The position numbers were made by a program, and so were the translations under genes. This document shows positions 1 through 64,000 of a DNA stretch of 64,000 bases, piece by piece. Under the pieces are notes generated by a model, which worked only from the letters and a program-made list of their open reading frames with translations, was not told the DNA's origin and made no database searches. Position 1 is the first letter of the stretch. Every line of letters starts with the position of its first letter. Source of the stretch: Callorhinchus milii (taxonomy: Eukaryota); contig NW_024704743.1 of the NCBI RefSeq assembly GCF_018977255.1, positions 28,584,001 through 28,648,000 of the forward strand, in the 5' to 3' direction.

Positions 1-354
1 ACCCATTGCCACATTTAACGTTATCCAAACCAGACTAAGAGTTTCACATGTCAACTACACATGGGAATGTCCCTTGTCTGGAATTGTGGATTACAGGAAT
101 TCCTTGTTAAAACAAGATCCAATAACTATCATTTGCAAAGAGATGAGAGCTTTTGGGCTAACAATCCCCCAGATGAAGTCATTACCATCCTGGCTGTTTT
201 TGACTGTCATGTTTGACTCCAAATACAGAGCGAAGAGCTATTGACATCAAAGGTAATACAGGGCAAACCTGCTATGATACAGTCGCCAGTGTCCAATAAT
301 TATAATAATCCTTGTATTTGATATCGCGCCTTATCACGTTGTTAGATGGTTCGT

Positions 355-676
355 GGAGTCCTGTAGCTCAGTGGTTAGAGCACTCGCTTTGCAAGCAAGA
401 GACCTGAGTTCAATTCCAGGCAGGGCGAAACCTTGGGCAAGTTTCCTTACTCCACACAGAGCCTAATAATAATCCCTCCAAAACCAAAAACAATAATAAA
501 TTGGTCATTTTCAATCTACGACTGTTTGTGGGACATTGCTGTGCGCAATTGGCTGCCGCGTTCGCCCACAAATATACAGTCAATTCACTTTACAGTGTGT
601 TCTGTGAAGCACTTTGGGCCGTCCTCCCGACGTGAAAAGCGCTATATCAAATGCAAGGATTATTATTATTATTATT
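355..676 (+). mobile_element. tRNA-derived SINE with Deu-like core and L2-type tail, full length, young subfamily
   Basis: A box (tagctcagtgg), B-box-like gttcaattcc, core tgtttgtgggacattgctgtgcgcaattggctgccgcg, (TAT)n tail. Near-identical to the copies at 21218, 22960 and 41601. Confidence 0.92.
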
Positions 677-1046
677 TAGATGTCACAAATTCTTCACAGG
701 ATACATTGTAAATTGGATTGACTGTGTTTTGTTGGCGAAACGTGACAGTCAATTTGCGCATAGCAATGTCTCATTGGTTCAGTGACAAATATCTCAGCTG
801 TGTGTTATAAGCCTCTGTGAAAATGGGGACTTCCTCTGCAAAGTGATGCCAGTAATGCCTACACATAGCTTTCAGGAAGTGATGTTAGTGGTATCTTGAT
901 GACCCAGAAGTCAACCTTTTTAGCATGGGAAGCTAGCTGGTTAGTGTCAGTTTTAATGCACTTAGTGCATGAGTATTCACAATGGATAATAATAATAATC
1001 CTTGCATTTGATATAGCGGCTTTTACATCAGAAAGACGTCTCAAAG

Positions 1047-1680
1047 CGAGGATGGGGGTGATAGGGTCACAGAGCCCGATGCGGGAGAGGACACGGGCTG
1101 CAGAGTTCTGGATGATCTGCAACCTGTGGAGGGAGGAGTTGGGGAGGCCGACAAGTAACGAGTTTACATAGTCAAGTCTCGATGCAATGAGTGCATGCAT
1201 GAGAGTTTCGGCGGCCTGTGGTGTGAGACAGTGGCGGAGCCGGGCGATGTTGCGGTGGTGGGGTAAGGCAGAACAGGTCATGGTATGGATGTGGGGTAGA
1301 AAGGATAGTTGAGGGTTAAACAAGTTGCCAAGGTTCCAGATAGCAGTGGTCCTGGAGTCAAGGGTGGAGGCAGAGAGATACAGTTGGGTGTCATCTGCAT
1401 ACATGTGGAAGTTGACCTTATGTCTGCGGATGATGTCACCAAGAGGGAGCATATAGGTATTGAAGAGGAGGGGAACAAGGACAGAGTCCTCAGGAGTGCC
1501 GCACGAGACGGTGCAGGGGCTAGAGGAGAAACCATTAGTGGAGATAAAGTGGAGGCATTGTGAGAGGTACGATCTGAACCAGCCGAGGACAGGGACTGGT
1601 GTCAAAGGCAGCAGAGAGGTCAAGGAGGATGAGGAGGCAGAGAGAACCCTGGGATTGTCCTTGGCCTCCAAGAACACCCT
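1047..1680 (-). mobile_element. L2 LINE internal RT fragment with deletions
   Basis: [23 protein letters not shown]. Confidence 0.9.
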
Positions 1681-1772
1681 CATTTCTTAAATTCAGTAAA
1701 AAAATTGTTGACAATCATCTTCCCAATAGGTTTTCAGCTGTTTTGGGGTATTCATAAATCATAATACCAAAT

Positions 1773-2033
1773 ACAATAACAACAACAACAAGATTCCATT
1801 TATTGAGCGCCTTTCACGTCAGGAGGACGTCCCAAGGCGCTGTACAGTTGGGTCAGGACCCGAGCAGGGGGGAAATGGTCAGGGTGAGGGGAGGGAAGGG
1901 AGGGAGCGAGGAGCGGGTAGAGAGTCGAGAGGGGAGCTGAAGGCACAGTCAAAGAGAAAGGTCTTGAGACCAGCCTTCTAGGAGGAAAGGGAGGAAGCAA
2001 AGCGAAGGCACTGGGGGATAGAGTTCCAGAGCC
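1773..2033 (-). mobile_element. L2 LINE 3' end
   Basis: Near-identical to 2223-2440. Confidence 0.9.
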
Positions 2034-2222
2034 AAATATTGGGGCATCTCAGAGCGCTTGGAGTGTCTCGGAGCAACAAGGTGTTGTATATAAAAATTGA
2101 GTCAGTAGGTTTCTGAGTAGGTGATGGGGGAATGTAAGTTTACAGACAGCTACATCCCAGTGTACCAGAACTGAAGAGAATATACATTGGCAGTGACCTG
2201 ATGACTTAAGCCGGCCCTTTTT

Positions 2223-3423
2223 ACAACAACAACACAACAACAACAAGATTCCATTTATAGAGCGCCTTTCACGTCGGGAAGACGTCCCAAGGCACTGTAC
2301 AGTTGGGTCAGGACCCAAGCAGGGGGGAAATGGTGAAGGGAGGGAAGGGAGGGAGCGAGGAGGGGGTAGAGAGTCGAGAGGGGAGCTGAAGGCACGGTCA
2401 AAGAGAAAGAATGTACTGGGGGATGGAGTTCCAGAGCCCAGGGGCTGAGAGGCTGAAGGCCCGGCCACCGATGGTAGGGCGGTTGGGGCGGAGGACGTGG
2501 AGCAGACCGGAGCCAGAGGAACGGAGGGTACGGGCAGGTAAGTAGGGGGATAGTAGGTCGGAGAGGTAGGAGGGAGCGAGGCCGTGAATGGCCTTGTAGG
2601 TGAGGATGAGGATCTTGAAATCAATCCTCTGGGGGATGGGGAGCCAGTGGAGGCGAGCGAGGGTGGGAGTGATGTGGTCCCGAAGTCTGGTGCGGGACAG
2701 TACACGAGCTGCAGAGTTCTGAATGACCTGCAGCTTATGGAGGGAGGTGGCGGGAAGGCCGACGAGGAGAGAGTTCCCATAGTCCAGCCTTGAGGTGATA
2801 AAGGCGTGGACCATGGTTTCAGCAGCGTGAGGGGTGAGGTAGTGCCGTAGTCTGGCGATATTCCGGAGGTGATGGAAGGCGGTGCCAGTTGTGGTGCGGA
2901 TATGAGGGAGAAAGGACAGCTCAGGGTCGAACAGAACACCGAGGTTCCTGACTGGCTTTGAGAGGTGGAGAGTGCAGCCTTGGATGCTGATGCTGTCAGC
3001 GCCTGAGGTGCGGAGGCGCTGACGTGAGCCAATCAGGAGTGCCTCAGTTTTACGCACGTTGAGCTGAAGAAAGTTGTCTCTCGTCCAGGACTCGATGTCG
3101 GACAGACTGTCAGGACATCGGTGATCGTGGAGTTAAGGGTAGAGGAGGAAAGGTAGAGTTGGGTGTCATCCGCATACATGTGGAAGTTAACCCCATGTCT
3201 GCGGATGATGTCACGAAGGGGGAGCATAGAGAGGGTGAAGAGGAGGGGACCGAGGACAGAGCCCTGAGGGACACCGCACAAGACAGTGTGGGGGCTGGAG
3301 GAAAAGCCATTCGTGGAAACAAAGTGAAGAAGGTGGGAGAGGTACGACCTAAACCACTCAAGGACAGGGCTTTGAAGGCTGAGGTGGGAGGACAAGCGGT
3401 GGAGGAGGATAGCATGGTCAACA
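2223..3423 (-). mobile_element. L2-clade LINE 3' part (RT C-terminus + 3'UTR + (TGT)n tail), young
   Basis: [40 protein letters not shown] and RLHWLP motifs, with frameshifts. Confidence 0.95.
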
Positions 3424-4050
3424 ATACAGTGATGTGATCAGTGACAACATGACGTGGAAGCGCTTACTGGCTTTTATGCCCATTATAAAGCTAGTTGGGA
3501 TTTTATAGGTCACAACTACCACATTATAATGGGGCTTTACCAATTAAAGAAATGGCCTATGCAGGTTAACAGGAACAACATTTTTTAAAAATAATATTTT
3601 TACTAAAGGTGGCATGTTGTTCAAACTTGGCAGGTTATTAATAGTAGAACTGCTAAAACTGGAAATGAGGAATTCTCTACTGAGAACAGTCAATACGACT
3701 TAATAAAAGGGTATTTGCAAACAAATGGATTTGGTCACTTTGAAAATTTATTTTCTTACCAATAAACTTTCACACTACAATGTGGTTGTTCACAGTAGAA
3801 GGTGCAATTAATTACAAATTTGCATGGGTTGTACCGGCTGATTCATGGTTTGAATGGTGCAATCAGAAACTATAGTTCTGGAGAGGAAAAGCTGATGGCG
3901 TTACTAATTTCCAAGAACAACCTGCGTTTTCTGGAACGTAGTGTTCATCCAAACAGAGACGACAACTCTAATCACCTTAATCAAGTTGCCATTCAAAGCA
4001 AATTTACAATTTGCATACATCAAAACAGAGCCACTCTGCCACTCTGGTCT

Positions 4051-4058
4051 ATACACAT

Positions 4059-4090
<32 letters not shown>
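4051..4090 (+). repeat. (AC)n(AT)n microsatellite
   Basis: Directly visible. Confidence 0.85.
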
Positions 4091-4445
4091 CTCCACTAGC
4101 ATGAGTTTGACACAAGCATTATGAATTAAAAATTTTACACATCTCTGCTGAAGTCACAAAAATGGTATTAATAAATATATTCAATATGCACACCACTTTC
4201 ACGTTCCACAACAAAACAAAAAAGGAAACTTATAATGCATATAAAAATCCCAGCATGGCGATAATAATGGTTTGTGAAGTCATAAAATAGCAAAACATTC
4301 ATTGTTCTATTCCTCACTATAATAAGGAAATAAAAATTAATAAAGTTTTGGTTAAATCTAACAGTGCTAGTTCAAAGCAAGTGTTAGAATCCTGTCCAAA
4401 TTGGGACATAAGCCATCTCTCCTAGTTCTATAAACACCAGTATAC

Positions 4446-4743
4446 CTGCATAGGCCACAGCACAATGCTAATATCCCCATTTACATCTGCCTGGGAGTAC
4501 ATTTCTCAATTTGCACCAGTAGTTTGGCCCACAAAATATGCAGTCAATTCACTTTATATTCTGTGAAGCGCTTTGAGACATTTAGAAGACATGATAAAGC
4601 GTTGTATCAAATTCAAGGAATATTTTTATTATTTTATCTCTGCAAACAGTATATCCTTCCTCCCCCGTCCATTCACCTGTGGTGTACCTCAAGCATACAT
4701 CAATGCCCCCCACTAGTGAAGGATAGCAGGGTTCTTTTTTTTC
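4446..4743 (-). pseudogene. NQO2: NQO2-like fifth coding exon, split by an insertion and carrying a frameshift and a stop
   Basis: ttttgctccag|G(A8)GA ACC CTG CTA TCC TTC ACT.. (5' half 4743-4710) and ..ACT ACT GGT GCA AAT TGA GAA ATG..TGG CCT ATG CAG|gtatac (3' half 4523-4446). Removing the insert, one TSD copy and two extra As gives 34 codons, EKRTLLSFTTGAN*EMYSQADVNGDISIVLWPMQ. TGA at 4508-4506. Confidence 0.88.
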
Positions 4744-4765
4744 CTGGAGCAAAACACAGCCTCAC

Positions 4766-5320
4766 ATACAACAACAACAAAATTACATTTGTATAGTGTC
4801 TTTCATGTTGGGGGGACGTCCCAAGGCGCTGGACAGTCAGTGTTTTGGACCTGAGCTGGGGAGGGTGGAGGGCAGGGGGGGAGGCAGGGAGATTGAAAGA
4901 TTGGTCGAAGAGGAGGGTCTTGAGATGGGTCTTGAAGGAGGCAAGGGAAGGGACGAGGCAGAGGGACTGCGGGATGGAGTTCCAGATGGTGGGGGCAGAA
5001 GGCCCGCCTGCCAATAGTAGGTCGAGCGAGGCAGGGGACATGAAACAGGCTGGAGCCCACTGAGAGGAGGGAGCGAGCAGGATGGTAGGGGTTAGGAGAT
5101 CGCAGAGGTAGGGGGGAGCAAGACCATGGATGGCTTTGAAGGTGAGAACCAGGATGCTGAATTGTATCCTCTGTGTGATGGGAAGCCAGTGGAGTCGGAC
5201 AAGGATGGGGGTGATGGGGTCACGGGGCCTGGTGTGGGAGAGGACATGGGCTGCAGAGTTCTGGATGATCTGCAACCTATGGAGGGAGGAGTTGGGGAGG
5301 TCAACAAGCAATGAGTTTGC
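4766..5320 (-). mobile_element. L2 LINE 3' fragment
   Basis: [18 protein letters not shown] and tail. Confidence 0.9.
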
Positions 5321-5687
5321 ATAGGTAAGTATCTTTGTGAAGTGGAAACTATTTCATCAATTGTAAATGGAAAGAATACAGCAGGTATGCAATCACAAGA
5401 ATAAATCACAGTTTCTAAATACTAAACATTCTTAATTTTTTTTGAAAAATAGGAAAAAAGAGCCTGAGAAATACTGGATCATTTAACTTTGGAAATACTA
5501 ACACAACAAAGTTGATTATTAATGGGGCAACATTTTCATTGACAACCACAAAACTAAAACTATGGGAAATCAAAATATTTCTGGTATTCTTAAAATAGCT
5601 CATAGCATTTTCTGAAATCAGGATATGGCGTTCTGTGAACTGTTCATTCACACTTTGATGGCTTTCCTTGCAATTTTGGCTATTGTA

Positions 5688-6750
5688 GAGTCCTGTAGCT
5701 CAGTGGTTAAAGCACTACTTGTCTTGCAAGCAAGAGGACCAGGGTTCGATTCCTGGGCAGGGCAAAACGTTGGGCAAGTTTCCTTACTCCACACACCTCT
5801 GTTTGCCTAGCAGTTAGTAGGAACCCAGTTATTAGTCAACTGGTGGATCACTTTTCCGGTGGTAATAATCTCTTCAAAATCAAAATAAAATAATAATAAT
5901 TTGGTCACTCAATCCACAACTGTTTGTAGGGCACTGCTGTATGCAATTGGCCTCCGCATTTCGCCCACAAAATATACAGTCAATTCACTTTACAGAGAAC
6001 CTCTGTGTCCTGTTCGACCCTCAACTGCCGTTCATCCCCCACATCCATGCCATGTCCCGCAACCTTGCCCGGCTCCGCCACTGGCCACCGAGACCCTCAT
6101 CCACGTGTTCATCACATCCAGGCTCGATTACGCAAACCTGCTAGTTGGCCTCCCCAACTCCTCCCTCCACAGGCTGCAGATCATCCAGAACTCTGTAGAT
6201 GGTGCCCTCTCCCGCACGAGTTTCCGCGATTTTATCACCCCCATCCTTGCCCGACTACACTGGCTCCCCATCACTCAGAGGATACAGTTCAAAAATCTGG
6301 GTCCTCACCTTCAAGGTCCTCCACGGCCTTGCTCCTCCCAACATCTGTGGCCTCCTACCCCCTACCACCCTATCTGCTTCCTCCGCTCAGCGGGCTCCAG
6401 CCTTCTTCACCATTGGCGGTCAGATCTTCAGCCTCTCTGCACCCATCCTCTGGAACTGCATCCCACAGTTGCACTGCCTCGCCCCTTCCCTTGCCTTCTT
6501 CAAAATCTGTCTCAAGACCCTCCTCTTCGACCGTACCTTCGGTCACCCCTACCTTCCCCACCCTACACTCCTCCTGAACCTGATCCCAACTACCAGGTCG
6601 TGGGCAGATCCCTGACTGTTCAGTGCCTTGAGACATCTTCGAGGTGCTGTAAAAATAGGGAAGATTTCTAGATTTCTATATTCTGTGAAGCGCTTTGAGA
6701 CATATCGAAGACCTGATAAGGCACTATATCAAATTAAAGTATTATTATTG
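5688..6750 (+). mobile_element. SINE (5688-5995 and 6677-6750) split by an L2 3' fragment (~5996-6650)
   Basis: The SINE stops at caattcactttacag and resumes at tatattctgtgaagcgc. The insert encodes [25 protein letters not shown]. Confidence 0.85.
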
Positions 6751-8236
6751 TTTTGTGAATCAATCAAATAGGACTTCCGCAAGTTGCAATTAGCTTGTTT
6801 TCAATTCAGTAATCCCCTAGTGTTCACCATGGAAATACATTTGCATTACACATTTAAATATTTGTAATGTTATGCATATTAAACCCAATTAAAATCACAA
6901 AAGCTACAAGCAAATCATGTCTTGTGAACAACCACCTGTAATTAATAATATATTTGAAAAGGTGCCTGACTCAAAAAAGGACTGACTTACCCGAGAATTA
7001 AGAGTTGGTGTTAGCTGCAACATGCTTGCTCCAGTGTTTCCGATCAGTATACAAGAATGTATGATTCATTTTGTTCTTAGTCTCCTTACAACTAGCGGAA
7101 TTAGATTGTTGCGATATCTCAACTTGCTTTAGATGGCTTTAGGAAAATACGTAATGTCTACTTTATTTTTATGCTTCCACAACAAATTACTGTCAATGTT
7201 TAAATCAGGTGTGAGACAAAAGATTAGAAAGTGTACAGATGCTTTTGCCAGAAAGTCAATTCAAACAGCTGGAATATAATTGCAAGCAAAGTGAATTTGT
7301 GAGTCTCTCTGAATCACTCTACTGTTGCATCACTTCCACCAGCATAAGATCAGTATAAATGCAAAAGTATGTTAGGACTTAAAATAGTGGGAGTTGTTTT
7401 TTATTCTGTTTATATTGATTCTAGCTGGAAATTCATAGCAGTCAGTAGCCCTTAGCGATTAAAGTGGTTCCATCTCTGAAACCTGGTCCAGCCAGCCTGG
7501 CTCATTGACAAGACTTGGAGAGACAGGCCAGTCACTGGGGATACGTTTTTTTTTACCAATCAGCTCCTGTTAACCCCGCAAGCCAAAGCCCTAATGAGTA
7601 GGGTGATCCTAGCTGGACAAGCAGTGGGAAATCTTGCCACACAGTGCTGAAAATGCTTTTAATGGCTTTGATGCAGTTTTAGTTGGTTAAACTCCAACAC
7701 ACACTCTGGGATTCCTTAACCCTTGGTGCTGGCCAACCTACACCTAATACTCTCCGGATTTAGTTGAGGAGGATGGTTCCTTCAGGAAAGTGTGCACGTT
7801 CCATTCTAACCACGGGAATCCCCGTGTGTAAGTGGCAAGCATGGAACTGTTTGGTTAGGATAATCTTATGGTAATGGGTTTCTACATGTGACAGACACCT
7901 GGCTAACAAAAAAAACTGGGTAATTAATTGTTGTTTGGAAAGACACTAGACCTTTACAGGAAGGACTGAGAGCAGTGTAAGTAACCCATTCCTTCCAATT
8001 GGATGCCAGTTACCTCAGCCCACAGTAAGAAAAGTATCTTGGTTCTCAGAGAGAGAGTATCACAGGGATGTGAATAAAAATAGGAAATAAAAACAGTTCT
8101 TGGCACTTCAATTCTGTACAAGACAATATAATTCACTTAACGTCCTGGTGGGAACTGAAGCAGTAACAGGTTTATTAATTTTTCAATCTTTATTGTTGTA
8201 CGTGTAAGGAATTTCAATATTTCAAATGGGCTGTAA

Positions 8237-8570
8237 TTATAATAATAATTCTTGCATTTGATATAGCGCCTTATCACATCTTTGAGATGTATCAAAATGC
8301 TTCACAGAATATACTGTGAAGTGAAATGCCAATTGCGCACAGCAATGTCCACAAACAGTTGTGGACTAGGTGACCAATTTAAATGATTTTTAAGAAATTA
8401 TTACCCCCAGAAAAGCGATCCGCCAATCAATTAACAACCGGGTTCCTAATTACTGCTGGCAAACAGAGGTGCGTGGAGTAAGGAAACTTGCCCAGCATTT
8501 CGCCCTGCCAGGAATCAAACCCAGGTCTATCGCTTGTAAGGCGAGTGCTCTAATTACTGAGCTACAGGAC
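8237..8570 (-). mobile_element. tRNA-derived SINE (long-middle variant)
   Basis: Same family. Confidence 0.88.
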
Positions 8571-8804
8571 AGGACTGTAGTACTGTAACTAGTCATTTTA
8601 AGATTTGGAACTTCAATACTTCTGAAACACATTGTGAACTGTTCATGGAGCTACTGATTAAACATAATGCTTGTTCAGTGTTTTGTTAAAGATTTATTGA
8701 TGTTCTTTATTACCCATTACCCATTATCAAATTGTGGATTTTAGATGAGAATCAAGAGGTCTTTAAAATGGATATTTGACTCAAAGGAAATACTGAATCC
8801 AACT

Positions 8805-8918
8805 GTTGAAGTAACCTAAATTGTAACACTTTGAGATTCCATAGGCCATTCCTTCAACAAAAACTTGGCCTATCCAGCTGTTCAGAATTGCAGGTACGTT
8901 TGACCAATAAAGAGAAAA
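8805..8918 (-). pseudogene. NQO2: NQO2-like fourth coding exon (114 nt), donor displaced by 1 nt
   Basis: ctcgtctctttgcag|FSLYWSNVPAILNSWIGQVFVEGMAYGISKCYNLGYFN, compared with the family motif FPLYWxxVPAILKGWxDRV. After 38 codons the sequence is A-GT rather than GT. Conserved P, KG and DR residues are substituted. Confidence 0.88.
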
Positions 8919-9279
8919 CTGCAAAGAGACGAGTGAAACGAAGATGCTATTTACTCCTTATTAGCAGCCATTCAAACCAAAACTAGCTGATTACTCACAG
9001 CCTTATCATTTTAGATCATCTTTTCCGGTATCGACTTCCTGTAGGCCGCAGCTACCAAGAGAGTGACATAAACAAGAGCCAACTTCTTATGTTATAATAA
9101 TAATAATCCTTGCATTTGATATAGCGCTTTTCACATCTTCTAGACGTCTCAAAGCGTTTCACAGAATACACTGTAAAGTGAATTGGCTGTATATTTTGTG
9201 GGCGAAACTCAGCAGCCAATTGCCCACAGCAGTGTCCCATGAACAGTCGTGGATTAAGTGACCAAATCATTATTATTTA

Positions 9280-10093
9280 GTAAACAAAACACAAAATACT
9301 GCAGATGCTGGAAATCTGAAACAAAAACAGAAGTCGCTGGGAACACTCGGCAGACCAGGCAGCATCTATGGAGAAAGAAAGATGAGTCAATGTTTTGGGT
9401 CCACGACCCTTCGTCAGAACTGGGGCATATTGGGAGGGAGAGGCTTTTAGGGGCTAACAGAGAGAGGGGAGGCAGGGCAAAGAAGGCAAAGCAGAGAATG
9501 GGGTGGAGGAGAGGGTATGATGGGTTAAACAGGTTTTAATGATGCAAAACAAAGGGAGGGGCATTGCAACAAAACAGGGGAATAGATGTGTTAATACACA
9601 TTATTTCAAGCGGGACAGCGATTTACGTGTACTACCACCAACGTAGTTTACAGCATTTGCTGCTCACGATGTGGTCTCCTCTACATTGGGGAGACCAATC
9701 GCAGATTGGGTGACCGATTTGCAAACACCTCCATTCTGTCCATAAGCACAACCCTGAGCTTCCGGTTTCTTGCCACTTCAACTCTCCCTCCCACTCGCAC
9801 TCTGACTTCTCCATCCATGGTCTCCTACGCTGTTCCAATGAACCACAGCGCAAGCTCGAGGAACAACACCTCATTTATCTGCTGGGGACCTTACAGCCCT
9901 CTGGCCTCAATATTGATTTCAATCATTTCAGACCATAACAGCTCATCTCCCCCCTCCCCCTCTTCTGTGTCCATTACCACATCACCGTTTCTCTCTCTGG
10001 TCTGCCTGTTTTGTTGCAATCCCCCCCCCCCCCGTTTTGCATTATTAACACCTCTACTCCCCTGTATTGTTCCCAACGACTTCTGTTTTTGGT
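9280..10093 (+). mobile_element. Penelope-like element remnant (inverted pLTR part + GIY-YIG endonuclease C-terminus) with 13-bp TSD
   Basis: 9604-9938 encodes, with one frameshift, FTCTTTNVVYSICCSRCGLLYIGETNRRLGDRFA..HFN..RKLEEQHLIYLLGTLQPSGLN. An inverted terminal segment lies at 9284-9580. Flanked by tcattattattta at 9267-9279 and 10094-10106. Confidence 0.88.
9385..9421 (-). ncRNA. Degenerate hammerhead motif (GAAA to AAAA)
   Basis: Minus strand AGTT-CTGACGA-A-GGGTC GTG GACCC-AAAAC-ATT-GACT. Confidence 0.6.
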
Positions 10094-11649
10094 TCATTAT
10101 TATTTATTTTTTGGAAGGAATTATTACCCTGGAAAGTGATCCACCAATCGACTAACAATCAGGTTCCTACTTACTGCAAGGCGTGTGGAGTAAGGAAATT
10201 TGCTCAATGTTTTGCCCTGTCAGAAATTGAACCGAGGTTCTCTCGCTTTCGAGGCAAGTGCTCTAACCACTAAACTACCGGACTCCACAAACACTTTGTT
10301 TCTCTCATACACACAGTTTTCATTAATTTAAGACTAAATATGTTACTTTCACAACTACAACTGTTGTAACCAATGAGTTCATGACTAATATTCCATTCAT
10401 TAATGATACTACTGTATATTCATGAAACAAAATGCTTAAGAGGAAACCTCCAATAATTCAAAGTTCAACAACTGTAAAAGCTGAAAAAATTCCAAACCAA
10501 CAGTGACCCAGAGTAAGTAATAAATGGACAATGCTGAGAATGCAATAAAACAAAACAATAAAAAATATTTAATAGATCATAAAGTTCAGGACAAAATCCA
10601 CACAAAAAAAACTTGTTAACTTAAAATTTAATTTTAAAATGAAGCTAGTTTTCCTATTACCTGATAATGGAACAATTTAACGATAAGCAAGAAAAAAACA
10701 GGTACTGATGTGCACTCAGAGGTACATACACACAATTGCTTATATCTTTAAAGAAAATTGAATTAAGTCAGATTTTGACCTATACTATCACAGAAATTGG
10801 ACCACATTGTAAATACATTTCCAGACATTTACTTCTGAACCTAAAGTTCTTTTTCATATAAAATGCAGAAAGACAGTTTGGTAGCAGTCAGAAGACAGCA
10901 AACATGTTCCTGTTTTATCCAGTGCAAAATGTTCTTGAAGAACATTGACACAATATTAAATTAGCTTTGTTTTAACTAATACAGAACAGAACTAATTATT
11001 TGCACTAACTGGGATTTGTCTTTTTCTGGATAAACATTGGAGGTAATTAGACATCACATAAAATACAAATTAGCTGCAGTGCTAACTAAAAAATGTTCCA
11101 CAAAGCTTCATATGATACCACACAATACTAGCTCGTTTTTTACTGCCTTCTCTCTCATATACTTTCTTCCTGTCTCTCTGAATCACTCTAACTTTCTATG
11201 TGTGTGTCTCTTTTCTCCCTGGCTCTAATCCTATATTGCAAAAAATTACACAGAAGCAAATATTTTCAAGCTGATGGTTTCAAAGAAACATCCAGTTTTG
11301 CACATGAATTAAGTTGTTGGAAGAGTTGGGTCCTGTCCTCACCCACTGTTTGCACACAAGTAGGTAAAGCAGATAAAGGTACTGGATGGAAAGCAAGAGT
11401 GGTTTCCTGAACTTATTTGTCCCTCTCTAAATTGCAATGCAGAAGCCAATTGTAGAGAATACATATTGTGTTGAACGCAAACCAGGATTTCAAACTGAGA
11501 CTTTCCTGTCTATAAAGCTCTGACATCACTTGGTACACATACTGAGTCATTTTGCTTTCCCTATGGATACAGTTTATTTTAAGATATCACCATAATGACC
11601 CTACCCCTTTAATGTGTTGTACAAAAAACAATTTCAATCTATATAATAC

Positions 11650-11780
11650 CTGAAAAATAACAAAATCTGCTTCTTTGAGCTTTTTCTGTTTTTCTACAAC
11701 ATCTTTGGATAATATTCCTTTTTTGTAAGCTTCACTTATTTCAACTCCATAGTTAAAATGACTTGGATCATGCACATCTC
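11650..11780 (-). pseudogene. NQO2: NQO2-like third coding exon (131 nt, open)
   Basis: ttttttatttttgcag|GA GAT...TTT CAG|gtatta; (G)DVHDPSHFNYGVEISEAYKKGILSKDVVEKQKKLKEADFVIFQ. Size and the EADxVIFQ end are typical of NQO genes. Confidence 0.93.
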
Positions 11781-12393
11781 CTGCAAAAATAAAAAACAAG
11801 GTATTTGAGTTATGGAGACAACATTATAACAAAGTACATTATACCTAATCTCACCAGTGAACACACATCCAAAAAACATCATTGCCCAACTTTTGTAGCT
11901 CTCCAACTGGGGTGGATTCTAAATTAGAAGTTAACCGTGTGTATCTCAGGGAAGCACAAACCAGTGTTAATTTGGACTGTGCACATTCTAGTCACTTTAT
12001 AAAGCCCAGAGCAAATGGAAACAAAAGTGAACATAAATCAGACCATTGATTTCATTGTGTCCCAAGGAACTGTTCAACCAATGTCAATGCAACATTATTT
12101 TAACTCTGTACCTTCTATTAAAAATCACCCCTTGAGCCAGAGTGTAATATTGTATAATCCCGATGTGTCTTATTCTATTTCACTGATTTATCTACAGCAA
12201 TTTTTTTTCTTTTGGGATGCATATTTCAATCAGCATAAAATCTTTACCCGCTCATCAAATGACTACCCATTGCAGAGCTGTATCTGTTTTTCTGCTACAA
12301 GCTCAACAGTGACCTCTCATGCCCATTTTCTATCACTGCATATATTCAGGAGACGTTTTGTCTTTGCTATTGAGAAAGCATGATTTAACTATT

Positions 12394-12790
12394 CAACAAC
12401 AACAACAACAACTTGGATTTATATATACAACGCCCTCCACACCGGACGGCGTCTCAGAGCGCTTCACAGTGACGGATCCCGGGGCTGAGGCAGGGGGAGG
12501 GGGAGGAAGGTGACCAAAGGCACGGTCAAAAAGAAAGGTCTTTAGCCGAGACCTGAAAGTAGGAAGAGAGGGGGCGAGGCGAAGGGACTGAGAAAGGGAG
12601 TTCCAGAGACTCGGGACATAGTGGCTGAAGGCACGGCCACCAATCGTGGAGCGGAGGATTGAGGGGACAAGGATTTGGCCAGACAAGGTGGAGCGAAAGC
12701 AACGGGCACTGTTGTGAAGAGAGAGGAGGTCAGAGAGTTATGGGGGTGCAGAGGAGTGGGATTTGAAGACAAGGGTGAGGATCTTGAAGT
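12394..12790 (-). mobile_element. L2 LINE 3' fragment (different subfamily)
   Basis: IGGRAFSH..LWNSL..LKTFLF and (TGT)n tail. Confidence 0.85.
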
Positions 12791-13383
12791 AAAAACAATT
12801 CACATTGTTTGATGAAACAGTGTTGCTTACCTTAACACTGTTGAATGCAATGATTAATATAATCTGTTCACGTTTACTTTAAGAACACAAATCAAAAGAT
12901 CATTTGGCTGAATGGAACCTAAAGAGATTTTCTAGTCATCTCAACTAGTCAGAGCCATTATTCAATGGTCATAATTAATGTGAACTTTAACAATATTCAA
13001 TAATCATCGCAAGGAGGTTATGATCGGAGGTAAAGTTGTCGGTCTGTCTGTACTATTAATAATGCAGTTATATTGGAGCTTGATCTGGGGTGGGAGTTGA
13101 GGGGGGTGGGATGGAGAAAGATGAAAAATGAAATGAAAAATGAAAGGTAAAGTTTGAAAACTCCGTAGTGCTTGGCCATTTCCTGTACCATTTCCTAGAG
13201 CCACACCACCACCAAAAGGCTGATGAAATGTACATAAATTTTTAATCGACTACATCCCTGAGTTCACAACATTAGAATTTTGAAGTTCTCAAATTGTTCT
13301 CAAAAGATGTTCTTCCTTTGGAATAAGTACATGTGGCAGGTGCTAATCCTGGAACATTCAATGGAAACTTATAGAAATCCCAC

Positions 13384-13545
13384 CTACAACATAATTTCTT
13401 GTGACCACTGCATTGAGATTCCTGGAATATAAGTCAGATACCCGAACAGTGCATCCCCACAAGACCAGTTCTTAAATTCCAACATCCTTTAAGGCTCCAT
13501 TGAAAGATTGTGGTTCTTGGAAGGTGACAATGATGGGGATTTATC
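13384..13545 (-). pseudogene. NQO2: NQO2-like second coding exon with premature stop
   Basis: Translates IIVTFQEPQSFNGALKDVGI*ELVLWGCTVRVSDLYSRNLNAVVTRNYVV(G)|gtggga. In-frame TAA at 13474-13472. The 5' end is degraded with no AG at the expected acceptor, so the start coordinate is approximate. Confidence 0.88.
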
Positions 13546-13813
13546 AACACAATCAAACCTGGCTTTAACAACCTCTCGGAGTACTGGGCCAAAAAGGTTT
13601 TTATATATGAGTGGCCTCTGAGTAAGTTGGTGTGCAAAATGGGCTGTTCCTGGGTTGTTAACAGGTGATGGCTGATGATGGCTGTGATTCATTTAATAGG
13701 TTAAACTGTATTTATAATCCTTGGATTTGATATAGCTCTTTAACATGCCTAAACGTGAATTCCTTGTGGAATTACAGCCCTGAGTTCAATAGGAATACAG
13801 CCCTGGATACAGC

Positions 13814-14064
13814 CTGGGTTCGATTCCAGGCAGGGTGAAACCTTGGGCAAGTTTCCTTACTCCACACGCCTAATAATAATCCCTCCAAAACAAAACAATA
13901 ATAAATTGGTCATTTTCAATCCACGACTGTTTGTGGGACACTGCTGTGCACAATTGGCTGCCGCGTTTTGCCCACAAATATATGGTCAATTCACTTTACA
14001 CTATATTCTCTGAAGCACTTTGAGATGTCTAGAAGATCCGAAAAGCGCTATATCAAATGCAAGG

Positions 14065-14150
<86 letters not shown>
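13814..14150 (+). mobile_element. 5'-truncated SINE
   Basis: From the B box to the expanded TAT tail. Confidence 0.88.
14066..14150 (+). repeat. (TAT)n microsatellite, expanded SINE tail
   Basis: About 28 perfect units directly after the SINE end aaatgcaagga. Confidence 0.95.
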
Positions 14151-14151
<1 letters not shown>

Positions 14152-14414
14152 CGTGCAGCCAGACATCTCTTTACACTAAAATGGTCAACTTCCAAGTCAT
14201 ACTTTTCATCATGTCAAATGCAAAGATTATTATTAGTTATTTTTATTATCTAATTATTATTTGATCACCGTGACCACATCCTGCTTTACTGCGCAAGGCC
14301 ATTTTAGATTCCTTCACTGAACAAGCACAAAAGAGCTGTTTTGTACTATCACATGTGTTTCGATTTTATGGATCCCAAACACCAAGTTACAACGGGACCA
14401 CACTATATAGAAAT

Positions 14415-14474
14415 AATGCACAATAAGAATGATTATCAAATTGCAGTAAATGCACAATAAGAATGATTAACAAA
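14415..14474 (+). repeat. Short tandem duplication (aatgcacaataagaatgatta x2, period 34)
   Basis: Directly visible. Confidence 0.8.
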
Positions 14475-14807
14475 CATGCAATAATTATTTGTATTTTTGT
14501 AACATGCAACAATTATTCGTATTATTCAACAACAAATAATTTAAAGTCCAGGAACGTGTCAGGAATCAAACTGCTGGGAGTTTATCAAGCTGCAAGACCT
14601 TTGTATTAGGATAGCAGTTCACAACACTGACCTAAAACAGATACAGCCAAGCTAGCTTCAAACATGTTCCATACACAAAACATGTTCTAGTTTCAGGGTC
14701 AGTTCACTCTCTAGTGAACAAATACATTTTGTTAATTGTGGGAAGTTGCACAACATTCAGCATTGATTCAGCATCCCGATATAACAATGTCTAATTTTGA
14801 TTCTTAC

Positions 14808-14862
14808 CTGCCATTCAAAACTTGTATTCCAGTAAGCTCTTCACCCAACCTATGTGTAATTT
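14808..14862 (-). pseudogene. NQO2: NQO2-like ATG-bearing exon (5'UTR + ATG GCA G)
   Basis: Minus strand reads ctgtttgtctccaaag|...TTTTGA ATG GCA G|gtaaga. ATG is at 14814-14812, giving 7 coding nt and a phase-1 donor, as in NQO2 (M-A-G). Confidence 0.65.
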
Positions 14863-15473
14863 CTTTGGAGACAAACAGGGGCATTGGTTAGATCTAAATC
14901 TGAGTCAAAGTAATTCCTAATATTTCCTACATGAGGCAAATCCAAATTCAATGTCAGCTGTGTTGTTGAGAGATTAAATGAAAATCAAACAGGAAGGAAA
15001 CCATGATGCCCAATGTATCTAGGAACTATGCTTGCACACTTCGTAGCCTTCTCTAGAACAGCAAAGGTCAGACCAGGTCAAACAAGATCACTGCTTGACA
15101 CAGGAATGAAGTGTAGAGACCCCCCAAATAAAAGTAAGGCAAAATTTGTTGTAAAAAGTCCAAATCTGAAATAGGCAGACAGGACCTCGATTAAAACTGC
15201 ATCCAAAAACAACAGTTCCAGTGAAACAGTACATTCCCAGTACTGTGCTGCAGTCTAGGGTAAATGTGAGAAATTTAAGATCATAGGAATGCAACGCATA
15301 AGGAACTGAGTTAAGGGAACTGAGTCTAGCTAAATTAAGATCTCACAAAGGCTCTTCCTGAATAAAGCAATAAATGAAAGTCACCCAACAATTGCCTCAA
15401 AAGCTGAAGATGCCAGAACACTATAGCTGCATTATGTTCCCTGAGCTAAGTTTTAAATACAGATTTATTTGAC

Positions 15474-15750
15474 ATAATAATCCTTGTATTTGATGGAGTA
15501 CCTTATCACGTCGTTGAGACGTCTCAAAGAGTTTCCCAGAATATACCGTAAAATGCAGCAACCATTCATGCACCAACAATGTCCCACAAACACCTGTGGA
15601 TTGAATGATTGAATTATTTTTTTTTAAGTTTTTTTTTAAGTGGTCTGGCAATCGATTAACAACCGAGCTCCTACTTACTGCTAGGTGAACAGAGGAGTGT
15701 GGAGTAAGGAGCTTGCCTAAGGTTTTGCCCCGCCTGGGAATCGAGCCCAA
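15474..15750 (-). mobile_element. Diverged SINE
   Basis: Same family with deletions. Confidence 0.8.
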
Positions 15751-15751
15751 G

Positions 15752-16855
15752 TCCTACTTGAACCATAGCCACCATTTCACCTCCTCTAAATGGTTTCTCC
15801 TCCCACCCCAACCAAGGTCATCTGTATCGCAAAGCTCTATTCTCAGCCCCCTTTTTCTCATTTACATGCTCCCTCTTGGAGATAACATCCGCAGATATTA
15901 AGTCAACTTCCACATGTATGAGGATGACACCCAAATCTGTTTTCCTCCTTTAGTCATGATCCCAGTCCTACCAATGTTCTGACTGCCTGCTTGTCTGACA
16001 TCAAGGCCTGGATAAGCGCCAACTTTCTACAGCTGGACATGGACAAGACGGAAACCATCCTCGGCTACCATAAACATCTTCTCACTGCGTTTCTGAACTC
16101 CTTAACTTTCCCTGTCCTATATGCAACCTTGGTGTCAGGTTTGATCCCTAGTTATCCTTCTTACCCCATATCTGGTGCTTGACTAGGACTGCCTTCCTCC
16201 ATCTCCGCCACATCGCCTGCCTTCGCCCCTATCTTATTTCAATGCTGCTGAAATTTTCATTCATGGTTTTGTCACCTCCTGCCTTGATTTTTTCAATGCA
16301 TTCCTCACCAGTCTGCCAGCTCCATTATTAATTAACAAGGTTCAAGTGATTCAAAACTCTGCTGCCCATATCTTCATAAGTACCAGGCTCCACATCCCCA
16401 TCTCCCTGGTTCTTGCCAAGCTCCACTGTCTCCCTGATGCAGAATGGATCAATTTCAAGATCCTCAATCTCATTTTCAAATCTCTCCATTCAAATCTCAA
16501 TTGTTTTTTTCAAATCTCTTCATCCCGGGCCCCTCCCTACCTCTCCGGTCTGCTCACACCCACTTCACTATTCGCCACCTTCGCTCAGCTGGCTCGGGTC
16601 TTGTGCACATCCCTTGTCCCCTCTGCTCCACAACTGGCGTCCATGTCTTCAGCCCCTAATGCCCAGAAACTCGATCTCAATCCCTCCATTTTATCTTCTC
16701 TGGCCTGCCTTCAAATTGAATCTGAAGACTTTCCTCATCTGTCTTCAGTTACCTTCCCTCACTTTCTAGTTCGGTGACGAAACCACACCGCTGTTAAACA
16801 CTCTGTGACACTACCGGTGTGAAGGGCGCTAGATAAATGCAAGTTGTTGTTGTTG
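15752..16855 (+). mobile_element. Older L2 LINE 3' part
   Basis: Decayed FHMYEDDTQ, IKAWISANFLQL, IQNSAA and tail. Confidence 0.85.
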
Positions 16856-17225
16856 ACATGGTTTGCAAAACGTTGCACAGTTTATACACTCAAGAGGCGG
16901 TTTGTATTTGGAAGGGAATGAGGGGAGGTAAAACCTAAAAACTGGTCACACTTCAAACTAAAATGATAAAAAACAGTTTGTAAAACAGTCGGAAAATCTA
17001 CACCAGATGTGCCTGGCCTTTTGACTCGTCCATACTTTGAAGAGAGATTTTGCTGTCTTTTTGGTTCTTGCCCACTTAAGCAGGTTTTTGTTGTGACTGC
17101 TTAAAAAAATGCTCTAAAGACCTTTTTTTACACACTTTTTTTCAAAAGCACTGTCCTAAATCATACAGTCTGCTACCTGTAGGAGGCAACGTATAATATT
17201 GGGCTACTTTGGGTTGTGTAGGAGT

Positions 17226-17478
17226 GGAGTCCTGTAGGGTATTGGTTAGCGCTCTCACCTCCTAAGTGAGAGGACTGGGTTCAATTCCTGGGCAGGGAGA
17301 AATGTTAAGCAATCCACAACTGTTTGTGGGACACTGCTGTGCGCAATTGACTGCTGTGTTTTGCCCACAAAATACAGTCAATTCACTTTACAGTATATTC
17401 TGTGAAGCCCTTTGGAATGTCTCAAAGTTTTGATAAGACGCTATATCAAATGCAAGGATTATTGATATTATTAATAAT
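17226..17478 (+). mobile_element. SINE with internal deletion
   Basis: Head joined directly to aatccacaactgtttgtggg. Confidence 0.85.
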
Positions 17479-18633
17479 AAGATTGTGGTATGTCGTACGC
17501 TACAGTTCTGTAGGCAACTTTAGCTGTGAGTGATTCTCCTGGAGGGGGCAGTGTTGTTCCAGTTTGTACCCCAAAAGAATCATTATGAATTATAGTTCTC
17601 AAGTTCAAAATATTTCTATCTCTCATGGAGGGCAGTTGTAAATAAAGTGTTTGGTTAAAAATTATCACAAATTTTTAAGAGTGCAATTTAAAAAAAAAAA
17701 AATTTCTCCTAATAACATTTTGTGTAGTTCAGTTGTACATTAGATAGCCTAGCAACGCGAGTGACAACCATATCAAGGACAGATGGCCCACAAATGGTAG
17801 TTGCTGGAAATCTAGAAAGGCCTGTAATAAATTGTATTGTACTATCAGTGGGAAAGTCACACATGGTATTTATATTCTAAGGAACAGTGGAGCCAGTTCA
17901 AATAAAAGATATTTCTTTATATTAATCAGTAGCTTTTGCCCTTCCTAACACAGTGAGTCCAAAACTGATTATATCATCCCAGCTGCTGTCCATGGATTGT
18001 TTCCGCATCAGATATTGTGTTGCTAGAAAGAAGCAAGAAAAGTCTTTGGATGCACTTCCACCACCTTCTAGGAGATCCCAGACTGTTTCTCGGCTACTGT
18101 CATCAGAGGAAGAGGCTGGACTTTATGCAGGTTTAATCTTTTCTTCCAAGATGGGATGTTAAAATCCTTCAACAGATACAAGTAGAATATGAACTTCTTC
18201 AAGTTTCCTTCTTATATAAATATAACTTTGTTGTTGTTGTTGTTGTTGTTTAAACACTCTTCAGATGCTTCTATCATTCAATGTTTTCTACACAAAATGG
18301 TCCTGTGCAGGATCCGCTCAATCTTTAGGCTATTTAATTATACACGGGACAACCCCAATGTAACTCATCTCGTTGTAACCTGGGTTCGCTTATAACTGAG
18401 CTGTGGACTCCAACATTTCCAACAACTCCAACAAAAATCCAAATCCCATCATTGAGCTACATTTCCCGATGGACCAGTGTAACATGAGAGCAGTTGACAT
18501 TGATTGGTGACCTCACCATAATTGGTAATCTCACCACCTAGAAGCTCTGACCAGAAGCTCTTGAGTATGTCTTGTTATAAGACAGGTGGATGCACTGCTA
18601 GAAGGCAGGTGGCATTTTATGGATACCAACTTA

Positions 18634-20853
18634 TAACAACAACAACAACAAAATTACATTTATAGAGCGCCTTTCACGTCGGGAGGACATACCAAAGCAC
18701 TGAACAGTCAGGTGTCAGGGTCCGAGTATGGGGGAGGGGTGGTGTAGGGGTGAGGGAAGGCAGAAAGGTGGAGGGAGACTAAAGGCACGATCAAAGAGAA
18801 GGGTGTTGAGACCGGCCTTGAAGGAGGCAAGGGAGGAATCGAGATGAAGGGTCCGTGGGATGGAATTCCAGAGTGTGGGGGCAGAGAGGCTGAAAGCCCG
18901 GCCATGGATGGTCTTGAAAATGATGATGAGGATCTTGAACTCGATCCTCTGGGGGATGGGGAGCCAATGGAGTCGGGCGAGGGTGGGAGTGATGGGGTCA
19001 CGGAGCCTGGTGCACGAGAATACACAAGCTACAGAGTTTTAGATTATCTGCAGCTTGTGAAGGGAAGAGTTGGGAAGGCCGATGAAAAGGGAGTTTCCGT
19101 AATTGAGCCTTGATGTGACGAATGTGTGGGTAAGTGTTTCGGCAGCCTGAGGGGTGAGGCAGTGGCGGAGTCTGGCAATGTTGCGGAGGTGGTGGTAGGC
19201 AGTGCCGGTCATGGCGCGGATGTGGGGAAGAAAAGACAGTTCAGGGTCAAACAAGACACCCAGGTTCCTGCCTGGTTTAGTGAGGTTGAGTGTGCAGCCG
19301 TGGAGGCTGATGTTGCCAGCGCCTGAGGTGCGGTGGCGCTGCTGGGAGCCAATCAGGAGGGCCTCGGTCTTGCTGACGTTGAGTTAGAGAAAGTTGTAAC
19401 ATGGTGGCAGCATGGAAACCTGATTGGAAGGGTTCATGGACGGAGTGGGAGGAGAGGAAAGAGCGAAGCTGGGAGGCAAAGGCTCTCTCAAGGACTTGGA
19501 TAGGAAAGGGAGGTTTGAGATGGGCCGGTAGCTGGATAGCTGTGATGGGTCAAGTGAAGGTTTCTTCAAGGTGGGGGTGATAGTGGCTGTTTTGAGGGGG
19601 GAAGGAACAGTGCCAGATGATAGGGCGAGGTTGATGATGTCGGTGAGTAGTGGGGCAAGGAGGTGGAGCTGGGACTTAAGGAGAGGGGTGGCGATGGGGT
19701 CCAGGAAGCAGGTGGTGGGCTTCATGGAGGATACTGTGGTGAATACAGAGAAGGGATTGACAGGTTCAAAGGTGTGGAAGGAGGGATGGGTAATTGTCAG
19801 AGTGTGGGGTGGGGGTAGGGAGGGGTTGGAAGTTGGGAGGGCAGTGGCAGTTGAGCGGATTCCCTCGATTTTAGACTCGAGGAACTCCAGTATTTTCTCG
19901 CAGTGAGAGCCAGAGGAAAGTATCTGCAAGGAGTGGCGGGGAGGGCGGAGGAGCCAGTTGGTGGTGGAGAACAGGAGCCTGGGATTGCCCTTCGCCTCCA
20001 GGATTAACCTGGAATAGAAGGATGATTTGGCCGAGGTGAGAGCGGAGCAGTAGTTCTTGATGAGGTCCAGCCAGATGTGGCGGTGGACTGTTTAGCCGGA
20101 TTTGAGCCAAGTGCGTTCGCAGCCCGCACCTTGCCCTTAAGCTAGCGGAGGTGGCTGGTGAACCAGGGTGAGGATCAGGAATAGGAAGCAGTTCGGGAGG
20201 TGAGGCGGGCAAGGACATCGAGTGTGATGGAGAGGGTGCTGTGGAGACGAGTAAGCGCAACAAGTGGGTTGGTGCGAGAGGTAGGCCAGAGGACTCCAGG
20301 GCAGTGGAGAGGGACTGCGAGGAGATCTTCTTCCATGGGTAGTAGAAAATGGTGGTAGGTTTGGAGGCAGTGGGGAGAGGGATATGGGAGTTGAGGGAGA
20401 TGAAATAGTAGTCAGAGATGACCTTGTCATTTACGGTGACATCCAAGACGCTGAGGCCCCGGGTGATCACCAGATCGAGCGGGTGAGGGTAGCAGAGTGG
20501 ATGTGGAGGGAGAGGTTGAGAGAGGAGAGGAGAGAGGAGAAGTCTGGGAAGGTGGAGCAGAAGGGGTGAAGTGGAGGTTCAAGTTGCCTAGGATGATGAG
20601 GCAGTCGGAACAGAGGGAGAGGGAGGCTAGGAAGGTGGAGATGTCAGAGATGAAGGTGGGGGAGGATTTGGGGGAGCAGTAAACCAGGAGGATTTTTAGA
20701 GAGAGGTGGGAGGGATGGCAGAGGGTAAGGTGTTCGAAAGAGGGGAATGAGCCAGTGGAGTAGAGGGTTAGGGCAAGTGATGCTCTGGATATGAGAGCCA
20801 CACCACCGCCATGGCAGTTGGGGCGTGGGGCATGGTGGTAGGTGTAGCAGGGC
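18634..20853 (-). mobile_element. L2 LINE remnant with APE endonuclease region and deleted RT core
   Basis: GGGVALI..ILLVY..IILGNLNLH (endonuclease) and LKKPSLDP..YRPISNLPFLSK, then a jump at ~19400 to the post-YADD region and 3' tail. Confidence 0.9.
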
Positions 20854-21217
20854 CATCTGTATAACTGAACAGAATAGAACAGAGCAGTACTTATCTAGCT
20901 AGAATCGTGCTACCTGTTAAGACTTTTGTTTTCAAGATCGAAGACATGTCTATGCCTCCAAGTTTGACTTTGATTACTGTTGATCAATCTAGCTTTGTTG
21001 GATGTGGCTCCTCAAAATCAATTCAGCTCAAGAAGACCCACGCATATCCATCCATACTCCCTCTCTCCAACCCCCAATAGTAGATGGATATGTTTAGATG
21101 TAACGTTTGTATTATCAACCTTGGAACGGTGAAGGACAGAGTAGACCTACCAGAATTCAAACTCAGAACTTCCTGGTCTCAATTAACCATTAGTAGGAGC
21201 ATTAGTAGGACCATTGT

Positions 21218-21540
21218 GGAGTCCTGTAGCTCAGTGGTTAGAGCACTCGCTTTGCAAGTGAGAGACCTGAGTTCAATTCCAGGCAGGGCGAAACCTTGGG
21301 CAAGCTTCCTTACTCCACATGCCTAATAATAATCCTTCCAAAACCAAAAACAATAATAAATTGGTCATTTTCAACCTACGACTGTTTGTGGGACATTGCT
21401 GTGTGCAATTGACTGCCACGTTCGCCCACAAATATACAGTCAATTCACTTTACAGTGTGTTCTGTGAAGCACTTTGGGACGTCCTCTCGACATGAAAAGC
21501 GCTATATCAAATGCAAGGATTATTATTATTATATTATTAT
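21218..21540 (+). mobile_element. tRNA-derived SINE, full length
   Basis: Same consensus as 355-676. Confidence 0.92.
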
Positions 21541-21834
21541 AGTAGTTCCCGTCAGTTTGTTAGTTTTAGACTCATCCCTGTACTTGCTAAATATTTATAA
21601 ATTGTAAAAAAAAACTTGATATCCGCACAATGAATATTGTGAAAATAACAAAACTGCCAAAATCATGTAATGCACCAATGCACTGGAAATCAAAATATTT
21701 CCGTTCATTGTTTTGTTCAATGAGTTTGTGTGTTAGAATAATATCCTTGGAAAGAATACTGTACTGTACTCAGTGATTTTCTTAAACATCTTTTGGTGGA
21801 AGCAGGTGAGTTTCACTGACTCTTTCAGGTCCAT

Positions 21835-21873
21835 GAGTTCTGATGAAGGCTCGTGGACTCGAAACGTTGACTC
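21835..21873 (+). ncRNA. Minimal type-I hammerhead ribozyme motif (core intact, stem II mismatched)
   Basis: GAGTT-CTGATGA-A-GGCTC GTG GACTC-GAAAC-GTT-GACTC; stem I GAGUU/GACUC; palindromic AACGTT. Confidence 0.7.
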
Positions 21874-21970
21874 GCTTTCCTTTCTCCATTGATGCTGCCT
21901 GACCTGCTGAGTGTTCCCAGCGACTGTTTTTTGTTTTCAGATTTCCAGCACTGAGGTATTTTGTGTTTTG
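21835..21970 (+). mobile_element. Penelope-like pLTR 3' fragment
   Basis: gatgctgcctgacctgctgag...cagatttccagca...tattttgtgtttt matches the termini of the other copies. Confidence 0.8.
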
Positions 21971-22958
21971 AGTTATATTGACTGTTCAGCACTTCTCTGG
22001 GATAGTGATGGAGCATTTTGCATACATGGTCAAAATGGACCTATGGGCTATAATTTGCACCACTTCCTGCACTGTCACTTCTCACCAATTGTTTTTCAGT
22101 TAGGTGATAGTACACTGACACAGTACAGGAGGCACAGTAAGGTTTTAAAAACAGACAGAGGGGATTGGATAGAATTGTGTACTTATGGCACCTTGGGATC
22201 ACAGGATGATAGTCTCTCATGAGATATTCGCAAGTTTAAGGGCCTTTGCAAAATGAGAATAGTTCTGATTATTGTTTAGAGTCACTAAGTACAACGCAGA
22301 GTCACCATTTGCTAATCTGCTCTGAGAATCTTCCTTTTTAGTCTGATTATCTGTAAACATTTGTAGATTCTATCAGAATCAAACAAGCGTAAATACCCAC
22401 TGAACTATTAGTCAGGCTTAATTCAGAATTTCTAACAGTGCAGCACAGGGTGTAAAGCACAATTTATAATCATAAACATCGAGGCACAAATGCTATATTA
22501 ATGACTCGGCTTATCACCTTTCAAACCAATTTGTCATAGCTGCTGAGAAATAAGCCTTTTACTTACACATTGGGCTGAAAAATTGTTTTCCCGTCTCTGC
22601 CCACAGCAAAACCATACAAAGTTCATTTCAAAGAATAGGTGTTGTGGTTTACTGTAAATAATCTGCATATTTACTGCCAGAATGGCATATCTCATCTCCA
22701 ACCAAGAAACTATGATGGACTGTACTTGGAAACCAGTCCTCAGAAACTGAGTAAAGATTCCTAGTGTTGTTACTTTTAAGTATTACAGTTGAATTACAGT
22801 GTATCTGATCAATGAGCTTCCTTACGGTGAACCAGATACTGCTGATAATTTTAATAACGACCGACAATTATTTGCAGCTCATGTAGATCTAACTGTAGAA
22901 GCTTGTTCCCTTTGGAATAATAATAGTGATCCTTGCATTTGGTATCCAGTGCCATTCA

Positions 22959-23279
22959 ATAATAATAATAATAATAATCCTTGCATTTGATATAGCGCTT
23001 TTCACGTCGGGAGGACGTCCCAAAGCTCTTCACAGAATATACTATAAAGTGAATTGACTGTATATTTGTGGGCGAACGCGGCAGCCAATTGCGCACAGCA
23101 ATGTCCCACAAACAGTCGTAGATTGAAAATGACTAATTTATTATTGTTTTGGGTTTTGGAGGGATTATTATTAGGCGTGTGGAGTAAGGAAACTTGCCCA
23201 AGGTTTCGCCCTGCCTGGAATTGAACTCAGGTCTCTCGCTTACAAAGCGAGTGCTCTAACCACTGAGCTACAGGACTCC
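22959..23279 (-). mobile_element. tRNA-derived SINE, full length
   Basis: Reverse complement of the 355-676 consensus. Confidence 0.92.
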
Positions 23280-23707
23280 ACAAGTCTCAAAGAACTTCAC
23301 AGGATTTTACTGGAAAGTGCAGTGACTATATTTTTATAAGTGAGTGGGGTGGGGGATGGGGGGCAGTTAGTAAGTTTCATTAATCATGTAAACATGCGAA
23401 AAATCAAAAAACTCAATTCTTATGCACAAAATAACAGGTGTACTGCATGCGGTATTTGAGAATGAATATAACACTTGCAGATAATATTGAGCAAAAAAGC
23501 CTTCCTTTTTTGTGCATTCTGTCACATTTAGTACTATATTTGTTGTTCATGTGTTGGTGCTAATGTTTATATTTATCTTTTGTAAGGAGTCTATTATTCA
23601 ACAATTTCTAACAGGTTTCCTCAATAAAGAAAAATGGAGACTCCTTTCAGTAACCAGAAGTATGTTATACATGTGAAATTTATAGATTATAGCAGTGTTG
23701 AATGTGT

Positions 23708-24038
23708 ATAATAATAATAATAATAATAATAACAATAATACTTGCATTTGATATAGCGCTTTTCACGTCTTCTAGACGTCCAAAAGCGTTTCACATAATA
23801 TACTGTAAAGTGAATTGACTGTATATTTGTGGGTGAAACGTGGCAGCCAATTGCGCACAACAGTGTCCCACAAACAGTCATGGATTGAAGTGACCAATTT
23901 ATTATTGTTTTTTTCTTGAAGGATTATTATCAGGCTAGTGGAGTAAGGAAACTTGCCCAAGGTTTCGCCATTTCGGGAATTGAACCCAGGTCTCTCGCTT
24001 GGGAGGCAAGTTCTCTAGCCACTGAACTACAGGACTCC
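23708..24038 (-). mobile_element. tRNA-derived SINE, full length
   Basis: Same family. Confidence 0.9.
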
Positions 24039-24074
24039 TGCACAGGAGTATAAATAGTTATGGAAATATCAATC

Positions 24075-24410
24075 AACAACAACAATAAGTTGACATTTGT
24101 ACAGCGCCTTTCACGTCGGGAGGACGTCCCAAGGCGCTGGACAGTGTACAGCATTGCAGACCCGAGCTGGGCTCAGGGGGTAGAGGGGAGGGGAAAGGGG
24201 AGACCGATGGCATGGTCGAAGAGGAGGGTTTTGCGGCGGGACTTGAAGGAGGCTAAGGAGAGGGCGAGGTGGAGTGATTGGGGGATGGAATTCCAGAAGT
24301 TGGGGGCAGAGTGGCTGAAGGCTCTCCTGCCAATGGTGGGGCGGGTGGGTTGGGGGACATGGAGCAGGCCGGAGCCGGCTGAGCGGAGGGAGCGGGCGGG
24401 TTGGTAGGGT
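24075..24410 (-). mobile_element. L2 LINE 3' end
   Basis: Shared tail hairpin and (TGT)n. Confidence 0.88.
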
Positions 24411-24756
24411 TTATATAGTTGGTAATCAACTATAAATGGGATTTTATTCCAAAATGCATAATCATTTACATAGAACCACTAGTGCTACTATAATGGTTCT
24501 GCTTTATTAACATGCATATCACATCTACATGTGAAATTATTCTCTGAAGATAGTTTCTGAGCAAAATTCCAGCACATCAATACGACATGCTGCCTAAGAT
24601 AGCTTATTAAAAAATGATGGCAATCTGTAAGTTCATTTATTATTAATAATAATAATCCTTATATTTGGTATAGTCCCTTTCATATAAGGAGCATCTCAGG
24701 CCTCAAAACACTTCACAGGATAGATTGACTACATATTTGCAGGCGAACGCAGCAGT

Positions 24757-25180
24757 CGAATTCAAGATCCTCATCCTCTCATACAGGGCCATTCACGGCC
24801 TTGCTCCCTCCTACCTCTCCGACCTACTATCCCCCTACCTACCTGCCCGTACCCTCCGTTCCTCTGGCTCCGGTCTGCTCCACATCCCCCGCCTCAACCG
24901 CCCTACCATCGGTGGCCGGGCCTTCAGCCTCTCAGCCCCGAGGCTCTGGAACTTTATCCCCCAGTGCCTTCGCCGCCTCCTCCCTTTCCTCCTTCAAGGC
25001 CGGTCTCAAGACCTTTCTCTTTGACCGTGCCTTCAGCTCCCCTCTCGACTCTCTACCCCCTCCTTGCTCCCTCCTGACCATTTCCCCCCTTGCTCGGGTC
25101 CTGACCCAACTGTACAGCGCCTTGGGACGTCCTCCCGACGTGAAAGGCGCTCTATAAATGGAATCTTGTTGTTGTTGTTG
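24757..25180 (+). mobile_element. L2 LINE 3' end, young (near-identical to 2223-2620)
   Basis: FKILILSYRAIHGLAPSYLSDLLSPY.. and identical 3'UTR. Confidence 0.92.
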
Positions 25181-25485
25181 TCAATTTGTGCACAGCAATG
25201 TACCACAAACAGCCATGAAGTGAATGAACAATTTTATTTGGGGGTTTCTTGGTCAATACACCGGGAGAAGTTTCCTTTTAGTTTCAAATTGTGTCACAGG
25301 ATTAGGTGGACATATGATACCTCTGTTAACGTCTCACCTGAAGGATGGCAACTCCAACAATGTAGTACACCCCCAGCATTAAATTGGAGTGTTAGGCTGG
25401 ACTAGACTATCTGATTTGAATTTCCTGACATAGGGCTTGAACGTACAAGCTTCCCACTCGAAGATGAGAGTACAACCAACTGAGC

Positions 25486-26050
25486 AGGTCTTATGTTTTA
25501 TAACTAGGGGTATAGAATATAAAAACAAAGAGGTAATGCTAAACTTATGCAAATCATTAGTTAGACCGCAGTTAGAATGTTTTGCCCAGTATTGGTCACT
25601 CCAGTTTAGGAAAGATGTCAGGGCGATTGAGGGGGTGCAGATGAGATTTATTAGGATGATACCAAGGAGGCGTAGTTCGAAGTATGAGTGGAGACCAGAG
25701 GAACTGGAACCTTTTTCCCCTGGAATAAAGAGATTTGAGGTACAGACCTGACCTGATAGAGGTCATTAAAATTGTGAGGGATTTTCATCGAATCAATAGC
25801 GAGAAATTATTTCCACTGGTCAGTGAGCCAGTAACTCGAGATCAGTTAATAAACAAGCACATTTTTTCCCGCACAGTTGGGTGAGACAGATTCCATATTG
25901 GCCTTCAAAAGGGAACTAGATAAATACCTTAAAAAAAGAGGTACAGGAAAATGGCAAGTAAATGGAACTGAAAGGATGTCTCTTGAGGGAGCTAACACAG
26001 ACACGATGGGCCAAATGGCCTTCTTCCGTGCTGTAAGTTTCTATATTTCT
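25486..26050 (+). mobile_element. CR1-clade LINE 3' fragment; further decayed CR1 pieces at about 45900-46010, 47330-47590 and 60510-60780
   Basis: ITRGIEYKNKEVMLNLCKSLVRPQLE..W..FRKDVRAIEGVQMRF and a 3'UTR with gatgggccaaatggcct. Confidence 0.85.
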
Positions 26051-26837
26051 ATGGTTCTATCTAGTGTATTTTGAAGCAGCATCAGTTTTGGACGATAAAT
26101 ATGTTAGAACATATTATGTAACTATTCTCCTTTATGTTTAAATGCTGCCGGAAACTACACGTTTGTTCAATTCACAAGAAGGAAAAGCTGCTTTATTGAT
26201 AAGCTTCCTAACCATGTATCATTAATGTGCATTTCACTTAATTTCTTCCAAGTGTTTAATTGCAGTAGCTTGGGATACCCCCACCTCCACATCATAACAC
26301 CTACATTTATGTAGCCTTTTGTACAAGGCTTCTTCCTCGTTTCTGCATCTGTGTCCTATATTCACCACAGCACAGACTGCACGTTTGACAACCACTTCCT
26401 GGCAAACATCTGCAGAGTTTGTGATCCCCTCCCCCCCCCCACGCACACACAATTTCCTTTACAAATCACCACTCCCTCCTGCATGTTGTGATCCACCTAG
26501 GCCGTGATTCAGCACCCCTTCATTATTGAACACAGAATAAGGGGTTTTCCTATTAACTCCAAGTGACCTTTAAGCTGCCCAATGTTAGCGGAAAAAGGTT
26601 ATGCCACAGATGCGTCAATATAAGCCAGACAAACTGATAACATTTACTATGATATGTTAAGATCTTGTCAACAAAATCAAATGGAATCCAGTAAGTATAA
26701 TGGTAGCTGATGATTAAAGATTTGTTAGAAAGATAAACAGGAAAGCTATTGAGAAAGGCTTGATATACGAGTTAGTAAAACATTCCTGCCTGACATTAAA
26801 TGAAAGTTTTTTTTGGTAATGAAAAAAAATCTAAAAC

Positions 26838-27030
26838 GATAATAATAATAATCCTTGCATTTGATATAGTGCATTATCACATCTTCGAGATGTCTCAAAG
26901 CGCTTCACAGGCTATACTGTAAAGTGTAGTGACTGTATGTTTTGTGGGCGAAACACGGTAGCCAATTGCGCACAGCCGTGTCCCACAAACAGTTGTGGAT
27001 TGAGTGACCAAATTCTTATTTAATTCTTGA
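26838..27030 (-). mobile_element. SINE 3' half
   Basis: Core and tail present. Confidence 0.85.
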
Positions 27031-27554
27031 CAGGATTATGATAGGGGATAAATAATAAATTCTTGCATTTGACGTACCATTTTATCACATTCTTAAGATG
27101 TCTCAAAGCACTTCACAAGTTTTAAATAGTGTTTAAGATGCTGTTTCATATAAATGTAACAACTTTCACTTAATTTCCAATCAGTTATGGTTTGTAAAGT
27201 TTTCACCTAAAACATGCTATATAAATGCAAGTTATTGGAACTAAATAGTTTCAGTCTGCATCACTGAGGAATAACTGAATCTCTTTCAACGTCTGCTATC
27301 TGTTGTGTGCCTCGTCTACCACATCCTCCTCTTCGCTCTCCTATCCCTCACTTCACCAAATTCCTCCCCTAAACCCAATGTACACTCCTCTCTCCCACAC
27401 CAAATTCCCGCCTACACTCTGTAGTTTCTCCCCTGTCTCCATCAGATTTATCTTCTGCTTTGAGGTCTACCAACTGCTCCTAGACTCACTGCCATTTCCT
27501 GTTTACAGATCTACTTTGTGGAAAAAGTTATTCTGCAAATCAGATCAAGTTTAA

Positions 27555-27915
27555 GACAGTTGGTCTCACATTCAAATGCCTCTATGTCTCATGGTGCCCT
27601 ACCTCTGTGATCTCCTATAGCACATTGTCGCTGTTGCTCTCTTTGCTCAGCGTGTACCAGCCCGCTTCATGCACCCCAACTCTATCCGGCCCCATCATCG
27701 GCAAGCAGGCGTTCAACCAGGCATTCTGTCCCCACTCTCTGGAATTCCAATTCAGAGTCTCTCTGACACATTCATCTCCTCCCTTCCTTCTTTTAACGCA
27801 AGTCTCAAACATATCTCTTTGACCGCACTTTCGGTCAACTTTCCCCTCCGCCCAGCTCCCATCCCCAACTTGGGTGCCCATCTGGCATTGTTAAGCCCCT
27901 TGAGATGCCCTCCTG
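27555..27915 (+). mobile_element. Old L2 3' fragment
   Basis: Decayed IGKQAF..LWNS motifs. Confidence 0.7.
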
Positions 27916-29545
27916 TTAAGTCTTTAATTTCATAACCTGTTGTTCTGAAATCAAAGCCTCTGATCATTTGTCATCTGCTTAATTTTCTATTTCCAAAATG
28001 GTTTTAATCCAACTCACCAGTCATGAACCTTTAATATTTTCAAATGACCGGGAAATTCCAAGTTATGTCTAAGAGCAGCTATATTCTCTGTACATTTTCA
28101 GTTGCCATCTTGTGATACTGACCCGCACCCTAATATTACACAAGTAAAGCTAATAAAGTGACAGGTGTAGCTTCATTGTTATATTAGCTCCATAAAATCC
28201 AAAAGTAGTTTAAGCATTTGCAGTCCATGTGATATCATATAGTGTGGGCTGGAGGCTGACACGTTTCCCCATTCTAGTGAAGTGTGAGAAGGCAGGCCCT
28301 TGGCATTGCGGCTTGTTACTTACATGTCATCAAAATCCTTTTGAAATGACTTTCCAGCACAGCACATATACCAGTCAATGCTGCCTGGAAAGCTTCAAAT
28401 TCCAACCAATGCTGCTGCTCTTAAAGGCTTGTTTGGACTCTCCCTGAGGTGCCAAACACCATTTCAAAGTTCAGAATACAGAACATAGTTAAAGTTATGA
28501 CTGCCTACGACTGCCAGATAACAGGATAATATATTTTTGGATTGCTTGTTTGCTAGAATTCCAATATTCCCTTAAATAGCAGTCACCACAAACCTATGTC
28601 AAGGGTCAGACTTCATTGGTCTTTACCATTTAGAAGGGTATTGGAGAGACAATCTACATTCCATTCGATGTGATAAATATCACCTGATCTGTAAATTTCT
28701 AATGTAATTCTGCTCACTTTAACTTCCACTTTTTTCCAGTTGGTCTTCATCCATTCTTTAACTTTCTTATTTTAACTTACTTATTTGAAGTTTCCATTTG
28801 CAGCTGAACTTATTAACTTCAGTCATGTTCCGTATTCTGAACTTTGAAATGGTACTTGGCATCTCAGTGAGAGTCCAAACAGGCCTTTCAGAGCACTAGT
28901 GTTGGTTGGAAATTGAGGCTTTCCAGACAGCATTGGCTGAAGTATTTGCTATGATGGAAAGTCATTTCAAAAGGATTTTCAGTGACTCAGTAGCTTGGCG
29001 CAGCATTCAGGAATGCTTTGGCTCTTTGGTCACGTACCAGGAAGTGTGTTTTTACAGATTATTTAAAGTACCTTGTCCCTAAAAATGACAGAAAAGATTT
29101 GTATTCAAGAGGTGACTGATGCATTGTTGTGGAGAGCTCACAGGCTCATCCATTTCCACAACAGAGTGTAGAACCCAGTTGGTGAAGCAGTAACAATTTA
29201 CACCACAGCCTTATGCAGTGTCTACATGTGCAGGTATATGGGTACCACCAATTAACATCAATATTTACAATAAGAACTGCCTTTACTTCACTATGCAGAT
29301 GCTCTGAAAAGGATCAACAAAAGCAACTTGCATTTATATAGTGCCTTTCTTGTACAAATAACATCTCAAAACATTTGACAAATGTAATGATGCATCTGAT
29401 CTTAGAAATAAGAGATTTAAAGATGTCGACCAAAGATATGGTCAAAGACACGTGATTTTTGGACGTTTTCAAGGCAGGCAGAGAGGTAGAAAAAGCAAAT
29501 TGTTTTTTGAAGAAAGTTGGTGAGGATACGACATGTTGACTGAGA

Positions 29546-29792
29546 GCTCTGGAACTCCATCCCACGGTCCCTTCGCCCCGCTTTCTCCCTTGCCTCCTTC
29601 AAGGCCGGTCTCAAGACCCTTCTCTTCGACCGTGCCTTTGGTCTCCCTCCCACCTCTCTGTCTTCCCTCACCCCTACACTACCCCTCCCCCATGCTCGGG
29701 CCCCGACACCTGACTGTTCAGCGCTTTGAGACGTCCTTCCGACGTGAAAGGTACTCTATAAATGTAATTATGTTGTTGTTATTGTTGTTGTT
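29546..29792 (+). mobile_element. L2 3' end
   Basis: LWNSIP..LKTLL and tail. Confidence 0.85.
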
Positions 29793-30799
29793 GTATGTCC
29801 CTATACCCATAGTGAATGTACAGTAACACAGCATATGCCTCTTTCATCTCTACTCAATCGCATTCATCTAACCTTCAGGATTCATATTTTCACCTGTACT
29901 TAAAGGGACTGTAACAAATAGAACAAAATTGGATATGGCAATGTATATCAATTTTTTAATGTTTTAATGATTCACCCATTAAGATCATAGATATTTGCTT
30001 TGATATTCAAGTTCCCCAATACTTCTGATTTTTTATATTTATTTGCCTCATATTTATGTACAGCAATTTCTGATTTTCTCAACAAAACAACCTTGGCGGT
30101 TTAACAGTTTTGATGGGACTGTTCTAAAATAATGCTCAGTTATGTTATCTGTATACATGTCACAGAGGTTTTATCAAACACTAGAGGGAACGTGTGAGTT
30201 ATTCTTCCAAAAATAGACTAGATGGCAAAACAACAAGTGGACCAATCATAACACAATGACAAAAGACAGAAAGAAATATTTATTGCAGCCAATACTGATC
30301 CATACAAGAAAGATTTACGTAGTTTCAATAAAACCATTTGAAACATGTACACGTACACATCATATTGCTATCCCTTAACCACATTCTCATGTCTATTGGT
30401 TCTTTGGGCTTCTTAGAGAAATGTTTTGGCCAGTGGTATAAAGACCATAAATTTGCACTGCTTTATTATTTAACAAAAACACTACTTCCAGACGGATGTT
30501 TATACAGTATGTGAAGTAAAAGTCAAAAAAGTCTATGATATGATTTTGTTTAATCTTAAAAATAACTTTGAAAATATTTCACACATGTCATATTTGACCT
30601 ATTTGCTTATCTTTGCTTCTCATAAATACTGCTTCTTTTTCAGTTTCTTTATGAAACAAAGTAACTCTTGGGTAACTAAGGATATTAAGGAATAAGGAGA
30701 CCGACAGGGAGCTGGAATTAAAGAAAGTTGCTATAGATTTAATGGCTGAGAAAACTCAAGATGCTTATATCTGTTCTGATGTACCTATCTTCCTTGCTA

Positions 30800-31240
30800 G
30801 ATAGGCTCCATTGACTCCCTGTTACAGAATGGATCAAATTCACTTGAGGATCTTGAATTTAATCTACAATTTGACCTACAAATGATTGCATGCCCAAGTA
30901 TCTCCAACCTGCTCATACCCCACTCCTCTATCCACCCCTTTGTTTGACCGGCTTGTGCCTTCTGCACATTGCCCGACCCCTCTGCTTCGCCATTGGCAGC
31001 CGTGCCTTCAGCCAATGTGTCCTGAACCTTTGGAACTCCTCCTTGCCTCAATCCGTCTGCCTTGTCCTCTCTTTACCTGACTTAAAATTGCACCGGAAGA
31101 CTGACCTCTTAGGCTATGTCTCAGGCTTTCCTCTTAGGTCACCTCTCCTTCCTCACTGGTTGGGTGTCAAACTCCGTCATTGTTCAGTGCTCCATTACAG
31201 CACGTGAAGGTCGCTATATAAATGCAGGTTGATGTTATTG
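30800..31240 (+). mobile_element. Old L2 3' fragment
   Basis: IGSRAFS..LWNS and decayed tail. Confidence 0.75.
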
Positions 31241-31409
31241 AACTGCTACTGTTCACATTTGTCTTTGCTGTTTTCATGTTTACCTGGACTAAACAAAACA
31301 AGGATATTCAGCAAAAATAATCACAAATACTGTTACTGTCCAAATCTGTGAAGAAAATACAAGATTATATTTATTTTCCTGTTGCTTGAAATAAACTGCT
31401 TATTTTTCT

Positions 31410-31620
31410 AATTATAATAATAATAATCCTTGCATTTGATATAATGCCTTATCATGTAGTTGAGACATCTCAAAGTACTTCCCAAAATATACTGTGAAGT
31501 GAATTGACTGTATATTTTGTGGATGGAACTCAGAGGCCAATTGTGCACAGCAGTGTCCGACAAACAGTTGTGGATTGAATGACCAAATTATTATTATATA
31601 TATTTTTTTTGAAGGGATTT
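31410..31620 (-). mobile_element. SINE 3' half
   Basis: Core and tail present. Confidence 0.85.
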
Positions 31621-32724
31621 CATAAATAAAAGTGTCTTTCTTCTCCCTGGTAGCATGTCACTATTTCCAATTTGGCATAATGTAACGTGATTCTATTTAC
31701 CTCCAAGGCTGAAGTCAAAATCAGAAAATTCTCCCACACGTGACACATTTCCATCCAAGGGGAACTCAAGCCCTTTCTCTGTGAATACATTCGTGCAGTA
31801 GGTATCTATAACAACAATTTACATTATACAGTCAGTATAATGTATAATGTAGTCATGTCAGCACTATGTCTGAAAGTGCAAGAGATAGTCTAGTGCTCTA
31901 GGTAATTTCATAATTTCATAATAACCTCAACCTGCAAAAGGGTTATAGACATATTATAAAAATCAGTTACATTGATAAACTTCTTGTATTGTTTGGAGTC
32001 GCCGATCTTCAGGTGAGACGTTTAAACTGAAATTCTATTCAGGTGGGTGTTGGAAGTCTCATGATGTTATTTGAAAACAGAAGGGAATTTCTTCCGGTGT
32101 CCTGGCCAAAAATTTCCAGATCCAGAAATCCTATTATATCTGAATTGGTTTGGGCAGTTATTATTAAGCTTTGTCATATAATAATAATAGTAATAATAAT
32201 AATTATCAGCATCCTTGCATTTGGTATAGCACCTTATCATATCATCGAGATGTCTCACAGTGTTTCACAAAATATACTGTAAAGTGGCATAACTGTGCAT
32301 AATGGATTACTTCAATCGACTGAATATCAGCTCAGGTGGTGTTTCTATTTTATGCCAGAAAATGGTTAATGTTGTGTTGAATCCATTTCGGAAAATATTA
32401 CTTAGCATTGCTGAGGTATAGGTGTGGTTTTGTGCCCAGTCTGCTATCTTTTGAATGGCACTAATTCGGCATAAAGTTACTGGCAGTCGGAAAATCCCCT
32501 CACCCAAGTGGGTTCAGAAAAACAGTTGCAAAAGGGGCGAAACCAAACTAAAAATGAGATCAATCGTAGTTAAAACATGAGAGGAGGGCGAAGAAAATAA
32601 AATGAAGAAGTGAGAAACTGAGTTTTGAAAGCATCTCACGGAATTGTTGTTAATAGATAACATGGTGAAGTCAGCGATTAGACCATTTCCAGGACAGGTA
32701 GATTCACGCTAAACATAGGCATGT

Positions 32725-32985
32725 AGATGTCAGCCTGACTCTGTTTGTAGCACTTGTATCTGCTGAGTCAGAAGGCTATGAATTCAAGCCATAGGTTGGC
32801 ACTTTGTGCTTATCATTTAGGCTAATGCAACAGTACACTGCTGGTGCGATGCTGCATTGTTGAGCATTCCGTCCTTCAGATGAAATGTTAAACCAAACTT
32901 CTGATGTTCAGTTGTACGTTAAAGATCCCATGGCACTATCTGAAAAGGGAACAGTTTCTTCTAGTGTCCTAGCCAACAGACAAAA
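32725..32985 (+). mobile_element. Older DeuSINE-like (SacSINE/AmnSINE-type) element; related decayed copies at about 37193-37510, 37975-38240, 32000-32290 (+) and 25190-25485, 33700-33950 (-)
   Basis: Motifs tgagtcagaaggctatg..ttcaag, ttcagatgaaatgttaaacc and gttaaagatcccatggcact recur in several copies. Confidence 0.6.
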
Positions 32986-33235
32986 TTAATCATTCGTCTC
33001 ATGGCTCATACTTCACAAGATTTTACTGTAGTCCAGTAACTGTATTTGTAGGCAAACGCTGCAGTCAATTGCGTAGAGCATTGTCCCACAAACAGCCATG
33101 AAGGGAATGACAATTTTACCTGTGAGATTCTAGGCTAAGTCACTGAGAGAAACTCCTTTCTCTTCAAAAAATAAAAACTGCTCTTTTAAACGTGTGTCTG
33201 AGGAGCTGAACATTCGCTTGCCAATTTTTTGGAGT

Positions 33236-33602
33236 GGAGTCCTGTAGCTCAGTGGTTAGAGCACTTGCGGCTCAAGCGAGAGACCTGGGTTCGATTCCCG
33301 GCAGGGCGAAATGTTGGGATAGTTTCCTTGCTCCACACTTCTTTGTTTGCCTAACAGTAAGTAGGAGCTCAGTTGTTCGTCGATTGGCAAGTCACTTTTC
33401 AGGGGGTAATAATTCCTTCAAAAAAAAATTGGTCATTTCAATCCACAACTGTTTGTGGGACACTGCTGTGCGCAATTGGCTGCAGCGTTTCGTCCACAAA
33501 ATATACAGTCAATGCACTTTACAGTATATTTTGTGAAGTGCTTTGAGACGTCTCAAAGACATGATCAGGCTATGTCAAATGCAAAGATTATTGTTATTAT
33601 TA
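33236..33602 (+). mobile_element. tRNA-derived SINE (long-middle variant)
   Basis: Same family. Confidence 0.88.
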
Positions 33603-34798
33603 TCCATCACCAGGTCACATACAATAATCCTTGCATCTGATATAGTGCCTTTCACTTTGAGAGGTTGTCTCAAAGCAGTTCTAGGATTTTTACTGTAGTC
33701 ACTATTTGTTTTGTAGGAGAATCTAGCAGCCCATTTGTGCAGTGTAATGTCCCACAAACAGCCATGAAGTGAGTGACCAATTTTATTTGGCTAGGACACC
33801 AGAAACTTGTCTTTTCAAATAGAGGGCCATTGAATCACCTGATGGGACCTCGGTTTAACATCCCAAAGGATGTCATCTCTGATAATTCAGCTCTGTCCCA
33901 GCACTGAATTGGAGTGTGAGTTTAGACTGTGAGTTCAAAGTCCTGACGTGGGATGCATGTGACACAATGACAGTTTCACAAATACAAGGGCTCATTCTGA
34001 CTTGAATTGCATCATTATGCCAAGTGAGCAAATAAAAAAAATCTTTTGTCAAAGACTGTGTCCTTTTGACCTTCAAGTATTCTCACTCATAGCACTGCAA
34101 CATCAGTATAGTTTTTATCAATACATAATAGAAGGGGAGAGGTTGCATTGGCAATATGATGGCAGTATATTTAGTGCACTTTAACGTTATATGTGGACCA
34201 AGATATTTCCCATCGTAAGTGCACATCATCAAAATGCACTAAACTTACTATATAGAATTTCTTCTCAAATTCATGTATGTGCACTTTATTTCAATAATAT
34301 GTGAACTTTGCAATAACGTGCACGTGCGTGTGTCTACTTTAAAGTATCTCAAACAGCTTCTCGTACCGCTCACACAACTGTTATTCTACCTCCCTTGTTG
34401 ACGTTTCAGAATAAGTTAAAATTGCCAGTAAGCCTTTGTCAGACAACCTTTGATTTTGTGGGGGAACAAATGTTTTAAAATAGCACACGGGGGAGGTGCT
34501 GCAACTATTTTATGACTAAATTCCTCCAGTTCTGCAACAAAGCAGTTCCGGTTTGTTATTTCCCTCACCCCTAGAAATTACAGCAACTTCTTGACTGAAA
34601 ACAACTTTTAGTAGTGTAAGACTTAGTAAGAGGCTCTTGATACATAATTAGAAGTCAGATACATCTACAGAGCCGCAAAATGTACAAGATCTCTGTGCTG
34701 TCCTTATGCTCTCTGTACTTCATCATATTATATAGTATGGTTCTAATGGTGACCATGCAAATCACTGTAACTGAGTGCTGGTCACATTCCTTTTTTTT

Positions 34799-34799
34799 N
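34799..34799. other. Single ambiguous base (n)
   Basis: Directly visible after a T run. Confidence 0.99.
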
Positions 34800-35274
34800 A
34801 AAGAGTTGAACTAAAGCATCAGTTGTTGTGTGTTCTAGTTATTTATGTATGCTTAAATTATTATTCTAAAATGAATCAGTAGTTCAGTTCTTGAGCTGGA
34901 AAAGAGGCAGAAATGTTCCAGTCTATGTTCACAATGACAAGTTACCTTCGATTTTGTATAAAAGTTCATGGGACAATGTGTATTGAATTTGCTGAAACAT
35001 TCCAAAACCAGTAATTGTCTGCAGTCCCATGATATTTCTTAAATAAGAAACTAATATTAATATTAAAAAGCATTATGTTACAAGCTTAGAAACTAATTAT
35101 TCGGGCAATGCAAACAGAATTAGACTCTGGACTTCTGTTTTTTATTTACTGAGGGATAGCTATTTTCGAACGAGCATTTTTAAATTCAAACAGCGGAATT
35201 TGTCAAGGAACAGTTTAAAAGCTATAGTCCACACCCTTGGAGAACTTTGTGTTCCAACTAAACTTAAAAAAACT

Positions 35275-35442
35275 TTGTCACTTCAATCCACGATTGTTTG
35301 TGGGACACTGTTGTGCGCAATTGGCTGCCGCGTTTCGCCCACAAATATACAGTCAATTCACTTTACAGTATATTCTGTGAAGCGCTTTGAGACGTCTAGA
35401 AGACGTGAAAAGTGCTGTATCAAATGCAAGGATTATTATTAA
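35275..35442 (+). mobile_element. SINE 3' half
   Basis: Core and tail present. Confidence 0.85.
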
Positions 35443-36892
35443 TCTTAACTAAATCAGCTCCAGATACAGTCTGACCCTGTTATAGCCCTGTTTGTTTTAT
35501 ATTATATATTTTGTTAACATTCTGGATGTTAAAGTGGTATTTCTAATATAGGTTTGGATGAAATGCGGAAACACTGTGAACCTGCAATTTTCTGAAGTGC
35601 GGTATATTTCCCGCTTCCACTGCTGACTGGCCAGTCTTCTGTACATGGCACACAGGAGCTTGGTGAAGTCTAGGGCCATACTGGCAATCCCAGAAGGGAG
35701 TTACAGAGCAAATTAGAATGGTCTTATTTTATAGTATGGAGATGAATTGCTATGTTAAAACAAAAATGCACCAATGTTACAGACCTAATTGCAACCCAAA
35801 TATTGAATTTTAATAAAACCAAACCAACTCCTATCTACTCTTGTTTTGTAACATTTGGATACTAACAACAAAAACACTGAGTGTATTTTATAAACACTGA
35901 GTGTAAATATAGCAATCAACTGTTACATATCACTTGAGAGTAAATATATTTCTAAGCTACAATGTTACCACAGGCATCAGTTTGACATGCTTCTCATAGC
36001 GTTTAAATCAAGGAAAACCAGAGTGAAAACAACTAAAAGCTACTCAACTGCTCATTCCCCTCATTCCCCTCTATAAAATATAATGAAAGACTATGATTGA
36101 AATAAAACATGCATTGATACAAATATCCAACTGAAATGTATTAATACAATGTGGTGGTAGGGGCCACAATATTAGCAGGGACACAAATGCAAAACTCATT
36201 TTTGAATGTTGACTAAAATATTCTACAATTTTTTGTTTTTGTTACACCCTCAGCTTCCCTTTTCATTCATTGTTCATATTGATATGGAAATGGGCGAATA
36301 AAAGCTGTGAACTAATTTCTACTCATCCTTTATCTTAAAAGGGAAATTACAAGAAAGAGGTGATGACACGTACAAAACCCATAAATAGTAGCTATTTTTA
36401 CAAGCAGGATGTCACTGTGCACTAGTTAAAATAATTATTCCTTTTTAATGCAATAGATATTCCTTCTAGTTTCTCAAAACACCCCCTCTGTTTACAGTGA
36501 TGGCTGCAACTGAAACTACAAGTGAAACTTATTGTAAGTCACATTGAGTAAGTTGACTGCTAAAATACTACATCAACTTAATAGTCTTTTCCAAAACTCA
36601 AACAAAACCGGGGGAGAAATTGGTCAAAAAAAGTACATTATACTAAAATAGAAACTGTGGGAAAATTACAAATAAAAGCTTATTATGGTTAAACCTGAAC
36701 GTCACTTCCAATATGAAGGCCTCATTCCAATAATATAATATATGTACAAAACCACATTACACTAATTGTAAGGAGAGGTTGAAAACAAGCAATTATCTCT
36801 AATAGTAACTAACATTTTGCTGGAAAACAATACAAATAGGATTTGAAGGCATTCAAGTCCACCTTGAGGAGAGAGTTGTGCCTGGACATTTG

Positions 36893-37110
36893 AGGCCTGA
36901 AATTCCACCCACTCACAACCTGTAAAATCATTTCATCTTAAAATGTAAAATTGTGAATACACGAGATTCTTAAATTCCGTCTTAGTTTAGAAATCATAAT
37001 TCTTAAAAAGAAACGTTTTGGAAAATAGACCAAATTTTAAAAAATTCTACAGTTTTGCAGTATTAATTTTTAAGAATAAATGGTCCAAAATGAGGTAGAA
37101 TTTCAGGCTT
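36893..37110. mobile_element. MITE-like element (218 bp) with 17-bp TIRs
   Basis: aggcctgaaattccacc ... ggtagaatttcaggctt (15/17 complementary). A related inverted copy lies at about 47885-48063. Confidence 0.6.
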
Positions 37111-38456
37111 ACATTCGTAGGCAGTGAAATTCAATTCAGCCTTCCCTTAGAAATGGTGCCTTTAGATGTTGGCCATTCAATTTCGCTATAAAGTGTCAGC
37201 CTGACTTAGTTGGTAGCATTTCATCTCAAATTCAGAAGGCTATGGGTTCAAGTCCCAAGTCAGGACAGGCAGATGGATGTCAAAGATCTCATGGTACTCC
37301 AGTATTCAAAAGAAAAGCAACTTTGTCCTGACCAATAATCCCCCAGATAAAAAATGGCCGGTCACTTTCTGGCTGTTTGTGGGACATTGCTGTGAGGAAC
37401 TGGCTGCCATGCTCACCTACAAAATGCACATTTACAGAAAAGCTCTGTAAAGATCTCAGAGACGTTTTGACATGATAAGGTGCCATATCAAATGTAAGAA
37501 TTATTATTTTAAGGGCATCTCAGGAAGCACTTGTAATTCGAGCTCGTCAGCCTTTAAAAGAGGCATCTTAGAGGAACCTTAAGGAGGTATATAAGATATT
37601 AAATGTGATTGAGAAAATAAACCTCGAACAAAAACTTCACATATGCCAAAACAGCCAGAGAAGAGATCACAGCTTCAGGAATTACCACTCTAACATCCAG
37701 AATGTTAACAAAATATATAGTGTATAAAAAATCAAATTCCTCACTGGGGCGGGACTTCAATACACAGCCTGAAGTGCAGAAATCTTCTCCTTTCAATCTT
37801 CAGAGATAACAACTGCATCTTTTAAGTCCTATGGGCTGTCAAAGGCTCTGTATTTGCATTCATATACTGTATATCTAAATGCATCAACCTTTTCACTACC
37901 TTCACTGTTAGTACAAACATTCCTATTAGGAGTTTTAATTAGAATTAATCTGGGGGTGTGCTGCTTTATTGTTAGAGATGGCATACTTCATATGAAATAT
38001 TAAACTGAGTCTGCCTGTTCAGGTGGACGTTAAAGATCTCATGGTACAATTTGAAAAGAGAAGGGAGCTTCTCCCAGTGTCCAGGTTAACAATCCCCCAA
38101 GCAAAATTGGTCATTCACTTTTCTGATTGTTTGTGGGACGTTGCTGCTGTGTTCACATTTTACAATATATCATGTGAAGCTTTGAGACGTCTTGATAACA
38201 TGAAAAGTTCATTATCAAATACAAGGATTGTTATTTTTTAAAAATGGGCTTCTTTTCTTTTTTAATTGATGGTCTTTTGCATTGTAGGTGCTCAATTCTT
38301 GTGTTTCCTGAGAGAAATGCCAATGGGTAAAGATACATAGGTTTGAGGAGACTGAGGTTTGAGTTGAATGCACAAGATCATGTCTCATGTGCCAGGGCTC
38401 TGATGAAAGGTCAATCACCCAATATATTAACTTAGCCAAATACTCAATACATTAAC

Positions 38457-38660
38457 AGAAAGCAAAGTACTGCAGATGCTGGAAATCTGGTATAAACACA
38501 GAAGTCGCTGGGAACACGTAGCAGGTCAAGCAGCATCCATTCTGCATTCATTCAGCATTCCACTTCAGATGAAAGGTCATAGACCTGAAACGTTAACTCA
38601 TTTTGCTCTCTCCATGGATGCTGCCTGACCTGCTGTGTGGTCCCAGCGACTTCTGTGTTT
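38457..38660. mobile_element. Minimal (204 bp) Penelope-derived foldback element with 15-17-bp TSD
   Basis: ~50-bp inverted repeats at 38491-38540 and 38614-38663, a hammerhead-like motif inside, and atactcaatacattaac at 38440-38456 and 38661-38677. Confidence 0.8.
38566..38599 (+). ncRNA. Degenerate hammerhead motif (U4 to A)
   Basis: CAGATGA-A-AGGTC ATA GACCT-GAAAC-GTT-AACTC. Confidence 0.55.
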
Positions 38661-38912
38661 ATACTCAATACATTAACTTAGCCAATTACCCAATACATTA
38701 ACTTAGCTAAATACTCAATACATTAACTTAGCTGTTTTTTCTCAAATGTTGATTGATTTGCTGTGGATTTCGGGCATTTTATGTTTTTCTGCATCTGCAG
38801 GTTGACATTTTTATTTCTTTATTTCAAACATCCTGTGACCTCTGAGCGTGAACACCCGTGGAGAATTTTGTGTATGTTTTCTTGTGTCCACAAGGTTGAC
38901 AGGGCCCAGTTG

Positions 38913-39571
38913 ACATAGATTCATACAGATAGAAGAGAAGAGACTTTTATTCCATAAATCTGGACTAGACCACGTCACAGAAGAGAAAGGCCCACATTCA
39001 AACTGATTGCACAATCCAGTCTTAAGCACTCTCCCTGCAGACTACACGCCTCCACAAAAAACACCCTGAGCTACTAAATGAGACTGCACACTTCCTGTTA
39101 CAATGTGTAGATTAGATGCATACTAATTATTTTAAAAAGGGGATTAGATAAGTGACTTAACACCTTCCAGGTTACTGACATTGAAGGAAAATTTGGTAGA
39201 GACCTGGGACTATCCTGTTGGCAGTTTTCAAAGGAGCAGAGAAAAAAGTCAGACGGTGAGCAATGAGGAACAAGGTTTGAAAATGATTTCTGACATTTAC
39301 CATCCTGATTCATTTTTCCTCAGAAGTTTTACAATCACGTGTCTCTTGTCGGTTTCCTTTAAACTTCATATTTAGCTCAACAATGCAATTGATCTGACTC
39401 ATTGCTCTTCATCATATAATTTCCCTACAAAATACACCAATCAACATAGATTCTTACAGACAAAAGAGAAGAGACTTTTATTCCAATAAATCTGGACTAG
39501 GCCAGGTCACAGAAGGGAAAGGCCAATGTTCTAACCGATTGCACAAACCAGTCTTAAGCACTTTAACTGCA
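38913..39571. repeat. ~120-bp direct repeat pair (38913-39039 and 39444-39571)
   Basis: acatagattc..agagaagagacttttattcc..aaatctggactag..tgcacaa.ccagtcttaagcact occurs in both. Confidence 0.85.
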
Positions 39572-40565
39572 ATGGTAAAGGGCTGGACTCTCCACTAGGA
39601 AACTTGCTATAATTTCCTTTTCCATAATACTGAAACTTGCTACTTTGAAAATGTCAACAGCCTTGATGCCTTGTCTAAAGAGCATTGAGGGAAAGCAAAA
39701 CTATAATGCATATGTCCATCAGTCCTGAATTATATTCTTCATAAAGCTGCAAGCATTAACTTTTCTATACCCTTGCCTAGGGGAACCATATTTTGTAAAC
39801 AAAATCTAGGGTCACATATAAAAAAAATCGAACTATTTGGGGAAAAAAAACACCAGCACAAACTTGATGGGTTGTATGGTCCTTTTCTCTGTTGTCAAGT
39901 TGTATAGAGGGAATCTGAATATTACAAGTGTGACGTGAACACCACAAAAATATGATAGTAATTATAATCCTTGCATTTGATGTAGCACCTTACAACGTTG
40001 CTGAGGCGTCCCAGCACGCTTCACAGAATACATTGCAAAATGAATTGACTCTGTAGTTTTTTGGCGAAATGATGTGTCACAAACAAATGATACAATGGCA
40101 AATGACATCAGTGCATTACGTGATTACAAAGCAAAACAGAAACTGCTCTTTAACAATGGTGTATTTTGTTGGTTGCCCCTCTTGTCCTGTGACTGTGGTC
40201 TCTGTCATGTGGCTACTGACAGATATTGTGAGTCACTAATTTTGGCCACCCTTACTTTCTTAATGTAAACATTAAAAATTCCACTTATTTTTAAAGGTGC
40301 ATTCCTGGATGGTGGATTTACTGTAAACATGGATTTACTGTAAAGTCTAGTGACTGTGTAATTTGAAGGCGAACTCACAGCTCCTGTGGACTTGAAGCCA
40401 AATCTTCTAAGGATTATTTACTCTTAACCAAATGCACATAAAATATATAAGCAACCCACTTTACAATATCAAAACACAAAATACTGCAGATGCTGGAAAT
40501 CTGAAACAAAAAGAGAGCTGAGAAAACTCAGCAGGTCAGGCAGCATCTGTGGAGAAAGGAAAGTG

Positions 40566-40602
40566 AGTCAACGTTTCGGGTCCACGACCCTTCGTCAAAA
40601 CT
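40566..40602 (-). ncRNA. Degenerate hammerhead motif (C3 to U)
   Basis: Minus strand AGTT-TTGACGA-A-GGGTC GTG GACCC-GAAAC-GTT-GACT. Confidence 0.6.
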
Positions 40603-40750
40603 GGGGCAACTGGGTGGGTCCCTGGCAGATAGATAAGAAAGTTTTTAACTCACAGTCCCGTTCACAGTCTGACCTCTCCGTCCATGGTCTCCTACTCTGT
40701 TCCAATGATCCACAGCAAAAGCTTGAGGAACAGCATCTTATCTATATGTA

Positions 40751-41072
40751 GGAGTGCTTGTAGCTCAGTGGTTAGAGCACTCGCCTGGCAAGCGAGAGAC
40801 CTGGGTTCAATTCCATGCAGGTCAGTTGCATGGAAGTTTCAGGTAAGTTTCCTTACTCCACACAGAGCCTAATAATAATCCCTCCAAAACAAAACAATAA
40901 TAAGTTGGTCATTTTCAATCCACGACTGTTTGTGGGACACTGCTGTGCGCAATTGGCTGCCGCGTTTCGCCCACAAATATACAGTCAATTCACTTTACAG
41001 CATATTCTGAGAAGCGCTTTGAGATGTCGAGAAGACGTGAAAAGCGCTATATCAAATGCAAGGATTATTATA
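40751..41072 (+). mobile_element. tRNA-derived SINE inserted in a Penelope-like element
   Basis: Same family; interrupts the GIY-YIG tail. Confidence 0.9.
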
Positions 41073-41449
41073 ATTTTTTATTTATCTGCTAGGTACCCTA
41101 CAGCCCTCTGGCCTCAATATCGATTTCAGCCACTTTAGACCATAACAGCTCACCTTCCGCCCTCCCCCTCTTTCTGTTATCAGAAGAGTTATCTTCTGTT
41201 ATCATTACAATCATCATCCCAGACACTTTTTGTCTCTCTCTTGTGTGTTGCCTGTTCTGCACTATTAACACCTTTTCTCCCCAGTTTTGTTTCAACCCAC
41301 CCACACTTTTGTTTTACGCCACCATCATCTCTTTAACCCATCAACTAACACATTCTCTCCTTTGTCTTTTTTTTTGTCTTCTTTGTCGTCCTTGTCCTGC
41401 CTCCCCCTCTCAACTTGTCCTTAAAAATCTCTGCCTCCCAACATGCCCC

Positions 41450-41486
41450 AGTTCTGACGAAGGGTCATGAACCCGAAACATTGACT
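41450..41486 (+). ncRNA. Minimal hammerhead ribozyme motif (core intact, AACGTT decayed to AACATT)
   Basis: AGTT-CTGACGA-A-GGGT CATGA ACCC-GAAAC-ATT-GACT. Confidence 0.65.
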
Positions 41487-41600
41487 CACTTTCCTTTCTC
41501 CATAGATGCTGCCTGACCTGCTGAGTTTTCCCAGCTCTCGCTGTTTTTGTTCCACTTTACAAAATATTCTGTGATGCACTTTGAGACGTCTCAACAACGT

Positions 41601-41927
41601 GGAGTCCTGTAGCTCAGTGGTTAGAGCACTCGCTTTGCAAGCGAGAGACCTGAGTTCATTTCCAGGCAGAGGGCGAAACCTTGGGCAAGTTTCCTTACTC
41701 CACACAGAGCCTAATAATAATCCCTCCAAAACCAAAACAATAATAAATTGGTCATTTTCAATCTACGACTGTTTGTGGGACATTGCTGTGCGCAATTGGC
41801 TGCCGCGTTCGCCCACAAATATACAGTCAATTCACTTTACAGTGTGTTCTGTGAAGCGCTTTGGGACGTCCTCCCGACGTGAAAAGCGCTATATCAAATG
41901 CAAGGATTATTATTATTATTATTATTA
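41601..41927 (+). mobile_element. tRNA-derived SINE, full length, nested in an older SINE tail
   Basis: The older tail reads ...gacgtctcaacaacgt|insert|ataaggcactatatc. Confidence 0.9.
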
Positions 41928-41999
41928 TAAGGCACTATATCAAAATGCAAGAATTATAAATCAACAGAGCCCCTGGCAGCAGTGTCTGTATTTGTCCCA

Positions 42000-42358
42000 T
42001 AGCTTAGTGGTTAGAGCACTCGTCTCGCAAGCGAGAGGATCCGGGATCGATTCCTGAGCAGAGCGAAACCTTATGACATGTTTCCTTATTGCACAATCCT
42101 CTGCTTACCTGGCAGTAAGTAGGAACCCAGTTGTTAGTCAATTGGTGGATTGCTTTATGGGGGTAATAATAAAAAAATTGGTCACTCAATCCACAACTGT
42201 TTGTGGGACACTGCCGTGCGCAATTGGCTGCCGCGTTTCGCCCACAAAATACGCAGTCAATGCACTTTACGGTACATTCTGCGAAGCGCTTTGAAACGTC
42301 TCGACGACGTGATAAGGCGCTACATCGAATGCAAGGATTATCGTTATTATTATTATCA
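42000..42358 (+). mobile_element. tRNA-derived SINE (long-middle variant), CpG-enriched copy
   Basis: Same family, with the extra cagtaagtaggaacccagttgttagtc segment. Confidence 0.88.
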
Positions 42359-42681
42359 TAGATGGGAAGCTAAAGCGCTGGCACAAAATAATATGAATAA
42401 TAATAATCATCATCATCATCTTGCACTCTTGCCTTTCAAGTCGGGAGAACTTTCAAAGCGCTTCGCGGAACTGACTGCGGAGTGTAGTGACTGTGCCTTT
42501 TTTTTTCAGGCACACGGTTGTGCATTGCTCTGTGTCTCTACTGGCACTCTCTCCACAAACCCCCTCCCTCCTTCCTCACCCCCTCCCCACCCCCCCCTCC
42601 CCCACCCCCCCCCCCACCCCCCACCCCCCACCACACACTTTCCTCCCGCAGCATTGACTTTGCTCTGAGATGCCGATTGCC

Positions 42682-42920
42682 AGGAAAGGAAAGGAAAGGA
42701 AAGGAAAGGTGCAGTTACCTCTGCAAAGCGGAGGAAGGAGAGAGAGAGAGAGACACACACACACACACAGACACAGAGAGACAGAGACGCGCAGTCCTGG
42801 CGCAGCGCAGCGCTGCTGCAGATGGAGGTGATGGAGATGGAGGTGATGATGGAGGAGGAGGTGATGGAGGAGGAGGAGGAGGAGTAGGCGATGGAGATGG
42901 AGGTGATGGAGGTGGTGGTG
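42682..42920 (+). repeat. Simple repeats: (GGAAA)n, (AG)n/(AC)n and (GGA/GAT/GGT)n triplets in the putative 5'UTR
   Basis: Directly visible. Confidence 0.9.
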
Positions 42921-43136
42921 GACGTCAATCAGCCCCCGGGGGGCAGAGGCAGCCGAGTGGAAAATAATCATCAGCCAAAAAAACGACACCAAAACAAAAC
43001 AACACAACACACAGCACAACACAGCACAGCCCTCCCTCTCCCCTCCCTCTACCCCCTCCCCCCTCTCCCCCCCCCCTCACCCCTCCCTCCCCCTCTCCCC
43101 CCAAAAACAAAAACTCCCGACTGCGACATTGACGCA

Positions 43137-43175
43137 ATGGCACCGCAGAAAAGACCGAACGACGGAACGAATAAG
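43137..43175 (+). CDS. Probable first coding exon of an unidentified protein-coding gene (MAPQKRPNDGTNK)
   Basis: ATG in strong context (gcaATGG), 13 codons, then AAG|gtgagg phase-0 donor, located at the 3' end of the only CpG-rich island in the window. Gene identity not recognised. Confidence 0.6.
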
Positions 43176-43234
43176 GTGAGGAATTCCTTTAACTCGTAAA
43201 CATTTACTGGATTCGTCGAGAGCCGCGGAAAGGC

Positions 43235-43559
43235 GAGTGTGTGAGTGAGTGTGTGAGTGAGTGAGTGTGTGTGTGAGTGAGTGTGTGATGTGTGTGAGTG
43301 AGTGTGAGTGTGTGATGTGAGTGTGTGTGTGAGTGAGTGAGTGTGTGAGTGAGTGTGTGATGTGTGTGAGTGAGTGTGAGTGTGTGATGTGAGTGTGTGT
43401 GTGAGTGAGTGAGTGTGTGAGTGAGTGTGTGTGTGTGTGTGAGTGTGTGTGTGTGTGAGTGAGTGTGAGAGTGTGTGTGTGGTGTGTGAGTGAGTGTGTG
43501 TGTGTGAGTGTGAGTGAGTGAGTGTGAGTGAGTGTGTGGTGTGTGTGAGTGTGTGTGTG
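43235..43559 (+). repeat. Compound (GT)n/(GAGT)n microsatellite with a ~72-bp higher-order unit
   Basis: The minus-strand translation repeats THSHTHSLTHTLTSHTHTHSHTSH (24 codons). Confidence 0.9.
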
Positions 43560-44871
43560 CAAAAAAAATAAACCTGTGCTACCTGTTTGTGAGTATGTGC
43601 TGTTTGCTGCTGCTGTTGGGGTGAGGATGGATGGAGGGAGGGATGGAGGGAGGGAGTGGAATCATATGGTTGTTCCCAACTCAAGGCTTTCCTGCTGTTT
43701 GTTGCATAAAAATGTGTGTGTGAAGGGGAACCAGGAGTGGAGGGGTTGAGGGGTTGGGGGGGGGGTTGAAAGTGGAGATGTTTTATTTATTCTCAATCCC
43801 TTGCAGCCTCTGCAATTGTGACCCCCCATCCCCCCACAAAAAAAATAAAAATAACCTGCTGGTGCAAACACTTGTCAACAAGAGGTTTTGCTCTTAGAGA
43901 GAGAGAAAAAAAACAACCACCATCACCTCCCCCCTCCCCCACCCCAAAAAAAAATGTTTTTTTTAAAAAAGAAAATATCTTGTGTGTGTGTGTGTGTGTT
44001 ATCCCGTTTGTGAGTTTCTCTTCTGGGGGTGTTTGTGCTTCCAACTTCCCAACACCACACGTCTTCTTTTTTTTAAAAATAGTATTGGAAGAAAAGAGAT
44101 ATGTTAATCGTTGTATTGGTTCATCATAAAAGGCGTTATATCAAATGCAAGGATTGTTATTGCTGTTATTATTACATACAAGTGACATCTAAATGGAGCT
44201 GTGGTATTCTAATAGTTGTGAATCTTTACCTGTATTACTAGTGAACATGTGTATTTTAGAGTTACATCTCATTTGCTCCACACCCCCTCTCTCTCTCTCC
44301 CCCCCCTCGTCTCTTTATTAACACATTCGGTCAAGCGCACTGAAGGATGAAAATAATACTTCCTTTTTAGATCAGTGATTTAGGAGGGTTCCACAACACC
44401 AAACTCTAACGTGCTGCAAGACCTGATCTCTTGCACAGTGGAAGGTATTCTGCTGTAAATAACAACAATAGTACATGGCTGTTTGTGGGACCCTCTGCTT
44501 TTGATGTACAAAAACAGTCACTACGCTTGACTGTAATTCCTTGTAAAGCCTTTGAGATGTTTTGACATAAGACGCTACACAAATGCAAACCGTTTCTTTT
44601 TTCGAAGATGTTTATTTTCCAAATACGATATAAAAACATCAAAATCAACATCAGCCAAACTTGGGGGAGAGGCTAATTTCTAAGAGTGGAATCCTTTCAC
44701 ACTCAGCAGCTAAATATGTAAATATTTAGGTATAAGAAAACAGACAACATATACACAATGTTTTGCCCACAAAATATAGTGTCAATTCACTTTACAGTGT
44801 ATTCTGTGAAGCACTTTGAGATGTCTCGAAGACCTGATAAGGCGATATATCAAATGCAAGGATTATTATTA

Positions 44872-45760
44872 TAACAACAAAATGACATTTGTATAGCGCC
44901 TTTCACGTCAGGAGGACGTCCCAAGGTGCTGGACAGTCAATGTTTCAGACCGGAGCTGAGGGGCGGGATTGGGGAGGTTGGAGGGCAGTGGGAAAGGAGG
45001 GTGATCAAAGGCATGGTTGAAGAGGAGGGTCTTGAGATGGGTCTTGAAGGTGGCAAGGGAGAGGGAGAGTCGGAGAGACTGCGGGATGGAATTCCGGAGG
45101 GTGGGGCAGAGTGGCTGAAGGCCCACCAGCCAATGGTGGGGCAGGCGAGTCGGGGGACTTGAAGCAGTCCTGAGCGGAGGGAGAAGGCAGGTTGGTAGGG
45201 GGGGTAGGAGGTTGCAGAGGTAGGGGTGGGGGAGCAAGGCCATGGTGGGCTTTGAAGGTGAGGACCAGGATCTTGAACTGTATCCTCTGTGTGATGGGAA
45301 GTCAGTGGAGTCAGCCAAGAATGGAGGTGATAGGGTCACAGAGCCTGGTGCGGGAGAGGACGCGGGCTGCAGAGTTTTGGATGATCAGCAGTCTATGGAA
45401 GGAGGAGATGAGGAGGCTGACAAGCAGGGAGTTTGAATCGTGAAGTCTGGATGTTATGAATGCGTGTATGAGGGTTTCGACGGCCTGCGGTGTGAGACAG
45501 TGGCGGAGCCGGGCGATGTTGCGGAGGTGGGGGAAGCCAGAGCGGGTCATGGTGCGGATGTGGGGTAGAAAGGATAGTCGAGGGTCAAACAAGATGCCAA
45601 AGGTCCGGACTGGCTTAGCAAGGTGGAGTGTGCAACCATGGATGGTGATGCTGTCAGCGCCTGAGGTGTGGAGGCGCTGAAAGGAGCCAATCAGGAGGGT
45701 CTCGGTCTTGTTCAACTGTCGAACATTAGCTCTCATCCAGGACTTGATGTCTGACAGGTA
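44872..45760 (-). mobile_element. L2 LINE 3' part
   Basis: [27 protein letters not shown] and tail. Confidence 0.92.
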
Positions 45761-46016
45761 ACAATAACAACATGCATTTAAATTGTGCCTTTCATTGAGG
45801 ATAGCATCTCGGAGTGCTGCACAGTGCTGGGTTGGATGAGAAGGGGGAGCGGGAGGTGCAAATTAAATATAGACAAAGAGCGGGTGAAGTGGAGGGAAGT
45901 TGAATTGAGCAGAAACTGTAGATAGCAGATGAAATTTAATGCAGAAATGTGTAAGGTGATATATTTTGGGAAGAAAAATATGGAGAGAGGATACACGCTA
46001 AATGGTAACATTTTAA

Positions 46017-46585
46017 CAACACCAAACAACAAATTACCTTTGTATAGTGTCGTTCACATTGGGAGGCCATCTCAAAGCACTGGACAGTCAATGATGTGTA
46101 CCTTTGAACTGGGGCCTGGGATTAAGAGGGGTGGAGAGCAGGGAGAGTGGGGGTAGCAGGGTGACTGAAGGCGGTGTCAAAAAAGGTCTTGAGACAAGAC
46201 TTGAAGAAGGCAAGGGAGTGGGCGAGTTCTAGAGAGTGGGAACAGAAAGGTTGAAGGCCTGTCCGCCAGTGGTGGGATGGGTAGGGCGAGGGACGTGGAG
46301 CAGGCCTGAGTTTGCAGAGCAGAAGGAGCGGATAGGCCAGTATAGTGTTACAGAGTTGGGGAGGAGCAAGGCTGTGGAGGGCTTTGAAAGCGAGGTCAAG
46401 GCTTTGGAACTCGATCCTCTGGGTGATAGGGAGCCAGTGGAGCCGGGCGAGGATGGGGGTGATCGGTTCAGGATCTGCAGAGGACACAGGAGAGGACACG
46501 AGCTGCAGAGTTTCGAATAATTTGCAATTTGTGGGGGATGAGTTGGAAGACTGACGAGGGGGGAGTTAGCCTGCTCGAGCCTGGT
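46017..46585 (-). mobile_element. L2 LINE 3' fragment
   Basis: ITPILARLHWLPITQRIEF. Confidence 0.85.
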
Positions 46586-46751
46586 ACACAGGCACAATTT
46601 TTTTTTAAAGTTGGCAATTTGAAAAAAATTCTAGTTTTTATTAATAGGGGTAAAGAAGAAATGTAAAGAGATAATCGTTGCTTAGGATGCAATTAAGAGT
46701 ATTGTGTCTAGTTTGGGGCTACTTACTTTACAACGACAATTTGCATTTGTG

Positions 46752-47281
46752 CAACTCCTCCCTCCAGAGGCTGCAGATAATCCAGAACTCTGCAGCCCGT
46801 ATCCTCTCCTGCACCAAACTCCGTGACCCCATGTCCCCCATTCTCGTCCGACTCCATTGGCTCCCTATCCTTCAGAGGATCCAGTTCAAGATCTTGGTCC
46901 TCACCTACAACGCCCTCCATGACCTCGCCCCACCCTACCTCTGCGACCTCCTAACCCCCTACCAACCTGCTCGCTCCCTCTGCTCAGCCGGCTCTAGCCT
47001 GCTCCACATCCCCCGACCCATCAGCCCCACCATTGGCAGGAGAGCCATCAGCTACTCTGTCCCCAACCTCTGGAATTCCATCCCCCAGTCACTCCACCTC
47101 GCCCCCTCCTTAGCCTCCTTCAAGTCCCGCCTCAAGACCCTCCTCTTCAACCATGCCATCGGCCACCACCCTTCCTCTCCCTGACCCCAGCTCGGGTCTG
47201 AAATGCTGTACACTGTCCAGTGCCTTGGGACATCCTCCCGACGTGAAAGGCGCTAAACAAATGTAATCTTGTTGTTGTTGT
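46752..47281 (+). mobile_element. L2 LINE 3' fragment
   Basis: [25 protein letters not shown] and tail. Confidence 0.92.
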
Positions 47282-50200
47282 TTATGTAGTTTAATATTTT
47301 GGAGTGCTTAACAGAGACACTCATCCTTTAGGAGGGCCATGGAGAGTGTGCAGAGATGGTTGTCCATGATGAAGATACCATGTAAGAGAGGCTTTATTTC
47401 TGAGGAGAGTCTAGAGAAACTGGAACTGTTTTTTCTAGAACCATAATAGCTTTTAAGAGCTTTTAAGATGCATGTGAAACAGAAAAATATGAAAGGGTGT
47501 AGGAGCAGAGAAATGGGCCTAAATGGATTGCTCTTTCAGAAAGCCAGGACAGACAAATGGACTGAATGGTCTTCCTCTGTGTTGTTAGATACGATGATCA
47601 CTGGATGGACATTATGAAATAATATGCCATAACCTCCCTCCCCCTCAGAGCTTCAGGGCAACACTTTCCTTAAATATATTAACTAAAGTTGGGACCTCAC
47701 TCACCATTCTGGACTGTCTGGCATGAACATGTGTGGACCACTTCATGGTGCAGCACTTCCATAATGCGACCAGCCCATGCCAGCCTAATAGGGATAAGGA
47801 CTACTGTTTATTCTATGTCCCTGGAGTGCATAATTAGGGTAGAAAATTTGAGATCCAAATTCCATCTAGATTTAGCCTATAAGATCATTTTGTCTTAAAA
47901 TTTAAGATTCTTAACTTCAACCTTAATTTGGAAGTCAGTTTCCTGTAGTTCTTAAATTCATTCTTAATTTAGAAGTATTTTAAGAATTTTCCACAATTCT
48001 GTGCCATTTTGCATTTTAGGGCAAAAAGGTGTTACAGGCTTACACCAGGTGGAATATCAGTACTTTTATACATTAAATTAAAAAAATTCCTGTGATGTGA
48101 TCAGCAGCCATATTCAACTTGTCCTGGAGACATTTAATGATCTCATGTCAGTCATTGTTTTATGTCAGACATCTTTTATATTTCTTGCCAAATCTCCTTC
48201 CCAGCATGAGTCTCTAGACAGTTATTAGGAACAGGAATCCTGACTGATTTATCCCTTCTTATTCGAGGACCACTGCTGGCTATTGTAACGACATGCTTAG
48301 CGCAGACCATAGACACATAGAAATCTATCGCGCAGAAGGAGGTAATTCAGCCCATCAATTCTGCACCAGTTTATGGAACAAGGCGAGCAATTCCTTCCCA
48401 CAGTCCTGCCTTATCTCCATACTCCTTCAAGGTTCTCTCTTTAATATGGCTAAACTCGGGATGGGACGCAGGGCCTTTTTGATTGCTATGACTATTTATC
48501 AACTGAGCCATTGAAATTTTATATATGCTGCAGTTTTGTGTATTTCGCGAATGGTTGAGATTGACTCCTGTAGTATGTCCAATCCATCAGGTGATATGAC
48601 AGAAGAAAAGTTCTAGTTGATTTTTAATCCTCAGGTAACGTGTTCTCAGACCCGTCTTATTCATTGTCTCTTGGATCAATGTATGAGGGTATATATTCTA
48701 GATTAGACAATTCAATTATTGGACCCGAGTCCAATTTTGGGTTTAAACTCATTACATTGCTTCAAAACAATGCGTCATCTGTTTGTGAGACCTTGCTGTG
48801 GTTAAATGGCAGCCGCATTTGCCTACACAATATTCACTGCACTTGACAGTACTTATCTGTGAAGTGCTTTGAGAAGATTTGATGTGATTATAAAAATTCA
48901 AATGGATAAAACTGCAATCATACCTTGCCAGTTAGATTGCACGGTAACTTGTGGTATTGTGATTCTCGACATCTATAGGATCAGAGATTGCTGCATCCTA
49001 AAAAGGGGAAGTTGCCTTAGGAGTGTGTTTTGCATCTAACCACTTGAGTTTTGAATTTCCTGTTTACTATGCAGATGCAAACACGTTTTTCAACAATACA
49101 GTTACAGCAAATCATTTGATACTTTACATTTTTATTGTTTACCTTTTTCAATTGTGTGAAGGATTTTTTAAAAAAAAGTTTGCAGTGCATTAAACAATGA
49201 ATAAATTTACATTATACAGGGAATAGAAAATATGGGCTTTATTTTAATATCATCTGTAATACCATTTTCTCAAATATTTCCTAGAGAAATATCATGAATT
49301 CCACCAGGCCTTACTTGAAACTCTCAAATTAATTGTGTGAAAGAAATGTCTCCATCTTACTCCTTGATGATATTGCTCTGACACACGGACTTTACAGTAA
49401 AATTCTGCGAAGTACTCAGAGGCATTTCGTTGGCACAATAAGGCACTACACCGAATGCAAGAATTATTATTTAGCTCATGACCTTTATCTGTTTTTTGGT
49501 GAACTTGTTTTATACTCTCTAAACAAACCCCTCTTTTGTATACAGCAACAGCAGCAACAGTAACAAATTACATTTGTATAGCACCTTTCACATTAAGAGG
49601 ACGTCCCAAGGCGCTGGACAGTCAGGAATCCGCACCCGAGCTGGTGGTTGGGATCAGGAGACCAATACTAAAGCATTATTCATAAATGTAAACATAATCA
49701 CTGAACAAGATGTACATAAGGTATTACAAGTTACAATGAGCAAGATATTAGTATTCTTGTAGATTACCATAGGACTCAAGGTTTCCTTTTAGAAAAAGAA
49801 ATGTAGCTCGTGAGTCCCAGCGGTTTATATTTTGGGGAAAAAAAACTAAATGTCATGGTTTTTGATGTTACATTGACTTATTTCCCTTACTTCAGTTGAC
49901 TTTTAAACATTCATGCAACATGTAGTCTCTACTTTTGAGGCTGTTCTATGCCAAGTGCTGTAGCGTTTCTGCCCTGTGATAGGGTTCCATGACAGTCACT
50001 GAGTACAGTGTGTAGGCAGGTTGGTGGGTTTGCATGTTATCGAGTGCTAGCATATACCTTTGACATTTTCACATTGAACCGTAACTAGTGTACTTTTGGA
50101 GACCCTGATATTCCTGCAAAGGTTAAATTGTAACTTTTAGAAAAATGTGAAAATGTCAGCAGAATCTTTAGTTCAGATTCAGTTTTGGCTTCAAAACAAA

Positions 50201-53200
50201 AGTTTTTTTTAACAAAATGTTCACAATTAGCCTTCATCTGAGGAGTTCCTGAAAAGGTGGCTTGCTTATTGTTTTGATGAAGTCTGTGATATGTGCGGGT
50301 GCAGTTTGGGGTATTTTTACATTTGAAATAGATCTCCGACGTATGCTGTTGGTCCAGGCATAGCTCTTGCCAGATATTCACCCCGATAAGTTACCACTGC
50401 ACTTGTTCAAGGTTTAGAGAGATGCAATCGGAGTAGGTGAGATGTTTCTTAAATTTGCACCGTTACCCTGGATATTTTTGTATTCTGATGTTTGTTGATT
50501 GAATACTATTGCCTTTTTATCAGTAGTTGTCTAATTTGAGTTGTTCGTCTATTTTGTTATGTGTGTTTGAATGAGTCCATAATTCAGTATGTCTGAAATG
50601 TTCTTGGTTGCGTTTCATATCGTAGTAGCTTTGCTAGATTTCCAAAGAGATGACATAAATGGGTATGGTTAGAGATAGGAAAACTGTATTTGCTTATTTA
50701 TTTAAGGTGTGGTTCACTTTCAGTGAAGTTGCATGAAGTGCAATTTATGATTGCTAAGCAGTCCTGACAGATTCTTGATAGCGGCTTGACCCTCGAAACT
50801 GTGATTGCTAGCTGTATTGAACAAGAAGCTGTACTCAGTACTAAGTGCTCTGGGATGTTACCCTGAGTGATGAGCTCTGTATAAATGGTTGTTGTTGTTT
50901 TTGTTGTTTTTGTGGTAGCCTACAGCAGATTTCCACCAATGTGGTCAAGGGCACACTGAAACCCAAGTGGTGCTGTACGATTAGCACCTAGTGTAGGAAA
51001 GTGTCCCCTTCACACCAGCCTAATAATAAGTGTTCAGATTTTGTTGCTTTATTTAGGATGTTAAGAAAATACGAGGTTTCAATGGTTTCTGTAAATTTTG
51101 CAAATTCTATTCGTGGATTCTGTTTTGGGAGTAAATTCTTCCGGTTGTTTTTTCCGGTGAAGTTCTTAGCACAGGTTTCAGGTTACTTTGTGCACGTGCA
51201 TTCAATACTAAGAAACTTTCAGGCAACAAACATTTTATTCCCTCTTTTCTCACCTACTTCAATCAAAGGTGATATTTCACTATTATTTAATAAGCATATT
51301 AACAAACAGAGCTTTTCACCAATAATAACATGTTTCCACAACCCATGGCAATGGCACATCTTAGCTGTAGGTAAGACCTGAGGTTTGTTGGACTGAAGAG
51401 TCCATGTTGTGTTATAATATCTTGTTTTCTACCAAGAATGCATTTAAAATCATAGTTCTCAGTATCGGATTTCCAGATTTTTCTCACTGACTAACAAAGA
51501 AAAATCCACCAGAACTGTTGGAACTTCTCCCCAATTTTATTAAAACAAATATTTCTGGCCCTGTCCATTAATCAAAAGTCCCCATTGAATCTTTCTGACA
51601 AATACAACAACCATCTGCTTCCCTAAGAGCTCTGAAAAATCTCCCAGCCTTTTACCTGCTATTTTATCAAATAATGTAAAATCAATGCACTGTATGTCTG
51701 AGGTTCGTTCTTTATGTGAGCTTCTATTCATTTCTTTCTTGTTGTTTGTCTTACATTCAATGCACTTTTCAGAGTGTTTTGTACAGAAAGTGGCATTTCC
51801 TGATATAGCGAATGCAGAGACCTTGTCCCTGGTCTTAACCATCGTTAAAAGATCTTGGGAAATTAAACAACATTTTGAACAGTTCTCTAAGAAAACAGAA
51901 ATGTGAAACTTGATAATAACATTTGCTTTCCTACAAGTTTATAAATTGAGATATGTGAAATTACATAATTTCTTAAAAGGTCTATTGATTATGTAGATCA
52001 ACTATAAAGAAACTATGACTGCAATGCTTTAAAAAGTAATGGATTCATGAAATAGATGATCATCACATAAATATTACAAATTAATTACTTAACATCCTGT
52101 TCTGCTGTTCAGTAATGAACGGACAAAAGCTTACTTCAGGGATTTATTACCTCATTAAATTCTACTTTAACTCTTCAAGATGCCAGCAACATATCTGTAC
52201 AAATAATCACTGAGCTTTGAAAGTTCTCACCCCAAAAAAAACAAAGTGTAAAAACATTTAAACCTAAACGTTGGTCTTATTCCTAACTGCAGTAATACAA
52301 ACATTAAGAAATTAGTTTTAAAAAATGCTTTAAGTTTGAAAATGGAAAACTAAAGTTGGTGGTTAAAATATTTTTAAAAATACAACCATGATTATAAACT
52401 GTTTTGGACAAATAATCTAATTACATTAGGAGAGCTGAGGATTTTATGAGATGGCATTTATTTTTAACAACTATATTAGTTTTAACTGAAGTTCCAACAA
52501 TTGTGAATCAAGATGCAAATTATGCAATTTTATTTTTTAGTAACTTTTGTGTGATCCTGAGAAAGATCCCTTTAATAGCAGGTTTACTATCAAAATCTAT
52601 GGAACCTTGTGGTTCAGAAACTAGTAGAGTTCAAAATGGCAGTGCTGAAGTACTCACCCTTGCACTGATAGCTTCAGTTATCCTGCGTTGTCTATGCTGA
52701 AGTGTTTAACTGCTGCATTTAAACCAATTTAAGAAAAGCACAACCAGCTTGACTGCTTTCAATCATTCCACCCTCCCCAACTAATTGTAGTCCAGTTATT
52801 TTTATTATGTTGACTTTAACACCATTTCTCCCTATGAGCAATCAAATGATTCGGACGCAGAATTGTTTTGGTTAATAGTTAAATATTACTAATAATAAAT
52901 AATCAGATCACCAGACATGACTACCTTTTTAATAAATGTTGTGTAACCAAAGGCATAACGAAAGATACTGACAGTTGGCCTCAGATTTGTGGCACACAAA
53001 AACTTGTATTTATACACCGTAATTGCAAGAAAAAAACCTTCACAGAGTAAAATTGATTACAAATGAGGTAGGTGAATGTTATTCTGTAGGCAAACATTGC
53101 AGGTAAATTGCACCAGCAACATCCTAAAAACATTCAACACTAAATTGAGTTTCAATAAGCTAAAAGTTTTGGAGTTGAGTTTAGATGAGTAGAGAAATGG

Positions 53201-55182
53201 AAACCAGGACAGTGGGAGAATCTCTCCACTTTCCTTTCAAATAGAGTAAAATTTAAAGTTGTCACTCCAAGGGTAAAGGGCTTAGTGACGAGTTATGCAG
53301 AGTGACAAGTTAAGCGTGTGCATGAATACATAAATAAATGCAACAGCTAAAAGCATGTTCAGAGCAGATGTCTTAAGTGGTAGTGACAAGTTAAGCCAGG
53401 GTCGAGTTGTCAGGAGTTTATCATTCCTGGTGGTGGTGGGGGCGGGCGCAGATGGAAGAGGGTCTCTTAACATTCACCTGAGTAATGGAGCAGATGGGAC
53501 CTAAATTTATTACTCAGTTAAAAAAGGATTGATCTGGAAGGAGTGAATAATAAACTTGTATATATTTAACGTAGAATGGCGTTATGTAAGAAAATGCAGC
53601 AGCCAGTATGCATGAGCAATGTCCCACAAACAACAATGAGATGAGTAAGCAAATTAAATTAATCTGTTGATTGTGGTAAACACAATGATTAGTTAGTTTC
53701 ATTTGGCATGAAGTGTAAATACCTGTCCTTGTAATCTTGGACAAAACATAGCAAAACAGCAGCAGAGACCAGGGAGTGATTTGAAGGTTAACAATCCAGG
53801 TTCAATTGACCATTCAGAACTTGGTTGAGGCTCACTATCAGTGTTCAAGAGCTCACCCAACCCCCTAGATCAGATTGTGGTTTATAATCGGCCTCAGATG
53901 TCTGTTATTCTGGAACATCGTTTCAGCAGCTGGAAATTATCGTGCAAAGTGCAAATAAACCATGAACATGCAATTTTGTAGCTCTGTTTCGGTCACAGTC
54001 ATGCGGTGGCACTTTCAGTAAAAAAGCATTGAACAGCTCCACCTCACTTGAATATATTCCTTTGTATACGTTAAAAAGTGTAGTTGTGAAAATATGAACT
54101 ACTGTACATTGAAGCTTTTTCTATTTTTAGATTATTTAAGTAGCTTGCCATAAGTTCTGTAAATAATGTCTTTATACCTCCTGGGTAATAATCATAATAA
54201 TAATCCTTGCATTTGATATAGCGCCTTATCACGTCTTTAACTGTCTCAAAGCGCTTCACAAAATATACTGTAAAGTGAATTGACTTGTATATTTTGTGGG
54301 TAACAAGGTAGGGTTCATGTCAGATCGATATCATCTTTCACTTTGAGTAAGCTGTTAGTATGATCAAGACCTTTCTTCTTTTTAACCATAATGGAAGACA
54401 GTAACAGCCAGAGTTCATAGCTAATAATAATACCAATGAATATTCAGCAATAAAATATTTATAGTATGCATTAATATTTCCAAAGCATAACTGCCAGAGT
54501 TGATATTACCATCAGATCTATTTTTCGCACAGTAATTACTCTGTTTACGATATGTGTCAGATTATCTCTCGCAGCCTTTCTGAACTTCAAACAGGCTACA
54601 GTGTGAAATCCTATATTATTGGTATTTCATTGTTATGGATGTGTGTGTTTTGGTGTGGTAAATGTACCGGTTAAGAAGTTTCATTTTTACAGTTACCTAT
54701 AATGCTGATGGAATTCATTTCGTTTTCTCATGCAGAGACATTCTTATCGAGCAGTTATTTGTCAAGTGTGGATTTTATTGGGTGTAACATAAAATTGCTG
54801 CTATACAAATGCAATTTCTTGTTGTTTAACTTTTGATTTCAATTAACATTTGCCAATTTAATGGTCATTTCCTATACTTACAATTATCAAGTCACACCGA
54901 ATATATTAAGTATATTTAGAAGTAAGAACAGCAGGGAGTTACTATATTACAGAAACTGCTTATTAGAGGAACATAATTGTAACCAGTAAAAACACCTTGT
55001 GTTTCAAATATGTACCTGTATATATTTTGGAAAGCTGACACGGTCAGTTTTTTTGTTTTGTTTTGCTTTGTGTTTGACTTTGAATCTCAAATAAGTAAAT
55101 ACTTGCATGCAGTGTATTGTTTAACTACAATAAAGTAAACTTTGTGAAAAAGTGTTCCTGTTAAGAGGAATGAATATTTGGG

Positions 55183-55398
55183 GAAATATTCCACCAGGTT
55201 CTAGACTTACTCATTTCAAAGTGTCCAGAGTTACTCAAATTGTTGAATTCAGCCTAAACTTGGTAGTCACATTTCTGTAGTTCTGAAAAGCTCTTGTAGA
55301 GGCCCACCATTAAAATAAAGTCTGTATTTAAGAATTCCCCAAACTTTGGACAGTCTGAAATACTGTATAGAGTAAATCTAGACCCAGGTGGAATTTTC
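55183..55398. mobile_element. MITE/foldback element (216 bp) with long imperfect TIRs
   Basis: gaaatattccaccaggttctagacttactc versus the reverse complement of gagtaaatctagacccaggtggaattttc; inner arms tttcaaagtgtccagagtt / aactttggacagtctgaaa. Confidence 0.7.
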
Positions 55399-58300
55399 TA
55401 CGTACTCTGTTTGAACTGAACATTTTGTATCAATATTGATTTTTAATAGTGAAATGCTGAAATTATTTGCACATAAGAGGAAGAAGGGAATAGAGGGGAA
55501 TAAGTGAGTGGCTGAGGAGGGGTGTGGATTCATGTGGCATATATACACAAGCACAGACTTATTGGGCTGCATGGCCTATTTCTGTTCTATATCACTTTGT
55601 GTAACTAACTGTATGTGATCAATATTTTACAATACTAATTGTCTATTAAACAAACACAGGCCATTATGTTTCTTTAAAATGTTGATTTTTTTATTTTGCT
55701 TTTGAAATTATAAAATTAGGACTTCATCATGCACAAAATGATGTGGATGTTGTGTTAAGTGCTCCGAAACTCTAGCCCGCATTGAAGGGCGCTATGTAAA
55801 TGCAAGTTGTTGTTGTTGAATGTAATATTTTTCTTCTCTCACCATGAAATTCTCCTTCACTCCTTCTGAAGGCTTCTGACTCCTTTTCCCCTCCACTTGG
55901 TACATATGCAAAATTGCATATCTCCTGGTAGATGCCTCTAGATATTGTTCAGGGGTCAGGCTCCGCCACTGTCAAGTTGTTGTTGTTGTAGGAGTCGAAA
56001 CACTATTTGGTTTTCTTTCCTCCTTAATCCAGGTTGCTGACTGAGGCCAATTGAGGGCCCCAACTGCAGCCCGAGCTGAGATCGGCTAACCCACTGAGGG
56101 AGCCCTGATATAATATACTTCATGTCAGGTTTCACGTTTTGAAATGTAAAAGGGGTATTTTATGTTGATTTAAAAATAAATCAATTGCTTAAAAACATTC
56201 TAAAATTCAATTGATATCATACCTGGCTGAAAGGCATTTTATGACTAATCAGAAGAACTTTTAACGTCCAACCATAGTTGTTAACGGATAACCACACTGC
56301 CTTCCGCCCACTGCTCTCCATAACCGTATGAGTTGCTGTAGTACCTCAGTATGGTAAATATGCAGCATTCTCTTCAACTTCATAGTACTGCGTGTGTCAC
56401 TGGGTTAATATCCAAACTGAATAATGCAGATCCAAAGCATCAAAGTGCAGAATTTGTAACATTCTTATATTTCATCCCTGGGGTATGTCATAGTAGGGAA
56501 AAGAAGCTGGTATTTAAACTTCCAAGATTTGCATTTCGACAGTTTTCATTCAGCATATACTGAATCTTTTCAAATGATATTTGGACTCAAGGCTGGGTCA
56601 GTGCAGTGAGGGTCTTAAATTGCCAGTTTTAACACGCAGAAGAGATGGACAGGTTTGCATCAGACTAATTTAAAAAGTGGAAGCAATTTGACATTAAACG
56701 TTTGTTTCAGGCTAGTGCCCCATTTTCTATTGCAAAATTACTAATGTATTTCATTAATAATAGCCACATTTTTCTTTATTAATGCTAGAATTAAATGTAG
56801 ATTGTAGTCAAGTCTAGTAGACATGCAAATACAGATTACTTAATGTTCAGACTGGCGAGCTGGTCAGTACGTGACTGTGGTTTATACGTGGACCACTAAA
56901 TTCCTTTGACATGTTGGAGAGCAATATCCTTCTACTCACCAGTTAACAGAACACTACTTCATTAAACCATAGCATATGGAATTGAGAATATGAAAAGGAT
57001 ACCAATTAAAAATAGTTGGAAGTTTTAAGAAATTAAATATTTTCAGAATGGGGATTTAAATTGAAGTGTATCAGCACACATTAATACTAGCAAATGTACC
57101 TTCTCAGTGTTATGTTGGACAGGGTTTCGGCCTCTGCTTTCTTCAGAGAAATAAGTTCATGTTGTATTTTATTGATCTACTAGAAAAAGGCAGAAACCAA
57201 AACTTGCTGCAGGGTTGGAAACATCTGTTTACAGTTGCGTTGATCTTGTGTATCCTAACCTATCAGTGACTGTACCTAACATGAAAGAATCCATATATAT
57301 CTCTTGATAGAGAGTATTATTATTTGTTCTCCATTTCTATACATATCCTTTTCATATCCTCCAACGCTATATTTTTGTGCATTTGTAACAATGACCCATT
57401 GGTTTGTAGTACAAGGTTTGGGTTGCACATTCATATGCTCGATGACATTAATTATTCGGTGTTCCTATTTGAATGCCTCCTGTTGGGAATGTTTGCAATA
57501 CTTTCGAAAGTCAGTTTTGTGGAATCACAATATTCAAAGTGCACAAGAGTAGGCCCATTTTAATATATGTTAAATCTAATATAAGGCAGAGTAATAATCT
57601 GAGCATCTCAGGATAACCTGTTGGCCCTTGTGTAATACACACAATACATCTAGAGCTATAACAGACAGTGAAAATCCAGGTTTTCAATGGCAAACAAGTT
57701 GGATATGACACTTAAATCTGTTTCTTAATATTTGCTTGCATTACATACACATACATGAAATATTTAACTTTTTTTATTAATTGCATTTAAATTCAATGTT
57801 TGTCAGATTTAATGTCAATTTTGCGAGCGTGATTATGAAATCTATGCTAACTGTAAATGCAAGGCTGCCAATGTACAGTACAATTCTTCAAATACACTCT
57901 GTATTTATATATCTGTGCTGCTTTTTATAATGCGGCTAAGTTGGCTAAACTTGTACTTGATTTCTAGTAAAAAATATGCACTTAAAAAGAACTGATTTGT
58001 AAATGAAATTAAAATAAACCATGAGATGAGTCATTACTGTATAATATTGTCTGAGACCAGCCAAGTAACCAGCTGAGCTGATAGGTGAAGAGGAAGGATT
58101 TACTGTGTGGTGCTTTTGTAGGCGTATTGCATTGCCCCACACTAGCCGTCAGGATATCCTTTTACCACCCAAGAAACGACCAACCGCTCCTAGGTTTAGA
58201 TTTTCACCAAAGTACCTTTCGATAAAAAAAAATGTACCCCACAAACCATAAAGTTGATCAGTCAAATCAATGCCTTTTTTTTAACCGTGTACTGACGTTT

Positions 58301-59136
58301 GTGCGATTCTGCCAGGTGCTCGGATATTTGCTATTTGCATTTAACTCGGTAACTATAACTCAAGGGTTAACCCCGAGTTTAAAAATATTTCTATCTTGAA
58401 AATCATCTGGCTATTACATAAATTGATAGGATTTTTCAAGATGATGGGAAATATTTGTTTAATGTTGTCAAATACTGCACAAGGCAAAGCTCAATGAAAT
58501 GGCCAGACATTTCATTTACTTAACGATTGTAATTGAAGACACTGATATAGGATATTCACAGATTGGCAAATGGCTAAAATTTAGGATTTCTGTCATTCCC
58601 TGTAAGTGGTTTCTGCATAAGGTCTGGCATTATTTGCTGTTATGACTCTTTAGATAATTAACCTATTTTGTTCCATTCCAAACCACTGGATGCAGAATAA
58701 GTTTTAAAGTGCTCTTTGATATCATCTGTTACAGCCTGTGGAATCATATTTTCACAGCAAGTTGTTTTGCTTAGTATGTATCTAGCCTCATGCATTTGTA
58801 ATCACAATTGAAGTCTGTCAAATCATAGCAATTATTAAGTGTAAGAAACTAAAACCCTGTAGACTTTTGTAGTAAAGTTGAAAGCTGCTGCATCCTCGTT
58901 GCTTTCACTGAATTCATACTGTAACTCTCAGAACTCTCACGTTTTCTCCATATTCACGGCATTATTGATGGGACTGTCTCTGTTTCATGCTCCTACAGAC
59001 TGTCTGTTTCAGTTGAACTGTTTGTAGGTAAAGTTTCATATTGAATAAAAATATTTATTTTTTGTGGTCACTGTTTCTGTTTCTAAACCTATTAAGGAAC
59101 ATACTCGGGCAACATATTTCCAATTATTTGCTCTAC

Positions 59137-59290
59137 ATTCGACCATGCCATCGGTCATGCCCTTTCCCTTCCCCTCCCTTCTCCCCCCTGACCCCAACTC
59201 GGGTCTGAAATGCTGTACATTGTCCAGCGCCTTGGGACGTCTTCCCGACGTGAAAGGCGCTATACAAATGTAATCTTCTTGTTGTTATTG
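59137..59290 (+). mobile_element. L2 3' end
   Basis: Matches 47146-47281. Confidence 0.85.
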
Positions 59291-59996
59291 TACATTCCAA
59301 TTAATCACATTTGTTTGATTTGAAATTTCTATTGAGCTTATGCTTTTGTTCTGATTATCTAGCAAACAATTTGTAAATACTTTGTTTTAGTTGCACAACT
59401 TCAGAAGGTCATTGATACAAGATTGCTTATTCAAGAGATATACAGAGACTTGATACGTGAGGATTTGCTTTGCGGTGGGAGCTCAGCCTCTTTGGGGATG
59501 AGTTAGCTCAAAAGTGACATGCGTAGCAATGAAATATTGGAATTGAGTCGATCCTCTGTGGTAGCCTTGGGAGTTGGCTTGTGAGCCAGGCAGACATATA
59601 AAGCAATACTTAGGATCACAAGCAGAATTTAAGCAATGTAAATAGCCTTGAAACAGCAATCTACAATGATACTTGTATCTTAATAATGTGAATAAAGGGA
59701 GAAAGCTGCAAATATCAGAGGAACGTAGGAAAAGAGGAACAGGAGGAGGCCATTCAGCCCATTGAGCTGTACTGCCTGTTTAATATAATTTGGCTCTCCA
59801 TCCTTTTGCCATTTCCCTTAAAACTTTACTACCCAAATATTTGTCTGTCATTCAACATGAGGCCATTCAGCCCATCAGCTGTTTCATTGATTTAATACAG
59901 TTTTGGCAGATTTTTTAATTCCATGCGGCACACTTTACTATCCAAGTATCTTTCTTTTAAACATCTCCATTAGTTCCATCTCAACAACAAATATGT

Positions 59997-60335
59997 GGAG
60001 TCCTGTAGCTCAGTGGTTAGAGCACTTGCCTCACAAGCGATAGGATCTGGGTTTCCTTACTCCACATGCCTCTGTTTACCTAACAGTAAGTAGGAACCAG
60101 GTTGTTAGTCAATTGGTGATCGTTTTTCCAGGGATAATAATCCCTTATTTAAAAAAAATAATAATTTGGTCACTCAATCCATGACTGTTTGTGGGGCACT
60201 GCTATGTGCAATTGGCTGCTGCATTTTGCTCACAAAATATACAGTAATTCACTTTATAGCATATTCTGTAAAGCACTTTGAGACATCTTGAAGATGTAAT
60301 CAGGCGCTTTATCAAATGCAAGGATTATTATTAAT
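59997..60335 (+). mobile_element. tRNA-derived SINE (long-middle variant)
   Basis: Same family. Confidence 0.87.
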
Positions 60336-62519
60336 ATTATCAACCCGCTGGCTCAAAGCAGAAACTTACCTACAACCGTCACTCCAGTAATGACAGTAAT
60401 TAGTGTACAGCCCTTTGAGACAGCAACAACTTGCATTTATATAGCACCCTTCAGGCAGGGTAGCATCTCGAAGCGCTTAAGAGATGCCTTTTGATGTCTA
60501 AGTTTTGGTCCTTGAGTAGAGACTGGAGGAACTGGGACTTTTTCTGCTGGAAGAAAGAAGAAAGACAGGTAACCTGATAGAGGTCTTTAAAATTATGAGT
60601 GATTTTGATAGTCAAAAAGGGAGAAATTATTATTACTGGTTGGTGACTAAGTGACCAAAGGGCCTCTATTTGATAGTAAAACGAGCAAATGGGGAGGTTA
60701 GGAGATTTTTTTCACATGCAGAGTAAAGATATGAAATGCCCTGCCAGGAGCAGTGGTTGAAGCCAAATCCATATTCACCTACAGAGTCACCTACACACGT
60801 ATGGGGAAAGAATAGGTTAATTATTTCACTTGCACTGACCATTCTGATCTGGAACTACTTGTCTATGGTAGAGCAGTACTTAAAGTTATCAAGTCTTGAT
60901 CAATAAACTAGTCTTGCACTCATTTAACAATCAATTCTTCACAAAAAACACTAAAGCTGTCCCATCGTAATACCACTCTATTCCCTTCTCTATCATGTAT
61001 GCATAAAGTTTCCTCTTAAATACATTAACAGACTTCTGACTGTTTCAGCAGCACACAGGATATTAAACAAGCAAAAACAGCAACAACTTGCAATTAAACA
61101 GCGCCCTTCACGTGGGCTAGCATCCTGGAGTGCTTTGGCTCATTAGGATGCACTGTCCTAACAAAAGTGTTTTTCCTTATAGAATTTGAAAATGCATGAC
61201 AAAATGGAACCTTAAAAGTCACCCCGACTGAATTGTGTGCAAAGTGTTGAAAAGAAAATGATTTGTAACTTTCCTGCTCCCTCAAATAAACCAGAAAGGT
61301 CTGCCAACCCTTTTTTTTATATGTGGGCAGCAGCCCTTTAATTGAAGATGATCTCATACAAATGCCATGCATATGGATATTATATATGGACAATGTACTA
61401 CCTCATTTCTTAACCCTCCCATCCGCCCCACCAGGGACTGTTCTTAGATGATATCTGTGTTGAACGTGTACCCAGAAGGTCAAAGGTATACATCAGTGTC
61501 CCTTGGGCATAACACGCAAGAGGATGCAGTATTATTCGCTTCAGTAGTGTACAGCGAACAGGAAACAAAAAAAACTTTATTAAAGTCTTTATTTGTAGAT
61601 TACCTCTCAAGGCAAGCTTGTACCTTCACTTTTCATACAGCCTTAATTTTTTGACACAGTACAACTAGCTGTTACGCATGTTCTTCTCGTAACAACTGAC
61701 CCCAATTTTTTTTGACGTGAAAGCCCGCATGAGGATTCCCCCCTGCCCCTGGGGATTTGGGGAAAACGTTCAAGCTGCACGCTGATTATTGCCAGCACAG
61801 CGGGTTGATCACTGCAAGCAAATCAGTGTGAAAAACCCTAAAATGCGAGGGTGGGGAAAGGTTCAGTCAATGCATCAGTAGAGCTCTTGAGGGAAGTGGG
61901 TATCTCTCTCCTCAAGCGGAGAGATGGGGACTCTCACATTACTGTTATTTTCAGATACACAGGAATGACAATTAAGCTTTTAAAGTGAGCCAATGTAAAG
62001 CTGATATCTCATGTTGCTTTGGTCTGTCAGATAGCTCCTTTCCAGGTGTGAGAAGTGACTTATTATTGTGCAGAAAAGGTATTTGGATGCCCCAGAACAA
62101 TATTATAGTAGCTTGAGTTTTCTTGTAGCTTCATGGTAACAATAATACAATTCGAGGACCTCACTTCTATCTTGAGTGTACCTTCCTTACATTCTCCTTC
62201 ACATTTCCTTTAGCTGGTGTCTTGCACTTCTTCAATGAACTTCCATTGTAGTGGTAAGTGACTCCAGTTCCATAATTGAATGATATGTGCTTGCTTAATT
62301 ATAAACTCATACCATTTCCAGTACGTTTATCGTTCAGAAAAACACAGTCACTCCACTTTACAGTATCGCCTGTAAAGTTCTTTGGGATGTCCTCCTGATG
62401 TGAAAAGGCGCTGTATCAGATGCAAGGATTATTTCTCAACACTAGGAAAGTATTGTTGCTGCTTTCAGGTGGATCACAGATTACACTTGATATACAACAG
62501 TAATCATGAGTTATTCAAA

Positions 62520-62897
62520 TGATAATAATGATAATAATAATCCTTGCATTTGGTATAGCACCTTATCACATCTTCGAGCCGTCTCAAAACGCTTCACAGA
62601 ATATACTGTGACTTGACTGTATATTTTGTGGGCGAAACGCAATAGACAATTGCGCACAGCAGTGTGCCACAAACAGTCATGGATTGAAGTGACCAATTTA
62701 TTATTATTATTTTTTTGAAGGATTTATTACCCCCAGAAAAGTGATCTTCCAATCGACTAACAACCGGGTTCCTACTTATTGCAAGGTAAACAGAGGCGTG
62801 TACTTGTCATAAACTTGTCCAACATGTTGCCTTGCCCAGGAATTGAACCCAGGTCTCTCGTTTGCGAGTGCTCTAACCACTGAGCTACAGAACTCCA
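62520..62897 (-). mobile_element. tRNA-derived SINE (long-middle variant)
   Basis: Same family. Confidence 0.87.
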
Positions 62898-64000
62898 CAT
62901 TGATGAAGGCTCCTTGGACCATTTGATCTCTTCCTTCCATCATAAAGTACATAAAGGTGGTCCTTAAATTAGTAGGGCTTCCTGGCATTTACCCTCTTGG
63001 CAACCAGTTCCAACTGATAATTTCCCAGAATGATGTGTGGAACTATCCTGCTGCTCTAGATGGGCAATTGTGGCAGATTTCAACATGTTTTGAGAAAGAG
63101 ATAACTAGCCTTGCATTCTCTGTTTGTCAAATGTATTACAAAAGGAGATAAACGCATTGAGAAGAAAAAGGGGACAGGAGAAAATTTGAGAAAACTTAAT
63201 GGTACAATGAAGGCTGATTACATTGGATGCAGCTTGTTCTCCATCTTGAGTTAACCCACTAAAGTCCTCATCAGTTTTGCTTCACTTTGCAGCAGAGGAT
63301 GTACCCATTATTTCCACTGTTGCTGCCTGTTGTGGCGAAGTATCAGAATAATGGTTCAGTCAGACTCTTGAGGATACTGCTCATAATTCTGTGTTTTTTG
63401 AAACATGAATACAAATCAGAGACACAAGAAAATACAAAGGCACTTTGCAAAGGACACCTTTCAAATGGCCAGTGGAAAACAATCTGACAGTTATTCAGCA
63501 TAGGTTTCCCAGGTCTGAAATGGTTTTATCTTTGAGACCATTATCTTAAAATTGAAGCATGATACAGAATTTACGAATACTATTGAATTGGAAACATTTC
63601 TATATGATCCTAAATTTTAAGACAACATCCTTGAAGCTAAGGCCATGAGAATTTGGGGTTTTTAGATGTGAATTTTAATTTTTAAATAACACCCTTTTCC
63701 CCACACATTCAAATTAATATACTCACTGTTCTGTTCTTGCTGCTAACGTGATGCTATAATGTAAAATGAAAGAGGAAAAGAATAGGAGACAGTGATATTC
63801 AAGGAAGTGGGTATGAGAGAAAGACGAACCAACGTTTGGATTTAATTTCAATGCTGATGATCAAACATGCAAAAAATTATTTCTATTTACTGTAGTGCAA
63901 GAGATCATGACCAAGATCTGTTCAGTTAGATTAAGACTTGGCTGAATGACCTCACAGTATCGATTGATACCAAAGTCAATAGCACTAGCCAACCTGAAAA

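Follow-up and report, generated by a model that had tools for sequence, protein, structure and literature searches.

Introduction

NQO2 (NRH:quinone oxidoreductase 2, also called quinone reductase 2 or the MT3 site) is found in tetrapods and in the coelacanth. The human NQO2 neighbourhood includes RIPK1, SERPINB and WRNIP1, and NQO1 (DT-diaphorase) usually lies between NFAT5 and NOB1/WWP2. The text of PMC9065289 describes NQO1 as occurring in all vertebrates and reports NQO2 losses in ray-finned fish, in Xenopus and in some frogs, and a loss of NQO1 in nearly all cetaceans is described in the accessible part of another report (bioRxiv 10.64898/2026.05.21.726804). In the texts of two reports the cellular role of NQO2 is regarded as open and its history is taken to be that of an amniote specialisation, which followed a duplication in bony fish ~450 million years ago (PMC9065289, PMC11586865). 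Sharks are not mentioned in the texts of two published NQO phylogenies, whose tree figures may include them. In the accessible parts of the literature on NQO genes in sharks and on Callorhinchus milii pseudogenes we found no description of the locus presented here. It lies on C2 of the elephant shark, Callorhinchus milii, in a stretch of 64,000 nucleotides that was analyzed as a whole (the window).

Exon structure and lesions

The sequence-only reading of the window proposed five collinear minus-strand NQO exons with matching sizes and phases. A base-by-base check gives exactly this structure for an NQO-family gene, and tblastn with dog NQO2 over 264 kb finds exons 2-5 collinear, with E-values of 7e-11 to 4e-5. 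Since these matches are collinear and the frameshift-aware scores of the fossil (74-111) lie far above the shuffled maxima (26-38), the exon matches are not due to chance. The features are as follows.

14808..14814, minus strand: exon 1, coding part (ATG GCA G, phase 1), ATG at 14814-14812
13384..13548, minus strand: exon 2, 165 nt, without its acceptor and with an eroded 5' end, donor GTGGGA intact
11650..11780, minus strand: exon 3, 131 nt, open frame between two intact splice sites, ending in the codon CAG
8805..8918, minus strand: exon 4, 114 nt, FP>FS and LKGWMDR>LNSWIGQ, donor shifted by 1 nt
4718..4743, minus strand: exon 5, 5' part with the A8 run (+2 nt), weak HMM match at 4741-4682
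4524..4717, no strand assigned: insert within exon 5, made of one 8-bp direct-repeat copy, ~70 nt that are nearly unique and a SINE-like repeat truncated at its 5' end
4446..4523, minus strand: exon 5, 3' part, TGA at 4508-06, donor GTATAC at 4445 intact
1..4445, no strand assigned: stretch toward RIPK1, expected place of the last coding exon, ~60% repeats, no exon detectable
Public models of the locus, covering exons 3-4: XP_007887954.1; UniRef100 A0A4W3K8A5, A0A4W3K8A8, A0A4W3JY49, A0A4W3JY52 and A0A4W3KIZ8

All lesions listed by the sequence-only reading are present, namely the in-frame stop TAA at 13474-72 in exon 2, the acceptor loss, the 1-nt donor shift, the A8 slip, the insertion and the TGA in exon 5. 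The exon 1 start, MAG, equals the start of tetrapod NQO2 and of public model P0001, and its donor (GTAAGA at 14807) is intact. Position 14862, where that reading had ended the feature, is 48 bases upstream of the ATG. The exon 2 acceptor position, 13550-49, reads GT where AG is expected, and the eroded start of this exon carries two further in-frame stops (TGA 13546-44 and TAA 13543-41). These two stops were missed by the sequence-only reading, as were the missing sixth coding exon and the segregating damaging alleles described below. In exon 4 the expected donor at 8804-03 reads AG, and GTTGGA sits one base further. Exon 5 has its acceptor at 4745-44, and the A8 run at 4742-35 leads to a length of 104 nt versus the 102 expected. 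The insert in this exon is flanked by imperfect 8-bp direct repeats, ACTAGTGG at 4717-10 and ACTACTGG at 4523-16. Its common repeat (4522-4637), labelled SINE-like from its tail and abundance, is 76-85% identical to other copies, of which there are up to 24 in the window, with up to 159 matches in the loci examined. The sixth and last coding exon (residues 174-230) was not found in 9.4 kb, where the best score is 28.2 versus a shuffled mean of 29.5, and it is apparently deleted. The frame as a whole counts four in-frame stops and two disruptions.

Synteny and phylogeny

RIPK1 exons lie directly downstream of the fossil on the same strand (E 3e-25, with only RIPK1 listed; RHIM detected), a clade-B serpin exon lies beyond RIPK1, and WRNIP1 is located at C2:29.79 Mb, 1.2 Mb from the fossil. 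BPHL was not seen beside RIPK1, within 80 kb downstream of the window. The surroundings are those of NQO2, the introns are retained at the ancestral locus, and NFAT5, NOB1 and WWP2 are on C14.

In a maximum-likelihood tree of 38 rows, whose nameable rows contain no shark, ray, coelacanth or lamprey and so miss key taxa, the fossil is sister to all 18 tetrapod NQO2 with a support of 95/86. Its branch is long (0.77), and NQO1 is weakly monophyletic (45/9). AU tests do not reject a grouping of the fossil with NQO1 (p 0.102) or with tetrapod NQO1 (p 0.191), nor a branch that falls outside the NQO genes of all bony vertebrates (p 0.102). In the 12 NQO2-diagnostic columns at positions 6-173 the fossil is NQO2-like in four, NQO1-like in four and neither in four. 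The top 45 blastp matches are all of the NQO2 type, the best with 186 bits versus 164 for the best NQO1, in a pool rich in NQO2. No cartilaginous fish is named among the best 120 of 6916 matches of a profile search, a result that does not speak for their absence. It had been claimed from sequence that the diagnostic segments resemble NQO2 rather than NQO1; the best tree agrees, yet the residues are evenly split and the AU tests reject nothing. Because of these two results the name NQO2 rests mainly on synteny.

This leaves some room for a history in which a single ancestral gnathostome NQO lay beside RIPK1 and NQO1 was duplicated later, in the bony-fish stem. The fossil would then be co-orthologous to both genes, with one loss only, which fits the unrejected placement outside bony-vertebrate NQO, the 4:4 residues and the lack of an NQO remnant near NFAT5/NOB1, as well as the model in the text of PMC9065289 that puts the duplication in the Euteleostomi ancestor. 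That published date is, however, only a lower limit, as sharks are not named in the text on the sequences behind it, and the best tree unites the fossil with NQO2. NFATc-type genes on both C2 and C14, regions which we take to be one paralogon, also fit, although weakly, with paralogues from whole-genome duplications older than jawed vertebrates, and we consider the later duplication unlikely.

Search for a second NQO gene

Searched against the one assembly, with the best candidates scored, exon 3 as well as dog NQO2, teleost NQO1 and frog NQO1 match this locus only. No other credible locus, no functional NQO copy and, in particular, no intact NQO2, which would speak against a unitary loss, were found elsewhere in these protein searches. 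The genome search with PF02525 missed even this locus and is uninformative for split exons. Queries with the last exon gave only chance matches genome-wide: the match at C2:125.55 Mb belongs to the tail of a LINE-like repeat and contains a stop, that at C8:11.36 Mb comes from another frame of a long exon that is open, and 80 kb there hold no further NQO exon, and those on C13 and C1 have E-values of 1.5 and 4.4. At the expected position of NQO1 no NQO trace exists in 460 kb (C14:4.88-5.34 Mb) that hold NFAT5, WWP2, CYB5B, PSMD7, COG8 and NOB1, and the only Ns of this interval are six isolated ones, without any gap run. Since the genome-wide searches and this interval gave no other NQO gene, Callorhinchus milii may lack both a working NQO1 and a working NQO2. 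The apparent absence of NQO1 was not foreseen by the sequence-only reading.

The absence rests on one assembly and on a candidate-limited search, and a working NQO1 or NQO2 could be hidden in an assembly gap or in an unscored candidate, with the fossil as a dead duplicate or as an NQO1-type gene, a grouping that the AU test does not reject. We find this very unlikely, as the same searches picked up decayed exons at 34-54% identity and should match an intact gene, the expected NQO1 interval is contiguous, and the RIPK1 synteny is that of the place where NQO2 lay ancestrally. The identity of the pseudogene would, moreover, be unaffected by a hidden NQO1. The sequence-only reading had left the choice between a unitary loss and a dead duplicate; we favour the former because the fossil occupies the NQO2 locus, adjacent to RIPK1, and the searches gave no intact copy at any other place.

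Coding capacity and public gene models

The splice paths tested terminate at 43, 91 or 98 amino acids. Since none exceeds 98 residues, the locus makes no enzyme, and neither the metal site nor the second, C-terminal half of the flavodoxin fold can be encoded. An intact frame and the FAD-binding motifs of an active enzyme are not found, given the stops, the frame disruptions, H12F and the residue losses in exon 4. The reported loss of the conserved FP/LKGW/DR residues is real for P103S, K114N, G115S, D118G and R119Q, while F102, L113 and W116 are kept. Altogether 23/70 scorable conserved columns are altered in the fossil (11/22 in exon 2, including H12F) versus 0-12 of 72 (median 1) across 30 intact proteins, the same proteins on which the columns were defined.

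The public models identical to exon 3 belong to Callorhinchus milii and one of them is named NQO2 (ribosyldihydronicotinamide dehydrogenase). The gene had been called hidden; the broken NQO gene is real, but an older public model had already labelled a 91-aa piece of the locus NQO2. These models are entered as proteins 91-162 aa long whose ends are non-homologous; none of them contains exon 5 or the stop-bearing part of exon 2, and all six (P0001-P0006) depart from the NQO frame at exon 4. P0001 matches Flavodoxin_2 (PF02525) with an E-value of 3e-14 (53.6 bits versus a cut-off of 27), and the PDB matches to NQO2/NQO1 have E-values of 1.6e-9 to 3e-7. The ESM Atlas returned bacterial flavodoxin-fold clusters only, under 0.9. 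When P0001 was searched against proteins of greater length, the only match was the model of the locus itself, and P0010 is a repetitive chance match. Database entries that list this locus as a protein are misleading.

Exons 1, 3 and 4 join in frame, and the product equals P0001 save for one residue. A transcript of these exons could be imagined to yield a functional 91-aa peptide or a regulatory RNA, for example one acting on the downstream RIPK1, and a contig of a run guessed to be RNA stops at 11779, at the exon 3 acceptor. Fewer conserved columns are altered in exon 3 (3/15) than elsewhere (20/55), yet this falls short of significance (Fisher p 0.35). Such a peptide would also be without the first FAD-binding strand and without everything after residue 139, the six public models agree at neither end, and a stop allele segregates in exon 3 itself, all of which makes this exaptation improbable.

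Variation among samples

The read comparison covers 4 of 24 listed sequencing runs, with the best-supported rows shown and repeats dominant at 80% likeness. That assembly errors disrupt an intact gene is hardly conceivable, and refuted for exons 4 and 5, because the exon 4 donor defect and the exon 5 stop recur in other samples, where contigs of X1 and X2 show 0 differences across 4100-4551 (the exon 5 stop region) and contigs of X2 and X5 cross exon 4 gap-free, and models from another assembly carry the same residue losses, two of them starting just past the exon 2 stop, although the exon 2 lesions are not among the best-supported rows that the read table shows. New damaging alleles segregate at the locus. 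At 11652 (G>A on the plus strand) the last codon of exon 3, CAG, becomes TAG in X5 (the sole contig there, depth 63.5) and in X2 (5.69 of 23.4), and this allele is absent in X1 and in X9, a run from organism B. S/G variation segregates at the otherwise invariant G115.

Discussion

Taken together, we think it likely that the locus is an NQO2 orthologue that died in place, as a unitary pseudogene, in the elephant-shark lineage. Selection on NQO2 would have lapsed in this lineage, after which the acceptor loss, stops, displaced donor, homopolymer slip, retroelement insertion and last-exon deletion may have accumulated. Low-level spliced read-through of exons 1-3-4 is plausible because the first exon and the exon 3 splice sites survive. 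With NQO1 seemingly absent as well, both paralogues would have been lost. A unitary pseudogene is in itself an ordinary kind of object. We lean, with some reserve, towards an elephant shark in which no quinone reductase of the NQO family is functional, which would make it a natural double knockout, and towards an NQO1/NQO2 split that predates jawed vertebrates and probably arose in the whole-genome duplications. Whether the duplication is older or the fossil is the pre-duplication gene, reconstructions of ancestors made without cartilaginous fish would have their root misplaced and, in a vertebrate with neither enzyme, two-electron quinone reduction by the NQO family would be dispensable.

Compared with known systems, the fossil resembles NQO2 in exon sizes and phases, in ~50% identity over residues 1-173, in its RIPK1/serpin/WRNIP1 neighbourhood and in its best tree position. 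It differs from NQO2 by its multiple disabling lesions and by the missing last exon with the metal ligands H174/H178/C223, and its A21, N134, F138 and I167 are the NQO1 or ancestral state in place of the residues specific to tetrapod NQO2. With NQO1 it shares the fold, the exon 1-5 layout and 42-48% identity, yet it lies away from the NFAT5/NOB1/WWP2 locus, and no NQO1 was found in this genome. The NQO losses described in the published texts are similar in that aquatic vertebrates of particular lineages lost a quinone reductase or let it decay. There, one paralogue was lost per lineage, whereas here, in a lineage that those texts omit, both seem absent; the fossil adds an independent loss at the NQO2 locus and marks either an older duplication or a pre-duplication gene.

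Exons and Lesions of the NQO Fossil

The minus strand of the window carries an NQO gene fossil, a genuine unitary pseudogene with multiple disabling lesions and most likely the remains of NQO2. Its coding exons are placed as follows.

Coding exons of the NQO fossil (window positions)
14814-14808, minus strand: NQO coding exon 1
13548-13384, minus strand: NQO coding exon 2, 165 nt
11780-11650, minus strand: NQO coding exon 3, 131 nt
8918-8805, minus strand: NQO coding exon 4, 114 nt
4743-4718 plus 4523-4446, minus strand: NQO coding exon 5, split, 104 nt

Searched by tblastn with eight proteins of the NQO1 and NQO2 types, 264 kb of sequence yields exons 2-5 in collinear order and no comparable match beyond them. 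A frameshift-aware profile agrees, with exon scores of 74-111 against shuffled maxima of 26-38 and matches that end exactly at the predicted donors. The five collinear exons proposed in the sequence-only reading are upheld, and every lesion that it named is found in the sequence. The 5' end of exon 2, which may be replaced sequence, carries in-frame TGA and TAA codons and a GT in place of the acceptor AG. Exon 5 is split by an insert that contains a truncated common repeat and is flanked by ACTAGTGG and ACTACTGG, which we infer to be a target-site duplication. In the 9.4 kb downstream the profile detects no last exon (residues 174-230; score 28.2 versus a shuffled mean of 29.5), and translation of three splice paths ends after 43, 91 and 98 residues. 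Conserved columns are changed at 23 of 70 scorable positions, versus 0-12 of 72 (median 1) in 30 intact proteins, a comparison biased in favour of the latter, on which the columns were defined. A crude neutral conversion, with no rate applied, would give 0.14-0.18 substitutions per site since the fossil's death.

The non-SINE part of the insert (window 4640-4712, plus strand) reads TCGVPQ in one frame. This resembles a LINE reverse-transcriptase motif elsewhere in the window, which raises the possibility that the insert is a LINE-SINE chimaera.

Lesions in Reads and Public Models

Reads were checked in 4 of 24 sequencing runs, which covered exons 4 and 5 and the end of exon 3; the organism A runs come from three samples, and one run could be the assembly's own source. 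Contigs from runs X1 and X2 are identical to 4100-4551 (0 differences), spanning the exon 5 TGA and the insert junction, and exon 4 is spanned without a gap by contigs from X2 and X5 (3-4 substitutions). Six public models of Callorhinchus milii, built on a different assembly, have the same exon 4 residue losses; all quit the NQO frame at the exon 4 donor and two begin just past the exon 2 stop. Together these reads and models show that the lesions in exons 4 and 5 are not an assembly artefact. Decay of the fossil continues: 11652 G>A, which converts the final exon 3 codon to TAG, is found in X5 and in part of the X2 depth, and the invariant G115 is Ser in the assembly and Gly in P0001, the public 91-aa model.

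P0001 joins exons 1, 3 and 4, and an X5 contig stops exactly at 11779, the exon 3 acceptor; this run is guessed to be RNA, and residual transcription of the fossil is plausible. The acceptor (11775-11782, minus strand) is a tandem CAG-GAG (NAGNAG) where public models open the exon at either site, and the contig end at 11779 is as expected if both are used.

Run X9, from a second species, has alignable unique intron 4 sequence at 6870-7006 (17 listed differences in ~140 bases) and also covers 11652 at the end of exon 3, which makes a comparison of the locus among relatives feasible.

Synteny and Phylogeny

RIPK1 starts just past the low end of the window on the same strand as the fossil, and a clade-B serpin exon is next after it. 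On the opposite side, 1.2 Mb off, are WRNIP1, geminin and DUF4566; BPHL was not seen in the examined neighbourhood. By comparison with human gene order, we take this RIPK1/serpin/WRNIP1 setting to be the NQO2 neighbourhood, rearranged.

The tree used 38 rows trimmed to residues 1-173 (the fossil, 18 NQO2, 14 NQO1 and 5 outgroups, picked from ~300 proteins), with four NQO1 or outgroup rows labelled by similarity. It places the fossil on a long branch as sister to all NQO2 with support 95/86, but AU tests reject none of three alternative placements (p 0.102, 0.102 and 0.191), and the 12 diagnostic columns split 4:4:4 (NQO2-like, NQO1-like, neither). That the fossil is NQO2 rather than NQO1 is favoured by position and, less firmly, by the best tree, and is not clearly marked by the diagnostic residues, contrary to the sequence-only reading; the name NQO2 is carried by synteny, not sequence. 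No cartilaginous-fish relative was named among the matches listed (the best 120 of 6916 in the profile search). Teleost and tetrapod NQO1 grouped weakly in the same tree (45/9).

Search for Other NQO Copies

When exon 3, dog NQO2, a teleost NQO1 and frog NQO1 were searched against the whole genome, in one assembly and with candidate-limited scoring, only the fossil locus matched; a Pfam genome search missed even the fossil. No intact NQO2 was found elsewhere by these protein searches, and between unitary loss and dead duplicate, the two options of the sequence-only reading, the unitary side is favoured. Last-exon queries gave four weak genome-wide matches (E 0.0098-4.4); of two examined, one is a repeat tail and the other is in the wrong frame.

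The human NQO1 neighbours PSMD7, WWP2, CYB5B, NFAT5, COG8 and NOB1 are clustered on C14, another sequence of the assembly. An NQO profile over 460 kb of this region scored at best 0.3 bits versus 24-50 bits for the fossil exons. Within the 460 kb, undetermined bases occur only as six single Ns, never as a gap run; the one after NFAT5 lies within continuous sequence. Further genes here, named by eye, are presumably KARS1, TMED6, DHX38, ADAT1, IST1, DHODH and ATXN1L. The order at C14:4.88-5.34 Mb is unlike the human order: a KARS1-like gene follows NFAT5, a TMED6-like gene abuts WWP2 and COG8 is beside NOB1. A rearrangement breakpoint at the NFAT5 3' end could have removed NQO1.

Other Features in and Near the Window

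At 42800-43176 (plus strand) there is a likely first exon of a gene facing away from the fossil, with a GGA-rich leader, an ATG at ~43138 reading MAPQKRPNDGTNK, the donor GTGAGG and an extended (TG)n tract; the 25 kb beyond yielded no second recognisable exon. Overlapping open frames of 100-130 aa on both strands at 50990-51940, in non-repetitive AT-rich DNA, have no Pfam match and are perhaps an old transposon remnant. Locus L066 at 3235-6785 (G000:C2:28.517-28.521 Mb, minus strand) has a zinc-knuckle gag-like frame and then an Ig-domain frame; this stretch, downstream of the serpin, is probably a retroelement region.

Discussion

We consider it probable that NQO2 died in place and that NQO1 was lost separately without trace. 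NQO2 would have been inactivated at its ancestral place beside RIPK1, and a separate loss of NQO1 would have left no remnant. The main rival, that the lineage only ever had one NQO gene, beside RIPK1, is unlikely. NFATc-type genes are present on C2 (the fossil's own sequence), C14 and C18, which fits a paralogon predating jawed vertebrates and weakly favours two ancestral genes. Whether two genes were lost or one, the elephant shark is apparently without a working NQO gene.

In the parts of PMC9065289 consulted, the NQO1/NQO2 duplication is dated to a bony-fish ancestor, NQO1 is given for all vertebrates, and NQO2 is said to have disappeared from ray-finned fish and Xenopus and to be decaying in some frogs; neither "shark" nor "Callorhinchus" occurs in the main text as consulted, and "shark" is likewise absent from the consulted text of PMC11586865. 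A preprint (bioRxiv 10.64898/2026.03.17.712426) lists 16 "NQO2 orthologues", with lamprey and human at the two ends of the range; a shark may be among them, and such names are unreliable since abalone and Lingula proteins also bear them. The literature searched, with most subscription journals outside it, held no account of the fossil locus or of a vertebrate without both NQO genes.

A mollusc NQO, P0025 of Haliotis rubra, has an NQO1-like C-terminal extension, which suggests that the extension is ancestral and was lost in NQO2; the view in the consulted part of PMC11586865 is the opposite, a gain after duplication.

A unitary pseudogene is an ordinary kind of object, and what gives this one its value is that both NQO genes appear to be absent and that it bears on the age of the NQO1/NQO2 split. 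For the loss of NQO1 there is a precedent in cetaceans, nearly all of which have it pseudogenised according to another preprint (bioRxiv 10.64898/2026.05.21.726804).
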